In this document: positions 1 through 64,000 of the stretch, piece by piece
How positions within the stretch are numbered: position 1 is the stretch's first letter
How the letters are laid out: every line of letters starts with the position of its first letter
From: Abditibacteriaceae bacterium
GTDB taxonomy: Bacteria > Armatimonadota > Abditibacteriia > Abditibacteriales > Abditibacteriaceae
Direction of reading: 5' to 3'
Assembly (NCBI GenBank): GCA_031372065.1
Contig: JANMKN010000244.1
Location: 21,415-85,414 of the forward strand
Length of the DNA: 64,000 nucleotides
Translations under genes and position numbers: made by a program
The notes under the pieces: model-generated
Told to the model about the DNA's origin: nothing
Database searches by the model: none
What the model saw: the letters and a program-made list of their open reading frames with translations, nothing else

Positions 1-1062
1 GGCACCGGCGTGTTCAGTAGTTTGGTGGCAGGGTGGTTCTTTGAATTGCCGATAAAGATTGCAGAGGGCGAGCGCATTACCTACTTTGGTATGCTGCTAC
101 TTTACTTTATCACCCGTCTCGTAGTGGTGCAGCGCCAACAAATCTACTTAGTAATCGGCATTTTGGTTGCGGGTATGGCTATACAAAGCCTGATTGGAGT
201 GGCGTTATACTTCGTGGCTCCTAGTCTGCCAGCACTAACAATGCTCCAATCAGAGGATGGGGAAGACGATGTGGAAGTAGTTGACACTAATTCTTTTAGT
301 GGCGCAGGGCGCCTATCAGGATTTTCGGGAAACCCCAATATGTTCGTGACGTTGCCGTTGATGGCACTTCCCCTTGCCATAGGGCTCTTGCTGACGGCCA
401 CAAATGCGCGTTATCGCGCTTGGTTGACCCTCACGACAGGACTGGCAGCTATGGGAGTGCTACTGGCGTTTTCGCGCAGTGCTTGGATCGGCATTTTTAT
501 TGGTATGGCTTCTCTGCTGCGTTTATGGCCTATCTTGCCACGTCTTAAAGGCACGCGAATTATAGTGTTAGTTGGCGTGGCATTGGCCGCAGTGGGCGGC
601 GTAGCTCTGCTCAAAAGCTCTGATGCCATAGCCTCGCGCTATGATTCCATTGAAGACCGCCACTCGCTTGGTGGTCGCCCTGAAATGTGGCAGCACGCCT
701 TTGATTTGGTGATGACTTATCCGACAGGTGTAGGGCTGGGCAACTACAAAGATGTCAACAAGCGGCTTTTCAACGACAATGTGTCTGGTCACAGTGCGCA
801 TAATTCAATCATAGGCATCACCGCAGATGGAGGCATCTTGGCTGGTCTGGCGATGCTATTTTTCTTGTGGGATCGCTTTGGGATCGGTGTGCGTGCCAAT
901 CGTGGTAGTAGTTTGCATGACCGAGCGCTCCTCATTGGCCTAAGCGCAGCGTTCTTGGCATTGGCGGTGCATTTGTGTTTTCACTCAGTGCATGGTCAAA
1001 TTTACATCTGGGTGTTGGCTGCCTGCCAAAGTAACCTGCGTCAGTTGCCGTCCGAATCTTGA
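1..1062 (+). CDS. O-antigen ligase/polymerase (Wzy_C-like) membrane protein, 5'-truncated by the window
   Basis: Multi-TM protein with GFSGNPN, FSRSAWIG, GR.EMW, GVGLGNY and HSAHN motifs; frame is open back to base 1. Confidence 0.8.
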   Translation, partial: GTGVFSSLVAGWFFELPIKIAEGERITYFGMLLLYFITRLVVVQRQQIYLVIGILVAGMAIQSLIGVALYFVAPSLPALTMLQSEDGEDDVEVVDTNSFSGAGRLSGFSGNPNMFVTLPLMALPLAIGLLLTATNARYRAWLTLTTGLAAMGVLLAFSRSAWIGIFIGMASLLRLWPILPRLKGTRIIVLVGVALAAVGGVALLKSSDAIASRYDSIEDRHSLGGRPEMWQHAFDLVMTYPTGVGLGNYKDVNKRLFNDNVSGHSAHNSIIGITADGGILAGLAMLFFLWDRFGIGVRANRGSSLHDRALLIGLSAAFLALAVHLCFHSVHGQIYIWVLAACQSNLRQLPSES

Positions 1063-1147
1063 ATATTGAGGCTTAGGGGCTACCGCTTGGCGCTTGCTCA
1101 ATAGGCTCTCTGTAAACTGGTGAGATGATCGCAAAAGAGGAAATTAG

Positions 1148-2266
1148 ATGCTCAAAGGCCGAGATTTATCAGATAAAAAGCTGCAATTAGATGCACTGGA
1201 TGGATTGAGGGGTCTTGCCGTTTTGTTAGTGTTTCTCAGTCACACAAGCAATGCAAAAATCTATCTCTTTCCTCATGCAGACTTTTCCGGTGTTGGCAAA
1301 AGTGGCGTGTTTCTGTTTTTCGTCCTAAGCTCTTTTTTGTTGACGCTGCCATTTATAAAAAAAGGGAGTGCGGCCATTAACAGGACTTTCCTGGTTAATT
1401 ATGGCCTTAGGCGTTTCTTTCGCATATACCCGCTTTATTTCCTTTATTTGTTGCTGGCCCTTATTACCACCATGACGTTATGGAAAATAATTGGCTATAA
1501 GACACCTATCGGTTTGCCGTTTACGCTGTCATTTCAGCAGTTCCTTGCCCAGTTACTTTTAATGCAGGGCAAAGGAGTGACTTGGAGTATTCTTGTTGAG
1601 TTCCGTTACTATTTTATTCTTCCAATATTGGCGTTAACTTATTCGGCTGTTTTGCGAAATAGGCTGCTGCCTTCAGTTTTATTGACTATTGTATTGATCA
1701 TCTTGACCCAGCTTATCTGGCCTCAAGCCGAATCCGGTGACGATGAAGCGCGACTGGGGCCGTATTTACCTGTTTTCTTCATGGGGTCGCTACTGGCAGT
1801 CATTTACCACAATTGGCAGCAAAGCAATTTACTCCACAACAAGAAGACAATGTTGTTGGTAGAAGTAATGGGTTTGTTAGCGCTTTGTATTTTAATTTAC
1901 ATGACACCTTCGGTTTCTTCTTATTTTCTTCAACAAGAAATACCTTACGACTATTACCACAAACAATTCATTACGTTTTCTATCCTATGGGCTATGGTTG
2001 TCTTTGCCAGTGTTGCGGGGCTTGGTTTGCTAAAGAAAATCTTTGAAATTTCTTTTCTGCGTTATCTGGGTTTCATCAGTTTTAGCGTTTATCTTTTTCA
2101 TATAGTTGTATATGGAGTGTTATCGAAGATGACTAATAATTTGCCTTTATTCGGCTGGATAATGTTAGGAATTACAATAGTCATCTCGCACATTTCCTGG
2201 CTTTTGATTGAAAAGCCCACATCAAGGATAAGGTTTGATAAGCAGCCTAAAACTCCCCAGAGCTAA
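1148..2266 (+). CDS. Acyltransferase family 3 (OafA-like O-acyltransferase)
   Basis: LDGLRGLAVLLV, GVFLFFVLS, RRFFRIYP, TWSILVEFRYY, ISFSVYLFH, IEKP motifs. Confidence 0.9.
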   Translation: MLKGRDLSDKKLQLDALDGLRGLAVLLVFLSHTSNAKIYLFPHADFSGVGKSGVFLFFVLSSFLLTLPFIKKGSAAINRTFLVNYGLRRFFRIYPLYFLYLLLALITTMTLWKIIGYKTPIGLPFTLSFQQFLAQLLLMQGKGVTWSILVEFRYYFILPILALTYSAVLRNRLLPSVLLTIVLIILTQLIWPQAESGDDEARLGPYLPVFFMGSLLAVIYHNWQQSNLLHNKKTMLLVEVMGLLALCILIYMTPSVSSYFLQQEIPYDYYHKQFITFSILWAMVVFASVAGLGLLKKIFEISFLRYLGFISFSVYLFHIVVYGVLSKMTNNLPLFGWIMLGITIVISHISWLLIEKPTSRIRFDKQPKTPQS

Positions 2267-2556
2267 AGCCGGAGCTTCTTGGTTCAGTGAGAATAGCCCC
2301 TAAACTATATGTAGGCTGCGTATAGCTTTCCTGCCAACTTTTTATGTGAATTGCAACAACAAAGATACACTCAGTGCCCGTTGCAAAAAATGCCAAACTG
2401 CACCAACGCTGCAAAAACGCGCTGCGGATTGGCTTGCGTTCAACAAAGACTGCTTGACTTGCCAAGGCATTTGTCCTTACAGGAGAGCCTGTTCTTATCG
2501 GCTGCAAGGATTGGCAAGAAAATGAGCACTGCAAAAGGAAACATAACCAAAAACAA

Positions 2557-3834
2557 GTGAACGATTTAAACGATTCAACAAACAAAATCCAGCCTCTTAT
2601 TGCCATTGGTGGTGGTGTTGTAGAAGTGGACGATGAGGGCCACTTTTTTGTGAAGGCCGCCATCGCCGATTATTTGCACGCTTTGGCGGATGTGTTTGGT
2701 AGCGTTCATTTCTTTGCTTACGCAATACCCAAAACGGGCGAGTTATTCGAGACGCCGTTAGACCCAGCGCGCGTTCACTTGCACAAATTACGCTGGCCCC
2801 ACGCACATGGTATGATGGCGCGGTGTCGTGCTTTCTATGCTGATGTAGCTTTACTACGCGACATGGCATCGCGTGCCGCTGGGATCATCGAATATCATCC
2901 GGCGGGCGGAGGCTGGCCGATATCGCTGTTGCTGGCGCGCTATGCGCCGTTCTATGTGGTCTATTTTGGTCTCGATTCGCGCAAGCGCTGGTTGCCTTTG
3001 AGGGGTTATGGCTTATTGGGCGCGCTCAAGCGTCTCCATTTGCTGATTACTGGTGAAGTAGCGGCGCGGATGGCCGATCTCGTGTTGGTGCGCGATGTTG
3101 ATCAATGGCGCCGCATTGAGCAGCAAAGGCCGGGTCGAGTAGTGCTTTCGGCGCCAGTCTCAGCAGCTTTGCAAACACCTGTGGCGCGCGTTGACTCGTG
3201 CCATAATGAAATTGTGCGTCTGCTGTGTGTGTGTGTGCTGTCACCCCGCAAAGGCATTGAAGACCTGCTTGAGGCCGTGCATCTACTGACCCATGATCCC
3301 CAACTGCGTGAGCAATTGCAGGGGCGGCGCGTGCATCTTACGCTGGTAGGCGGTGCGGCATTACAAGAAGGTTATACGCTGGAGCATGTGCGGACGAGGG
3401 CCGCCGAGTTGGATATCGCCCCACAGGTGACGTTAACCGGCTACATAGATGACATTGAGCGACTGAGCTTACTTTACCAAGAGGCCGACATTTTTGTGAT
3501 GGCCAGCCACTCCGAAGGATTTCCCCGCGTTATTGATGAGGCAATGGCACACAATCTTCTGATCGTGATGACCAATTTGGTCGAGATTCGTGCCACATTA
3601 GTGCATCGCACGCACGCTCTGCTATTCGAGCCGGGCCAGCCTCAGCAAATGGCCGAGGCGTTGTGCGAAGTTATCACCGATGGTGAATTACGCCGCACGC
3701 TGCTGCGCAACTCGCATACGCTTTCCGTCAGTCGGCTGCAAGACACCGCGCCGGCCCAGCACGCGCGACTCATGCTCGAATTGGCTGCACAAAAACGTCA
3801 AAAGAAAACCCGCTCATCAAATACCCTTCGCTAA
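2557..3834 (+). CDS. Glycosyltransferase family 4
   Basis: RKGIEDLLEA and DIFVMASHSEGFPRVIDEAMA. Confidence 0.85.
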   Translation: MNDLNDSTNKIQPLIAIGGGVVEVDDEGHFFVKAAIADYLHALADVFGSVHFFAYAIPKTGELFETPLDPARVHLHKLRWPHAHGMMARCRAFYADVALLRDMASRAAGIIEYHPAGGGWPISLLLARYAPFYVVYFGLDSRKRWLPLRGYGLLGALKRLHLLITGEVAARMADLVLVRDVDQWRRIEQQRPGRVVLSAPVSAALQTPVARVDSCHNEIVRLLCVCVLSPRKGIEDLLEAVHLLTHDPQLREQLQGRRVHLTLVGGAALQEGYTLEHVRTRAAELDIAPQVTLTGYIDDIERLSLLYQEADIFVMASHSEGFPRVIDEAMAHNLLIVMTNLVEIRATLVHRTHALLFEPGQPQQMAEALCEVITDGELRRTLLRNSHTLSVSRLQDTAPAQHARLMLELAAQKRQKKTRSSNTLR

Positions 3835-4014
3835 AATGAAGAGGTTGTGTTTATGCAGAAACTTGACACCATAGGTCAGTTGACTCACACGGAATCGCGT
3901 GATTATCGTCGTGTCAAGCACCGTCGCCACAGAGCGTCCTTCGCCATGTGTGCCCCACTTTTGCTAAACTTGCCGTATTGGAACGAGCGAACCGTTTCCT
4001 TGTATAGCTAACTG

Positions 4015-5622
4015 ATGAGACACTCTACGCCAGTCGCCCCAGATGATTCAACCGTTCCTCCCGTTGTAAATTCCACTGATTCAGCCGCTAATACTACGAC
4101 CCCCAAAAACATTACACACCGCACATTACACGGTTTGTTTTGGACTTTTTCAGGCAGTAGTGTGCAGATGGCGCTGCGTATAGTGGTGTTGATCGCGCTG
4201 GCTCGGTTGCTCAAACCCGCCGATTTTGGATTAGTCACGGCAGCACTGGTGGTAACAGGCTTTTCCGAGTTGTTCTCGCAACTTGGTATTGGGCCGGCCA
4301 TCGTGCAGAGGCCCCAACTGGAAGAGCGCCACATTCGCACTGGATTCACGATTTCGGCCATTTTGGGCTTCTTATTGCTCGGTATTTTTTATTTTTTGGC
4401 GCCGATCATCGCTGCGTTCTACCATATGCAGAACCAAAACTTGACCCCAATTCTGCGCGCACTGGCGTTGGTATTTCCCATTAGTGGTTTATCGGTTGTT
4501 AGCTATTCGCTTCTATCACGCGATCTGGAGTTCAAGCGCATTGCGGGCATTCAGGTGACGGCTTACCTCGTCGGTTATGTGGGAATGGGCATTGGGTTAG
4601 CGTGGTGCGGCTTTGGACCGTGGGCATTAGTGGCGGCGAGTTTGACACAGGAATTGGGTAATACCATTGGGCGCTTGATCTTCAAACCGCACTCTAAAAA
4701 GCTTTTGTTCGATTTGGAGGCTGCCAAAGAGTTGATGCTGTTAGGTGGCGGCTTCACAGCGGCGCGCATGGGCAATTATCTGGCGACGCAGGGCGACAAT
4801 CTCATTGTGGGCCGCTATTTGGGGCTGGCTCAGTTAGGGCTATATAGTCGCTCCTATCAACTTATTGTGATTCCGGCGACCTTACTTGGACAGGTGTTAC
4901 AAGACGTGCTGTTTCCTGTGATGGCCCGCTTCCAAGACGATAAGGTGCGATTAGCACAAGCCTATAAGCGCGGTTTGGCATTGATTGCTTTGCTGGTGCT
5001 GCCAATGAGCGTTGCGATGACTATCGTGGCGCCGGAGTTCATCTATACGCTGTTTGGCCCTCAATGGAAGGGCGCGATTGAGCCGTTTGGTATTCTGACT
5101 ATCGGGGTGTTGTTCCGCACAAGTTACAAGATGAGCGACTCGATTGCGCGTTCGGCAGGTGCGGTTTACAAGCGTGCGTGGCGTCAATGGATATACGCTG
5201 GCTGCGTCTTAAGCTTTGCAGGTGTAGGGCAACATTGGGGACTCAATGGCGTGGCGATTGGCGTGGTCGGCGCGCTGGTCGTCAACTTTGTGCTAATGGC
5301 TGATTTGGGAATACGCATCACTGGTTTGACTTGGGCTGACTTTTTGGGCGCGCACATCCCAGCGCTAACACTGGCGGTGGTTGCAGGGCTTGAATCATGG
5401 GCTATTGCCGAGGTGTTGCGTGCGATGGTTATGCCCAGTGTCGTGATACTGCTGACTACTCTGGTTGTGCCCGCTGTGACGATGATGGCTTTGGCCTATT
5501 TTATGCCTAAAATCACACTGGGTGAAGAAGGTCTGTGGATTGTTGACGCTTTGACGCGCCAGTTGTCAGGTCGGCTCAACGGTAAGTCCAAATCTCAGCG
5601 CGCGAAAGAGAGAGTGGCGTAA
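4015..5622 (+). CDS. wzx: Wzx-type polysaccharide flippase (WzxC-like)
   Basis: LARLLKPADFG, DNLIVGRYLG..LGLYS and many TM segments. Confidence 0.85.
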   Translation: MRHSTPVAPDDSTVPPVVNSTDSAANTTTPKNITHRTLHGLFWTFSGSSVQMALRIVVLIALARLLKPADFGLVTAALVVTGFSELFSQLGIGPAIVQRPQLEERHIRTGFTISAILGFLLLGIFYFLAPIIAAFYHMQNQNLTPILRALALVFPISGLSVVSYSLLSRDLEFKRIAGIQVTAYLVGYVGMGIGLAWCGFGPWALVAASLTQELGNTIGRLIFKPHSKKLLFDLEAAKELMLLGGGFTAARMGNYLATQGDNLIVGRYLGLAQLGLYSRSYQLIVIPATLLGQVLQDVLFPVMARFQDDKVRLAQAYKRGLALIALLVLPMSVAMTIVAPEFIYTLFGPQWKGAIEPFGILTIGVLFRTSYKMSDSIARSAGAVYKRAWRQWIYAGCVLSFAGVGQHWGLNGVAIGVVGALVVNFVLMADLGIRITGLTWADFLGAHIPALTLAVVAGLESWAIAEVLRAMVMPSVVILLTTLVVPAVTMMALAYFMPKITLGEEGLWIVDALTRQLSGRLNGKSKSQRAKERVA

Positions 5623-6543
5623 ATGGTTCCCGTTTTTATCGGTGGATGTGAGCGTAGCGGCACAACTTTTTTAGGTTCGCTGTTGGGTGGTCACAGCCAA
5701 TGCCTGACAGTGCCCGAATCGCAGTTCAAAATTCGTATGCTGCGCCATATCCAGCCTGAACAACCAACCAACTTACCCGATGTTCTTGACCGCATTCGCG
5801 ACCACTGGCGCTTTAAATTGTGGGATATTGATTTGACAGACGTGCCGCTTCAGGCCCACGATTATCCTGAGTTACTGTGCTGGCTGGTGCGGCAATACGG
5901 CGCCCGACATGGGCGGCCCGACCCCGGTTTCTGGATTGATCATACGCCAGCTAATATGCGCTACGGCGCTACGCTGCGCGATCTCTTCCCGGATGCCAAA
6001 TTTATCCATTTGGTGCGCGATGGACGTGCCGTAGCGGCTTCGGTGCTGCCACTTGACTGGGGGCCCAACACCGTTCTGGCGGCGGCGCACTGGTGGAGTG
6101 AGGGAATTACGCCTGGTCTGGCTGCCGAGGTTGGCTTATCGGCAACGCATATTGTGCGTGTGCGCTATGAAGATTTAGTGCGCGCGCCTGAAGCGACGCT
6201 TACCTTTTTGTGCAAACACATTGGCCTTGACTACGAACCAGCTATGGCTAAGGGCAGGGGTTTTGAGGTTGGCAGCTATACGGCAGGTCAGCATACTCTT
6301 GTCGGTCAGGCGCCCGATCCGCGTCGCCTCAATGCTTGGGAGCAGGAGCTAACACAACGCCACATTGAAATCTTTGAAAGCATCACCGGCGATCTGCTGC
6401 GCTACCTTGATTATCCGCTGCACTTTGGCCCCTGTGCCACTGCTGCCAGTGGCCGCGAAAAGGTGACCCTGTTGGCTCAGGAGATGTTAGGGCGCCATAT
6501 TACCAACCGTTTACGTTACTTTCAACGCGCCCGCGCCGTTTGA
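5623..6543 (+). CDS. Sulfotransferase (Sulfotransfer_3-like)
   Basis: GGCERSGTT 5'-PAPS loop, FIHLVRDGRAVAAS, RYEDLV. Confidence 0.9.
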   Translation: MVPVFIGGCERSGTTFLGSLLGGHSQCLTVPESQFKIRMLRHIQPEQPTNLPDVLDRIRDHWRFKLWDIDLTDVPLQAHDYPELLCWLVRQYGARHGRPDPGFWIDHTPANMRYGATLRDLFPDAKFIHLVRDGRAVAASVLPLDWGPNTVLAAAHWWSEGITPGLAAEVGLSATHIVRVRYEDLVRAPEATLTFLCKHIGLDYEPAMAKGRGFEVGSYTAGQHTLVGQAPDPRRLNAWEQELTQRHIEIFESITGDLLRYLDYPLHFGPCATAASGREKVTLLAQEMLGRHITNRLRYFQRARAV

Positions 6544-6559
6544 CTTTATTTCGACTGTT

Positions 6560-7759
6560 ATGAACGATGCTATGCCATGCCCACCACAAACAGGGGCGAA
6601 AATACGGCCTAAAGTCTTGATGCTTACGGCCTCGAATCTGGGGCCATATCACCAAGCGCGCTATGAGTTTCTCGCGCAAGGGCCGCTGGAATTAGTCATT
6701 GTAAAAACTCCTGTGGCTGAATATTTTCGACCATGGACCAAGGATGCAACGCAGGAGGGATTTCGTGCCATCAGTCCTTTCGGCGCGAATCCAACGAAGC
6801 TGTTTTCTATGAGACGAGTGCTGCGTGCAGCGCGTCGTTTGTTGCGCCATGAGCGGCCTGATGTGGTAGTCTGTGTCGGTTACAACACGCGTTATATTTG
6901 GGCTACCAGCTTGCTTTGCCGTATTTTTAAAATTCCCTGCGTGCTTTATTTGGTCGGATGGGAAGGTGAGCGCGCTCGTAATCCACGCAAGGAAATGGCA
7001 AAACGCCTTTACTGTCGGCAAGCGTTCGGCGCAGCCATGGCGACGGGCGTGCATGCCCGCGACTATGCTCGCACTTTGGGTATTTCCGCGCAGCGTATTT
7101 GGCGTATCGGCAACGTCGTTGATAATGATTATTTTGCCCAAGTGCGTGAGTCATCGCCACGTCTGGCCCAACTACCGCCCGCGTTTTTCTTGTCGGTAGC
7201 GCGCTTGAGTCCCGAAAAAAACCTAACCGGATTGATTGATGCATTCAATCGTTACCGACAAAATGGTGGGACGTGGGATTTATGCATTGCTGGCACAGGC
7301 CCTCAAGAAGAAGAACTTAAGGCACAAACATCCGCCACATTAGGCGCATTAGCCGATCATGTGCATTGGTTGGGTTGGGTCGGTTATAAAGAGCTACCTG
7401 AACTTTATCATCGTGCCAGTTGCTTAGTGATTCCCAGCTTTGTTGAGCCGTGGGGTCTGGTAGTAAACGAGGCGATGGCGGCAGGGTTACCAGTTTTGGT
7501 CAGCGATCAGTGCGGCTGCCAGCCTGAATTGTGTAAACCAAGCGAAAATGGTTTTGGCTTTGATCCTGATAACATGGTGCAATTGGCACAGTTGATGAAC
7601 ACAATGTCCGATTTGTCTCCAGAATCCTTTTCTGCAATGGGTGAGTCGTCGCGCCGCGTTTTAACCCATTTCACACTCGAAACTTGGCGTCAGGCTTTTG
7701 TGAATTGTGTTGTGTCTGTCGCAGGCGGTCTTGGTAATGAGCAAGGAGAAATAGAGTAG
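6560..7759 (+). CDS. Glycosyltransferase family 4
   Basis: VARLSPEKN and PSFVEPWGLVVNEAMAAGLPV. Confidence 0.9.
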   Translation: MNDAMPCPPQTGAKIRPKVLMLTASNLGPYHQARYEFLAQGPLELVIVKTPVAEYFRPWTKDATQEGFRAISPFGANPTKLFSMRRVLRAARRLLRHERPDVVVCVGYNTRYIWATSLLCRIFKIPCVLYLVGWEGERARNPRKEMAKRLYCRQAFGAAMATGVHARDYARTLGISAQRIWRIGNVVDNDYFAQVRESSPRLAQLPPAFFLSVARLSPEKNLTGLIDAFNRYRQNGGTWDLCIAGTGPQEEELKAQTSATLGALADHVHWLGWVGYKELPELYHRASCLVIPSFVEPWGLVVNEAMAAGLPVLVSDQCGCQPELCKPSENGFGFDPDNMVQLAQLMNTMSDLSPESFSAMGESSRRVLTHFTLETWRQAFVNCVVSVAGGLGNEQGEIE

Positions 7760-8598
7760 TGCTCCCTAATTTTTTAATTTGCGGCATCCAAAAAGGTGGC
7801 ACGACTTCGCTCTACCATTATTTGCGTGAACACCCGGACATCTTTTTGCCTGCCGTTAAAGAAGTCAACTTTTTTCATCTCAACTATGACAAAGGCCGCG
7901 TCTGGTATGAGACTCATTTTGCGCCCCACGCCTCGCAGCGTGCTTTGGGCGAAGTGTCGCCACTTTATATGTGGTATCCCGAAGTTCCAGAGCGCATACA
8001 GCATCTGATACCAGAGACACGCTTAATTTTCATGTTGAGGAACCCTATTGACCGAGCTTACTCGAATTATTGGTTCAATCTCAGCCGTAGCGCACAATCG
8101 TCCTCGCAGTCCTTTGGTGAAGCGATTCGCAGTGCCTACGGTCAGCAGCATTACCTGTCCAAGGGTTTCTACATAGAGCAAATTGAGCGTTTCCTGCCCT
8201 TGTTTCCCCGTGAGAATTTACACTTCATCATTAGCGAAGACCTGCAACGCGATACCTTGAAAACAGTTGCCGCCTGTTGTCGCTTTTTAAATGTAGATGA
8301 CTCCTACCAACCAGACACTACGAGCCGTCATAACGTTACTTTGTTGCCCAAAAGCAGTATCGCCAAGGCTCTTTATAGTCTGGGAGGCCCCGTAAAAAAA
8401 GTAGTGTTGCCATTAACGCCCAAGGCCTTGCGGCGTGCTACTAAAAGTGCGCGTAAGTCGGCGCATGGTGCCTTTTTCGCCCCCGGCAAAACCCCGCCGA
8501 TGGACGAAACTGACCGAATTTATCTGCGAGAGATTTTTGCTAATCACAACCAGCGCTTGAGTGAGTTTTTGGGGCGAGATTTGAGCGGATGGCAATAA
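7759..8598 (+). CDS. Sulfotransferase (Sulfotransfer_1, heparan-sulfotransferase-like type)
   Basis: PNFLICGIQKGGTTSLY, KEVNFF, LRNPIDRAYS. Confidence 0.9.
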   Translation: MLPNFLICGIQKGGTTSLYHYLREHPDIFLPAVKEVNFFHLNYDKGRVWYETHFAPHASQRALGEVSPLYMWYPEVPERIQHLIPETRLIFMLRNPIDRAYSNYWFNLSRSAQSSSQSFGEAIRSAYGQQHYLSKGFYIEQIERFLPLFPRENLHFIISEDLQRDTLKTVAACCRFLNVDDSYQPDTTSRHNVTLLPKSSIAKALYSLGGPVKKVVLPLTPKALRRATKSARKSAHGAFFAPGKTPPMDETDRIYLREIFANHNQRLSEFLGRDLSGWQ

Positions 8599-8804
8599 AG
8601 CGAAATGACAACTTACAAGGGAATTGTGGGATTCTTAAGATTGTCAATAGTATCAATAAACCTGCGATTGATTAATAAAAGGCTCTTTTGTGCCTTGTTG
8701 GAATAGCTGTGCTGCTTATAAATATCACTGCGCTGCTTATATTACTGTGGCTAATGTCAAGGGTCTAATGCTGTCGAAGAAAGGCTATACTGCTTTAAGA
8801 CACT

Positions 8805-9614
8805 ATGGCAATTGATTTTTCAGGACTCTCACCACGCAGACTACCCGGCAAAATTCTGCGGGCGCCACTGCGGTTGATTCCCCGCAGTGCGGTTGTCCCC
8901 ATCATACAGGGACCGCTACGGGGCAAACGCTGGATCGTGGGGGCAGGTAATCAGGGTTACTGGTTAGGCAGTTATGAACTGCCTAAGCAGCAGTTGTTTG
9001 TTCAGACAGTGCAACCCGGATGGACTGTTCTTGATGTGGGCGCGCATACTGGCTACTATACGCTGCTGACTTCCACCTTAGTAGGGGATAAAGGGCGAGT
9101 TGTTTCGTGTGAACCGTCGCCACGTAATCTGGCTTATTTACGGCGGCATATGAGCTTAAATAGCTGCGATAACGTAGAAATCCGCGATGTTGCCGTTTCC
9201 GGCGCGTGCGGCACCGCCATCTTTGATAATATGCGCTCAAGTTTCACCGGTCGCCTCTTCGCGAGTGGTGTGCAAAATGGCGTAGGCGTTACTGTGCAAA
9301 CCGTCACTCTTGACTCTCTTCTGGACGAGGACATCCGACCAAATCTTATAAAGATGGACATTGAAGGTGCCGAGGGAGATGCATTAGACAGTGGACTACG
9401 TTTGTTAGCGGAGTGCCGTCCGGCGCTTTTTCTTGCGACACATGGTCCCGCAATCCATCGCCACTGCTGTGACTTGCTGCGTGATTTGGGTTACGAACTG
9501 ACGGCATTGACTGGCAAGCACGGCGAAACCACTTTGGAAACTACTGACGAGATTCTGGCACGCCATCCCGATCAAGCCCGGTCTGAAAATGAACGCGAAG
9601 ACCCTGCGGCATGA
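8805..9614 (+). CDS. FkbM-family methyltransferase
   Basis: LDVGAHTGYY and IKMDIEGAE. Confidence 0.9.
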   Translation: MAIDFSGLSPRRLPGKILRAPLRLIPRSAVVPIIQGPLRGKRWIVGAGNQGYWLGSYELPKQQLFVQTVQPGWTVLDVGAHTGYYTLLTSTLVGDKGRVVSCEPSPRNLAYLRRHMSLNSCDNVEIRDVAVSGACGTAIFDNMRSSFTGRLFASGVQNGVGVTVQTVTLDSLLDEDIRPNLIKMDIEGAEGDALDSGLRLLAECRPALFLATHGPAIHRHCCDLLRDLGYELTALTGKHGETTLETTDEILARHPDQARSENEREDPAA

Positions 9615-10810
9615 AGATTTTGCAAATTGTGCCGCATTATGTTCCAGCGTATCATTTTGGCGGTGTGTTGCATGTGGCACATGCTCTTTCTAAGTCGCTG
9701 GTGGCGCAGGGGCACTCTGTGCGAGTTGTCACAACGCGTCTAAAAGACCCGCACCATGACCTTGAAGTGGGCAGTGAAGCGCCTGTTGATGTTGATGGCG
9801 CCCATGTGTTTTATGAGCCGACGTTGTCCTCGAAATATGCCCGTTATTGGGGGTTTTCTCCGTCGTTAGCATGGCGAGTGTGGCGCGAGGCGGCTTGGGC
9901 CGATGTGGCGCTCATTCACTTCCACTACCAGTTCGCCAGCCTCATTGGGGGGCGTTTGGCGCAAGGGCGGCGCACGCCGTTTGTGATGTTCACCCACGGC
10001 AGTCTTAATCACTACGGCGTTTCAGCCCGCTCTAAAGCCCGTAAGCACCTCTATTTGAAATTGACCGAGCGGCGCAATTTCCGGCGGGCACTTTTCACTG
10101 CTTATTGTTCGCAGGAGGAAATGGAGAACTCTTTCCAGTTTGGGCGTTGTCAGGTTGTGCCCAATGGTATCACGCCCACTGCCTTTGTCGAACTACCGCC
10201 ACTGGGGCACTTTCGCCGCCTGTTTCCTCAGCTTCAAGAGCGGCTTTTTTATCTTTATCTGGGCCGTTTGGATGCGGGCAAAGGCCTTGACCTGCTACTG
10301 TCAGCGTTCCGCTTGTTGGCCGATGTGAATCCGCAAGTCCACTTAATTTTGGCGGGTGGCGATGAGCGTGGTTACGAGGCGATCTTGCGCCGCATGGTAG
10401 ACGAGATGAAGCTGGGCGATCATGTTACTTTTGCGGGTCTTATCGGCGGAGCCGATAAGCTGGGCGCGCTACAAGACGCCGACATTTTCGTGCTACCCTC
10501 GCGCTCGGAGGGCTTGAGTATCGCCATGCTCGAAGCTATGTTCATGGGCTTGCCGATTGTTATTACTGACCGCATGGGGCTGTGGCGACGTGTGCAGGAA
10601 GAAGCCTGTGGTTTAGTTGTGCCACTTGAGGCAGACGGGGCAGAGGCCAAACGGCTGTTTAAGGCGCTATGCCAGTTAGCTGATGATTCCAACCGCGCCG
10701 CTTTGGGTGCGCGGGGTCGCACCATGGTGCAAAATCACTTCACTTGGGATGCCATTACGGCGCAATTGGTGCGCGATATTCAGGACAAAATCACACGATG
10801 CAAGGTTTGA
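9611..10810 (+). CDS. Glycosyltransferase family 4
   Basis: LGRLDAGKG and FVLPSRSEGLSIAMLEAM. Confidence 0.9.
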   Translation: MKILQIVPHYVPAYHFGGVLHVAHALSKSLVAQGHSVRVVTTRLKDPHHDLEVGSEAPVDVDGAHVFYEPTLSSKYARYWGFSPSLAWRVWREAAWADVALIHFHYQFASLIGGRLAQGRRTPFVMFTHGSLNHYGVSARSKARKHLYLKLTERRNFRRALFTAYCSQEEMENSFQFGRCQVVPNGITPTAFVELPPLGHFRRLFPQLQERLFYLYLGRLDAGKGLDLLLSAFRLLADVNPQVHLILAGGDERGYEAILRRMVDEMKLGDHVTFAGLIGGADKLGALQDADIFVLPSRSEGLSIAMLEAMFMGLPIVITDRMGLWRRVQEEACGLVVPLEADGAEAKRLFKALCQLADDSNRAALGARGRTMVQNHFTWDAITAQLVRDIQDKITRCKV

Positions 10811-12006
10811 AACTCACCGCGCCTCAAGCACTGTTGTGTGCTGCTGTGGCTGACACACTGCCGTCGGAACGCGCTGCTGCTGTAGCGCAATTACGAGCGA
10901 CTTTGGGCGACGAAGCCACGTTTGCTTTGGGCCAGACTAACGATGTTGCCACGCTTTTAGCGCACTCGCTACTGGAGATTGATAGCGATGCGTCCCTATC
11001 GCCGCTTGCTGTTGGAACGTCGGGCGAAAATAGTCTGCCTGAACACTGGCGCGAGGCGCATACACAGTTGCAGCGGCGTTTGTCGGCTTATTTGACAGAG
11101 ATGGATCGAGTCGCTGCGGCGCTGTCTCAAGCGGGCATTTCCATGGTGGCGCTCAAGAATGCAGGCATTGCCCGTGGCATCTACCCGTGCCCTGCCTGCT
11201 GCCCAATGGGTGATTTGGATGTTCTTGTCGAAAAGAAAAACTTCCGCCAAGCACACGCTATCATGCTTGCAAATGACTATCACTTTGAATTCCGCAGCCC
11301 TTTGGAGGAAGCTGAATTACAAGCCGCTGAAGAAGGTGGCGGTGCCGAATATTGGAAGATTTTGCCGGACGGTGAAAAATTATGGTTTGAGTTGCAGTGG
11401 CGGCCCGTGGCTGGCCGCTGGATTCGCCCAGATCAGGAACCGCCTGCGGAAGTTTTGATGGCACGCTCGGTGCCCATTTCCGGCACGGCGGTGCGACTTT
11501 TGGCACCGCAGGACAACTTATTGCAAGTGGCGCTGCACACCGCCAAACACACTTATGTGCGGGCACCGGGTTATCGTTTGCACACCGATGTTGACCGCAT
11601 TGTGCGTCGCCAACCCATTGACTGGGACTCTTTTGTTGCTCAGGTTAAGGCGCTGCAAGTCAAAACCGCAGTATATTTTTCGCTGGCAATACCCCGCGCC
11701 TTGTTTCACACACCGATTCCTGATGAAGTGCTGGAGAGTTTGCGCCCGCCAAGCTGGAAAGAGCGCTTAATGAGCCGATGGCTGCAACGCGCTGGCATTT
11801 TTAATCCCGATGAACGCAAGTTCAGCAAGCTCGGTTTCATTTGCTTTACCATGCTGCTTTATGATGATTTGGGCGGATTGCGCCGCGCCGCTTTACCAGA
11901 CCGAGAATGGATGCGTGTGCATTATGCCGGTCAAGAAAATGTTGCGCTGCCACGCCTTTACTGGCGCCGTTTGCTCAATCTTGTGAGCAAACGCAACGCG
12001 ACTTGA
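10798..12006 (+). CDS. Nucleotidyltransferase-superfamily protein (NTP_transf_5-like)
   Basis: VALKNAG...PMGDLDVLV and LHTAKH; start moved to ATG 10798 because the track start lies deep in the upstream gene. Confidence 0.75.
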   Translation: MQGLKLTAPQALLCAAVADTLPSERAAAVAQLRATLGDEATFALGQTNDVATLLAHSLLEIDSDASLSPLAVGTSGENSLPEHWREAHTQLQRRLSAYLTEMDRVAAALSQAGISMVALKNAGIARGIYPCPACCPMGDLDVLVEKKNFRQAHAIMLANDYHFEFRSPLEEAELQAAEEGGGAEYWKILPDGEKLWFELQWRPVAGRWIRPDQEPPAEVLMARSVPISGTAVRLLAPQDNLLQVALHTAKHTYVRAPGYRLHTDVDRIVRRQPIDWDSFVAQVKALQVKTAVYFSLAIPRALFHTPIPDEVLESLRPPSWKERLMSRWLQRAGIFNPDERKFSKLGFICFTMLLYDDLGGLRRAALPDREWMRVHYAGQENVALPRLYWRRLLNLVSKRNAT

Positions 12007-12043
12007 GATTATTGACGGGTTGCGCTTGCTATTTTTTGAGACG

Positions 12044-12670
12044 ATGACTAACCAATTTTATCGCCGTTTCGGCAAACGCCTTTTCGACTTGGTGCTGACG
12101 GTGCCTGCGCTGATCGTGTTGGCACCGTTACTGGCGTTAGTGGCCTTGGCGGCGCGACTTAAATTAGGGACGCCCGTGCTGTTTTGCCAAGAACGGCCCG
12201 GTCTTAACGAACGGCTTTTCGTGATGAAGAAATTCCGTTCTATGCGCGATGCTCTTGACGAAGCAGGAGAACCGCTACCGGATGCTGAACGCTTGACGGA
12301 TTTCGGACGCTTTTTGCGTAGCACCAGCTTGGACGAACTGCCAGAACTTTTCAATGTGTTGCGAGGACAAATGAGTTTGGTAGGGCCTCGGCCACTCTTG
12401 GTGCGCTATCTTGATCTCTACTCACCGGCGCAAAAGCGGCGGCACGAAGTTCGTCCCGGATTGACGGGATGGGCACAAGTCAATGGGCGAAACGCGTTGG
12501 CATGGGAAGAAAAATTCGCGCTCGACATATGGTATGTCGAGCATCTTGGTTTTTGGCTTGACGTTAAAATCCTCATCTTGACTGTTATCAAAATGCTCCA
12601 CCGCGAGGGGATAAGCCAGCCTGGGCAGGCCACTATGGAGGAGTTTCGCGGAACCGGGCCTTCGCTATAA
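12044..12670 (+). CDS. Initiating phosphoglycosyltransferase (PglC/EpsL-like)
   Basis: KRLFD, KFRSM, SLDELPELFNVLRGQMSLVGPRP, RPGLTGWAQVNGRN; ATG 12044 preferred. Confidence 0.92.
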   Translation: MTNQFYRRFGKRLFDLVLTVPALIVLAPLLALVALAARLKLGTPVLFCQERPGLNERLFVMKKFRSMRDALDEAGEPLPDAERLTDFGRFLRSTSLDELPELFNVLRGQMSLVGPRPLLVRYLDLYSPAQKRRHEVRPGLTGWAQVNGRNALAWEEKFALDIWYVEHLGFWLDVKILILTVIKMLHREGISQPGQATMEEFRGTGPSL

Positions 12671-12723
12671 TTAGTGCCAACCAGAGCAATGTCAAGGCAA
12701 CGCAGCAAGGGGAAAATGAAATC

Positions 12724-13809
12724 ATGAAAATCATACATATTATTGGAGCGCGGCCCAATTTCATGAAAGCTGCTCCTGTGATCCGGGCTTTAGATGCTTA
12801 TGCGGAGATTGAGCAGACCAGTGTTCATACCGGACAGCATTATGACACGGCCATGTCCCAGATTTTTTTTGAGCAATTGGAGTTGCCTCGGCCTGATGTT
12901 AATCTGGAAGTGGGTTCCGGGTCACATGCAATTCAAACGGCTCAGGTTATGATCCGCTTTGAAGAATATGTGCAGGACAAGCGTCCCGATTGGGTGTTGG
13001 TTTATGGTGATATAAATTCCACTGTGGCAGCAGCCTTAGTAAGCGCCAAAATGATGATTCCTGTGGCGCACATTGAAGCCGGGTTGCGCTCTTTTGATTT
13101 GTCTATGCCGGAAGAAATCAACCGTATTGTGACGGATCGGCTCGCCAGTTTGCTTTTCACACCCTCTATGGATGGAAATGAAAACCTCTTGCGCGAAGGT
13201 GTGACGGGCGACAAGATTCACATGGTCGGCAATGTGATGATTGATACGCTGATACGGATGTTGCCGAAAGCTGAGGCGCAATGGGAGCGTTTAAGTTCCA
13301 CACTTGATATCCAAGGCGAGTATGGATTAGTGACGCTGCATCGTCCCAGCAATGTGGATGAGGTAGATGTTTTATTTGACCTCATCAAAGCACTCAATGC
13401 AATCAGTCAAGATTTACCTTTGATTTTCCCCGTGCATCCGCGCACACGAGTGCGCATGGAAAATCAGGGTTTAAATCTTTCTGCTACGCAATTGCGCTTC
13501 GTTGAACCTTTAGGTTATCTGGAGTTTCTTGCACTTCAAAAGCGCGCTGCTGTAGTTATTACTGATTCTGGTGGCATTCAGGAAGAAACGACTTTTCTTG
13601 ATGTGCCTTGTCTGACGCTGCGCTCAAACACGGAGCGACCTGTGACCGTAACTTCTGGCACCAACAGACTAATAGGTAGTAATATGGAAGAGTTGCGCCG
13701 CGCAGTCGGCCAAGTTTTGAATGGAGAAAGAAAGCAGGGATTGATTCCTCCTTTGTGGGATGGTAAAGCCGGCGAGCGCATCGCGCGTATTTTAGCAAAA
13801 GCGGCGTAA
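12724..13809 (+). CDS. wecB: UDP-N-acetylglucosamine 2-epimerase (non-hydrolysing)
   Basis: GARPNFMK, HTGQHYD, HIEAGLRS, TDSGGIQEE. Confidence 0.95.
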   Translation: MKIIHIIGARPNFMKAAPVIRALDAYAEIEQTSVHTGQHYDTAMSQIFFEQLELPRPDVNLEVGSGSHAIQTAQVMIRFEEYVQDKRPDWVLVYGDINSTVAAALVSAKMMIPVAHIEAGLRSFDLSMPEEINRIVTDRLASLLFTPSMDGNENLLREGVTGDKIHMVGNVMIDTLIRMLPKAEAQWERLSSTLDIQGEYGLVTLHRPSNVDEVDVLFDLIKALNAISQDLPLIFPVHPRTRVRMENQGLNLSATQLRFVEPLGYLEFLALQKRAAVVITDSGGIQEETTFLDVPCLTLRSNTERPVTVTSGTNRLIGSNMEELRRAVGQVLNGERKQGLIPPLWDGKAGERIARILAKAA

Positions 13810-13827
13810 GTCCCTTGAGGCATTTTT

Positions 13828-14622
13828 ATGAATTTAGCGAAGTTATTGTGGGCTATTGTCGGACGCGTGCATATGGTGCCGGGCGCCCATGCTTTATATT
13901 CGGCCATTATGAATTTGGCTTATCGTGATGGACAACCTGTGCTGTTAAAGAGGAGTCCGGCCAAAGGTTATCGCTGGATGCATCGGCGTGGCTATCAAAC
14001 TTGGATGGCGATGGGCCTTTACGAGCCGCATGTAGCGCAATTGATTTTTGACTCGTTGAAATCGGGCGATGTCTTTTATGACATCGGCGCCAATGCCGGT
14101 TATTTTACTTTGGTGGCCGCCAAAGCCGTGGGCGCTCAGGGACAAGTCGTCGCTTTTGATCCTCATCCTGATAATGTGAAATTGGTTCAAGAGCAGATTA
14201 ATCTTAACCGACTGGAAAATATATGCGTTGTGGAACCTTTGGCTGTTTCCGGCGAAAAGGGAACCTTTCAATTTGTGTTAACGCCTCGCAGTGCCAACGC
14301 GCATCTTGAGAAAGTGGGAGCGCCTCATGTGCGCGTCGGAGGACGCACCGTTGAAGTGGGCGCCATAACGCTTGATGAATATGTTCAAGATCATCGCTTC
14401 CCGACGCTCATAAAAATGGACATCGAAGGTGCCGAAGTCGCGGCAATGGAAGGCGCCCGCAGCCTTTTATCGCATCCGCAGGCGCCGGAATTTTTGGTAT
14501 CCACTCACAGTCAGGCATTGGAAGAAGGCGTCAAGAAAATCCTCAGTGAACACGGCTACACATTTCGTAACTTGGAAGGCTTTGAGCAAATGGTTTGTGC
14601 TGTGCCGCCCCACAAGAATTGA
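13828..14622 (+). CDS. FkbM-family methyltransferase
   Basis: YDIGANAGYF and IKMDIEGAE. Confidence 0.9.
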   Translation: MNLAKLLWAIVGRVHMVPGAHALYSAIMNLAYRDGQPVLLKRSPAKGYRWMHRRGYQTWMAMGLYEPHVAQLIFDSLKSGDVFYDIGANAGYFTLVAAKAVGAQGQVVAFDPHPDNVKLVQEQINLNRLENICVVEPLAVSGEKGTFQFVLTPRSANAHLEKVGAPHVRVGGRTVEVGAITLDEYVQDHRFPTLIKMDIEGAEVAAMEGARSLLSHPQAPEFLVSTHSQALEEGVKKILSEHGYTFRNLEGFEQMVCAVPPHKN

Positions 14623-14625
14623 CAA

Positions 14626-15627
14626 TTGCCCCTTATGTTAAATGTTCTTTTTTCCAGTGCCGGGCGTCGCGTGGAATTGTTGCGCACCTTTCGCCGCGCT
14701 TACGAAACATTGGCGTTGGAAGGCCGCATCGTCGCCATTGACATTGATCCCTTGGCTCCGGCGCTGCACGTGGCTGACCGCACTTTTATCGTGCCGCGTT
14801 TGAATCAGCCCGATTACATTCCCACTTTAGTGGAAATTTGCCAGCGCGAATCTATCGGCTTAATTTTTCCGTTGATTGACCCGGATATTGCCATTTTAGC
14901 GCGCCATCGCGCCGCTTTTGAAGCGGTTGGAACGCGCGTTGCGGCAGTCACGCCCGAAGCCAGTGCCATCACCGATGACAAATGGCGCACGCTGGAATTT
15001 TTCCAAGGTCTTGGTGTGACAACGCCCCGTTCGTGGTTGCCAAACGATGAATCCTTGGCGGACGCCGAATTTCCCCTGTTCATCAAGCCGCGCGGCGGAA
15101 GCGCGGCACAGAACACCTTTAAAGTGCGCAATGCGCGTGAATTGGATTTTTTCAAGCAATACGTTCCTGATCCGATTATTCAGGAATTCTTGCCCGGCCC
15201 GGAAATCACCAATGATGTTGTGTGTGACATGGAAGGTGAACTGCTTGGCGTCATTTCGCGCGAACGCATCGAAGTGCGTTGGGGCGAAGTGGCGAAGGGT
15301 GTGACAGTGTGGGATGAGGCCATGGCACAGGCTTGTGTCAAAGTGGCGCGGGCGCTGCCTGCGATTGGGCCGATAACCGTGCAGTGCATGATGAAAAACG
15401 GCGTGCCGCATTGGACGGAAATCAACGCGCGTTTGGGTGGCGGTTTCCCATTGGCTGTGGCTGCCGGCGCGGATGCACCTCTTTGGTTGTTATCGCGCGC
15501 TGCCGGGCTGGATTTTGAAGTGCCGCCGCTCGGCAATTATCAAACTGGATTATATTTAACCCGCTACGACGATTCGTTTTTGCTAACCGAGGCCCAACGT
15601 GAACAAATGGCAAGCCGTCGTCTTTGA
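14626..15627 (+). CDS. ATP-grasp ligase (carbamoyl-phosphate-synthase-like type found in glycan loci)
   Basis: SAGRRV, DKW, FIKPRGGS, IQEFLPGPE, EINARLGGG. Confidence 0.88.
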   Translation: MPLMLNVLFSSAGRRVELLRTFRRAYETLALEGRIVAIDIDPLAPALHVADRTFIVPRLNQPDYIPTLVEICQRESIGLIFPLIDPDIAILARHRAAFEAVGTRVAAVTPEASAITDDKWRTLEFFQGLGVTTPRSWLPNDESLADAEFPLFIKPRGGSAAQNTFKVRNARELDFFKQYVPDPIIQEFLPGPEITNDVVCDMEGELLGVISRERIEVRWGEVAKGVTVWDEAMAQACVKVARALPAIGPITVQCMMKNGVPHWTEINARLGGGFPLAVAAGADAPLWLLSRAAGLDFEVPPLGNYQTGLYLTRYDDSFLLTEAQREQMASRRL

Positions 15628-16300
15628 TTTGGATGATACGCTTTATCCCGAACGCGATTATGTCTTAAGCGGCTTTAATGCAGTGACCAACTGGGCCGAA
15701 ACAGCCCTTGATATTCCGGCGCAGCAAGGCTTTGCCGAATTATCGGCGCTTTTTGAAAGCGGCGTGCGCGGCGATACTTTTAATAGTTGGTTAGTCGCGC
15801 ATCAAATCGCGCCGAAAGGCGATTTAATCGGCCAATTAGTCAAGGTTTACCGCGAACATGAGCCGAAACTCATGCCTTTTCCTGAAATTCCACTGCTGCT
15901 TGAGCGCTTGAATAAACGTTGCAAATTAGGTCTGGTCAGTGATGGCTATTTGGATGTGCAGCGCAAAAAATGGGCGGCGTTGAAATTGCAAAGCTATTTT
16001 CAAGGCGTTGTATTCTCTGATGAACTGGGCCGTGAATGTTGGAAACCCAGTGCCAAACCCTTTGAATTGGTGGCGCAGCGCTTGGAAATTGAACCTTCAA
16101 GCGCGATTTATGTGGCCGATAATCCGAAAAAAGATTTCCCCGGCGCGCATGAGGTCGGAATGTCTACCATTTGGCTGCGTCGCTCCGGCGGCGAATATAG
16201 CGATTTAGAACCGCCAACACCGCAACACGCACCGCGTTTGACGTTGACTTCGTTTTCCGAACTGATTGAATTCTTTGAAGCACAGGAGTTACTATTTTGA
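15599..16300 (+). CDS. HAD-family hydrolase
   Basis: VFDLDDTLY, KPS, YVADNPKKDF. Confidence 0.9.
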   Translation: MNKWQAVVFDLDDTLYPERDYVLSGFNAVTNWAETALDIPAQQGFAELSALFESGVRGDTFNSWLVAHQIAPKGDLIGQLVKVYREHEPKLMPFPEIPLLLERLNKRCKLGLVSDGYLDVQRKKWAALKLQSYFQGVVFSDELGRECWKPSAKPFELVAQRLEIEPSSAIYVADNPKKDFPGAHEVGMSTIWLRRSGGEYSDLEPPTPQHAPRLTLTSFSELIEFFEAQELLF

Positions 16301-17460
16301 CTTTACCGGACGCCGCGTCATCAAATAATCCCAAACCCGCACGCATTTACCTGTCGCCGCCACACATGGGTGACGATGAATTGAAACTCGTTCAGGAAGT
16401 TTTTGAATCCAATTGGATTGCGCCACTTGGCCCCGCAGTCAACCAGTTCGAGGTTGAACTGGCGAATTGGGCCGGTGTGAAGCACGCGGCTGCTCTTTCA
16501 TCGGGCACGGCGGCCATGCATTTGGCCCTGCGTCTGCTGGGATTGCAGCGTGGTGAAGAAGTGCTTTGCTCTTCGTTCACGTTCATCGCCAGCGCCAGTC
16601 CGATTATCTACGAAGGCGGCGTGCCGGTTTTTATAGATTCGGAAGCATCGTCGTGGAATCTTGACCCTGATTTACTGCGCGAAGAATTAAGCGCCTGCGC
16701 ACAGCGCGGAAAACTGCCGCGCGCTGTGATTAGCGTTGATTTATATGGTCAATGCGCCGACTATGACCGTATTTTGGCCGTTTGCAACGATTTTGAGGTG
16801 CCTTTACTCGAAGATGCTGCTGAGGCGTTGGGCGCGACTTACAAAGGACAGCAGGCGGGCAGTTTCGGGCGCGCGGCGGCTTTTTCGTTCAATGGCAACA
16901 AAATCATCACGACATCGGGCGGCGGGATGTTGGCATCTGACGATGAGATGATGATCGAAAAAGCGCGTTTTTATGCGACACAGGCGCGCGACGAAGCGCC
17001 GCACTATCAGCATTCGGAAATAGGCTACAACTATCGCATGAGCAATATCTTGGCGGCCATCGGATTGGGTCAATTGCGCGTTTTGCAGCAGCGTATTGAT
17101 CGCCGTCGAGAGATTTTTGAATTCTATTCGCAGGCCCTCGGCGATTTGCCGGGTGTGCAATTTATGCCCATTGCGGCTTATGGAAAGCCGAATTATTGGC
17201 TGACTTGTTTGACCATTGACCCGGCGCAGTCGGGTGGGGTAACACGCGAAAAAGTTTGGGCAAAATTAAACGAAGAAAACATCGAGTCGCGCCCGTTGTG
17301 GAAGCCTCTGCATATGCAACCGGTGTTTGAAGGTTGCCGGATGCGCGGCGGCGTTTTTTGTGAAATGGTTTTCGCGCATGGCCTTTGCTTGCCGAGTGGC
17401 ACGCGAATGGCCCCCAGCGACTTGGAACGTATTGCAAACCTTGTGCGCCAACAGTGGTGA
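16297..17460 (+). CDS. DegT/DnrJ-family sugar aminotransferase (PglE/EpsN-like)
   Basis: IYLSPPHM, SSGTAAMHLAL, EDAAEALG, SFNGNKIITTSGGG. Confidence 0.93.
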   Translation: MTLPDAASSNNPKPARIYLSPPHMGDDELKLVQEVFESNWIAPLGPAVNQFEVELANWAGVKHAAALSSGTAAMHLALRLLGLQRGEEVLCSSFTFIASASPIIYEGGVPVFIDSEASSWNLDPDLLREELSACAQRGKLPRAVISVDLYGQCADYDRILAVCNDFEVPLLEDAAEALGATYKGQQAGSFGRAAAFSFNGNKIITTSGGGMLASDDEMMIEKARFYATQARDEAPHYQHSEIGYNYRMSNILAAIGLGQLRVLQQRIDRRREIFEFYSQALGDLPGVQFMPIAAYGKPNYWLTCLTIDPAQSGGVTREKVWAKLNEENIESRPLWKPLHMQPVFEGCRMRGGVFCEMVFAHGLCLPSGTRMAPSDLERIANLVRQQW

Positions 17461-17525
17461 TCTGTAAAGGTCACTAAAGTGTCATTGAACCGAAAAATCG
17501 CACGCCGCGTCTGCCGCACATCTCA

Positions 17526-20009
17526 ATGGATAGTTCCAGGAAGAAAATCATGAAACGAATGGCGATATTTTCCGGTTTTGCAGCCGGGGCAGCGGCGTTG
17601 GCATTTTTTGCCCAAAAAGCACCTGCCGTCCAATTGACAGTCCCCAATCCGAGTTTTGAACAGCGCGATCCGCAAAATCCAGATCAACCATTGGGTTATA
17701 GCCCCGTGAAAAATAATGCGGTTAATGGTGTGCTATGGGATCAGCGCGCGGCGCATACCGGACGCGCTTCGCTGTATGTGCGCAATGATAGCCCCGAAAA
17801 TGCTTTGTGGCAATTGACAGGTGGTCTCGATATTGTGCCCGGCCTGAAATATAAAGTTTCAATTTGGATAAAAACGCGCGAGGCGACTGGCTATAGCGGC
17901 GTGAGCGTGCGTTACCGTGCGGGGAATCAGTGGCTCAATGCGCCCTTGGGTTTGGGCGATGGCGAAGAAGCTAACACCAATTGGCATCAGTCTACAATTA
18001 CAATTGAGCCTCCTGATAACGCGAATTCAGTGTCCTTGTTTTTTGGTAATGGCCAAGGGCAGGGTGGGGAAGTGTGGTTTGATGATCTTTCTGTAACCAG
18101 CGCCTTAGATTCGGAAGTCAGCGAACGTTTGCCCGCCATGATGCAGAAAAATGATGCCTTGTTAAATCAACCCGACGACGGCACGCCGACAGGCCGGACG
18201 CGGCGCAGTCAGGCCGATCAATGGCGTCGTCGTGCTGGTGATTTTCAACGTCGTGCGGCGCACCCCGGCGGCTCAAAAGAAGAATTGACCTCACTTTCTA
18301 AAGAATGGGCAGCGCTCAACAGTGAATACGAGGAAACCCAGCGTTTGGGCGCGACCAACAATACCGTGCGCGAGTGGAGCCAGAAGATTCCCGGCCAAGC
18401 CGGAAAACCTGTGCCCTATGTTGCCGGTTGGGAAAATTCAGTAACCCGCGTTTGGTTGCGTGACATCGCTAATAGTTTGCAAATCAGTCCGGTGGGGCAC
18501 ATTGACGCCGCACGCGGTGAAACCGAGGCCATTCAACTGGGAGTTATGGCCGTCAACGCGCCGCTGAACGATGTTCGCGTTAATGTCGGCGATTTGGCTG
18601 GCGCTACGGGACGTATCGCCGGTGCCGTTACGCTGCATCCCGTCGGTTCTGTCAAAATTGAGCAGCCTAACACTGCTGGCAGACAGGTGATAGAACGCGA
18701 TTATCGCGGCTGGTGGCCGGATATTTTGCTGAATAATTTCGCCTTCGATGTGGCTCAAGGCGACACCGTTCCCGTTTGGATTTCGGTGACCATTCCACGC
18801 AACGCGCAGCCGGGAATTTACACGGCTCCTGTGGACATTGCCCCTGCTAATGCGGCGCCGGTGCGCTTGAATCTGGAAGTGCAAGTGTGGAATGTTGATT
18901 TGCCCGCGCAATGGCATTTTCGCAATATCATGAGTTTCAATCTGGATTTTGCTAAGGACTTCTATGAAGAGCAGTGGTCACCTGAGCTGCGCCAGAAGTT
19001 CTTGGAGTTCTTGACGGCGCGGCGCATTAATCTGACTACGCTTTATAAGGAGAACTTCACTTGGGACGAAATCAGCCGCGCTTTGTATGCTGGACAAAAC
19101 ACCGTAGTTGTTGATGCTATTCCACCCAATGTCGCTCTGGTGCCGGGCGCCAAAGTTCAATTAGCGCCCGCTGAACAAGCAAAGGTTAATAAAGCTTTAG
19201 ATGATTGGGTTCCACGCTTGCGCCAACTGGGATGGTTAGACCGCGCGCTGTTTTATGGTTTTGATGAAGTGCATTCTCGCAAAGAGTTTGAAACGGCGCA
19301 ACACGTTTTGGGTGCAATTAAACAGCGCTATCCCGGCTTGCAAACCATATCCACGATGAAAGATTCTACCTACGGTTTGCAGACCGGACTTACAGGGGTG
19401 GTTGATAATTTTGTCCCGCAGATGCCCTTTTACGATCCGCAAACTGCGGCGCAGGCCCGTCAACGTGGCACCAATGTTTGGTGGTATACAACTGATTGGA
19501 ATATGGAGCAGCCGCTATCGCGAAGCCGCCTTATTCCGTGGATGACAGCTAAAGTTGGCGTTGATGGTTTTGAGATTTGGGTCATCAATCGCTGGCGTGG
19601 CGAAGGTGGCGGAAGTGGTCAGAATCCTCGCCCGCGCAGCCAATGGGCTACCAATAATCAACTAGTGCAGAATCAGATTTTGAACGCATGGAATCCGGCA
19701 CTTGATGGCAAAAGCACCAATTCGACGGGCTGTTACTTGTATCCGGGTGTCAACGGTCCCTTATCGTCCCTGCGTCTCGAAAATTTCCGCGATGGCATTG
19801 AAGAATACGATTTGCTGGAGGCAGGTCGCCAGCGTTTGAACGCTTTGCGCCAGAAGGGCGGAAATGCCGCGAAAATCCAACAGTTATCGGCTGCTCTGCA
19901 AATCGAAGACAACTTTATTGCCGACGGCGATAAAGCCGATTATCGCCCTGAAGCGGTTTTGTTCCATCGCCAGCGTTTGTTGCAAGCCTTGGCCGCCACC
20001 GCGCAGTAA
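17526..20009 (+). CDS. Secreted carbohydrate-active protein: CBM4/9-like N-terminus plus DUF4091/GH123-like domain
   Basis: Signal peptide, NPSFE...VWFDD module, ARGETEAIQ, YGFDE, YPG...SSLRLENFRDGIEEYD. Confidence 0.7.
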   Translation: MDSSRKKIMKRMAIFSGFAAGAAALAFFAQKAPAVQLTVPNPSFEQRDPQNPDQPLGYSPVKNNAVNGVLWDQRAAHTGRASLYVRNDSPENALWQLTGGLDIVPGLKYKVSIWIKTREATGYSGVSVRYRAGNQWLNAPLGLGDGEEANTNWHQSTITIEPPDNANSVSLFFGNGQGQGGEVWFDDLSVTSALDSEVSERLPAMMQKNDALLNQPDDGTPTGRTRRSQADQWRRRAGDFQRRAAHPGGSKEELTSLSKEWAALNSEYEETQRLGATNNTVREWSQKIPGQAGKPVPYVAGWENSVTRVWLRDIANSLQISPVGHIDAARGETEAIQLGVMAVNAPLNDVRVNVGDLAGATGRIAGAVTLHPVGSVKIEQPNTAGRQVIERDYRGWWPDILLNNFAFDVAQGDTVPVWISVTIPRNAQPGIYTAPVDIAPANAAPVRLNLEVQVWNVDLPAQWHFRNIMSFNLDFAKDFYEEQWSPELRQKFLEFLTARRINLTTLYKENFTWDEISRALYAGQNTVVVDAIPPNVALVPGAKVQLAPAEQAKVNKALDDWVPRLRQLGWLDRALFYGFDEVHSRKEFETAQHVLGAIKQRYPGLQTISTMKDSTYGLQTGLTGVVDNFVPQMPFYDPQTAAQARQRGTNVWWYTTDWNMEQPLSRSRLIPWMTAKVGVDGFEIWVINRWRGEGGGSGQNPRPRSQWATNNQLVQNQILNAWNPALDGKSTNSTGCYLYPGVNGPLSSLRLENFRDGIEEYDLLEAGRQRLNALRQKGGNAAKIQQLSAALQIEDNFIADGDKADYRPEAVLFHRQRLLQALAATAQ

Positions 20010-20100
20010 GAAATGGAAATTGAAGCGGATTAGTGTGCATGGTAATCGCTTGTTCAAGCGATTACCATGCGAAGGATTATATTCTATAGTTTGCAGTGTG

Positions 20101-20166
20101 TTTAGAATTTTGCCGCAACGGGTATAATTAAAAAACAAATTTAAAAGTGGACAACTCTTTTGTCCA
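20101..20166 (+). promoter_or_regulatory. Candidate sigma70 promoter and downstream palindromic operator
   Basis: TTTAGA-16-TATAAT (20101-20128) and perfect TGGACAA-N5-TTGTCCA (20148-20166). Confidence 0.55.
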
Positions 20167-20423
20167 ATTGTCCGATTTGCTACCTCCATAGGGAGCGTAG
20201 TCCGTAGGTCGCTTCCAACGATCTATTCAGACTCAGCCAGATAATCAGGAAGTCTTTAAAGCACTTTTCGCTGGCCACGCCGCGAGGCTTTTTAGGATTA
20301 CTTTCTCACCTCGGCTTGTTGTCTGCTTAATTTTTCATCCCAATTTTAAGTGTTGTCATTGCCACCGGTTTTATCCCGGTTGTGCGATGCCACATCGCGT
20401 CGCTTCTGCGACGGAAGGAAATT

Positions 20424-21131
20424 ATGAACCCAATTCTCGCAGTTCGCCTGCGCGCTTTGCGCAAGGGCTTTACCTTGATCGAACTTTTGGTCGTCATAGC
20501 GATAATAGCGCTTCTCGCGGCGATTTTGTTTCCCGCGTTTGCCCGTGCCCGCGAAAACGCGCGGCGTAGCTCTTGCACATCGAACGTCAAGCAACTCGCT
20601 TCCGGGATGATGATGTATGTGCAGGACTACGACAACACTTTCCCGCCCCGCCCGCCTGCTCCTTCTGCCCCCGGCCCCTTTCCGTGCAGGCCATGCCGCA
20701 CCGATAACGGCGGCTGGAAGAATTTGGTGCAGCCTTACGTCAAAAGCGAACAGATATTCATCTGTCCCAGCGACCGCGGCGTGCCAACTGCTCTTGACCC
20801 CATGAACGCCGCGTTGCCGAAGCCTCCGCGTATGGCTGATTTCTATGGTAGCAGCTATTGCGTCAATGTGGTCGTCCAACGTTTGGGGTCTGAGGCCGAC
20901 ATTGCGCTGCCTGCGGAAACTTATATGGGTGCCGAAATTTTCCCGTGGCATGTGGCTACCAGCGATGCGGCAGCCTACATGACCGGCAGAACGACCAACG
21001 CTGTGCGCATGGCTTATTTTTGCGACGGACACGCCAAAATCACGCCTGAAAAGATCATTTTTGACCAGTGTGGTAGTCCGATAGGCCCCGCCATGCCGAT
21101 ACCGGGCGGCGGCTTGCAGGCTGTTCCATGA
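20424..21131 (+). CDS. Prepilin-type N-terminal cleavage/DUF1559 protein with CxxC
   Basis: [61 protein letters not shown] precedes ATG 20424. Confidence 0.9.
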
Positions 21132-21487
21132 AGTTCATAACTTCGCTTCTCATCCTGATGCTCAGTGCTGCCTGTTTCGGGGGTTGCACTCAGCATCAGG
21201 AAATCGCTCGCCCTGCCACTATTGAAACGGGAATCAGCAGTATCGCCGCGATTCAGAAGGCCAAGCTTTCCACACCGGTTATGGTGCGCGGCACTATGGT
21301 CGAAAAATGTCCTGTGGCTGGCTGCTGGTTCAAAATCCACGACGCTACGGGAACCATTAAAGTAGATGCAAAAGCGGCAGGTTTCACGGTGACGGAAGTG
21401 CCGTTGCAAACGGAGTTTACGGTGCGTGGCAAAGTGGTGCCCAACGGCGCGGAAAAGATGATCCAGGCAACGAGCGCCGATTATTAA
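21128..21487 (+). CDS. Small lipoprotein, OB-fold/DUF4920-like, CxxxxCW motif
   Basis: Lipobox-like [27 protein letters not shown]. Confidence 0.6.
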
Positions 21488-21500
21488 GCATTGGCCGCCC

Positions 21501-22139
21501 ATGACTTCCGCGCCGCGTCGCACACTTTTCAAATTACTGGCGCTGCTTGTTTTCGCCGTCGTGTGGCGCGTGGTGAACCCGCCCGAAACGCCGCTGGTTG
21601 TGGCGCCCAGACACCTCATTGAAGCGGCGCCGATGTGCCCGTGGCGCCAGCCCGAAGCTGATATGCGCGCCTTTTTTCCCGACGCGACGGGCTATCGAAC
21701 TGAAACGTTGATCTTGACCAGCCATCTGCGCGAACTGAATAAACTTCTTGGCCGCAGGCCGACGCCGGACGAAAATCCGCTTTATGTGCATCGCGTTTTA
21801 TCCCATTCGCGGCAAATCGGCAGCGTTTTAGTGCGTCGCGTCAAAGGCGAATACGGCGCGATTGAAATTGTTCTCGCCGTTAAACACAACGTTGTGGCTG
21901 GATTGCGCATTCAACGATTGCGCGAACCGGCGCGTATCGCGCAGGCGTTAAACTCGTCGGCGTGGCTACACTCCTTCGTGGGCAAAACCGTTGGCAGTTC
22001 GTGGCAAAATATGCCGCCGGTTCCTACCTTCGCGCGCGTTTCGGCAGCGGCAGTGTCCCAAGGCGCCCGCAGCCTGCTGATTTTGCACGAAGTCGGCGAA
22101 AAAAGCGGGACAATCAACGGCGCGCCGCTGCGCCAATAA
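21501..22139 (+). CDS. Membrane-anchored FMN_bind-like protein (degenerate)
   Basis: N-terminal TM; KGEYGAIEIVLAV...REP...WLHSFVGK pattern; no S/TGAT flavinylation motif. Confidence 0.55.
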   Translation: MTSAPRRTLFKLLALLVFAVVWRVVNPPETPLVVAPRHLIEAAPMCPWRQPEADMRAFFPDATGYRTETLILTSHLRELNKLLGRRPTPDENPLYVHRVLSHSRQIGSVLVRRVKGEYGAIEIVLAVKHNVVAGLRIQRLREPARIAQALNSSAWLHSFVGKTVGSSWQNMPPVPTFARVSAAAVSQGARSLLILHEVGEKSGTINGAPLRQ

Positions 22140-22148
22140 CTCCTCTCA

Positions 22149-23312
22149 ATGCTGCTTTTTGCCTTACGAAATCTCACGCGGCGCCCGCTACGCAACGGGC
22201 TAACACTTTCCGGTTTGGCCGTCGCCGTCGCGGTTTTGGCCTGTCTTTTAGCCTTTGGGCAAGGCTATCGCCGTGCATTAAGCGCCGAGTTGAATCGCAC
22301 CGGCGTGCAAATGATGCTGGTGCCGCTTGGCTGTCCTTATGATGCGGCGGCGCGCGTTTTAAAAGGCAAAACACTGGACAACTCGCTGCCGGAAAGCGCT
22401 TTAGCCGCCGTGCGAAGCGACCCCGCCGTGGCGATTGCGGCGCCACTGCTTTTGGCCGCCGTGCCGCGTCCCGCCGAAGGCCGCACCGATTTATGGGCTG
22501 GACTGGACAAAACTTCGCTGCAACTCAAGCCGTGGTGGCGTATGAAAGCTGGCCGGAATTGGTTTGCAAGCGCCAATTCGGTGATCCTCGGCGACGAAGC
22601 GGCGGCAGTGGAAACGCGCGTGCCCGGCGACAAATTTTACAGCCCTGAAACTGGCCAAACTTTGCGCGTGGCGGGCGTTTTGGAGCGCAGTGGCACCAGC
22701 GACGACAGTTTGTTTTTCGTGTCGTTGGCAACTGCGCAAAAAATGTTCAAGCAACCGCAGCGCCTCACCGCCGTGGCGATTCGCCTGCACGACCCGGCAC
22801 AAATGAGCGACGCGCTGGAACGCCTACAGAAAATCCCCGGCGCGCAGGTTGTGACGCTTTCCGAGATGATGGGCACCTTTCTCAATTTGGTCGGCACGGT
22901 GCGCACGCTGCTGCTTTCCATTGCCATTGTCGCCGTGACAATCAGCGTGCTGGGTGTTTTCAATACGCTACTGACCGCTGTGGTTGAGCGCATGACCGAA
23001 TTGTCGCTGCTACGCGCTTTAGGTGCCTCGCGTTCGCACGTTTTCGGCTTAATCGCGCTTGAATCGTTGCTTTTGGTCAGCGCCGGAAGCCTGTGCGGAC
23101 TGCTGCTGGCACGCGGTATCGGCGGCGTTTTTGAGAACCTTGTCAAGCGTTTCATGCCGCTTGCGCCAACGGAATCGCTGTTCACGCTCACGCCTCTTAT
23201 CATGCTGCAATGTTTATCATTGGGCCTCGGCATTGGCCTTTTAGCGGGCATTTTTCCGGCATGGCAGGCCAGCCAAATGCAGCCTGCTGATGCGGTGAAA
23301 TTGGAAAGCTAA
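22149..23312 (+). CDS. MacB/FtsX-type ABC permease
   Basis: RNLTRRPLR, VVERMTELSLLRALGA, GIFPAWQAS; GCPYDAA motif. Confidence 0.92.
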   Translation: MLLFALRNLTRRPLRNGLTLSGLAVAVAVLACLLAFGQGYRRALSAELNRTGVQMMLVPLGCPYDAAARVLKGKTLDNSLPESALAAVRSDPAVAIAAPLLLAAVPRPAEGRTDLWAGLDKTSLQLKPWWRMKAGRNWFASANSVILGDEAAAVETRVPGDKFYSPETGQTLRVAGVLERSGTSDDSLFFVSLATAQKMFKQPQRLTAVAIRLHDPAQMSDALERLQKIPGAQVVTLSEMMGTFLNLVGTVRTLLLSIAIVAVTISVLGVFNTLLTAVVERMTELSLLRALGASRSHVFGLIALESLLLVSAGSLCGLLLARGIGGVFENLVKRFMPLAPTESLFTLTPLIMLQCLSLGLGIGLLAGIFPAWQASQMQPADAVKLES

Positions 23313-23315
23313 TTT

Positions 23316-24494
23316 ATGAACTGGCTTTCTCTTTCCTTCAAAGACTGGCAGCGCCGCCCGCTGCGCATGGCGCTGACCACAGCAGGTGTGGCGATTGCCG
23401 TCGCTGCGTTGTGGAGTTTGCTCGCGTTTCAGCAGGGCTACCGCGATGGAATGCAAGGCGAACTCGACCGCCTCGGCGCACACGTTTTGGTGGTGCCCAA
23501 AGGCTGCCCCTACGACGCGGCCTCCATCGCATTGCATGGCGCCAGTTGGCCGTGTTATCTTCAGGAAAATTACCTCAAGCAGGTGCGCGCCGTGGACGGC
23601 GTGGCAACAGCGGCGCCGGTTTTTATGAACGCGCTTTACGATGAAGCGGGCGCGCAAATCGTTTACAACGGCGTCGAACCGAATCTGCTGACGCTCAAAC
23701 GTGGCTGGCACATCAACGGCGAATTTCCGCGCCGCCGTGGTGAAGTTATGCTCGGTTCCGAAGTAGCGGCGCGTATGAACGCGCGCGTCGGACAAAATAT
23801 CGTGTTGCCCAGTCTCAAGGCGCGCGGCACCGTTTGCGGCATTTTGGCGACCACGCCGGGCGCTGACGATGGTTTCTTGTTTGTGCCTCTCGCTGACGCG
23901 CAACGCCTTTTCGGGCGTCCACGCGAATTGACGCATATTTTAGTGCGCCTCTCCGACCCCGACAAAATGGAAGGCGTAGTTGCGCAACTGCGCGGCTGCG
24001 ACGCCGGACTCAGTATGAACGTCGTGCCGCTGACACACCTGTTTCACACCATTCAAAACTTGGTCAATTCGACGCGCCTCATGCTTGGTTGCATTACTTT
24101 GGTGGCGCTGCTTATCGCGGGCGCTGGAGTCAGTAACGCGATTCTTATGGCGATTTCCGAACGCACTCGCGAAATCGGTGTGATGCGTGCCGTTGGTGCC
24201 TCGCGCGGCGACATTTTTCGTTTGTTTTGGCTGGAAACGATGCAGGTTTGCTTGCTCGGTAGCGTGCTGGGCGTTGCACTGGCTTTTGCAGCCTCGCGTG
24301 GCGTCGAAAATTGGCTGCGCGCCCGTTTGCCATTTGCGCCGTCAGGTGCTTTAATCGGTTGGCATTGGTGGACGGTGGAAATTTGCTTTGTTTGCGCGCT
24401 GATATTGGGCAGCGTCGTCGGGCTCTTACCAGCGTGGCGCGCGGCTTCGCTTTCACCGATGAATGCCATGCGCCGCGATGGAGGCCGCTTGTGA
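23316..24494 (+). CDS. MacB/FtsX-type ABC permease
   Basis: ISERTREIGVMRAVGA, LPAWRAA; GCPYDAA motif. Confidence 0.92.
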   Translation: MNWLSLSFKDWQRRPLRMALTTAGVAIAVAALWSLLAFQQGYRDGMQGELDRLGAHVLVVPKGCPYDAASIALHGASWPCYLQENYLKQVRAVDGVATAAPVFMNALYDEAGAQIVYNGVEPNLLTLKRGWHINGEFPRRRGEVMLGSEVAARMNARVGQNIVLPSLKARGTVCGILATTPGADDGFLFVPLADAQRLFGRPRELTHILVRLSDPDKMEGVVAQLRGCDAGLSMNVVPLTHLFHTIQNLVNSTRLMLGCITLVALLIAGAGVSNAILMAISERTREIGVMRAVGASRGDIFRLFWLETMQVCLLGSVLGVALAFAASRGVENWLRARLPFAPSGALIGWHWWTVEICFVCALILGSVVGLLPAWRAASLSPMNAMRRDGGRL

Positions 24495-25186
24495 GAGAAA
24501 ATTACATCGTGCGCGCCGAAAATCTCACCAAAACCTACCGGCGCGGACGTGAAGAAGTGCGGGCGCTGGACAACGTGTCGTTTGAAATTAACAGCGGCGA
24601 ATTCGTGGCCGTCGTCGGCCCGTCTGGTGCCGGAAAAACTACGCTGCTCAATCTAATGGGTTGCATGGACACGCCCACTTCCGGCTCGCTGCGCATCGCG
24701 GGCCATGAGGTGCAAGGCTTGCCCGAAAGCGCGCTAACTCGATTGCGGCGCGAGCAAATTGGCTTTGTATTTCAGCATTTCGGTTTGATGCCAACGCTCA
24801 CCGTGGCCGAAAACGTTGCGTTGCCATCTCTCTTTTCGCGCCGCCGCGTGACGGCGCAGGTGGACGAGCTGCTCGAAAAAGTCGGCCTCACACAGCGGCG
24901 TAATCATCGACCGCACGAGCTTTCCGGCGGAGAAATGCAACGCGTCGCCATCGCTCGCGCCCTGATTAATCAGCCGCAAATTCTCCTTGCCGATGAGCCG
25001 ACTGGCAACCTCGATAGCGTCACCGGCGACGCTATCCTCGCCCTGTTTCACCAACTACTTGCTGATGGCCTGACCATCATTGTTGTGACGCACAATCCAT
25101 CCTTGTCGCATGCCGCCCAGCGCACTTTAATTTTGCGCGATGGGCGGCATCTGTCGGCGGGAATGTATCTGCCACGACAACGGTAG
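24491..25186 (+). CDS. ABC ATP-binding protein (LolD/MacB-type)
   Basis: GPSGAGKT, LSGGEMQRVAIARAL, LADEPTGNLD; GTG 24491 overlaps the upstream stop. Confidence 0.95.
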   Translation: MRENYIVRAENLTKTYRRGREEVRALDNVSFEINSGEFVAVVGPSGAGKTTLLNLMGCMDTPTSGSLRIAGHEVQGLPESALTRLRREQIGFVFQHFGLMPTLTVAENVALPSLFSRRRVTAQVDELLEKVGLTQRRNHRPHELSGGEMQRVAIARALINQPQILLADEPTGNLDSVTGDAILALFHQLLADGLTIIVVTHNPSLSHAAQRTLILRDGRHLSAGMYLPRQR

Positions 25187-25213
25187 CAGCGTATTCCCTG
25201 CAAATCAACCCCC

Positions 25214-25251
25214 GAAATCTAAGTCATTTGCGAGTGAAATATCGTCATGGG
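25214..25251. repeat. 38-bp direct repeat, copy 1 (copy 2 at 30820-30857)
   Basis: GAAATCTAAGTCATTTGCGAGTGAAATATCGTCATGGG; 36/38 identical to copy 2. Confidence 0.9.
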
Positions 25252-25352
25252 CGCCTTTGATGGTCACACGCCCTACAAGCGATTACGACAAAAGGCCAGC
25301 CTGACTGATTAAACTTCACTATCCTTTGCCCAATTCGTGAATGCTTTTTGGC

Positions 25353-25390
25353 GCTGATACACTTTATAATCCGTTTTCTACGGTGACCCT
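25353..25390 (-). mobile_element. Degenerate Tn3-family terminal inverted repeat
   Basis: Minus strand AGGGTCACCGTAGAAAACGGATTATAAAGTGTATCAGC; shares AAACGGATTATAAAG with the IR at 27537. Confidence 0.65.
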
Positions 25391-25417
25391 AAGAATGCAA
25401 CAACCATCCCGTTGGGT

Positions 25418-27232
25418 TTATGGATTTTGGACGCAACGAAATCCAAGGTCTTGGTTGCCGTAACCAAGACCACACTTACGACGCATGGCGCATTTGAACC
25501 AACCGCCTGCCCCGTCCGACTCCGGGCGATACCACGAGCCGCCGCGTGTTGTATGTTCGGTTCCCGTCGGTGGGCCTGTCGGATTCCGTAAGGGAGACGT
25601 TTGATAATAATAATCGGCATACCAGTCTGAACACCATTCTTCGGCGTTCCCGGCCATATCCAAGCAGCCGTAAGGACTCACTCCGCTCGGAAAGCTGCCT
25701 ACCGGCGCCGTCAGTCCCGCGTCCATGATTTGCGTCATGCTGCACCACAAGCGCGACGTATCGAAGGTTGAACCCCAGGGATAAGTGCGTCCATCCGTGC
25801 CGCGCGCCGCTTTTTCCCATTGTGCTTCGGTGGGAAGACTGGCGCCCGCCCACTTGGCGTAGGCGTTCGCGTCGTCCCAGCTCACGTTGACGATGGGATG
25901 GTTGTCGTTCCAACTTCCTCCCCACGGACGAACCGGCATCGTCCGATTCGTGTCTTCGCAAAACGCGCGGTATTGCTGCACCGTCACTTCGGTTTCGTAG
26001 GCCCAGAAGCCGTCCACGTAAACCTGAGCCACCGGCCTCGTGTTCCACCAGCCATTCGCATCCACAGTGCCGCGCCTGAACTCCCCGGCGGGCACCCACA
26101 CCATTTTTGCGCCATCTTTGGCGTTGAGGCGTGCGCTGCCGATTCCAAGCTCTCCCGTCAGGAGTGCCCCCTCCGGCAATTTCGCCTCATAGGGTTTGTC
26201 CACCACCGGTTGTGGCCGGATCGCTATCGGATTGGCCGGCGCCTGGGGCTGCACAACCGGCAGTGTCGTCGGCACGGTAGGGCTTGTTGGCAGCGTCGTT
26301 GGAACGACCGGCAGCGCGTTTGGAGAAATCGGCAGCGTGCTTTGCGAATTCGCGGGAATCAGGGCCATGTCGCCGAAGCTGGCGCGGCCATCAGGGTTTT
26401 GCGAGGCTTCAAAAGTCGCTTGCACAAATTGGCGCGTTTTTCCCGCCACATAACGCTTGAGGCCGTCGAAAGTTATGTTCGCGTTGCCCGGCGTCAGGCT
26501 CGCCGCTTCGCCCGACAAGCCTTTCAAGAGAAAATTCGTGAACACGCCCAAAGAGCCATCCGGCATCTCCTGCGATTTTTCGCGCGGACGGCATGAGCGC
26601 AGTTCGGCAAATTGCGGCTCTGTGGCGAAGTCGCTGGTGCCAAAACCTGATTCGCTCGCCGCCTTGCCTAAAATATTGCGGCACGCATCGGTAATCATCA
26701 GACAGCGGCGCGGCGTTTTTCCCTCCAAACTGTCGCGCAGCTTGTTGTATGAGATGCAAGTTTCCGGCACGTCGGCGGCATCCGCGTCTAACGGCGCCAG
26801 ATAATCGAAATTCGTGTCGCGAACGCCGTGTCCCGAAAAAAAGAAGACGACTTCGCTGTTCTCGTTGATATTGGCCGTGAAGGTGCGCAACACGCGCATG
26901 ATATTCACGCGGTCGGGCTTGCGGCGCGCGTCGGCATCATCGGTCATTAAAATGATGGACAGCGCTGGAAAGCCCATTTTCTCTTCCAAAAAGCCCGCGA
27001 AGGCTTTGGCGTCCTTGCCGCAGGAGTGAAGCTTGCCCAGCGTCCAATAATCGTCCACGCCGATGACGACGGCGGTCTTGTCAACGCCGGGCGTGTTGGT
27101 AATCGGTGTGAGCTGAAAGGCCCGGCTTTCAGCCGTAAGCGCTTTGCCGCCTTCCGCTTTGGTCGCGACGGGATCTGCTTTAAGCGGTAGTGCAAAAACA
27201 ACCAGCAGGCTGAAAAGTATTGAGCGCATCAA
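25418..27232 (-). CDS. Secreted caspase-like (C14) plus FGE-sulfatase/SUMF1 domain protein
   Basis: Signal peptide; FSGHG and DACR dyad; Pro/Thr linker; LPTEAQWEKAARG, DMAGNAEEW, RGGSW, GFRC. Confidence 0.9.
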   Translation of the reverse strand: MMRSILFSLLVVFALPLKADPVATKAEGGKALTAESRAFQLTPITNTPGVDKTAVVIGVDDYWTLGKLHSCGKDAKAFAGFLEEKMGFPALSIILMTDDADARRKPDRVNIMRVLRTFTANINENSEVVFFFSGHGVRDTNFDYLAPLDADAADVPETCISYNKLRDSLEGKTPRRCLMITDACRNILGKAASESGFGTSDFATEPQFAELRSCRPREKSQEMPDGSLGVFTNFLLKGLSGEAASLTPGNANITFDGLKRYVAGKTRQFVQATFEASQNPDGRASFGDMALIPANSQSTLPISPNALPVVPTTLPTSPTVPTTLPVVQPQAPANPIAIRPQPVVDKPYEAKLPEGALLTGELGIGSARLNAKDGAKMVWVPAGEFRRGTVDANGWWNTRPVAQVYVDGFWAYETEVTVQQYRAFCEDTNRTMPVRPWGGSWNDNHPIVNVSWDDANAYAKWAGASLPTEAQWEKAARGTDGRTYPWGSTFDTSRLWCSMTQIMDAGLTAPVGSFPSGVSPYGCLDMAGNAEEWCSDWYADYYYQTSPLRNPTGPPTGTEHTTRGGSWYRPESDGAGGWFKCAMRRKCGLGYGNQDLGFRCVQNP

Positions 27233-27807
27233 ATGTCTCCGATTAATTATCTTTTGCTTATTTTAGCACTTTTGGAAGGCAGGTCAAGGCAGGCACTTTG
27301 GTGTTGAACGCATTAGAGTCTTAGATCACCACGCCTTCGAGCAAGCGATAAAAACCGCCCACAGGGCACCTGCCTCATCAATGCGATGGGAACGCTCCAC
27401 CTTACGATCTCAATAAGATTGACGGCATCCAATACTACTCGCTGTGCTATTCACGGGCTTTTTTATCGGGGATTGTGTTGGCCACTCAATCGCGCGGCCC
27501 TGTGCTCAAGTTGCTTCATGAGACGGTGGCTTTATGGGGGTCGGCTCACGAAACGGATTATAAAGCACGTTAAGTGGTTCATCCGGCTAATTCCTGATGT
27601 TAAAAGCTGATTCCACGCTGTCGCCTTTGTTGCGGTAAGCGGTGATTCCGTTGTGCGAAAGGTGAATCATGTGAAAAACATTGAATCAGGTGAGAGTTTT
27701 ACCCTGCAATTGGCCGCTGCGACCGCGCCCTTTATGCAGCATTAGAGAGTAATCCGCAGTTCGTTTTTTGCCATGAGTGTGTTTTCCCAAAAGTCTTTAC
27801 GAGCCTG

Positions 27808-28827
27808 TCACTCATTTTGCAGCAAGGGGAATAGCGCCCGATAAAACGGCGCGCCTTGGCCCCGGCTTTCTCCCGCCGTAGACAAGAGAGCTAACGTTTC
27901 CAGCAGCGATTCGCGGCACGCCTGTCCGACCAAGGCCGTCAAGGCGCTGCTATCGTCGGTGTTGTTTTGTCCATAGACCAGCGCCTCAAAATATTCCGCA
28001 CGCCGCACGTTGGTAATGACCGCGATGGGATAACCGGCCCGCACTAAAAACAGGTTCATCAGCAAGCGACCCGCGCGTCCGTTGCCGTCGCGGAAAGGGT
28101 GAATGGAAACCAAGCGATAGTGCGCCTGAGACGCCAACTCAATAGGATGCAGCGTCTGAACTTCGGGGGAAGCGATCCAAGCAGCGAACTCGTCCATCAG
28201 TTCGGGCACCTGATAATGCGGCGGATAAACGTGTTCCGTGCCCGCTGCGCGCACGTCCAAATTCCGGTAGCGGCCCGCCTCGCTCATGCCGGTGGCCCCA
28301 TCCACTGGCAACAATATCAGGCTGTGCAAGTTTTTGATTTCCCATTCGCCAACCGGAGTGCTGCCAGCGGCTAACTCTTCCATGTATTCCATCGCGTCGC
28401 GGTGGCCGATCACTTCCAAGTGCTCAACCAGAGTTTTGCCGCCAATCGTGATGCCGTGCGACAAGACCATCTCGGTTTCATGTTGCGTTAAGGTGTTGCC
28501 TTCAATGGCGTTGGAGTGATAGGTCAGGCGCACTGTGTAAAGCTGCTTGAGTTCGGCCACCACGGCGGGCGGCAAAGGCCGGAAGGAATCGAGCCAACTC
28601 TTCAAAGTATCGAGAGCCGCAAATTTTTCACCCTCCGTCAGCGCCGTTGCGATCAACTCCGTTGGCTCACAGGTGCCCCGGCGCATCTTGGCCACAAACG
28701 CATCGTAAAGCGCGGGCGCGTCTGCCGGTGGTAAAGCAGGGGAGGGACTGCTCGGTAAAGTTTTGTTTTGCGTCTCGCTTTTAATCATTTGGCCTGCGCT
28801 GTTCTTTGGTTGATTATCGGTCTCCAT
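27808..28827 (-). CDS. Fic-domain protein (class II, autoinhibited AMP transferase)
   Basis: HPFRDGNGRAGR active loop and N-terminal SNAIEGN inhibitory motif; ATG 28827 preferred. Confidence 0.92.
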   Translation of the reverse strand: METDNQPKNSAGQMIKSETQNKTLPSSPSPALPPADAPALYDAFVAKMRRGTCEPTELIATALTEGEKFAALDTLKSWLDSFRPLPPAVVAELKQLYTVRLTYHSNAIEGNTLTQHETEMVLSHGITIGGKTLVEHLEVIGHRDAMEYMEELAAGSTPVGEWEIKNLHSLILLPVDGATGMSEAGRYRNLDVRAAGTEHVYPPHYQVPELMDEFAAWIASPEVQTLHPIELASQAHYRLVSIHPFRDGNGRAGRLLMNLFLVRAGYPIAVITNVRRAEYFEALVYGQNNTDDSSALTALVGQACRESLLETLALLSTAGESRGQGAPFYRALFPLLQNE

Positions 28828-28916
28828 AGCCACTTTCCACCACCTCCTTTGCAAAATAAACGGCGGCTCACGACGTAGCACGCCGCGAAACGGTGCACGC
28901 CGCGAAAATCAGCCCC

Positions 28917-29174
28917 TCACAAATTATTATCTGGATAAGCCTTGCGCAAGGCCTCATAATCACGCATCGAGCGGCGCAAAGCCGCGCTCGGTGGTTTGGG
29001 GTTCTCAATTTCGTTCAGCAGAATCGCGTAATCGCGCTCCGAAAAGATGAGGCGCTCCCACGGCTCTTCTCCCGCGCCGACATCCGCTGCTGCCGCGCGA
29101 GCTTGCGCCAAACTGTCCTCCCGCTCGTCATCGTTCACCGTGTTGAGGCTTGGCGTGCGCTCTTGGTCGTTCAT
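28917..29174 (-). CDS. Short DUF1778-like protein lacking the RHH N-terminus
   Basis: LIFSERDYAILLNEIENPKPPSAALRR parallels TILSERDWELFVALMQNPPQPGQPLK of the neighbour. Confidence 0.6.
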   Translation of the reverse strand: MNDQERTPSLNTVNDDEREDSLAQARAAAADVGAGEEPWERLIFSERDYAILLNEIENPKPPSAALRRSMRDYEALRKAYPDNNL

Positions 29175-29287
29175 AACCCTTTGGCTGCTTTCTCTTCCCG
29201 TTTCTCGACGGCGAATTCGTGGTTTCTTATTTTAAACCGGCAATTCACCACATCAATTAGTATAATGGAAAGTAGAGGTTCCTTCCG

Positions 29288-29725
29288 ATGGCGACCCTTC
29301 GCAAACCCACTTCCCATCCCTCCAAAACACCGCAGACTAAAGCGCAGGCCAAAACGCCCCAAAAACGCGGGCGCAAACCGACCGGGCAACACGACGCCCG
29401 TCTTGATTTCCGCCTGTCCAGCGCGGCCAAAGCCAAAATCGAACAGGCGGCCTTAGCCAGTGGCCAGAGCCTGAGCGATTTCGCAGCGTCCACGCTGGTG
29501 CGCGAAGCCGAGCAAGTTTTGGAACGGAGCGCGGCGACGATCCTTTCCGAGCGCGACTGGGAACTTTTTGTGGCCTTGATGCAAAACCCACCGCAGCCGG
29601 GCCAGCCTTTGAAACAGTTCGTCGAAGCCTACCAAACCCACACGCACACCACAGGCGAAGTCACGGTCGTTGACGCCGATCTGTTCGACCATATTCCCGC
29701 TGAATTCGGCCTCGATCCTCATTAA
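29288..29725 (+). CDS. DUF1778 RHH antitoxin (TacA/AtaR-like)
   Basis: ARLDFRLS..K..IEQAA..G.SLSDF and LSERDW; directly upstream of a GNAT. Confidence 0.88.
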   Translation: MATLRKPTSHPSKTPQTKAQAKTPQKRGRKPTGQHDARLDFRLSSAAKAKIEQAALASGQSLSDFAASTLVREAEQVLERSAATILSERDWELFVALMQNPPQPGQPLKQFVEAYQTHTHTTGEVTVVDADLFDHIPAEFGLDPH

Positions 29726-30271
29726 ATGCCCCTTAAAATGGCATCTTTCACCATTGAGCCGCTTCAGTCCAGCCACGACCGCGCCGCTTTCGATTGTGGG
29801 CAGGAAAGCCTCAACACTTACCTGAAACGCTACGCCCGTCAAAATGCCGGTCGTTTTATCGGCATTACCTATGTCGCGGTGCCCCAAAACGAGCCGCAAC
29901 GCATCGCCGCTTATTACTCGCTCTCCACCATCCGTATCGAGCGCGAGCATTTGCCGGATGCTTTGCCGTTGCCGCGCTACCCGGTGCCCAGTCTGCTTTT
30001 AGCGCGCTTGGCTGTGGACAAAAACTTTCAAGGCCAAAAACTCGCGGCGGTGCTGCTGCTCAACATTTTCGAGCGCACCAGTCGCTTTGCCGCCGAAGTC
30101 GGATTTTATGCGCTGGAAGTGGTGGCCCTCAACGACACGGCGCGCACTTTCTACGAGCATTTCCAATTTGTCGCGCTGGCCGATAAAAAATTGCATGATT
30201 CCCTCCATCTTTATTTGCCAGTGGAAACCATGCGGCGTTTGTATTTAGACACACCGGACAGGTCTTCATAG
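29726..30271 (+). CDS. GNAT acetyltransferase toxin (TacT/AtaT-like)
   Basis: HDRAAFDCGQESLNTYL, PRYPVP.LLLARLAVD..FQGQ, FYEHFQF. Confidence 0.9.
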   Translation: MPLKMASFTIEPLQSSHDRAAFDCGQESLNTYLKRYARQNAGRFIGITYVAVPQNEPQRIAAYYSLSTIRIEREHLPDALPLPRYPVPSLLLARLAVDKNFQGQKLAAVLLLNIFERTSRFAAEVGFYALEVVALNDTARTFYEHFQFVALADKKLHDSLHLYLPVETMRRLYLDTPDRSS

Positions 30272-30355
30272 CCGTTCGCCGTTTTGTGGACCACGATTAT
30301 ACTTACGACCATGCTGAGCGTTGGTCAGGGCTAAGCAAAAAAAGGAATGGTAAAA

Positions 30356-30481
30356 ATGGGCGATAAATCTCCAAAAGCCACCAAGAAGCAAGCGACGCAA
30401 AAACAAACGAAGAGCAATGCCGTCGGGCAAAAGAAAAAATCTGATGAAGCCGCCAAGAAAGCGGCCAACGCGAAAAAGTAA
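30356..30481 (+). CDS. 41-aa lysine-rich small protein (below the ORF-track cutoff)
   Basis: AAGGA upstream of ATG; MGDKSPKATKKQATQKQTKSNAVGQKKKSDEAAKKAANAKK, 13 Lys. Confidence 0.65.
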   Translation: MGDKSPKATKKQATQKQTKSNAVGQKKKSDEAAKKAANAKK

Positions 30482-30654
30482 GCCTGCCTTGCCCGAACCT
30501 TTGATTACATGGCGACGTGATGTCCGATAATATCGGTAACTCCTCAGTGCGCCAAACTTTTGCTGGCGGTGAATCACAACGCCTCGGCAACGCGCCGCTT
30601 TGCTCGGTCATCACAACGGGGCTTGCGGCGAGGCGGCGCGCTTTTAGTCGCCTT

Positions 30655-30780
30655 TCACCGGCTTATCTCTCGCCCCTGGAGTGGGAACACATCAATCTGA
30701 CCGGTGATTATTCTTGGAATACCCAAAGCTTGCCCAAACCTGGGCATTTTAGGCCACTACGCTCCACTGCAACGCACTAA
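30655..30780 (+). pseudogene. tnpA: Tn3 transposase C-terminal remnant (left boundary approximate)
   Basis: [18 protein letters not shown]...GHFRPLR; stop lies inside the IR. Confidence 0.88.
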
Positions 30781-30819
30781 CGGACTTTAATTTCCGTTTC
30801 CTGTGGTGACCCCTATATG

Positions 30820-30857
30820 GAAATCTTAGTTATTTGCGAGTGAAATATCGTCATGGG
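30820..30857. repeat. 38-bp direct repeat, copy 2
   Basis: GAAATCTTAGTTATTTGCGAGTGAAATATCGTCATGGG. Confidence 0.9.
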
Positions 30858-30933
30858 TGGCACTTGGAATCTACTTTGTTCGTCGGTGCCGCACGCTGTA
30901 TACCAATGAATGAGAAACTTGTGTGAAGAACCC

Positions 30934-33789
30934 ATGAAACCAAAATCAATTTATCAAAAAGGTCTACTTCCTTTGGCCGTAGCCCTTTTAGCTCCCATTG
31001 CCTTGCCTGTGCAGGCACAAAACGCCTCGAAAACCTCTAAAAGCGCGCCACTGCCGCCGTTGCGTTACACACAGTTCCGCTTGAAAAATGGGTTGCGCGT
31101 GATTTTTCACGAAGATCATTCAGCGCCGCTGGTGACTACTAATGTGTGGTATCACGTCGGCTCCAAGAACGAAGTGCCGGGCCGCACCGGATTCGCACAT
31201 TTGTTCGAACATTTGATGTTTCAAGGCTCAAAGCATCACGACGACGATTTTTTCAAGCCTTTGCAAGAGGCCGGTGGCTCGCTGAACGGCACAACCAACA
31301 CGGATCGCACCAATTATTTTGAGACTGTGCCCGCGAATTTTCTTGAACTGGCGTTGTGGCTTGAAAGTGACCGCATGGGCTATTTGCCCGACGCGCTGAC
31401 CGAAACCAAGCTCAATAACCAGCGCGAAGTCGTGAAAAATGAAAAGCGCCAGAACTACGACAACCAGCCTTACGGCCAAGTCTGGGCCAAAATCGCCGAG
31501 ACGATGTATCCGCCGACGCATCCTTATCACTGGTTGACCATTGGCTCGCTCGACGATGTAACTGGCGCCTCAATGAGCGAAGTCAAAGCCTTTTTTCATC
31601 GTTATTACACGCCCAACAACGCCAGTTTGGTCGTCGCGGGCGATTTCAATCCGGCGCAGGCGAGACAGTGGGTTGAAAAATACTTTGGCCCGCTACAAAG
31701 CGGGCCAAAAATCGCGCCGGTCAAGGCAAGGCAGCCGCATCTTGACCACGAAGTTCGCGAAACGATGGAAGATCGCGTTTCGCTGCCGCGCTTGTATCTT
31801 GATTGGCACGCTGTTCCACAATTCGCCCAAGACGATGCGGCGCTTGATATGCTGGCCTACGTCATGGTCAACGGCAAAGGCTCACGTCTTTATAAGTCGC
31901 TGGTTTATGATCGCCAAATCGCGCAGGATGTCTCGGCGTTCAATGGTTCGCGCGAACTCGCGGGCGAATTTACCATTATCGCGACGGCCAAGCCTGGAAA
32001 AACCCTCGCCGAATTGGAAAGCGCTATCAATGAAGAACTGGCGAAATTGAAAACCGCGCCGCCCGCCGCCGATGAAATGGAACGCGCTTACAATACTATC
32101 GAATCGTCGTTCATTTATGGATTGCAAACCGTGCGCGGCAAGGCCGACCAACTCAATTCCTACGCGACGTTTCTCAATAATCCCGGCTATGCCGACAAAG
32201 ATTTAGAGCGTTATCGCCGCGTCACGCCCGCTGATGTGCAGCGCGTGGCAAAGGCGTATTTGAACGATAAAAAGTTGGTTTTGAGCGTGCTTCCGCTCTC
32301 GAAAACGGCAAAATCGGCCTCAAATCCGTCTCCGGCGCCCGTTGTTGCCGCAAAACCTGCCGAAAGCGCGCGCGCCGAAACGGCGCTCGCAAGCAGCGAA
32401 CCCAAAACAGGTGGGCTTTATGATATGCCCAAGCCACAGGCCGACCCCAGCCTCAAGCTGCCGCAAATTCAACGTCGAAAGTTGGCCAATGGCCTCGAAG
32501 TGCTGATTGTCGAGCAGCATGAATTGCCGGTTGTCAGCATGGACTTGGTGGTGAAAAGTGGTGCTTCGGACGACCCAAAAGAGCGCACAGGCCTCGCCAC
32601 TCTGACCGCCGATATGCTGGACGAAGGCACCAAAACGCGCTCGTCGCTGGATATTTCCAACGAAATGTCGGCCATTGGTTCGCGCATCGGCATCGGCGCC
32701 GGTTGGGATAAAAGCAGCGCCACGCTCACCACGCTCACGCGCCATTTGGATCATTCGCTCAACGTGTTTTCGGACGTGATTTTGAATCCGGCTTTCGCCG
32801 CCGCCGAACTCGAACGCCTGTGCGCCCGTCGTTTGGCTTCGCTGGAGCAACAGCACGACGATGCCGATGCCATCGCTGAAGATGTTTACGCGTCGCTGCT
32901 TTATGGCGCCGCGCATCCGTATGGTCACTCAACTATTGGCGACGAAGCGTCCACCAAAGCGCTGCAAATCGCCGATGTGCAGCGCTTCTACGAAACCTAT
33001 TATCGTCCGAATATCTCGACGCTGATTGTGGTCGGCGATGTGCAGGCAGATATGCTTTTGCCAGCCCTCGAACGCGCTTTTGGCACATGGAAAAGCGCCG
33101 AAGTGCCGAAAACCGAGGTTTCGACGCCTGCCGCACGCACGCAAAGCACGCTTTACCTCGTGGACAAGCCCGGCGCGGCGCAATCGGTGATTACCATTGG
33201 GCAAGTCGGCGTGCCGCGCAACAATCCCGATTATTTCTCGTTGCGCGTGATGAACGCGATTTTAGGCGGCCAATTCATGTCACGCATCAACATGAATTTG
33301 CGCGAAGACAAAGGCTACAGTTATGGCGCTTTTACCTACTTCGATATGCGGCGCGGCGCTGGGCCATTCGCCGCCAGCGCTGGCGTGCAAACCGCCGTAA
33401 CCAAAGAAGCGGTGATTGAAACCCTGAAAGAACTGCGCGGCATTCGCGGCGCGATTCCGATTACACAAGCGGAGTTGGATTTCGCTAAACAATCCATCAT
33501 TCGCGCTTATCCATCGGGCTTTGAAACGCCGGGCCAAATCGCCGGACGCCTCGAAGATGTGGTCGTCTACGGCCTGCCTGATGACTATTTCAATACGGTA
33601 GTCCAAAAAGTGGGCGCCGTGATGGTGGAGGATGTAAAGCGCGTGGCCGATAAATATCTTAACCCCTCGAAGATGGCTGTGCTTATCGTCGGTGATCGCA
33701 AATCCATCGAACCCGGCCTGCGTTCACTCGAAACAATTGGCACCACGCTGACGTTGTTGGACGACGAAGGTAAATCCGTCACGCCGTAA
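30934..33789 (+). CDS. Secreted M16 (pitrilysin-family) zinc peptidase
   Basis: Signal peptide; GFAHLFEHLMF HxxEH; duplicated halves; LREDKGYSYG. Confidence 0.95.
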   Translation: MKPKSIYQKGLLPLAVALLAPIALPVQAQNASKTSKSAPLPPLRYTQFRLKNGLRVIFHEDHSAPLVTTNVWYHVGSKNEVPGRTGFAHLFEHLMFQGSKHHDDDFFKPLQEAGGSLNGTTNTDRTNYFETVPANFLELALWLESDRMGYLPDALTETKLNNQREVVKNEKRQNYDNQPYGQVWAKIAETMYPPTHPYHWLTIGSLDDVTGASMSEVKAFFHRYYTPNNASLVVAGDFNPAQARQWVEKYFGPLQSGPKIAPVKARQPHLDHEVRETMEDRVSLPRLYLDWHAVPQFAQDDAALDMLAYVMVNGKGSRLYKSLVYDRQIAQDVSAFNGSRELAGEFTIIATAKPGKTLAELESAINEELAKLKTAPPAADEMERAYNTIESSFIYGLQTVRGKADQLNSYATFLNNPGYADKDLERYRRVTPADVQRVAKAYLNDKKLVLSVLPLSKTAKSASNPSPAPVVAAKPAESARAETALASSEPKTGGLYDMPKPQADPSLKLPQIQRRKLANGLEVLIVEQHELPVVSMDLVVKSGASDDPKERTGLATLTADMLDEGTKTRSSLDISNEMSAIGSRIGIGAGWDKSSATLTTLTRHLDHSLNVFSDVILNPAFAAAELERLCARRLASLEQQHDDADAIAEDVYASLLYGAAHPYGHSTIGDEASTKALQIADVQRFYETYYRPNISTLIVVGDVQADMLLPALERAFGTWKSAEVPKTEVSTPAARTQSTLYLVDKPGAAQSVITIGQVGVPRNNPDYFSLRVMNAILGGQFMSRINMNLREDKGYSYGAFTYFDMRRGAGPFAASAGVQTAVTKEAVIETLKELRGIRGAIPITQAELDFAKQSIIRAYPSGFETPGQIAGRLEDVVVYGLPDDYFNTVVQKVGAVMVEDVKRVADKYLNPSKMAVLIVGDRKSIEPGLRSLETIGTTLTLLDDEGKSVTP

Positions 33790-34001
33790 AAGCAGCAAAA
33801 GCAAACGATTTGGTTGCTACAAAAGATGACGGCGGGGTTAGCGCTTTCTTCCGAACGAGGCGGTCACTTTTAATTTATTACTGTCCGTTTGGAAGAAAGT
33901 GGTTGTCGTGGATAGCTCCGCCGCCGTTGAAAATTGGTCGGATAAATGGTGCTGATATACTTGGCAAGACCGTTACTGATGAAGGGTGACGTCGAAATTT
34001 T

Positions 34002-34946
34002 ATGAAAATGATTCCTTTTGATGCCAAGATTTTTCTGGCAGGACACACAGGTTTGGTCGGCGGCGCAATTTTGCGGCGCTTGCAAAGCGCGGGCTACGAA
34101 AATATCGTAACCCGCACGCACAAAGAGTTGGATTTATGCAATCAAGCGGCAGTAACTGAGTTTTTCAAAACTGAAATGCCACGTTATGTTTATCTGGCGG
34201 CGGCGCGCGTGGGGGGCATTTTAGCTAATTCGACGCACCCGGCGCAGTTCATCTACGACAATATGATGATCGCTAACAACGTGATTCACACTTCGTATGA
34301 AAACGGCGTCATCAAATTGTTAAATTTGGGCAGCAGTTGCATTTATCCGCGCATGGCGCCGCAGCCGATTCGCGAAGAATATTTGATGACGGGCCCGCTT
34401 GAAGAAACCAATCGCGCTTACGCGATGGCGAAAATTGCAGCTATTGATTTGTGCGATCATTATCGTGCGCAGTATGGTTGCCATTTCATCAGCGCCATGC
34501 CGACCAATTTGTATGGCCCCGGCGACAACTTCGATTTGAAATCCAGCCACGTTTTGCCTGCCTTACTGCGCAAAATGCATGAGGCTAAAGTGGCGCAGGC
34601 ACCTACAGTGGAAATCTGGGGCAGTGGCCGTCCCATGCGCGAATTTCTTTATGTTGAAGACATGGCCGATGCGTGTGTGTTTTTGATGGATAATTACGAT
34701 GAACCCGGCCCCATCAACGTGGGAACAGGTATAGACATCACCATCCGCGACTTGGCTTTAACGATTCAAAGTGTGGTTGGCTATGAGGGTGATTTGGTGT
34801 TTGACGCCAGTAAACCAGATGGCACGCCGCGCAAATTATTGGATGTTTCTCGTTTGCGTAATGCCGGATGGGAGGCGAAGACCGGTTTGCGTGAAGGTAT
34901 TGAAAAGTCGTATGACTGGTATCTAAAAAACGTGACGCCCGTTTAG
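34002..34946 (+). CDS. fcl: GDP-L-fucose synthase
   Basis: AGHTGLVG, LGSSCIYP, YAMAK, PTNLYGPGDNF, KPDGTPRKLLD. Confidence 0.95.
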   Translation: MKMIPFDAKIFLAGHTGLVGGAILRRLQSAGYENIVTRTHKELDLCNQAAVTEFFKTEMPRYVYLAAARVGGILANSTHPAQFIYDNMMIANNVIHTSYENGVIKLLNLGSSCIYPRMAPQPIREEYLMTGPLEETNRAYAMAKIAAIDLCDHYRAQYGCHFISAMPTNLYGPGDNFDLKSSHVLPALLRKMHEAKVAQAPTVEIWGSGRPMREFLYVEDMADACVFLMDNYDEPGPINVGTGIDITIRDLALTIQSVVGYEGDLVFDASKPDGTPRKLLDVSRLRNAGWEAKTGLREGIEKSYDWYLKNVTPV

Positions 34947-34972
34947 CAGGAGAACCCGGCTTTACCGATATT

Positions 34973-36955
<1,983 letters not shown>

Positions 36956-37238
36956 GGGCCTTTTCTATTATCTCAAGAGTTTTGTGGTAATTCCAATCAG
37001 TGGCAAAAAACCAATGATTTGAGTTACCAAAAGATGATCTTCATCCTCTGAGTTTATTGTTAATTTCCAAGCGATTCCGTTTTCAAGAGTCGCGTCAACC
37101 ACCAGTTTAGCGTGTTAATGAGAAGTGATGGTAGTAAAGTGCGCTATAAGTTATGGTTTGGATGATTATTTTACCTTACACAATTATATGCATAAATCAG
37201 GTAAAAAGCCGTTCAATGAAAGCCAATTGTAAGAAATT

Positions 37239-38279
37239 CTATTCTGTGAAGGGCACATGAAGGAGTTCAGCGGCCTTTTGCTTGGCCGCTTCGCCGCGCC
37301 GATCATAGCGAATGGTGGTCGAGACGTTGGCGTGTCCGGCCAGTTTTTGCACGGCAGAAATATCGGCTCCGGCATCCAGCAGATCGGAAATGAAGCTGCG
37401 CCGCATATCATGGGGCGAGAGATGTTTTACTCCCGCTTGTTTAGCGCGCTTCATTAATAAGGTGAGGATGGCTTGATCGGAAAGACGGCGCGGCACCAGT
37501 CGGCCCGATTTGAGAATCGGCCAAAATAAAGGCCCGTTTTCCTCGCCGCGCAAGGCCAGCCAAGCAGATAACGCTTCGCGCGTGCCGCGTCCGGCATAAC
37601 TGAGGCGGTCTTTGCCGCCTTTGCTGCGACGAATTTTCACCTCACCATTTTCCGCATTATAATTTTCGTAGTCCAGTGCCACAATTTCGCTGCGGCGCAA
37701 GCCGACACCGTAAAGCACAGCCAAAATAGCCGCATCGCGAATGGCGGTAGGACGCCGTTCTCCTTCCTTATTAATGTCTTGTGCGCAAGCGTTAAACAAA
37801 GCGCGCAATTCACCAGCGCTAATTGAGCGGCCCGCAGGCAGCGTTTCGCCGCGCAGTGGTTTGAAATCCACGGCGCGTTGATAATCTTCGGTGGGAATTT
37901 GTTCCAATCTCCATGCTGCTTTCAGCACACCGCGCAACGCGGCCAGCATTTTATTGGAAGTGTTCGGCGCGTAATGTTCGGAGAGCGCTGCGGCGATAGC
38001 CGCTGTGTGTTGATAACGCAATGCGCCCCAACAAAGTGAAAGTGCATCATGTCGTCCGCTGGTAAGCAAACGAGCGATGACATCCAGCGCTTGACGCATA
38101 GTGCGGCGCGACCCGCTGGACAGTGAGCGCAAATAAACGCGCGCCGGATGTTGATCAGCGTTCAACGGCACTGGCAGCAACAAATCAGAAATTTCAACAC
38201 TTTCGCGCAATGCCAAGGCGCCGGAATCCATTTCGACTTGATTGATCGCGTCAGCATCAGCCAAAAAATCCACTTTCAT
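37239..38279 (-). CDS. Tyrosine recombinase/integrase
   Basis: RDAAIL...GLRRSE, KGGK, PHDMRRS, LAGHAN, TTIRYDRR (catalytic R-K-H-R-H-Y intact). Confidence 0.93.
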   Translation of the reverse strand: MKVDFLADADAINQVEMDSGALALRESVEISDLLLPVPLNADQHPARVYLRSLSSGSRRTMRQALDVIARLLTSGRHDALSLCWGALRYQHTAAIAAALSEHYAPNTSNKMLAALRGVLKAAWRLEQIPTEDYQRAVDFKPLRGETLPAGRSISAGELRALFNACAQDINKEGERRPTAIRDAAILAVLYGVGLRRSEIVALDYENYNAENGEVKIRRSKGGKDRLSYAGRGTREALSAWLALRGEENGPLFWPILKSGRLVPRRLSDQAILTLLMKRAKQAGVKHLSPHDMRRSFISDLLDAGADISAVQKLAGHANVSTTIRYDRRGEAAKQKAAELLHVPFTE

Positions 38280-38309
38280 ACTCCGTATTTTACTATGCGT
38301 TATAAGGTT

Positions 38310-38525
38310 TGAGAAGAATCATTCTCATAAACTATTGAGACTACGAAAATAACGAACGTTTTTGATTTTTCGTGAGCGTTTTGATGAGTTTCACCTTATG
38401 TAGTGAGGTCATGATAAGCCTTGTTTGATCGACCAACAGGGCTTATCACTATTTGACAAGAAGATTAAACACAAAGACACAAAGAAGACGAATCTCCCTT
38501 TCTCTGTTTTTGTGTTTAATCTTCT
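38310..38525. repeat. Cluster of four inverted repeats upstream of the recombinase
   Basis: TGAGAA-N6-TTCTCA (38310-38327); ACGAAAA..TTTTCGT (38343-38373); TGATAAGCC..GGCTTATCA (38412-38448); 17-bp arms at 38459-38475 and 38509-38525. Confidence 0.75.
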
Positions 38526-38590
38526 GCGGCATGAGTTATCACATTTCACCGCATAACATGAAGTGATAATGGAGCCAATTAAGGTAAATT

Positions 38591-39667
38591 TTACGGCACT
38601 GAAGGTTGAATCAGTGCATCGAATTCGTTCTTGCGAAACCACTTAACGTGCCCGTCGGCGAAAGCAATATTTCCACCATCTAAGTGTTCAATACTCGGCT
38701 TGTCCCATACCATCGGAGTTTGAGCAGGATCACTCACATCATCCATATTGGCTCCTGAAAGCTGGGAATTATATTGATAATCACTGGTGCCATCCTCAAC
38801 GGTATCGCTGGGACAAACGAAAACCTGCTGGTTATTGATGTAAGGCATCACCGAATCGCGCAGTTGCTCGTTGGTATTAGCTGTCGGATATTTGTTGTTA
38901 TGGTCAGTGTTCCATTGCATAACACCAAGAGAAATTTGTTTCAGGTTGTTCTGACAGGAGGTCTTGCGCGCATTTTCTCTGGCTCTGGCGAAAACCGGAA
39001 ACAAGATGGCAGCCGGAAGGGGGAACAGCAAAAATCCGCCCACTGCCAGCACCAAGCCCGCCATTGCCCAGTTTTTCTGGGCTTTTTTGAAATCTTCAAG
39101 TGAGTTATAGCGACGATTTTGCCACGCCCATTCATTGCCTTTGAAACCCAGCACAAAGCGCATCACAAAGCCGACAATTGGAATCAGCCCCAAAAGCCCA
39201 ATCCAAGTGCTGTGTCCGATGGCCCAAATCCATGACAGCAAAAACGCGCCCCAGTTGAAGCCGCGAATTTCGACAGGCGCCGCACTGTTTTTTCCTTGAC
39301 CGCTGTTGTTTGGCTCAACGCTTGAAGCGGAGGCGGACATCACAGGTGGCGCGCCGATTAGATTTACTGGTGGCAATGTGGCGGGCTGTGCCGGTGTGAT
39401 AACAAGATGCAAAGTGCCATCGGCGCGACTTATCGCAATCTGGAATCCCGCATAGAAAACTGACGCTCTGCCTGTCGTTTCGAGTTGCAAACGTTCAGGG
39501 TCAGCCAAAATTTCTGAGGCGATAGCTTCAACTTCGGCTAAGGTCAAAACTTGCCCTTGTGTAACACCAGACGAAGTTTGAAATTGCGTTGTGGTATCGC
39601 TTTGCAATAAAGCGCGATCAACAAAATCGGCGCGCATTTGGGTGAGGAGAGCATCAATTCTTGCCAT
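38591..39667 (-). CDS. Fusion protein: PilT-N-like start, FNWGAF membrane domain, DUF1559/H-X9-DG domain
   Basis: [58 protein letters not shown]. Confidence 0.7.
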   Translation of the reverse strand: MARIDALLTQMRADFVDRALLQSDTTTQFQTSSGVTQGQVLTLAEVEAIASEILADPERLQLETTGRASVFYAGFQIAISRADGTLHLVITPAQPATLPPVNLIGAPPVMSASASSVEPNNSGQGKNSAAPVEIRGFNWGAFLLSWIWAIGHSTWIGLLGLIPIVGFVMRFVLGFKGNEWAWQNRRYNSLEDFKKAQKNWAMAGLVLAVGGFLLFPLPAAILFPVFARARENARKTSCQNNLKQISLGVMQWNTDHNNKYPTANTNEQLRDSVMPYINNQQVFVCPSDTVEDGTSDYQYNSQLSGANMDDVSDPAQTPMVWDKPSIEHLDGGNIAFADGHVKWFRKNEFDALIQPSVP

Positions 39668-39823
39668 TGGGGAGAATTATAATAAATTAAATGGCCTTCT
39701 GTGTGCCTTGTTTGCGATGAATAGCCGGTAGAAAATTCTTCACTTGCTCTTAATCGTTCGTTATCTCCAATTTAACCTGCACTCCCCACACTCAAGCAGT
39801 GAATCTCCAAAGGAGTCACTAAA

Positions 39824-40252
39824 ATGAGTGATGAAAACACCAAAGAAGAATTGATGCTCAATGAGTTGTTGACCGTTGTTTCAGCACGCGCGACCACAGA
39901 AGCATGGCAAGAAGCAAAGCGGCGAACATACGCATCGCTTAAGGAATTGTCCTACTCGCGTTGCCCGGAACAATATGGTTTACGGCGCGGCGCAGTAGGC
40001 GAATTATCTGAAGCGCGTAATCATGGCGCGATGCCACAAGAGTTGACTTTTACTGAGCGTGCCCGTGTGCGCACCGAAGCAGCCTTGATGGTAAAACACC
40101 TGCTGGACCTCGAAGCAACACAAACTGTAACTTTTGCGAAATCGCAATTGCTGTTCGATTTAATCGGCAAACCGCTTCAATTTTTGAAATTATTTGCCAA
40201 TTTTACCAAAATTAGGTCTCGCAAATTTTCTTATTGGGAGAGTCTTACCTGA
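39824..40252 (+). CDS. Hypothetical protein
   Basis: AAGGAG before ATG; fills an intergenic gap; no motif recognised. Confidence 0.5.
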   Translation: MSDENTKEELMLNELLTVVSARATTEAWQEAKRRTYASLKELSYSRCPEQYGLRRGAVGELSEARNHGAMPQELTFTERARVRTEAALMVKHLLDLEATQTVTFAKSQLLFDLIGKPLQFLKLFANFTKIRSRKFSYWESLT

Positions 40253-40323
40253 TTTTTGCATATGGGTTGTGTAAGGTAAAACCTGTGAGCTAAGAATTAA
40301 AGAATTTAGTCAGCTTTTTGCGA

Positions 40324-41262
40324 TTACTCCACAGTAAGCACGATTTTGCCGCGTGTGTGTCGTGTTTCACTGTCGATTAGGGCTTGACCTGCCTGTGATA
40401 GTGGTAATGTCTCGGCCAAGGGCACTCGCACAGTTCCCGCATCTATTAAAGCGCCGATTTCTTCCAATTGACGGGCGTCGGGGCGGGCCATAAAAACAGC
40501 TGTGCGCACATTATATTGTCGCGCTTTTTCTTCATCGGGCGCGCTGACGATAGAAACCAAAATGCCGCCGAATTTCAAAACTGCAAAAGATCGTTCCTGC
40601 GTTTCGCCACCAGCGCAATCGAGAACCATGTCAAAATCTTTAACGACTTCCTCGAAACACTGCGAGGTGTAATCAATAACCTCGCTGGCGCCTAATTGCA
40701 AAACGTAATCGCGATTGCGCGCCGATGCTGTGCCGACAATTGTGGCACCTTTCCAATGAGCGAACTGCACAGCAAACGTGCCGACGCCCCCAGCAGCGGC
40801 ATGAATGAGAATCTTCTGTCCGCTTTGCAAATCGCCATGTTCAAACAAGGCTTGCCACGCGGTCAAAGTCGCCACTGGCAGTGCCGCTGCATGAGCGAAA
40901 TCCAATGTTTTTGGTTTGCGCGCCCAAGCGTCAGCGGGCAACTTAATAAATTCGGCGAAGGCACCCAAACGCAGGCCCGGCATGGCAAAAACGGCATCGC
41001 CGATTTGCCATGTTTCGACGCCCTCCCCTACTGCGGCCACTTCGCCAACTACGTCATTGCCCAAAATGATGGGTAATTCATAGTTAGTCATGCCTTGGAG
41101 CCAGCCTTCGCGGATTTTCCAATCTACAGGGTTGACGCCCGCCGCGCGCACTTTAACCAACACTTCGCCCGGCCCGGCAACGGGGCGGGGCGCGTCTTCA
41201 TAACGCAGCACTTCGGGGCCACCGTATTGGTGAATGCGAACGGCTTTCATCGTTTCAGTCAT
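40324..41262 (-). CDS. NADP-dependent oxidoreductase (MDR/quinone-reductase-like)
   Basis: MKAVRIHQYGGPEVL, VNPVDWK, HAAAGGVG, GKIVL. Confidence 0.93.
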   Translation of the reverse strand: MTETMKAVRIHQYGGPEVLRYEDAPRPVAGPGEVLVKVRAAGVNPVDWKIREGWLQGMTNYELPIILGNDVVGEVAAVGEGVETWQIGDAVFAMPGLRLGAFAEFIKLPADAWARKPKTLDFAHAAALPVATLTAWQALFEHGDLQSGQKILIHAAAGGVGTFAVQFAHWKGATIVGTASARNRDYVLQLGASEVIDYTSQCFEEVVKDFDMVLDCAGGETQERSFAVLKFGGILVSIVSAPDEEKARQYNVRTAVFMARPDARQLEEIGALIDAGTVRVPLAETLPLSQAGQALIDSETRHTRGKIVLTVE

Positions 41263-42376
41263 AGTTCTTTTCCTTGGGTTCGAGTATGCCAGAGTTCAAC
41301 ATAGTGCTTCGTGCCAGCGGACGCAGTGTGCTAAGTAGTGCTTTTGTAAAACGCGCTGTGTCCCGCTTATCAAGGTGCGAGCCATCAGGACAATCGAAGG
41401 CTTTCAACACTGGCACATCGCTGAAATAAATTGCCGGTGCGCCAATCTCGCGGGCAAACACGTCCCAGTATCGGCGTTTGGGATATTGGATTTCTTGGAC
41501 TTCTCGATACTGGCCCGACATTGGAAAACGCACAAATAGAACCTCGCCGCCACGCCTTTGAAGCGCTTCAATCCAAGGCCGCATTTGCCCGATGCCTTGG
41601 CGCAATTTTGCCACTGTCGGCGGTGCGTCTTTTTTAAAAAGTGTCTGCATACGGAGGATGCGGAATTTGCGATGAGATTCAATATCTACTATCCGATAAT
41701 CCGCTGGGCGCGAGCGATCTGCGTTCATTTCCAAATAAAAAGGCCGGGGGCGCTGCTTTCGTGCTAATTTTTGCATAAAACTCAGCGGCGTTAAATGTGG
41801 CACGCGAAAAACCGCGCTCTGCTCAATGGTTTTCTTTAGGCCAAATTCGAAACAGTTGAACACGTTTTGCCCATGAAAATGGCGCACATAATAACGAGGC
41901 GTGAGAACCGCATCGTCTTCGTGATCTGGCGCTTGTGGAAAGAGATGGCGTTCTTCTACATCACAAATTACCGTGCCGCGAAATTGCGGATCAGCGGCCA
42001 AATCTTCCAAAACCGGCCAAGGCGAAGCACCATTTATCGCAAGTTGCACCGGAACAATGCCAGTTTCTTGTTCGACAGTTTGCAAATTCAAATCTAATTG
42101 ACCGCGCGATGAGCCTATGAAAACGATAGCTTTTGTGCCATTTTGTGTTGCGCGTTGGCGAGTCCAAGCCCATAAATCAGCATCGTCGGTCAGTTCTGGC
42201 TTAAAACCGCGCGAGCGCCACACACTTTCCCACGCAGCCAAAAAGACCAATGTCAACAGCACCACCACTATCCAAACGCGGCGCCACGGGCCAATTGGCA
42301 AGCGGTCGTTGACTGTATGATGCATCCGTTCTTCCGAGCGGCGCTGAAAGTCAGAATTGGAAGTAGATAAAGGCAC
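41255..42376 (-). CDS. SGNH-like partner of the MBOAT (AlgJ/DltD-like)
   Basis: One TM, FIGSSR, PDGSHLD; GTG 42376 overlaps the MBOAT 3' end. Confidence 0.7.
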   Translation of the reverse strand: MPLSTSNSDFQRRSEERMHHTVNDRLPIGPWRRVWIVVVLLTLVFLAAWESVWRSRGFKPELTDDADLWAWTRQRATQNGTKAIVFIGSSRGQLDLNLQTVEQETGIVPVQLAINGASPWPVLEDLAADPQFRGTVICDVEERHLFPQAPDHEDDAVLTPRYYVRHFHGQNVFNCFEFGLKKTIEQSAVFRVPHLTPLSFMQKLARKQRPRPFYLEMNADRSRPADYRIVDIESHRKFRILRMQTLFKKDAPPTVAKLRQGIGQMRPWIEALQRRGGEVLFVRFPMSGQYREVQEIQYPKRRYWDVFAREIGAPAIYFSDVPVLKAFDCPDGSHLDKRDTARFTKALLSTLRPLARSTMLNSGILEPKEKNYD

Positions 42377-43784
42377 GATTATCTCCCGGAGCAAAAGCGA
42401 TGCAAAGCAACATAAAAACTAAAATCAGCGCGCGCCCCCAGAAGGGAAAGCGACTTGCCGCTTCTTCTAACGACGAATTACGTAACAGCCAATGCGTCAC
42501 TAACAAAGCCGCTGTCAACCCCAAAATATTCAAACTGTCTGGCGAATGCCATTCCATTTGACTCTTGCCGCCGCTCACCATGACTTTTACCAGATGAAAC
42601 GCATCCGACAATGAACGGGCGCGAAAGAAAACCCATGTCACACAAACCGCCAAAAACGTAATAACTGACGCGCTCATCACGGCCACTGGAAGCTGCGTTA
42701 CCGATTGCCACTTCGGTTTCCGCGACTCGAAAGCCGCTCGCAAAGCACGCTCAACAACCAAATAAAATCCGTGCAAGCCGCCCCATAAAACAAACATCCA
42801 CGAAGCGCCGTGCCACAAGCCGCCGATCAGCATAGTCAGCATCAAATTCGCATAAGTGCGCCCTTCGCCCCTGCGATTGCCGCCTAAAGGAATATAAAGG
42901 TAGTCGCGCAGCCATGATGACAGCGAAATGTGCCAGCGCCGCCAAAAATCGGAAAACCAAATCGCCGCGTAAGGAAAGCGAAAATTGTCGGGGAAAACAA
43001 ATCCCAAACACAGCGCGACGCCTATCGCGGCCAGTGAATAGCCGTTGAAGTCACAATAAATTTGTCCGGCAAAGGCGAAAGTGCCAATCCACGCATCAAC
43101 GCCTCCGGCCAACTGCGCCCCATCATAAACCTGATCTGCTATTGGGCCGAATACGCCATCGGCCAGCACCATTTTTTCAAACAAGCCGACGATTAATAAA
43201 ACCAATCCCCAAGCGATTTGCTGCCTGTTGGCGCGGCGCGGCGTTTCGCATTGCGGCAGGAAATCCACGGCCCGCAAAATCGGCCCGGCCACCAAATGCG
43301 GGAAAAATGTCACCAGCAAAGCGAAATCAAGAAACGAACGACTCGGTTTGATTTCACCGCGATAAACATCTATGGTGTAAGAGAGCGTGACAAAGGTGTA
43401 AAACGAAATGCCGATGGGCAAAACGATGTCCGGCGCAGCGGCATGATACTCAATTCCGGCAGCGTGCAGAGCCGCTGTAAAACTTTCCAACAAAAAACCG
43501 CCGTATTTGAAATAACCCAGCAACCCTAGATTGACTGCCAAACTGATGAACAAATAAAACTTTTTGCGTGCCGCGTCTTGGGCACGCACAATCGCTTGCG
43601 CAACGTGCCAATCCACAATCGTCGCCAACCAAAGCAGCGCCACCAGCGGCGGATTCCACGCTGCGTAAAAAATATACGACGCCACCATCAAATTGATTTT
43701 TTTAATAGTCCACGAAAAAGGCAGATTATGCAGCACCAATACTATCGCGAAAAATAACAAAAACGTGAGCGAATTGAAGATCAT
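42351..43784 (-). CDS. MBOAT O-acyltransferase (AlgI/DltB-like)
   Basis: MIFNS, LPIGISFYTF, FWRRWHISLSSWLRDYLYIPLGG, GLWHGA, FIYFQF. Confidence 0.95.
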   Translation of the reverse strand: MIFNSLTFLLFFAIVLVLHNLPFSWTIKKINLMVASYIFYAAWNPPLVALLWLATIVDWHVAQAIVRAQDAARKKFYLFISLAVNLGLLGYFKYGGFLLESFTAALHAAGIEYHAAAPDIVLPIGISFYTFVTLSYTIDVYRGEIKPSRSFLDFALLVTFFPHLVAGPILRAVDFLPQCETPRRANRQQIAWGLVLLIVGLFEKMVLADGVFGPIADQVYDGAQLAGGVDAWIGTFAFAGQIYCDFNGYSLAAIGVALCLGFVFPDNFRFPYAAIWFSDFWRRWHISLSSWLRDYLYIPLGGNRRGEGRTYANLMLTMLIGGLWHGASWMFVLWGGLHGFYLVVERALRAAFESRKPKWQSVTQLPVAVMSASVITFLAVCVTWVFFRARSLSDAFHLVKVMVSGGKSQMEWHSPDSLNILGLTAALLVTHWLLRNSSLEEAASRFPFWGRALILVFMLLCIAFAPGDNRAFIYFQF

Positions 43785-43857
43785 TGTTGGAATTTCACAC
43801 TCAAAAGCAAATCTCAGTATGGCTGAGGCGAAATAGGAGTCAACTTTCTCGGCGGGC

Positions 43858-43962
43858 AATTGAAGATTCTGGGCTGGCAAGTCAATGACTTAGGCTGGCC
43901 TTTCAATGATCTGGGCTGGCTTTTCAATGATCTGGGCTGGCTTTTCATTAGTCTGGGCTGGC
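43858..43962. repeat. Five degenerate 21-bp tandem repeats
   Basis: Consensus TTTTCAATGATCTGGGCTGGC; GGCTGGC ends at 43878, 43899, 43920, 43941, 43962. Confidence 0.9.
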
Positions 43963-44039
43963 TTCCTTAGGGGTTAGGCGGTTTTAGCAGCGGCCCATTC
44001 CTGCGGCGCCTTTGTCTATAACAGCGCAACGAAAAAATC

Positions 44040-47000
44040 ATGCAAACACTTCGCTCTATCCTTATATTATGCGCTGCTGCGACTTTTGTCTGTGCGGCGA
44101 ATGCACAAACCCTCGTGCAGAAGACCGCCGAACCGTTTGAAAGCGCGGCGTGGCGCGGCGCCGACGACAGCAGCGCCGGAGGCGGCACTAAAATTTCGGC
44201 CAACGTGCCCGCCGAACTCGGCGCCAAATCTAAGAGCGCGCTCGATTTTCAGGCCGATTTTTCGGGCAAAGGCTTCGAGTTCTTCAAAGGCGCACCCTCG
44301 CAGCCGCTCGTCATTCCCGGCGTGACCCGCAAAGTCTCGCTGTGGGTGCGCGCCGACAACAAATACGGCTGGGTTTTGCAGTTCAAAGACGGCTGGGGGC
44401 GCAGCGAGGCGGGCGGGCAAAAGCTCGAATGGAATATCACTAAAGGCGCCGACGGCACGTGGAAAAAAGTAGTTTTCGACGTGCCGCCGACATGGGTGCA
44501 GCCGCTGACTATTGACGGCGTGCTGGTGCATAACTGGGACGCCAAAACGACAAAAGCCAGCGCGATTTTAAGCCTCGATCAGCTCGAAGTCGAAACCGAC
44601 ATCACCGACGTGGACGACGAAACCGGCATCCTCAAAACGTGGAAAGCGACAGCATTAGCCGTGCCCGGTGGCCCAGCGCCCGACAAAAATCTGCTGAAAA
44701 GCGCGCCAGTCACGCCGCTTTTGAAAGTGAGCCTTGCCGGAACCGAAATTCACAACGTTTTTTCGGGCGTGAGGCCGCAATTCGTGCTTACGGCGCAAAA
44801 CTGGCGGCCGACGGCGGCTTCCGGTGCGTTGCAATGGAAGGTTTTCGATCCGCAAGGCGCTGTTTTGAAAAGCGGCAACGAAACCGTGAAAGTCGAAGAC
44901 AACTTTTCGCTGTCATTGCCGCTCGACACGCCCAAATTCGGCGTTTACAGACTTGATTCCACTATCATGTGGCAGGACGGTAAAAAACAGACGGCCTCGC
45001 AGCCTTTCGCGGTTATTCCGGTTGCCAAGGAACTGAGCGACGCCGAAAAAGACGTTTCCCCTTATGGATTGAACGTGCATTCGGGCGGCGAGGTGATGGT
45101 TTCGACCTTTCGCAAGGCGGGCGTCACTTGGTTTCGCGATTATGGATTCAATTGGGAATGGATGCTGCGCGCCAAAGGCAGCGACAAAAGCTACGGCGGC
45201 TGGCCGTGGTATCCGAAAATCGTGCAGAAATACGAGGATAACGGCGCCCGCGTGCTGGGAAACCTTGCCACGGCGCTTAAGCCTCCAGCGGGCAATCGCA
45301 CCGCGCCGGATTTGAACTGGGTGCGCGAAATGGTCGGCATTCAGACCGCGTTTTCGTCGCTGCGCTACTGGGAACTGGACAACGAATACGATTTGAATAC
45401 CGCGAATGCAAAGGCCGAAGAAGCCATCGCGTGGAAAAATTACGGCCAATATCACAAGAAATTCGGCGACATCGCGCATTTATTAGGCGATGGGCAACTG
45501 GTGGCTGTGGAAAACGGGCGCGCCGGAATTTGGCCCGAACGCCTGCGTCGCATGGTGCAAAGCGGGGATTTCGCTTCGATTGATGTGGTCAACAGCCATC
45601 ATTATTGCGGCACCGATTCGCCCGAAATCAACGTCATCAATCACAATATGGGCTTCGCGGGCGACGAAAACGTGATGAGCTTTTTCGATCAACTGCGCGC
45701 CGCACACAAAGCCGGTTCCAGCGACGGCAAAGCGCGCCAACACTGGCTGACCGAGTTCGGTTGGGACACCAAAGCCGGGCCGGTGGTTTCCCCCGCGCAA
45801 CAAGCAGCCTATTTGCAGCGCGCGTTCATGCTTTTGGCGGCATCGGGCACCGAAAAAGGCTTCTGGTTCTTCGATCTTGATGCCGACAAGGCGAATCAAT
45901 TTTTCGACGGCTGCGGCCTTTTCACCTTTGAAAAGTTCCCCAAACTTTCTTATGCGGCTTTCGCGGGCCTCACGCAGATTTTGCCGAAGCCGCAATACAT
46001 CGGCGGCATCAGCGCCGGGGAAAATACGCACGGTTATCTGTTCCAGAGCGACGGCAAATTGGTGGCGGCGCTGTGGACTTTGGACGATAAAAAAGGGCCG
46101 AGCGTCAACTTCGAGGGTGCCAAAACCTACGATTATTTCGCCAATTCGCTTGATAAAACCACCGTGGAACTGGGCATGGAGCCGGTTTTCGCGGTTGGCG
46201 TGGCCGAAAACAGCCGTTGGTTTCGGCAAGCGGCTTACAACCTCGAATCGCCGCACCTCATTTCGGTCACGGCGGGCGATTCCGTGACGGCCAATTTGCA
46301 GGTCAAAAACGCGCGGCCCGGCGCCATCTCCGGAAAAGTGCGCCTGCAACTGCCGCCCGGCTGGACGGACGCTGGCGGCGAAACAAATGTCAGCGTGGCG
46401 CCGGGCCAGACCGCGAGTATTTCACTCACTTTCCGCGTCGGCACCGACGAGCCGCTCGGCGAGAAAATCGTGCGCCTTGCCGTCAGCGAAGGCGAGCCGC
46501 TGATTGCGATTCCGTTGCGCGTGCAGATTCAGCGTCCGATTGTGATGACGGTGCGCGGCCTCAAAGGAGAGCCGGGCGAAAGCGACGTGAACATTCGCAT
46601 TAGCAACCGTTCGGCGCAACCTTTGGACGGCACGCTGCGCTTCAAACTGCCCGCTTCGTGGAACACGACGACGCCCGAAATCAAAGTCGAGGCGCTTAAA
46701 CCAATGGAAGTGCGCGACGTGACGGCCAAAGTGCGCTGGACGCCGACGTGGAATGCGGGCGAAGTGGCCGCCGTCGAATATCAAAGCGCTGATGGTCGCG
46801 GCGCCACACAACCGCTGATTCCCAGCCGCCTGACGATTTACGCTGCGCCGAACCTCGTGATGGACGGCGACCTGAAAGACTGGCCCGCCAAAAACCGCCT
46901 GCCCGATTGGGTGCTCGGTTCGACGATGGGCGCCGCCAATGCCGCCGTTTATCTGGCGTGGTCGGACAAAGGGCTGCACGTCGCGGTGGAGGCGCACGAT

Positions 47001-47435
47001 TCCAAAGCGCAGGTGCCTGATCCGCGCAGTTTTTGGGCTGGTGACGTGCTGGAATTGTTCGTAGACACGCGCGACAAGAAAACGCCGCGCGCCTTTGATC
47101 CGGGCGATCACCAGTTCTGGCTGGCGCCGCAAATCGAGCAAAAGCGCGTTTACCTCGGCCAGTGGAAGCGCAACGCGGAGATTCCCGAAACGCTCTACGA
47201 CTTGCCGAACATTCAAAGCGCATCGGCCAAGCGTGGCGACGGCTATGTGATGGAATGCCTGATTCCGGCGGCGATGATTAAAGATTTCAAACCGGCGGCG
47301 GGCGCGAAACTCGGCCTGAATTTGAATCTCACGGTCAAAGGCACGCCGCAAGACCGCGAAGTGTTCTGGACGCAGCCGAAATCCGAAGCCGCCGCGCAAC
47401 CCGCCGCGTGGGGCACGGTCACGCTGAGTAATTGA
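44040..47435 (+). CDS. Large secreted clan GH-A-like glycoside hydrolase with Ig-like and CBM9-like domains
   Basis: Signal peptide; WELDNE and WLTEFGW catalytic-type motifs; DGDLKDW...GDVLELFVD module. Confidence 0.7.
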   Translation: MQTLRSILILCAAATFVCAANAQTLVQKTAEPFESAAWRGADDSSAGGGTKISANVPAELGAKSKSALDFQADFSGKGFEFFKGAPSQPLVIPGVTRKVSLWVRADNKYGWVLQFKDGWGRSEAGGQKLEWNITKGADGTWKKVVFDVPPTWVQPLTIDGVLVHNWDAKTTKASAILSLDQLEVETDITDVDDETGILKTWKATALAVPGGPAPDKNLLKSAPVTPLLKVSLAGTEIHNVFSGVRPQFVLTAQNWRPTAASGALQWKVFDPQGAVLKSGNETVKVEDNFSLSLPLDTPKFGVYRLDSTIMWQDGKKQTASQPFAVIPVAKELSDAEKDVSPYGLNVHSGGEVMVSTFRKAGVTWFRDYGFNWEWMLRAKGSDKSYGGWPWYPKIVQKYEDNGARVLGNLATALKPPAGNRTAPDLNWVREMVGIQTAFSSLRYWELDNEYDLNTANAKAEEAIAWKNYGQYHKKFGDIAHLLGDGQLVAVENGRAGIWPERLRRMVQSGDFASIDVVNSHHYCGTDSPEINVINHNMGFAGDENVMSFFDQLRAAHKAGSSDGKARQHWLTEFGWDTKAGPVVSPAQQAAYLQRAFMLLAASGTEKGFWFFDLDADKANQFFDGCGLFTFEKFPKLSYAAFAGLTQILPKPQYIGGISAGENTHGYLFQSDGKLVAALWTLDDKKGPSVNFEGAKTYDYFANSLDKTTVELGMEPVFAVGVAENSRWFRQAAYNLESPHLISVTAGDSVTANLQVKNARPGAISGKVRLQLPPGWTDAGGETNVSVAPGQTASISLTFRVGTDEPLGEKIVRLAVSEGEPLIAIPLRVQIQRPIVMTVRGLKGEPGESDVNIRISNRSAQPLDGTLRFKLPASWNTTTPEIKVEALKPMEVRDVTAKVRWTPTWNAGEVAAVEYQSADGRGATQPLIPSRLTIYAAPNLVMDGDLKDWPAKNRLPDWVLGSTMGAANAAVYLAWSDKGLHVAVEAHDSKAQVPDPRSFWAGDVLELFVDTRDKKTPRAFDPGDHQFWLAPQIEQKRVYLGQWKRNAEIPETLYDLPNIQSASAKRGDGYVMECLIPAAMIKDFKPAAGAKLGLNLNLTVKGTPQDREVFWTQPKSEAAAQPAAWGTVTLSN

Positions 47436-47521
47436 AGTTGTGGGACGCCAACGCATCGTCTGCCGCAGTGAGAGTTGGGGTTTTGCGCCGCAGTCGGTAA
47501 ACTTTAGCGCAGGCGACAACA

Positions 47522-47706
47522 ATGACAATCGAAGAATTTGATGCGCTATTGGAAGCCGGAACCGCCCGTTTGCGGACTGAATGGAAGCCAAGGCTCTGCG
47601 CATGGAAACTCTGGCGCAACGTCAGGAGCAGATCGCCGACGAATTGGAGCGTTTGTTCGCCGAAAATCGGCAAATCAAGCAGGAAAAAGAGCTTTTATTG
47701 AATTAG
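47522..47706 (+). pseudogene. Small coiled-coil gene, apparently frameshifted
   Basis: MTIEEFDALLEAGTARLRTE joins MEAKALRMETLAQRQEQIADELERLFAENRQIKQEKELLLN if one A is added near 47580. Confidence 0.4.
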
Positions 47707-47720
47707 GAGCGGGGCTTGTT

Positions 47721-49643
47721 ATGAAAACTTTTGCAGATGCTAAAAAAGAAGCACAAAGCGATCAGCCTTTATTGGTGCGGGTGTTAGTGCGGGCAGGTGA
47801 CCGACTTCGTGGTATTGCTGAAGATGCAAGATTGTTCCATGAGCAGGTAGGCCGGACATCAGGAAATAAGGCTGCGGCATATTTTCCTGCATTCGCTCCT
47901 TACCTTATCGGCGGTGCAGGAGGTGCCCTTGCAACTGCAATTTTTTTTGGAAAGCCTGTAAGTGCTGAACCCGGTGAAAAATCTCCTGTTACAACTCTTG
48001 TTAACTCGATAGTATTTCCGTCGACTTTAACCAAAGAAATACGGGAGGGGGAAATTGCTTTTTCTGGCTCTAATCTACGAAGTGACGGTAAGAACTTGGT
48101 CTTTAGGGCTAACGCATTTTTTTTGAAAAATGGTAATAGTAAAGAAATTGATAAAGAGCGCGCCGGCGTGATTGGTTCGAAAACTGAAATTTTGTTAGAT
48201 GGTGATCCCTCGGCACTTACAAACATTCCTCAGGACGCTAACCTTGTGGCTATTGGTGTTGATCCTACGAAGACAGGAAATAACGAATTTGTCGTCCGAA
48301 GATTATTGGCAAGAAGTCCGAATGGATTACTAAATGGATTACTGGCAAGAAATTCGAATGGAGCCAAAATACACGAGATCGCTCCACCAACCGTTGTTCA
48401 GCAGCCTTCTTCGAATATTCGACAAGGCATAACACCTACAGAAGCTGGGATTCTGCCATATTTTCCTACGAAGATAGCAACGTTACCTTGGGTTGATCGC
48501 CCCCTGCCCATAGTCTTGCCTCGTGATATATTAGCAGAGCGAGAATGGCTTAAAAGACTGTATGTTCCTGGTTTTTATAATATGGACATTACACCAGATA
48601 GCGAAGTCGTAAGAGATACAAAAAATAGGGTGTATCGGAAAGGCCACGCGGATTTCGAAGTTGATCTCACGACACCTGAAGCTATGGCGTATTACTTACA
48701 CTTAAGTAATCCAAGACTTTATGGGAAAGTAGTTGCTTTAGGAGCAGTCCTTGCAAATGGTATCCCTGACATTCGTATATTAAATGGTATGCAGGTGGAT
48801 TCTGATAAGGCAGGGCAACCCCGAAGCATTCCTTCAGAATTTATTCGCAAATGTTTGATAACGGATAAGTCTTTCTACATCGAACCATGTGATGGTGTGG
48901 AAGGACTGCTAAAAATGGCTCGAAAAATATCGGTAGATTTTACAAGTGTTAATCTTACCGGTGAAGCATTTACACGAATATCTTCTCCGTTATTACCCCC
49001 TGTTGATTTCACGAAAATTCCACCTCCTACAGTGCCACTTGACTACGGAATACTGAAGGGGATGTGGAAGGGGAATAATATGCGTGATACGGCAAAAGTT
49101 CCTGTCCCTTTCCTTCTTACTTCTCAGCAGATTGACCGGATGTCAACAGGGGAGAGGGCAAGAGAAATTATTTCAAAATTAGATGAAGCGACAGCAGTTG
49201 AAGGCAATCCTGAACCGGGCAAAATTGGAAGAGATTGTGATTGGCTCACTGCCGCTTTAGCTGAGAGTATGATTCGCGCAGGCCTACCGGCTTTAAGATT
49301 CGCCGGCGTATCGTCTGCTTCCGGGCAGGGGCATGCAGTTGTGGCTTCTACGATTTACGATCAAGAAGAAAGTAAATGGCAAAACTTTTCAGCAGACGTA
49401 GTATTTCAAAATAAAAATTTCAATGCTGCTAAATCAATTGATGCAGCAAATGCCAGATACGTTTTTTTAGGGAACGTAACCCCGACATCACCTGGCAGAA
49501 TTGAATACGGAGGAAAAAAAATTGTTTTGGACAAGGAACCTTTCGACTTTTTCATGGTGCGTGCTACTGATATTCCGAGGGTTCTTGAGGTTGAAATGAT
49601 CGACACAGATTTTCAGAAAGTTAGGGTCACTGAAAGAAAATAA
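47721..49643 (+). CDS. Foreign-looking protein with C-terminal transglutaminase-like core
   Basis: AGGAG before ATG 47721; GRDCDWLTAALAESMIRAGLPALR..G..GHAVV..W...AD (C-H-D); AT-richer than flanks. Confidence 0.6.
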   Translation: MKTFADAKKEAQSDQPLLVRVLVRAGDRLRGIAEDARLFHEQVGRTSGNKAAAYFPAFAPYLIGGAGGALATAIFFGKPVSAEPGEKSPVTTLVNSIVFPSTLTKEIREGEIAFSGSNLRSDGKNLVFRANAFFLKNGNSKEIDKERAGVIGSKTEILLDGDPSALTNIPQDANLVAIGVDPTKTGNNEFVVRRLLARSPNGLLNGLLARNSNGAKIHEIAPPTVVQQPSSNIRQGITPTEAGILPYFPTKIATLPWVDRPLPIVLPRDILAEREWLKRLYVPGFYNMDITPDSEVVRDTKNRVYRKGHADFEVDLTTPEAMAYYLHLSNPRLYGKVVALGAVLANGIPDIRILNGMQVDSDKAGQPRSIPSEFIRKCLITDKSFYIEPCDGVEGLLKMARKISVDFTSVNLTGEAFTRISSPLLPPVDFTKIPPPTVPLDYGILKGMWKGNNMRDTAKVPVPFLLTSQQIDRMSTGERAREIISKLDEATAVEGNPEPGKIGRDCDWLTAALAESMIRAGLPALRFAGVSSASGQGHAVVASTIYDQEESKWQNFSADVVFQNKNFNAAKSIDAANARYVFLGNVTPTSPGRIEYGGKKIVLDKEPFDFFMVRATDIPRVLEVEMIDTDFQKVRVTERK

Positions 49644-49789
49644 ATTATCTGTGTGTTAAATACGGGTCAGTATGTGGTTGCTACTGTGTTCTATTTTTGA
49701 AATACATAGAACAGAGGAATCTTCATCTGGCGGTATGAGTTTGTCTTGCTCTTCGGGGTGAGGAGAACTCCTTTGTAATTAACTTCTAA

Positions 49790-49834
49790 GCCGCCCAACC
49801 CGCCGCGTGGGGCACGGTGACGCTGGGCAATTGA
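49790..49834 (+). repeat. Diverged duplicate of the last 45 bp of the 44040-47435 gene
   Basis: 41/45 identical to 47391-47435; encodes AAQPAAWGTVTLGN* versus AAQPAAWGTVTLSN*. Confidence 0.92.
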
Positions 49835-49944
49835 GCAGACAATGCGTTTCGCGGATTAATTAGGAGCAACCTGAAAGAGCGTTATACTACGCCAAGGTGA
49901 GGTCAGGTCTTTGGCCAAACTGTTTTTACGGGAAAGGTTGAAAT

Positions 49945-50952
49945 ATGTCCTATGTTCTCGGCAGTATCATCGGCTTTGGCGCTTGGTTTGTAGTGCGCTA
50001 CTTTTTGGCCGGGCTTTACACGGTTGCTCAAAACGAGCGCGCTGTAAAAACCGTTTGCGGACGTGCTGAACGCATTCCCAATGTCACCACATTAGACGAC
50101 CCCATCACCGAGTATTTGCATGACGATGAAAGAGAGCGCTACGTTTATCCCCAAGTGCGCGTCATCCCAGCCGGTGGGCCTTATTTCAAGTGGCCGTGGG
50201 AGCGCATTTACAAAGTTTCAATTGCCACCCAGACCATTAATATGGCTTACGACCCGGAAACTCCGGCGGCCAATTATGGCGGGCAAATTCTCGAAGCCGT
50301 CACCAAAGACCAACTCAACACTGGCTTGAACGGCCAAATTCGTTATCGTATTTCCGAGCGCAATTTGTATGCATATCTTTTTGGTGTCAAGCGCCCCTTT
50401 GTTCATGTGATGGGCTATTTCGTTTCTGTGTTACGCGAGCGCATCGCTAATTTCGAAGCACCAGTTAACGCCGATCCGAGCGCGCTTTTAGGCTCACAAC
50501 CATTGGATGCCAGCATTGTAACAGGCGTTTCCATCAACGATCTTCGTAAAAACCTGCGTGACCTCAACGAACACATGGAGCGTGAATGTCTGTCTTCAGT
50601 GGCACGTTACGGCATCACGCTTGATGCCTCGCTGATTACCGGCATTGACCCACCGCCGGAAGTGGAGTCGGCGCTGGCGGCCATCAATACTGCACATAAT
50701 CACGTTTCTTCCGACATCAGTTTGGCCCAAGCTTCGGCGGATCAAAAAATCGTGCAGTCGAAGCGCGCTGTCGAAATCGAAACACTCAATGCTCAAGCCG
50801 AAGTCGAGCCACTTCAAGCGCTGGCCGCGCAGCTTGGCGAATTGAAAAAGAACGGCCCAGATGCCCTACCCGCCTATTTGCGCAACGTGCGATTGAAACT
50901 TTATAGTCGCGCCACGCAAGCCATCTTGGAAATCAACGGAGGTAAGCAATGA
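49945..50952 (+). CDS. SPFH/Band 7 domain protein
   Basis: N-terminal TM, YTVAQNERAV, GPYFKWPW, IDPPPEVESAL, Ala/Glu-rich tail. Confidence 0.8.
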   Translation: MSYVLGSIIGFGAWFVVRYFLAGLYTVAQNERAVKTVCGRAERIPNVTTLDDPITEYLHDDERERYVYPQVRVIPAGGPYFKWPWERIYKVSIATQTINMAYDPETPAANYGGQILEAVTKDQLNTGLNGQIRYRISERNLYAYLFGVKRPFVHVMGYFVSVLRERIANFEAPVNADPSALLGSQPLDASIVTGVSINDLRKNLRDLNEHMERECLSSVARYGITLDASLITGIDPPPEVESALAAINTAHNHVSSDISLAQASADQKIVQSKRAVEIETLNAQAEVEPLQALAAQLGELKKNGPDALPAYLRNVRLKLYSRATQAILEINGGKQ

Positions 50953-51890
50953 ACGGATTTTTTGGCGGTTTTATTATCACATTCTTCGGAATGTTCATCG
51001 CGCTACCGATTATGGCAGCCTGTTCGCGGGCGTTCGGCGTTTACACCATCGTCGAAGAAGGCCGTTGCCATGTTTATGTGCTGTTTGGAAAAGTCATCGC
51101 CATCCTGGACGAGCCGGGATTATATTTTTTGTGGGCCAAGATGGGTTTGCGTGGTTTGATCGTCAATTGGCTTGGCCGCTGCCATGTCATAGATATGCGT
51201 CTTGATCAGCAGTATCTGCGCAGCCAAGCGGTCAACTCCGAAGAAGGCGCGCCGATGGGCATTGGCATCTGGTATGAAATGTATATCAGTGACCCGGTGT
51301 CTTACATCTTCAAGAACGCCGACCCGCAAGGCTCATTGGCTGCCAACGTCAGCAACACCACCGTGCGTTGCTTGAGTAATATGCCACTGGCGGATATGTT
51401 GGAAACGCGCCATAAAATGAGTCAGGCCGTGCGCCATGAGGTGTCTCCCAAATCGCATGAATGGGGCTATCGTCTTGGCTCTGTTTACATTCGCAAAGTC
51501 CACTTTCGCGACGAAGGAATGATACGTCAAATCGAAGAGAAAGTCGTCAACCGTCTGCGGCAGGTAACGTCGGCCATCAAGCAGGACGGCGCGAATCAGG
51601 TCAGTATTATTACCAGCACCGCAGACCGGCAGGCCGCTGTTGAATTCGCCAAAGCCAAAGCCATGCGCCCATTGATCGTCGGCTCCATGTTGCACAAAAT
51701 TTCGGAAGACCCTGAAGTGGTCAACGTCATGTTTGAGCTTCTGGAAACGCAAAGCCTGCTTGAAAGTGAGGCACGCATCACTTTAGTGCCGACAAAAGGC
51801 GAATTACTCACTCAGCTTCTGACCGCTGATGCCGCACAAACCTCAAACGCAGCTTGGATTTCCCAAGCATTTGACAGCAAGCCAAAATGA
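50949..51890 (+). CDS. SPFH/Band 7 domain protein
   Basis: N-terminal TM, LFGKV..LDEPGL, IDMR, WGYRLGSVYI; ATGA overlap with partner. Confidence 0.8.
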   Translation: MNGFFGGFIITFFGMFIALPIMAACSRAFGVYTIVEEGRCHVYVLFGKVIAILDEPGLYFLWAKMGLRGLIVNWLGRCHVIDMRLDQQYLRSQAVNSEEGAPMGIGIWYEMYISDPVSYIFKNADPQGSLAANVSNTTVRCLSNMPLADMLETRHKMSQAVRHEVSPKSHEWGYRLGSVYIRKVHFRDEGMIRQIEEKVVNRLRQVTSAIKQDGANQVSIITSTADRQAAVEFAKAKAMRPLIVGSMLHKISEDPEVVNVMFELLETQSLLESEARITLVPTKGELLTQLLTADAAQTSNAAWISQAFDSKPK

Positions 51891-51901
51891 TAGCTTAAGT
51901 T

Positions 51902-52041
51902 GCCCCTATAATCTCCCACCCGTAAACGAGTGGGCTGAAATCAGCAAAAAGCCTCGTGAACGAGGCTGGACTTGCTATGTTGAGCCTCGTTCACGAGGCT
52001 TTTGAAGGTTCAGCCCACTCGTTTACGGGGACAATAGGGGC
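51902..52041. repeat. REP/REPIN-like nested inverted repeat between convergent genes
   Basis: Perfect 21-bp arms 51919-51939 and 52009-52029; inner arms 51947-51967 and 51983-52003, each an AGCCTCG-N4-CGAGGCT hairpin. Confidence 0.85.
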
Positions 52042-52043
52042 TT

Positions 52044-53066
52044 TTATCGGACTAACGGCTGACGGAAAGAGCGCTCCACTGTGTCGTTGGGGTCGGTAGA
52101 AACTGGGCTGTCGCGCCACAGCCAGCGCATCATTTCTGGCAAAATCGCGCCGCCGAATTTTTGGCCGTGCAAGTTCATGCCCCACGAATAATTCACGTCG
52201 TAGCCTTTTTCTGTGAGTGCCTTCATCAAGCGCACGTTTTGCAAAAACCAGTCGCGCGTTTCGTCATAAACGCCGTTGCGTAGGCCGCGATTGTCGTTGC
52301 GGCCATCGCAAAGGTAAACGCGCAGCGGCTTTTTTTCGCTGGCTAACACGCGTTCGGGATAAACATGACCGCCGCGCAAATTGACGAAACTGCCGACGTT
52401 ACTCAGCACTTTGCGGAATTGGTTCGGACGCTCCCACGCCACCGTGAAAGCCGCAATCGCCCCCGAACTTGACCCGCCGATGCCGTGCATCTCCGGGTCT
52501 TGGGAACTGTTGTATTCCTGATACAGCGCAGGAAGCAGTTCTTCGGTGACGACCCGCGCGTATTTATCATCTAAGGTGTTGTATTCGGTGGGGCGATTAG
52601 TGGTGCCATCGCCCCAGTTCGAGGGCGTTGGCTCTGGTTGTTCGGGTGTGCGGCCCGGATTGATGAAAACACCGATCATAACCGGAATTTCGCGCCGATA
52701 AATCAGATTGTCCATCACATTTTGGGCGCGCATATCGCCGGTTTCGTTTTTGAAGGCTTGTCCGTCCTGAAACACCATCAAAGCGGCAGGCACCGCCGCA
52801 TCATATTGGGCGGGCACATAAACCCAATAAGTGTGCTGCGTTCCGGGATAAACGGTGCTGGGCAGCGTGAACGGCCCTTTGATGACGCCTTTGGGCACGC
52901 CGTCTTGAGGCAGCGAATCCGGCCCCAAACGGTATTGCGAATCTGGATTGGGGGCCAAAGGTGCCTGTGCGTGCGCTTTCGGCACGGCCCCGGCCCCGAT
53001 AAGTGCTGCCAAACCCCAAAAAATGGTGTAATTTGCTGCTTTTTTCATGCGAAATTCCTCTTTCAA
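52044..53066 (-). CDS. Secreted putative esterase (Fes/CE1-like alpha/beta hydrolase)
   Basis: [25 protein letters not shown]. Confidence 0.85.
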
Positions 53067-53153
53067 AGCTGGTTAATCATTATACCCGCCGCGCGGCCAC
53101 AGATTGCAGATCAAGTCTGCGGACAACGATTTATCAAAATTGTCTATCAAAAT

Positions 53154-53381
53154 GCCCTCATTCTCGCGGGAATGGCCTTCGCGGGCTTCCCGGTTGCCTC
53201 CATTCTCGCGGGAATAGCCTTCGCGGGCTTCCCGGTTGCCTCTATCCCCGCAGGGATGGGGGTAACGGGAAGTCCGGCGGCTTCATCCCCGCGAGAATAG
53301 GGGCGCCGGGGAAGCCGGTTGCCTCTATCCCCGCGGGGATAGAGGCAACCGGGAAGCAAAATGCCTCCATCCCCGCGAGAA
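53154..53381. repeat. About 5.5 copies of a ~42-bp palindromic tandem repeat
   Basis: Units start at 53154, 53196, 53238, 53280, 53321, 53363; perfect 38-bp palindrome at 53315-53352. Confidence 0.88.
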
Positions 53382-53482
53382 CGGACGACTTTAGATTGAT
53401 TTCGCTATTCGTTTCCATCGTCAGGCAACAACTTCAAAGCACAGGCAAAGTCATATCTTGCGCTTGGCAGAACCAAAAACTC

Positions 53483-54841
53483 ATGAAGAAAGATTTTACG
53501 CTCATAACTTTGGCCGCAACGATTCTCTGCGGCCCAAATGTGCAGGCGCAAACAACCACGCAGCAAGATCACGAGCGAATGCTGGGGCTGTTGGGCATCA
53601 CGGCGCTGCGTCCGGGGCCAAGCGGCAATCCCAAAGCGCCCAATGCCGCCAACAGCGACGAAACCAAGGCGAATCCTTATGCGAATTTGCCTGATCCCTT
53701 GGTGTTGAAAGATGGTCGCAAAGTCACAAGCGCCGAACTCTGGTGGAATGTGCGGCGCCCCGAAATCGTCGAGGACTTCAACCGCGAAGTCTATGGTCGC
53801 GTGCCGGAAAACTTGCCCAAGGTGAACTGGGAATTGACGGGCACCACCAAAGAAATCAACGGCGATGTGCCCGTTATCACCAAACAACTGATAGGCCACG
53901 TTGATAACGCCGCCTACCCGCTCCTCAAGGTGGACATTGGGCTGACTTTGACCACGCCCGCCAACGCTACCGGCGCGGTGCCCGTCATGATGACCTTCAG
54001 CTTCAATTTCCCGCAAGGTGGCAGGCCAAATGGCGCCCCTAATGGCGCTCCGGCAGGCACCACTTGGCAACAGCAAGTCCTCGCGAAAGGCTGGGGCTAC
54101 GCTGTTCTCGTCCCGACCAGCTATCAGGCCGATAACGGCGCGGGCCTAACGCAAGGTATTATCGGTTTGGCGAACAAAGGACAGCCGCGCAAAGTGGATG
54201 ATTGGGGCACTTTGCGCGCGTGGGCGTGGGGCGCGAGCCGCGCGATAGATTATTTCGAGACGGATAAAGCCGTGGATGCGGCCCAAGTCGGCATTGAAGG
54301 ACTCTCGCGTTATGGAAAAGCGGCCCTTGTCACGATGGCGTTTGAACCGCGTCTCGCCATTGGCCTTATCGCCTCGTCGGGCGAAGGCGGCGCCAAATTG
54401 CACCGCCGCAACTTCGGCGAAATGATCGAAAACGTGGCCTCGTCGGGTGAATATCACTGGATGGCAGGCAATTTCATCAAATACGCGGGGCCTTTGAGCG
54501 CGAACGATTTGCCCGTAGATTCGCACGAACTCATTGCGCTCTGCGCGCCGCGCCCCGTATTTATTAGCGTCGGATCGCCGCTGGTGGAAGGCAATTGGAT
54601 AGATGGCCGGGGCCAGTTCATGGCGCAAGTCGCCGCCGGGCCTGTCTATAAACTGCTGGGCAAAAGCGATTTGGGCACTGCGGAAATGCCATCCATAGAA
54701 ACACCACTGATTGACGGCGATTTGGCCTTTCGCCAGCATAGCGGCGGCCATACTACCGGCCCAAATTGGCCCACGTTTCTGACTTTTGCCAGCCGTTATA
54801 TAAAAGGGCTACCCACGCAACCAGCCACAAACGCGCCCTGA
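53483..54841 (+). CDS. CE15 glucuronoyl-esterase-like protein
   Basis: Signal peptide from ATG 53483; WGTLRAWAWGASR, EGLSRYGKA, DSHELIALCAPRP, HSGGH. Confidence 0.85.
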   Translation: MKKDFTLITLAATILCGPNVQAQTTTQQDHERMLGLLGITALRPGPSGNPKAPNAANSDETKANPYANLPDPLVLKDGRKVTSAELWWNVRRPEIVEDFNREVYGRVPENLPKVNWELTGTTKEINGDVPVITKQLIGHVDNAAYPLLKVDIGLTLTTPANATGAVPVMMTFSFNFPQGGRPNGAPNGAPAGTTWQQQVLAKGWGYAVLVPTSYQADNGAGLTQGIIGLANKGQPRKVDDWGTLRAWAWGASRAIDYFETDKAVDAAQVGIEGLSRYGKAALVTMAFEPRLAIGLIASSGEGGAKLHRRNFGEMIENVASSGEYHWMAGNFIKYAGPLSANDLPVDSHELIALCAPRPVFISVGSPLVEGNWIDGRGQFMAQVAAGPVYKLLGKSDLGTAEMPSIETPLIDGDLAFRQHSGGHTTGPNWPTFLTFASRYIKGLPTQPATNAP

Positions 54842-54851
54842 AAACATTATT

Positions 54852-57362
54852 TTGCAAATGAAACGAAGTCTTACCTTGTTACAAGAACCTAAAAGTCCCA
54901 AATGGCTGCCTGCAATCGGCGCCATTGTGCTGGGTAGCGGATTGTTTTCGGGCGTCGCGCTTTATGCCGCCGCGCCCGAAAAGGCGCGCTATGTGCCGCT
55001 CAAACCGTCGCCCACAACAAAGCCAGCTTCGGCAAATCCAGCCAGCGGCGCTGTTAAAATCGCTCCCAAAACCACTTCCCTGCCCGCTAAACCAATTGCG
55101 GCCAAACCCAATTTCGAGCGTGATGTGGCGCCGATGGTGAAGCAGTATTGCTTGTCGTGTCATAGCGGCGCTGATGCTGCGGCGGGGCTTGCGCTTGATG
55201 ATTTGAAAGCGGCGGGCGTGCTGAAAGATCGTCATGTTTGGGAATTGGTGGCTCAAAATGTCGAATCGGGGCATATGCCCCCCAAAAACAAACCCGCCCC
55301 GACGCGCGTTCAGCGAGATCGCTTGGTGGAATGGATTCAAGGCACGCTAACCGCCGTGGATTGCCAAATCAAAGACCCCGGCCAAGTGACTCTGCACCGC
55401 TTGAATCGCGCCGAATACAACAATACCATTCGCGATTTGGTGGGCGTGGATTTCAAACCCGCCGCCGATTTCCCCTCGGACGATGTGGGCTATGGCTTCG
55501 ATAATATCGGTGATGTGCTTTCGATTTCGCCGCTGCTGATTGAAAAGTATTTCAACGCCGCCGAGCAAATCACGGAAAAAGCCATTGTGCTTCCCGATGT
55601 GAAAACTGTGCGCTTCAACGCTGACAAACTCGAAGGCAACGACGACAATGGCGGCGACGGCGGCAATGTGCTTTTGGGCGTCACCGGCAGCACCGCCGCA
55701 GTGGATTACGATTTTGCCAAAGACGGCAACTATTTGCTGCGTGTGCGTGCTTTCGGCCAGCAATTCGGAAATGAGCCAGTGCGGATGTCATTGCAGCTTG
55801 ATGGCAAGGAACTGCGCCTCGTTGATGTAACGGCGGTGGAAAAAGAGCCGCAAAATTTTGAAGAAACCATCACCGTAAAGGCGGGCAAACACAAGCTAAC
55901 GGCGGTTTATACCAACAATTACAAAGTCGTGGACGCGCCCGACCCCAAAGATCGCGGCGACCGCAATTTATTGATTGAGCATTTTGAAATTAAGGGGCCG
56001 TTGGGCGAACCGCAACTGCCGGAATCGCATCGGCGGCTGATTTTTCAAAAGCCCACAGCGGAAAACAGCGAAGCAACGGCTCGTGTCATTCTGCGCGCCT
56101 TTGCGCGCCGCGCTTTTCGCCGTCCGGTTTTGGACGCCGAAGTCGAACGCATGGTGCGCCCGGTGAATCTGGCGCAAAAGCAGGGCGAAAGTTTTGAGCG
56201 CGGCATTCAGTTGGCGATGCAGGCCATTCTCACCTCGCCGCATTTTTTGTTTCGCGTCGAAACTAATCCCAAAAATGCCAAGGCCGACCCAAAATACGGA
56301 GGTGAGAAAATCGGACTGGTAGACGATTATCAACTCGCGTCGCGCTTGTCGTATTTTCTGTGGAGCAGTATGCCGGACGAGGAATTATTCGATTGTGCGG
56401 CGCGCGGCACCCTAAAAGACCCGGTAGTGCTGGAAAAACAAGTGCGGCGAATGCTCAAAGATGAAAAAGCACAGGCTTTGGCCGATAATTTTGCCAGCCA
56501 ATGGCTGACGCTGCGCAATTTGGACACGGCTGCGCCCGATCCCGATTATTTCCCGGACTTCAACGAGGATTTGCGCACCGCGATGCGTCAGGAAACCTCG
56601 CTGTTTTTTCAAGCCATCGTGCGCGAAGATCGCAGTATCATGGATTTTTTGGACGCCGACTTCACTTATCTCAACGAGCCTCTGGCGAAGCACTACGGCA
56701 TTGCAGGCGTGAGCGGCAGCGAGTTTCGGCGCGTGGTTTTTGATGCCCTGCAAGCCAAACAACGCGGCGGCTTGCTAACGCAGGCCAGTGTGCTGACCGT
56801 CACTTCCAACCCAACGCGCACTTCGCCGGTGAAGCGTGGCAAATGGGTATTGGAAACGATTTTAGGCACGCCGCCACCACCGCCACCACCCAATGTGCCC
56901 GAATTAGTCGAAGCTAAGAAAGAAGCAGCGGCCACTTTCACTACAGTCCGGCAGCGTTTGCAAGAACATCGCAAAAATCCGGCTTGCGCTTCCTGCCATG
57001 CGCGCATGGACCCGATTGGTTTCGGCTTGGAAAACTACGATGCCACCGGCGCATGGCGCACCTTAGATGGAAAAGCGCCACTGGATGCGTCCGGCACTTT
57101 AACCAGTGGCGAATCGTTTCGTGGGCCGACGCAACTGAAAAGCATTCTAAAAGCCAAGAAAAACGAGTTCGCTATGGCTTTATCTGCCAAACTCTTAACT
57201 TATGCGCTGGGACGTGGGCTGGAAGCTCGCGATAAATGCGTGGTTCAGGACATCGCTAAATCGCTGACCAAAAATGATTACCGCTTCTCGGCGTTGGTTG
57301 TGGCTGTGGCGCAAAGCGACCCATTTCGCAAGCGGCGCAGCAACGAAGGAAAAGTTCAATGA
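54852..57362 (+). CDS. DUF1592-family protein with two CxxCH motifs and a CBM60-like insert
   Basis: CLSCH, RLNRAEYNNTIRDL, LASRLSYFLWSSMPD, TSPVKRGKW, CASCH; YTNN...GDRNL insert. Confidence 0.9.
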   Translation: MQMKRSLTLLQEPKSPKWLPAIGAIVLGSGLFSGVALYAAAPEKARYVPLKPSPTTKPASANPASGAVKIAPKTTSLPAKPIAAKPNFERDVAPMVKQYCLSCHSGADAAAGLALDDLKAAGVLKDRHVWELVAQNVESGHMPPKNKPAPTRVQRDRLVEWIQGTLTAVDCQIKDPGQVTLHRLNRAEYNNTIRDLVGVDFKPAADFPSDDVGYGFDNIGDVLSISPLLIEKYFNAAEQITEKAIVLPDVKTVRFNADKLEGNDDNGGDGGNVLLGVTGSTAAVDYDFAKDGNYLLRVRAFGQQFGNEPVRMSLQLDGKELRLVDVTAVEKEPQNFEETITVKAGKHKLTAVYTNNYKVVDAPDPKDRGDRNLLIEHFEIKGPLGEPQLPESHRRLIFQKPTAENSEATARVILRAFARRAFRRPVLDAEVERMVRPVNLAQKQGESFERGIQLAMQAILTSPHFLFRVETNPKNAKADPKYGGEKIGLVDDYQLASRLSYFLWSSMPDEELFDCAARGTLKDPVVLEKQVRRMLKDEKAQALADNFASQWLTLRNLDTAAPDPDYFPDFNEDLRTAMRQETSLFFQAIVREDRSIMDFLDADFTYLNEPLAKHYGIAGVSGSEFRRVVFDALQAKQRGGLLTQASVLTVTSNPTRTSPVKRGKWVLETILGTPPPPPPPNVPELVEAKKEAAATFTTVRQRLQEHRKNPACASCHARMDPIGFGLENYDATGAWRTLDGKAPLDASGTLTSGESFRGPTQLKSILKAKKNEFAMALSAKLLTYALGRGLEARDKCVVQDIAKSLTKNDYRFSALVVAVAQSDPFRKRRSNEGKVQ

Positions 57363-58714
57363 GTAGACAAATCGCACGACGCAAATTTTTGCGTGGCGTC
57401 GGAACCGCCATGTCTTTGCCGCTGTTGGAGGGAATGCTGCCGCTTCGCGCTCTGGCGCAATCGGAAAAATCCGCTGCCGCCCAGAAAATCATTCGCCCCA
57501 ATCGCATGATGTTTTGCTTTGTGCCCAACGGAATGCATATGGCCGATTGGACGCCGACTTCCGAAGGCGCTTTTGAGTTGCCGTGGATCATGGAGCCGCT
57601 CAAAAATGTCAAGGAGAATCTAACAGTTTTGTCGGGTTTGGCGCAGCATAACGCCTTTGCTTTGGGCGATGGTGGCGGCGATCATGCGCGTTCGACAGCG
57701 ACTTTTCTCACCGGCGTTCACGTCAAGAAAACCGATGGCGCTGACATCAAAGGCGGCATTTCGGTAGACCAATTGGCAGCGCAGCAAGTCGGAAATTTGA
57801 CGAAGTTTCCGTCGTTGGAAGTGGGCATCGAACGGGGCCGTCAAGCGGGCAGTTGCGACACAGGTTATAGCTGCGCTTATTCGTCCAGCATTTCTTGGCG
57901 TTCGGAATCTACGCCTGTCGCCAAGGAAACCAATCCTCGTTTGGTTTTTGAGCGCTTATTTGGCAACGGCGAAGCCTTAGAAGAAGCCGCCAGCCGCCAG
58001 CGCCGTGAACTGTATAAAAAGAGCATTCTCGATTTTGTTTTGGAAGATGCCAACAGCCTGAAAGCACAACTGAACACGCGCGATCAACAAAAGTTGGACG
58101 AGTATTTCACCGGCGTGCGCGAAATAGAACAACGCCTCAATCGTGTCGAAAAAGAATCAGAGAGCAATGTGCCGCTTTCGGCCAAGCCATCGGGCATTCC
58201 GCAAGACCCCGGCGAGCATATTCGCTTGATGAGCGACATGGTTGTTCTGGCGATGCAGGCCGATTTAACGCGCATTTCCACCTTTATGTTCGCCAACGAT
58301 GGCAGCAATCGCAGCTACCGCAACATCGGCATTTCTGAAGGGCATCACGAACTGTCGCATCATGGCCGCGATCCGGTGAAACAAGAGAAAATTCGCCAAA
58401 TCAATCGTTTCCACATCACACAATTGGCTTATATGCTGGAAAAAATGAAGTCCATCCCCGAAGGTGAAGGCACATTACTCGACAACTCGATGATCGTTTT
58501 CGGCGCTGGAATCAGCGATGGCGACCGCCATAACCACAATGATTTGCCGATCTTGCTCGCGGGCGGCGGCGCGGGCACATTGAAAACCGGACGACATATT
58601 CGCTACGAAAAAGACACGCCGCTCAACAACCTGTTTTTGGCGATGCTTGACCGCGTTGGCGTGCGCGCCGACACCTTAGGCGATAGCACAGGCCGTTTGG
58701 AACAATTGTTTTAA
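57359..58714 (+). CDS. DUF1552 (HXXSHH) protein with Tat-like signal
   Basis: RRKFLRG, CDTGYSCAY, GHHELSHH, DGDRHNHNDLP. Confidence 0.92.
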   Translation: MSRQIARRKFLRGVGTAMSLPLLEGMLPLRALAQSEKSAAAQKIIRPNRMMFCFVPNGMHMADWTPTSEGAFELPWIMEPLKNVKENLTVLSGLAQHNAFALGDGGGDHARSTATFLTGVHVKKTDGADIKGGISVDQLAAQQVGNLTKFPSLEVGIERGRQAGSCDTGYSCAYSSSISWRSESTPVAKETNPRLVFERLFGNGEALEEAASRQRRELYKKSILDFVLEDANSLKAQLNTRDQQKLDEYFTGVREIEQRLNRVEKESESNVPLSAKPSGIPQDPGEHIRLMSDMVVLAMQADLTRISTFMFANDGSNRSYRNIGISEGHHELSHHGRDPVKQEKIRQINRFHITQLAYMLEKMKSIPEGEGTLLDNSMIVFGAGISDGDRHNHNDLPILLAGGGAGTLKTGRHIRYEKDTPLNNLFLAMLDRVGVRADTLGDSTGRLEQLF

Positions 58715-58737
58715 ATCTTAAACTCTCAAAAACGATT

Positions 58738-59745
58738 ATGAAAGCACTTCTCCCTGCGCTGCTTCTGCTTGCCACTGTTCCCTGTTTGGGCCAAACGGCG
58801 ACGACGACGGCACCCAACAACACGCCCGCAAACGGCCCTTTTCAGCCGCAGCTTATCGCTCCCGGCGGCATCATTTTGCCGCTTTACGCGCCAACTTCGC
58901 CTTTGCTCAAGCAAGAGCGCATTAACGAAGCCGAGAAATACAACACAGCTACCAGCGGCAAAGGGCCGATTACGAATGTCATTAATATTCATAATCCGTC
59001 CATCGAAGTTCATCTCGCGGCTGACCGCACTCTTAATGGCGCGGCTGTTATCGTCGCGCCCGGTGGCGGGCATAAAATTCTCTGGGTTGGCCCCGAAGGT
59101 GCCGATTATGCGCCCTTTTTCGACAAAATTGGCGTTTCGACCATCATTTTGCGCAACCGCCTACGAGTTGACGGCTACGAACCAACAACCGACGCGGTAA
59201 ACGACGCTTTTCAGGCCATTCGCCTTGTGCGCGCTCATGCTGCCGAGTGGAATCTTGACCCAGCGAAAATTGGCATTATGGGCTTTTCCGCCGGAGCCGA
59301 ACTTTCGGCGCCCACTGCCCTATTTTTTGACGATTTCGCCAAGCAAAATAACGACCCCGCCGACCCACTCGCCAAAGTGTCGCCGCGCCCCGATTTCATC
59401 GGCGTGATTTACCCCGGCCCCACGCCTTTCACCAAAAAACCAGAGACAGCCATTCCCGCCAACGTCCCACCCAGCTTCATCGCGTGCGCGGGTAGCGGCG
59501 ACCGCGTTCATGCTCTGTGGGCAACGGATTATTTCACCGCCATGCTCAAAGCCTCGGTGCCGAACTTGGAAATGCACATTTATGGGCGCGGAGGCCATCC
59601 TATCAGCCCGAAAGAAACCATTCCCGCTGGCAGTTGGCGAGAACGCTTTGTCGAATGGTTTGGCGACCTTGGCTTTCTGGGTCAGCCCGGCACAGAAACC
59701 AAAGCCGCCTCTGAGGTCGCACGCTATGCACAAACGCGAAAGTAA
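58738..59745 (+). CDS. Secreted alpha/beta-hydrolase esterase
   Basis: APGGG, IGIMGFSAG, RPDF, EMHIYGRGGH. Confidence 0.85.
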   Translation: MKALLPALLLLATVPCLGQTATTTAPNNTPANGPFQPQLIAPGGIILPLYAPTSPLLKQERINEAEKYNTATSGKGPITNVINIHNPSIEVHLAADRTLNGAAVIVAPGGGHKILWVGPEGADYAPFFDKIGVSTIILRNRLRVDGYEPTTDAVNDAFQAIRLVRAHAAEWNLDPAKIGIMGFSAGAELSAPTALFFDDFAKQNNDPADPLAKVSPRPDFIGVIYPGPTPFTKKPETAIPANVPPSFIACAGSGDRVHALWATDYFTAMLKASVPNLEMHIYGRGGHPISPKETIPAGSWRERFVEWFGDLGFLGQPGTETKAASEVARYAQTRK

Positions 59746-59778
59746 GAACAATCCGCAGGTGAGACGCCAACAAAAAGG

Positions 59779-60061
59779 GGTCGTGTTTCAGAAATGATGG
59801 GTTGAGTTGAGTGCATGGATGTAGATTTTGATGACAGCTTTGTTCATTTCGAGAGATTTGGAAAAAGAAATGGTTTTGCGCTGCAATCGCTTGAGATGGG
59901 TCTTGACATGGGTGCGGAAGTTGAGGCTTTTGCGTTCGATGCGCTGCGTGCCGTTTTTGCCAATGTGGTAACGTTTGGGGTCAAGGGTTTTGCCATAGCT
60001 TTGCCAATTGTCGGTGGCGAAGTGACGCACCACATCACACGATGCCAATTTCTGGCACAAC
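59779..60061 (-). mobile_element. insB: IS1-family transposase (InsB) 3' remnant with terminal IR
   Basis: TDNWQSY...TQRIER...KRLQRKTISFSKS; stop inside the putative end GGTCGTGTTTCAGAAATG. Confidence 0.82.
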
Positions 60062-60138
60062 TTTAGGGGTTGGGGCAACGCCCCCTACTTACCAGTGCAT
60101 CACGCTCATACGTCGCACTCCTCTTCTATCAGCCAGCG

Positions 60139-61986
60139 TCAAATGCTCTCGTTGCATAGCACTACTTCATTGCCGCGCACACGCTGCGTCCAAGTTTTGC
60201 CGCCCGCCTCAACCGTAACCGTGTGTTCCTCGTTGGGCAGCGACATGGGGTTGTAGAAAACCCAGTCCAACGCGGCCCCTTTGTGACGTGCCAGAGCCAC
60301 GCCTTGCCGATTGCGATCTGCTTCGCTGGCGCGCAGCAGGATGGTGGCCCCGCTCTTGGCCGCGTCGCCTGCTTCTGGCTCGACCCACGCGCCGCCATCG
60401 ATGCGATAGCGCACATAGCGCCAGTCTGCGCCCGAAGTGCGCGCGCAGCTCTGATACCACTGTGAGGCAATGAACTGGGCGCTCATCACGCTTACAGGGT
60501 GCGCGGGATAACCGTAGAGATCGGCCCGCTTAAGGTTGGTATCGGCTCCCGAAGCGTTCCAGGCCCAATCACGCCCAACGCTATCGGGATCCGGGCTGAA
60601 GCGCAGGTTGTTGTCCCAACCGATGACGCCGTCACCGACCACGAAGCCTCCGATGAGGCACATACCGATGGCTGCGTTCAAGTCCAGACTGGGGTGCTCC
60701 TCGTAGCGAGCTATGCCAGGTGGGTTCTGTGTGTTGTGTTCCCATTGGAAGCCGTTGTGGATGTGGCCGTTCCCGACGCCCTCGATGCCATTCCACCAGA
60801 ACAAATAAGTGCGGGGCGGCCCAGCTTTCGGCGCGCGGGGCGTGTTCGCCAGGACTTTCTGCTTTTGGCCCAGTTTCATCACCTGAATAGAATGCACCCG
60901 TCGGTAGAAGTCCTGCGCGTAGTCGAAGGACAGCGCATACCACGACACGTTGGCGTCGGTCATCGCATACATTCGCTTGAAATACTCGCACGACTCCGTG
61001 GCCAGCGCGGGATTATCGTAGAACTTGCGAAAATGCTCGTGGGAAGGCGCGACCTGCACGCCGCCGTCGCCGTGCCAGGCGCGCACTATGTAGTAGCCAA
61101 AGCTCCCGTAGCCGCCGAAGAAAATCGTGGGCCAGGTGACTTTGGGATCAGCGGCGACCTCACGAGCGCGCTCATAAAACCAGAATTCTTGGTCGCTCTC
61201 CATCCCAAACCACGCATTACCTTCGCCGAACTGATCTCCAAGCAGGCCATAGGGGCCGAACTGCTCAGCCGCTTGGCGGATTTCCTCGCGGGTCAGGGTT
61301 TTGCCATCCGTTTTGCCGGTGAAATCGAAGATGTGCGTGCTGGCCAGGTTGTAGCGGATCCCCTGGCGTGGATCGAACAGTTCTTTGATGCCCTCGACGT
61401 GTTCAGCCGAGACCTGCGTCAGCCCGCCGCGTCCGATGGCTTCATCGGCAGTCACGTCGCTGCGCTTCAGCAGGCCCGCGTTGAGCTTATTCTCGATCAG
61501 CGCAAATTTGGGCGCGAACTTGGTGGCGCGGAACTCAGCTTTGTCCTGGAACCATTCCGGCAAATACTGGCGCTGTGGGTTCTTAGCTTTCAACACAGCC
61601 GCGTCAGGGTCTGGGATGGAAATGAGCGCCTGGGCCTTGCGTTCAGGCTTGATCCCCCACCAGTCGGTGGGCACCTCCGCAGGGTCGAGGAGGTATTTGC
61701 CGATGCCCATGCGCGTGCCCGGTAACGGGTGGAATCCTTCCAGACTTGCCCCCAGATACTGCCCGTTGATGTAATAGGCGGCCCGCTTTCCGGGAAACGC
61801 CGTGTCGGGAATGGTGTCCGCCAACGAGAGGGTATTGCCCTGGCGCCTGAGCTGCAAGCTCATCACATCCGAGTTGGCGCGCATCTGTGCCATCGGCACC
61901 ATGACGAGCTTGTCGGCGGTCTGGGAATGCACAGCCAGCGGAGCGATGAGTAGTGCGGTGAAGAGGAGGAAGCGATTGGGGCTCAT
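60139..61986 (-). CDS. Secreted hypothetical protein
   Basis: Signal peptide MSPNRFLLFTALLIAPLAVHS; Trp/Tyr-rich; GC-richer than flanks. Confidence 0.7.
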   Translation of the reverse strand: MSPNRFLLFTALLIAPLAVHSQTADKLVMVPMAQMRANSDVMSLQLRRQGNTLSLADTIPDTAFPGKRAAYYINGQYLGASLEGFHPLPGTRMGIGKYLLDPAEVPTDWWGIKPERKAQALISIPDPDAAVLKAKNPQRQYLPEWFQDKAEFRATKFAPKFALIENKLNAGLLKRSDVTADEAIGRGGLTQVSAEHVEGIKELFDPRQGIRYNLASTHIFDFTGKTDGKTLTREEIRQAAEQFGPYGLLGDQFGEGNAWFGMESDQEFWFYERAREVAADPKVTWPTIFFGGYGSFGYYIVRAWHGDGGVQVAPSHEHFRKFYDNPALATESCEYFKRMYAMTDANVSWYALSFDYAQDFYRRVHSIQVMKLGQKQKVLANTPRAPKAGPPRTYLFWWNGIEGVGNGHIHNGFQWEHNTQNPPGIARYEEHPSLDLNAAIGMCLIGGFVVGDGVIGWDNNLRFSPDPDSVGRDWAWNASGADTNLKRADLYGYPAHPVSVMSAQFIASQWYQSCARTSGADWRYVRYRIDGGAWVEPEAGDAAKSGATILLRASEADRNRQGVALARHKGAALDWVFYNPMSLPNEEHTVTVEAGGKTWTQRVRGNEVVLCNESI

Positions 61987-62168
61987 AACCTCAGTATATT
62001 TACACGTCTTGAGCATGCCCAATGGAGGCGAACACAGTGACTCCCTGCAATGTGAGCATGGCGACTTCCTTTCGTTGAACGAAAAGAAGTCTGATTCTCT
62101 CGCAGGCGGGTCAAATCTTCACGCCGTCTAATGACACTTAATATTCCAATGTTCACCAAACCCCGTTT

Positions 62169-63485
62169 TCAATTGGTAAGCGGTGCCAGTGTGAGCCAAC
62201 CTTCTAAATATTGGTCTTGTGTTTTGTTGGCGAAACGCAAAATTTTGCCGCCTTTTAGCGGGTTGATGGCACGCATCAGTAAAACGTAATTTCCCTTGGG
62301 CAACGTGGTTTCAAAAGACCACTTTTGCGCTACGCCGGGCATCAAACGGGATAGTTTCCAATCCGTAGTCCAACGCGCTATGATTTTGTTTTCGCCGTCA
62401 ACGGCGGCCAATTCCAGCGGCCAATCGTAATAAAACGGCGCTACACCCTTGTTGATAAGCGACAGTTCGATGTGCAGCTTGTCGTTTTGTTTTTCGATGG
62501 TTGCTGAGCGCACCGAAAACTCGTAACCCAAACGGCGCGCTCCGGCGATGGCGCGTTGTTTTTGTGCTTCTGTGAGCGCACCGAATGTGCCTTGATTGAG
62601 CATCCATGATGCGTGTGTCACATCGACACAGCGGTCAAATTCCTGACCGGGCGGCACGCAGTTTTCTTCCTTCGTGTTCCACAGACACTTTTGCACTTCG
62701 GGCCGCACTTCGCCGCCAATCGGCTGCGTTTTCCAAATATCGGCGATGCCTGCTTTTTCAACTTTCGGCCAGAAATGCCAACTCGTCGGGCCGAGTGTTT
62801 GATAAGCGAAAGAATCGTCGTGAAAACCAAGGGCGCGCTTTTCAATTTTGATATTGTCTTTGGGTTCGCGCAGCAGCAATTTAGTCGTATGAAACGCGCC
62901 TTCAAAGGTATCCAACACTTCGTTTTGCACTTCGGCGGACGCCATAAAATTATCGCCTGCTTTGATGTGCGGAAAAGTGTGCCACTCGCCCCAAAAACCA
63001 AGCAAACCAACAGTGATAAAACCAATGCGTGCATCGCCATCGTAACGCTTGCCGAGTGCGGCAATGAAATTTTTTAAGGCGCGGCGCAAATCAGGGTTTT
63101 CATAATCCGGCGAGAAACTAATGCGCGCCGGATTTTTATCGTTGCCATGCTCGCTGTAAGCACGGCGCGGCACATGATTCAAAAACTCCGGCACACCATA
63201 GGTCGTTTGCGGGTAATCGAGATAAACGCGAAAAACCGCCTGATGGCCGCGCGCGGCCATGGCATCCAGTTTCTTATCCAGCGGCGCCCAATCGAAGACT
63301 TCAAAGTCTTTTTGCAAGTCTTTAAGAGACAGATAAAACCACTCCATGCTATGAGGAAATTCATAGGTGCCTTCATACGGCATGAAGCCTTTGAGCGGGT
63401 TATCGGCGGGCGCCGGAGCCGATTCCAAGTCCACGGCGCGCGCCGGAAGGATGCAAAGCAGCAAAGCCAACAAAAGAATTTTCAT
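62169..63485 (-). CDS. DUF4832-domain glycoside-hydrolase-like protein
   Basis: NPLKGF, RYDGDARI, GFWGEWH, PIGGE, LGYEF, NKGVAPFYYDW. Confidence 0.75.
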   Translation of the reverse strand: MKILLLALLLCILPARAVDLESAPAPADNPLKGFMPYEGTYEFPHSMEWFYLSLKDLQKDFEVFDWAPLDKKLDAMAARGHQAVFRVYLDYPQTTYGVPEFLNHVPRRAYSEHGNDKNPARISFSPDYENPDLRRALKNFIAALGKRYDGDARIGFITVGLLGFWGEWHTFPHIKAGDNFMASAEVQNEVLDTFEGAFHTTKLLLREPKDNIKIEKRALGFHDDSFAYQTLGPTSWHFWPKVEKAGIADIWKTQPIGGEVRPEVQKCLWNTKEENCVPPGQEFDRCVDVTHASWMLNQGTFGALTEAQKQRAIAGARRLGYEFSVRSATIEKQNDKLHIELSLINKGVAPFYYDWPLELAAVDGENKIIARWTTDWKLSRLMPGVAQKWSFETTLPKGNYVLLMRAINPLKGGKILRFANKTQDQYLEGWLTLAPLTN

Positions 63486-63639
63486 GATTCATCTTTCATA
63501 AAATGCAAATGAAGCACTGACCCGCAAGGCGAATGTCTCGACAGAAAGCCTTACATAGGTTTTCTGTTGCTGCTACGAAGACCCCGTTTTTCACGGTGAC
63601 TCTTTCCTGAGCGTTATGCTTTTGGATGCAGTTATTCGG

Positions 63640-63901
63640 CTAAACCAACTGATGGTTTTCCGGCATTAGCACAATTTCCGCCATGACACCTTCGCCTTCT
63701 TGCGTGGCGGCAAAGTAGACAGCATTTGCCGCCGCTTCAATGGTGAGCATTTTATCGCGTTGGACGCGCATTGCGATATTGTCCCAAAAATTAGAATCCA
63801 CTCCGCCAAAGTGCATCAGCGAGAACCGCACGCCAAATCGCTTGTATTCCTGCGCCAGACATTTCACCATTCCGGTCAGCGCATATTTCGACGCACAATA
63901 A
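63640..63901 (-). pseudogene. SDR oxidoreductase 3' half, interrupted by a Tn3 end
   Basis: YCASKYALTG (YxxxK) begins immediately at the IR junction; GGVDSNFWD. Confidence 0.85.
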
Positions 63902-64000
63902 GGGGTCGCTTCACGAAACGGAAAAAATCGTCCGTTAAGGCGCGGCGATTGGTCGTAGGGGCCGGAATTTGCCTTTTTCCAGCCGTTTACTCTGGCGCCA
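63902..64000 (-). mobile_element. tnpA: Tn3-family transposon end: 38-bp IR and tnpA C-terminus; continues beyond the window
   Basis: GGGGTCGCTTCACGAAACGGAAAAAATCGTCCGTTAAG (63902-63939); minus strand WRQSKRLEKGKFRPLRPIAAP*. Confidence 0.93.

Follow-up and report, generated by a model that had tools for sequence, protein, structure and literature searches.

A cysteine-bearing MacB-type transporter operon with a pilin-like protein in the gene position of an outer-membrane pore

Six genes in a 64,000-nucleotide stretch of Abditibacteriaceae DNA (the window) encode one version of a transporter lined with cysteines that is widespread and apparently undescribed, and that likely conveys copper or a similar metal across the cell envelope. 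A MacB-type permease carrying the motif GCP[YF][DE] marks the wider family, which spans many phyla, archaea included. Besides an ATPase and one or more permeases, its core includes an outer-membrane barrel, a protein of the FMN fold that lacks a flavinylation motif, and either an OB-fold or a YtkA-like protein. In this lineage, the gene position of the outer-membrane pore of relatives is taken by a pilin-like protein, an exchange that points to a testable function for one family of DUF1559 proteins. Our literature search, with subscription papers outside it, found no paper describing the operon or the family.

The operon consists of six open reading frames (ORFs) on one strand (+, 20424-25186), whose junctions are, in order, an overlap of 4, gaps of 13, 9 and 3, and an overlap of 4 bp. 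This bears out a sequence-only reading of the window, which had the genes overlapping or at most 13 bp apart.

20424..21131, + strand: DUF1559 prepilin-like protein, 235 aa, type IV pilin fold (Pfam N_methyl and DUF1559)
21128..21487, + strand: OB-fold (BOF/YgiW-like) lipoprotein, 119 aa, lipobox C20, CxxxxC pair C61/C66 (Pfam BOF)
21501..22139, + strand: membrane-anchored FMN_bind/RnfG-fold protein, 212 aa, N-terminal Cys46, conserved QRxRE (RnfG, E 5e-5)
22149..23312, + strand: MacB-type permease A, 387 aa, GCPYD loop Cys62 (MacB_PCD and FtsX)
23316..24494, + strand: MacB-type permease B, 392 aa, GCPYD loop Cys64, periplasmic C80 and C228 (MacB_PCD and FtsX)
24491..25186, + strand: LolD/MacB-type ABC ATPase, 231 aa, GTG start (ABC_tran)

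Every cysteine motif named in that reading is present: CRPC (C88/C91) in the pilin, CPVAGCW (C61/C66) in the lipoprotein, MCPWR (C46) in the FMN-fold protein and GCPYDAA (C62, C64) in the permeases. Each extracytoplasmic component thus carries one, as had been claimed, although the cysteine of the FMN-fold protein is not invariant, being retained in 27 and lost in 6 of 33 pilin-type rows. The OB-fold pair C61/C66 occurs in 33/33 pilin-type rows, and its second cysteine is missing in 4/38 wide rows. The two permeases, 35% identical to each other, both score above the Pfam cut-offs for MacB_PCD and FtsX, and their ORFs are the only ones with GCPY[DE] among the 48,269 six-frame ORFs of the window's genome. 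The single, unpaired cysteines of the permeases and the FMN-fold protein are kept in 95 of 95 rows, which were selected on the motif, and in 61 of 63 rows, respectively. The neighbourhoods of GCPY[DE] permeases reveal a conserved operon with conserved motifs, in line with the co-occurrence that had been anticipated; a search for related loci with a single permease as query returned nothing. The lipoprotein matches BOF above and DUF4920 below the Pfam cut-off, and the literature search found no papers on DUF4920. The third gene has no Pfam match, and its product adopts the FMN_bind/RnfG fold (RnfG E 5e-5; FMN_bind 0.91) and keeps an Arg-rich patch. According to the accessible text of PMC8238504, ApbE-flavinylated FMN_bind proteins carry the flavinylation motif [S/T]GA[S/T]. 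For want of this motif at the aligned position we reject flavin electron transfer by this protein; the genome does encode ApbE.

The permeases resemble those of MacB and LolCDE (type VII ABC transporters), which act on periplasmic partners by mechanotransmission: they combine MacB_PCD and FtsX with a LolD-like ATPase, and their best PDB matches are MacB 5gko (E 3e-39) and LolE. They differ from MacB in having a cysteine in place of its arginine in the loop that follows the first periplasmic strand. NCBIfam equivalog scores of 67-83 bits against cut-offs of 362 and above set the operon apart from MacAB-TolC and LolCDE proper, and no MacA, TolC or LolA partner was seen in the family core. Another ABC system, NosDFY-NosL, transfers copper from one periplasmic carrier to another with no passage through the membrane. 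The family resembles it in having NosL in 6 relatives' loci and differs in its permease class, in the outer-membrane barrel or pilin of its core and in that no NosD or NosZ was seen. MacB-type permeases also occur in clusters of the Ftr1-P19 type. These iron-uptake clusters carry FMN-binding or thioredoxin genes, and the operon is like them in placing an FMN_bind-fold gene in a transport cluster (accessible text of PMC8238504). The sequence-only reading had drawn this analogy, which is not supported here: neither the operon nor the 136 neighbours scanned, of 284 non-redundant candidates, include Ftr1, P19 or DUF2318, and the FMN-fold protein has no flavinylation motif. We therefore reject an Ftr1-P19 identity.

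The pilin has a class III signal (G/FTLIE) and a predicted alpha-beta pilin fold (model pLDDT 90). Its best fold match is Thermus PilA4, with a modest Z of 5.7 (rmsd 3.9, 122 aligned), and the top matches are pilins; a Foldseek search gave no match at E<=0.001. Beyond the CxxC pair alone, six cysteines are invariant (C51, C88, C91, C114, C146 and C216), CxxC plus four further cysteines being present in 117/117 homologues, and an invariant C[KR][PA]CR is the hallmark of the subfamily. These six could be merely three disulfides. The window's genome encodes 48 DUF1559 prepilins, of which the operon pilin alone is a strong match to the subfamily (1e-60, against about 1e-6). We therefore reject a general role for all DUF1559 proteins, which the sequence-only reading had hoped to supply; what we propose applies to this one subfamily. 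Like the DUF1559/SBP_bac_10 prepilins of Planctomycetes, the operon pilin has an N_methyl and DUF1559 N-terminus and belongs to an expanded family; unlike them, it forms a distinct subfamily bound to one transporter operon (accessible text of PMC8567305). That text describes DUF1559 genes as often flanked by secreted-protein genes and gives no function for DUF1559. The window's genome has 6 secretin and 3 PilT matches, and a search of it for a barrel homologue found none.

Pilin and barrel exclude each other. In 54 Armatimonadota loci, the pilin is present in 30 and the barrel in 17, without a single locus having the two together. The pilin is the first or last gene of the operon and stays with it when gene order changes. 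This behaviour supports the earlier view of the pilin as a working subunit; the accompanying term 'ligand-capturing' implies uptake, whereas the regulators lean to induction by excess metal. The barrel, which resembles Porin_O_P in the Atlas (44% of one cluster), is accompanied by the FMN-fold gene in 51/51 cases. Both genes went unseen in L067, L077, L097, L048 and L070, which are archaeal or Chloroflexota/Dehalococcoidales loci, three of them short contigs. A tree resolves the exclusivity as one evolutionary split, a single swap rather than many; since it is a quick, unrooted version that includes a mis-trimmed long row (L110), it gives no direction. A second exclusivity concerns the carriers: the OB-fold protein occurs in 35/80 loci, the YtkA-like protein, with its Met/His motif MPSM..H (33/33), in 36/80, and the two together in 0/80, from which we take the Cys carrier and the Met/His carrier to fill one slot.

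Markers of copper occur in barrel-type relatives, as CsoR with its operators, NosL, YtkA and Cys-rich leader peptides ending in RAPP. A CsoR-family gene is present in 14/79 wide loci, and 13/13 aligned proteins have Cys-His-Cys plus Tyr; the single one scanned has copper-sensing RicR as its best match, below the cut-off. All 13 also have an N-terminal His, which we take to fit Ni/Co sensors. CsoR-type operators occur in 14 of 141 upstream regions (shuffle mean 2.6); in the same regions NiCo, cobalamin and CymR-like motifs number zero, and a Fur-like motif is not above shuffles (17; mean 12.5, maximum 18). NosL lies in 6 loci and a cupredoxin in 2. RAPP leaders head 10 Armatimonadota operons, and a Cys-rich leader of this kind also stands before csoR-copA in the genome that contains the window. 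As secreted, Cys-rich upstream ORFs they resemble the CruR/CutF copper-sensing leaders (accessible text of PMC9426467); they differ in not scoring as DUF2946 (PF11162; no Pfam match in 4 tested) and in being absent from pilin-type loci, the window included. Sequence clustering, with Pfam scans covering a minority of the flanks, revealed no direct copper marker beside pilin-type operons. Within 8 kb of the 35 OB-type wide loci, sulfur-metabolism genes occur in 10 and copper markers in 8.

Upstream of the operon lie two candidate regulatory elements.

20101..20128, + strand: sigma-70-like promoter candidate (TTTAGA, 16 nt, TATAAT; 10/12 consensus matches only)
20166..20245, + strand: candidate conserved two-hairpin leader RNA, probable cis-regulator (covariation, conservation in relatives)

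In relatives, too, a TATAAT-like box lies ahead of the leader. Covariation in the leader exceeds all 500 shuffles, and the leader has 14 matches in 10 of 31 genomes; a strict pattern occurs in 5/301 genomes (four previously known, one probably chance), with 5 control matches. It has no Rfam 15 match, either in 9 loci at the gathering threshold or in positions 19900-20500 of the window at E up to 10. Genes for thiol proteins belong to the same regulon as the pilin-type operons: those for AhpD/CMD proteins (one split by TGA), DUF3179, a TlpA-like redoxin and a TauT-type binding protein that bears a CHLTC motif. Its control probably lies with TTAAG repeats or, in the window, with the leader RNA. 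The TTAAG-type repeats resemble the sites of DsbR (Cu) and BqsR (Fe2+), as TTAA-N7-TTAA and TTAAG-N6-TTAAG repeats ahead of thiol or envelope genes (accessible text of bioRxiv 2020.08.17.255257 and PMC4358008); the window's operon differs from those regulons in having the leader RNA and no box. None of 8 response-regulator loci examined for a regulator of these boxes has a box.

The explanation that we tentatively favour, giving it slightly less than an even chance, is that this Cys-bearing MacB-type ABC system is an ATP-driven relay connecting carriers in the periplasm with a partner crossing the outer membrane, which here would be a CxxC pilin instead of a porin; the thiol-binding metal passed along would most likely be Cu(I). 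The data themselves show the parts, how far the cysteines are conserved, which genes occur together, the mutual exclusion of pilin and barrel, and the regulatory elements; from them we infer the metal, its binding and its direction. The metal would be carried by the OB-fold lipoprotein or, in other lineages, by the Met/His YtkA-like protein. As the ATPase cycles, the metal would be loaded or stripped by the two GCP loops, which sit at the base of the periplasmic domains of the permeases. The FMN-fold protein would serve as adaptor to the outer-membrane partner rather than as a flavoprotein, and the pilin, as part of a type IV filament, would convey the cargo through a secretin. Of the two directions, we slightly favour export during metal or thiol stress. 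The earlier, broader reading of a thiol-based metal or redox system is thereby narrowed, relatives' gene context pointing to a thiol-liganded metal, copper first. A more specific version, which we regard as rather doubtful, makes the type IV pilin itself the outer-membrane step of ABC metal transfer: loaded or unloaded at CxxC by the MacB-type machine, it would pass through a secretin in place of a porin, and an undescribed riboswitch would switch the operon, sensing the same metal or thiol signal as a two-component system in sister families.

Several observations run against the relay. Direct copper markers belong to barrel-type relatives, the pilin/barrel split is single, and the genes under shared control are of thiol-redox and TauT type rather than copper genes. 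Sulfur genes near OB-type loci, the cysteines lost from the FMN-fold and OB-fold proteins, possible disulfides in the pilin, the N-terminal His of CsoR and the lack of DUF2946 scores in RAPP leaders belong here too.

The cysteines may instead carry sulfur or redox equivalents, in uptake or recycling of a thiol, persulfide or selenium compound or in envelope thiol repair. We judge this unlikely. It would fit the shared thiol regulon, the Rrf2, CysK, NifS/NifU, ThiS/ThiF, Thi4, MnmA and SufBD genes beside OB-type loci, and the Rrf2 and SsuA-like ABC genes divergent from the pilin-type loci L210 and L216. A sulfur system would not be expected to come with CsoR and its His ligand, CsoR operators, YtkA, NosL or a cupredoxin, and a DsbD-like electron source is not in the core (one locus, L104). 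Copper stress raises the demand for cysteine and Fe-S clusters, which could explain the sulfur neighbours. If the cysteines were structural disulfides or lipid anchors, the operon would encode a MacB/Lol-like envelope-remodelling transporter for another cargo, with the pilin a co-regulated passenger. Even cysteine counts (six in the pilin, two in the OB domain), MacB and LolE/LolF as nearest structural relatives of the permeases, the secreted-protein neighbours of DUF1559 genes (accessible text of PMC8567305) and the single swap all suit this reading, which we nevertheless consider improbable: the permease and FMN-fold cysteines are unpaired yet conserved, the pilin tracks the operon through a change of gene order, and the links to metal regulators go unexplained.

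Membership of the phosphate-starvation regulon, with the operon scavenging a phosphorus compound or supplying metal to phosphatases, is quite improbable. It draws on three TTAA repeats with an 11-bp period in 19/52 pilin-type upstream regions (-10 box 15 nt further in 17/19), a layout found likewise ahead of pstS, phoU, alkaline phosphatase and Porin_O_P genes and matching the Synechocystis PhoB site of three TTAA repeats; the likeness of the barrel to Porin_O_P and the Arg-rich patch of the FMN-fold protein point the same way. However, the base after TTAA is G in 0/18 repeats at phosphate genes versus 26/38 at the operon, in related and thus non-independent loci. The window's genome has the boxes at pstS and none at the six-gene operon, and the leader RNA precedes no phosphate gene among 8 new matches. 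In addition to PhoB, genome G063 encodes four regulators whose best match, below the cut-off, is the heavy-metal response regulator model.

These analyses describe a transporter family distributed over many little-studied phyla and some archaea. One DUF1559 subfamily gains a specific, testable role, as a stand-in for an outer-membrane pore. The leader RNA may be a riboswitch; since its target genes correspond to a regulon that a transcription factor controls in sister families, its ligand can be sought directly. If the metal relay is real, type IV filaments would offer metals a way across the cell envelope, and if the pilin itself is the outer-membrane step, other DUF1559 subfamilies would be pilins specific to other nutrient cargoes.

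The six open reading frames of the operon, their spacing and every cysteine motif named in the sequence-only reading were confirmed in the window sequence, the ATPase gene starting with GTG at 24491. That reading placed a cysteine motif in each extracytoplasmic component; all are present, and those of the pilin and the OB-fold lipoprotein are invariant in the pilin-type homologues aligned, but the cysteine of the FMN-fold protein is kept in 27 of 33 pilin-type rows. CxxC occurs in 120/120 pilin homologues, six pilin cysteines are invariant in 117/117 aligned homologues, and the OB-fold pair is found in 33/33 pilin-type rows. GCPY[DE]A is present in 111 of the best 120 permease B homologues, among which all 40 listed loop variants retain GCP; aligned with MacB, the permease cysteine falls in the loop that follows the first periplasmic strand. 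A natural 771-residue fusion of both GCP permeases (P0241) is consistent with a heterodimer. The pilin was modelled with confidence (pLDDT 90, pTM 0.82), and type IV pilins match the model best, at modest scores (Z 5.7, r.m.s.d. 3.9, 122 aligned); one CxxC pilin subfamily member, P0215, is labelled Verrucomicrobia. Domain searches identified the gene 2 product as a BOF/YgiW-like OB-fold lipoprotein. The gene 3 product is related to RnfG/NqrC (E 5e-5; Atlas FMN_bind 0.91), yet it lacks the [S/T]GA[S/T] motif, which ApbE modifies (PMC8238504).

The FMN-fold gene occurs in 54 of 401 genomes of the window's phylum, taken to be Armatimonadota from the Abditibacteriaceae labels of close homologues. 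Of 54 loci examined, 30 carry the pilin and 17 an outer-membrane barrel; no locus has the two together, and of the 7 that lack them, six are truncated by contig ends. The pilin gene stands first or last in the operon. Among 33 metagenome loci chosen by the pilin motif, 24 have the OB gene and none the barrel; the collected loci include duplicates of one genome (L030/L059, L083/L220, L099/L212, L184/L203 and L022/L177). In a quick FMN-fold protein tree, one well-supported branch separates barrel-type from pilin-type operons, except for a mis-trimmed row, so that their exclusivity represents a single event. Genome G368 has both types, at separate loci (L195, L211). No homologue of the barrel occurs in the window's genome, which encodes 48 DUF1559-type prepilins and has 6 secretin and 3 PilT matches.

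Beyond this phylum, a GCPYE-loop pattern search of genome contigs matched at least 120 loci, 80 of which, taken with their flanks, span many phyla and some archaea. Within these 80, the GCP permease is present in 79, the barrel in 51, the OB-fold protein in 35 and a YtkA-like protein in 36; the last two never share a locus (0/80), and the pilin is absent (0/80, with a pattern that excludes GCPYD). The FMN-fold gene accompanies the barrel in 51/51 cases; 11 further loci have only the FMN-fold gene of the two, and 17 lack both. The barrel, which has conserved His and Met residues, is similar to Porin_O_P-type clusters. A Geobacteraceae/Holophagales variant (L063, L066, L088, L089 and L103) lacks the barrel and carries NosL, a fusion of cytochrome c with a periplasmic binding domain, or both; the NosL of L066 is itself part of a fusion, with a barrel-like region rich in Met and His.

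For the family as a whole, copper has the strongest support as cargo; the regulators and markers described here are those of barrel-type relatives. CsoR-family genes lie in 14 of 79 loci with a GCP permease collected across phyla. Of 141 upstream regions, 14 contain an ATAC-N7-10-GTAT operator, against a mean of 2.6 and a maximum of 7 in shuffles; csoR loci account for 12 of the 14. Relatives' loci also include NosL (6), cupredoxin (2) and YHS (1), and in Bacillus YtkA is linked to the loading of cytochrome c oxidase with metal (PMC12362106). Cys-rich open reading frames ending in RAPP lead 10 Armatimonadota operons (antisense control, 3 Cys-poor hits); leaders of this type sense copper in Bordetella (PMC9426467). 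One also heads a csoR–copA–cupredoxin locus in the window's genome (copA and cupredoxin being named from sequence); this locus (G000:C329:21786-31747) further holds a NosL-like gene and a divergent DUF1559 prepilin. Control by CsoR, together with the RAPP leader at copA, speaks for induction by excess, and we therefore favour removal over capture. Sulfur genes, which lie close to 10 of 35 OB-type loci and 4 of 36 YtkA-type loci, count against a purely copper reading; that the system handles sulfur or thiols instead seems rather unlikely to us, and that the cysteines are structural, with some other cargo, more unlikely still.

Phosphate scavenging was suggested by the upstream regions. Three TTAA repeats with an 11-bp period precede 19 of 52 pilin-type operons (a few with the pilin off the contig), compared with 0/18 barrel-type Armatimonadota operons, 1/71 wide loci and no shuffles. 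This arrangement is also found upstream of pstS, phoU, alkaline phosphatase and Porin_O_P genes, which at first pointed to PhoB (PMC11126600). However, the repeats differ in the base after TTAA: at nine phosphate-related genes none of 18 repeats has G there, against 26 of 38 at the operon and 7 of 10 at five further sites, with related loci among them not being independent. The BqsR site is TTAAG-N6-TTAAG (PMC4358008) and the DsbR site TTAA-N7-TTAA (bioRxiv 2020.08.17.255257). The TTAAG class, in searches with patterns that required G or T, was also found upstream of a multiheme-TPR gene with ASPIC/UnbV partners, of genes for DUF3179 and a TlpA-like redoxin, of a TauT-type ABC transporter whose binding protein has a CHLTC motif, and of a prepilin gene with a CMD gene behind it. 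The multiheme gene, which encodes a membrane cytochrome-TPR protein and precedes FG-GAP/ASPIC-UnbV genes (L324:2762-8137, L339:1755-5745), has the box in about eight genomes. One DUF1559 prepilin encoded behind a TTAAG-type box (L331:940-1677) contains 17 Met residues and is possibly a Met-type copper binder. A PHO-type regulon of Armatimonadota with TTAAC repeats (L240, L245 at G000:C382:29000-37700, L251-L270) comprises pstS, phoU, alkaline phosphatase, SLH-Porin_O_P, phosphoesterases and many DUF1559 prepilins, which suggests that other DUF1559 subfamilies serve phosphate scavenging. In L345:286-4264, phoB-phoR-phoU directly precede an ArsR-like gene and an ArsM-like methyltransferase gene.

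The window's operon has no TTAA-repeat box upstream; a candidate leader RNA lies there instead, among these neighbours:

17526-20009, GH123 gene
20037-20070, perfect inverted repeat just 3′ of it, probably its terminator
20166-20245, + strand, two-hairpin leader RNA candidate, preceded by a TATAAT box
25418-27232, − strand, caspase-like and FGE-sulfatase fusion
27808-30271, Fic-like gene and DUF1778/GNAT-like toxin-antitoxin pair, both named from sequence only

The two-hairpin element was found initially in four loci and then in two further places outside the profile. Across six sequences, from which the structure was itself derived and two of which are out of register in helix 1, 84% of cells are paired, and covariation exceeds all 500 shuffles and all slid controls. 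The model has 14 matches in 10 of the 31 genomes of the window's class, all within its family. The eight new matches head CHLTC/TauT-type ABC (3), transglutaminase-like (2), prepilin-CMD type (2, one with an intervening Asn/Gln-rich open reading frame) and alginate-export-like barrel (1) genes. None heads a phosphate gene, and we rate phosphate scavenging the least probable alternative. The RNA in one family and the DNA box in others would thus control overlapping gene sets. The window's genome has three copies, at the operon, an Asn/Gln-rich coiled-coil open reading frame (L348, G000:C395:18593-18667) and a TauT-type ABC transporter (L363, G000:C80:1251-1325). Such small coiled-coil proteins, without a Pfam match, recur in the regulon (L022:5945-6199, G000:C395:18138-19070, L355:1017-1253). 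An AhpD/CMD-like gene is interrupted by an in-frame TGA behind its Cys motif (L022:6227-6811; L349, G000:C129:12221-13042) and likely encodes a selenoprotein; in L022 it adjoins the operon, in the window's genome the gene of the CHLTC binding protein.

We found no earlier description of the operon in the open-access papers searched; clusters of this kind may be listed in the supplements to the flavinylation survey. The operon is real and conserved, and as a variant of type VII ABC systems it is apparently undescribed. The most economical reading, to which we give slightly less than an even chance, is a thiol-ligand relay powered by the MacB-type ATPase cycle, in which the carrier slot (OB or YtkA) and the outer-membrane slot (barrel or pilin) would be exchangeable. 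By homology and regulon type, we infer that such a relay would carry copper in the pilin clade as well.
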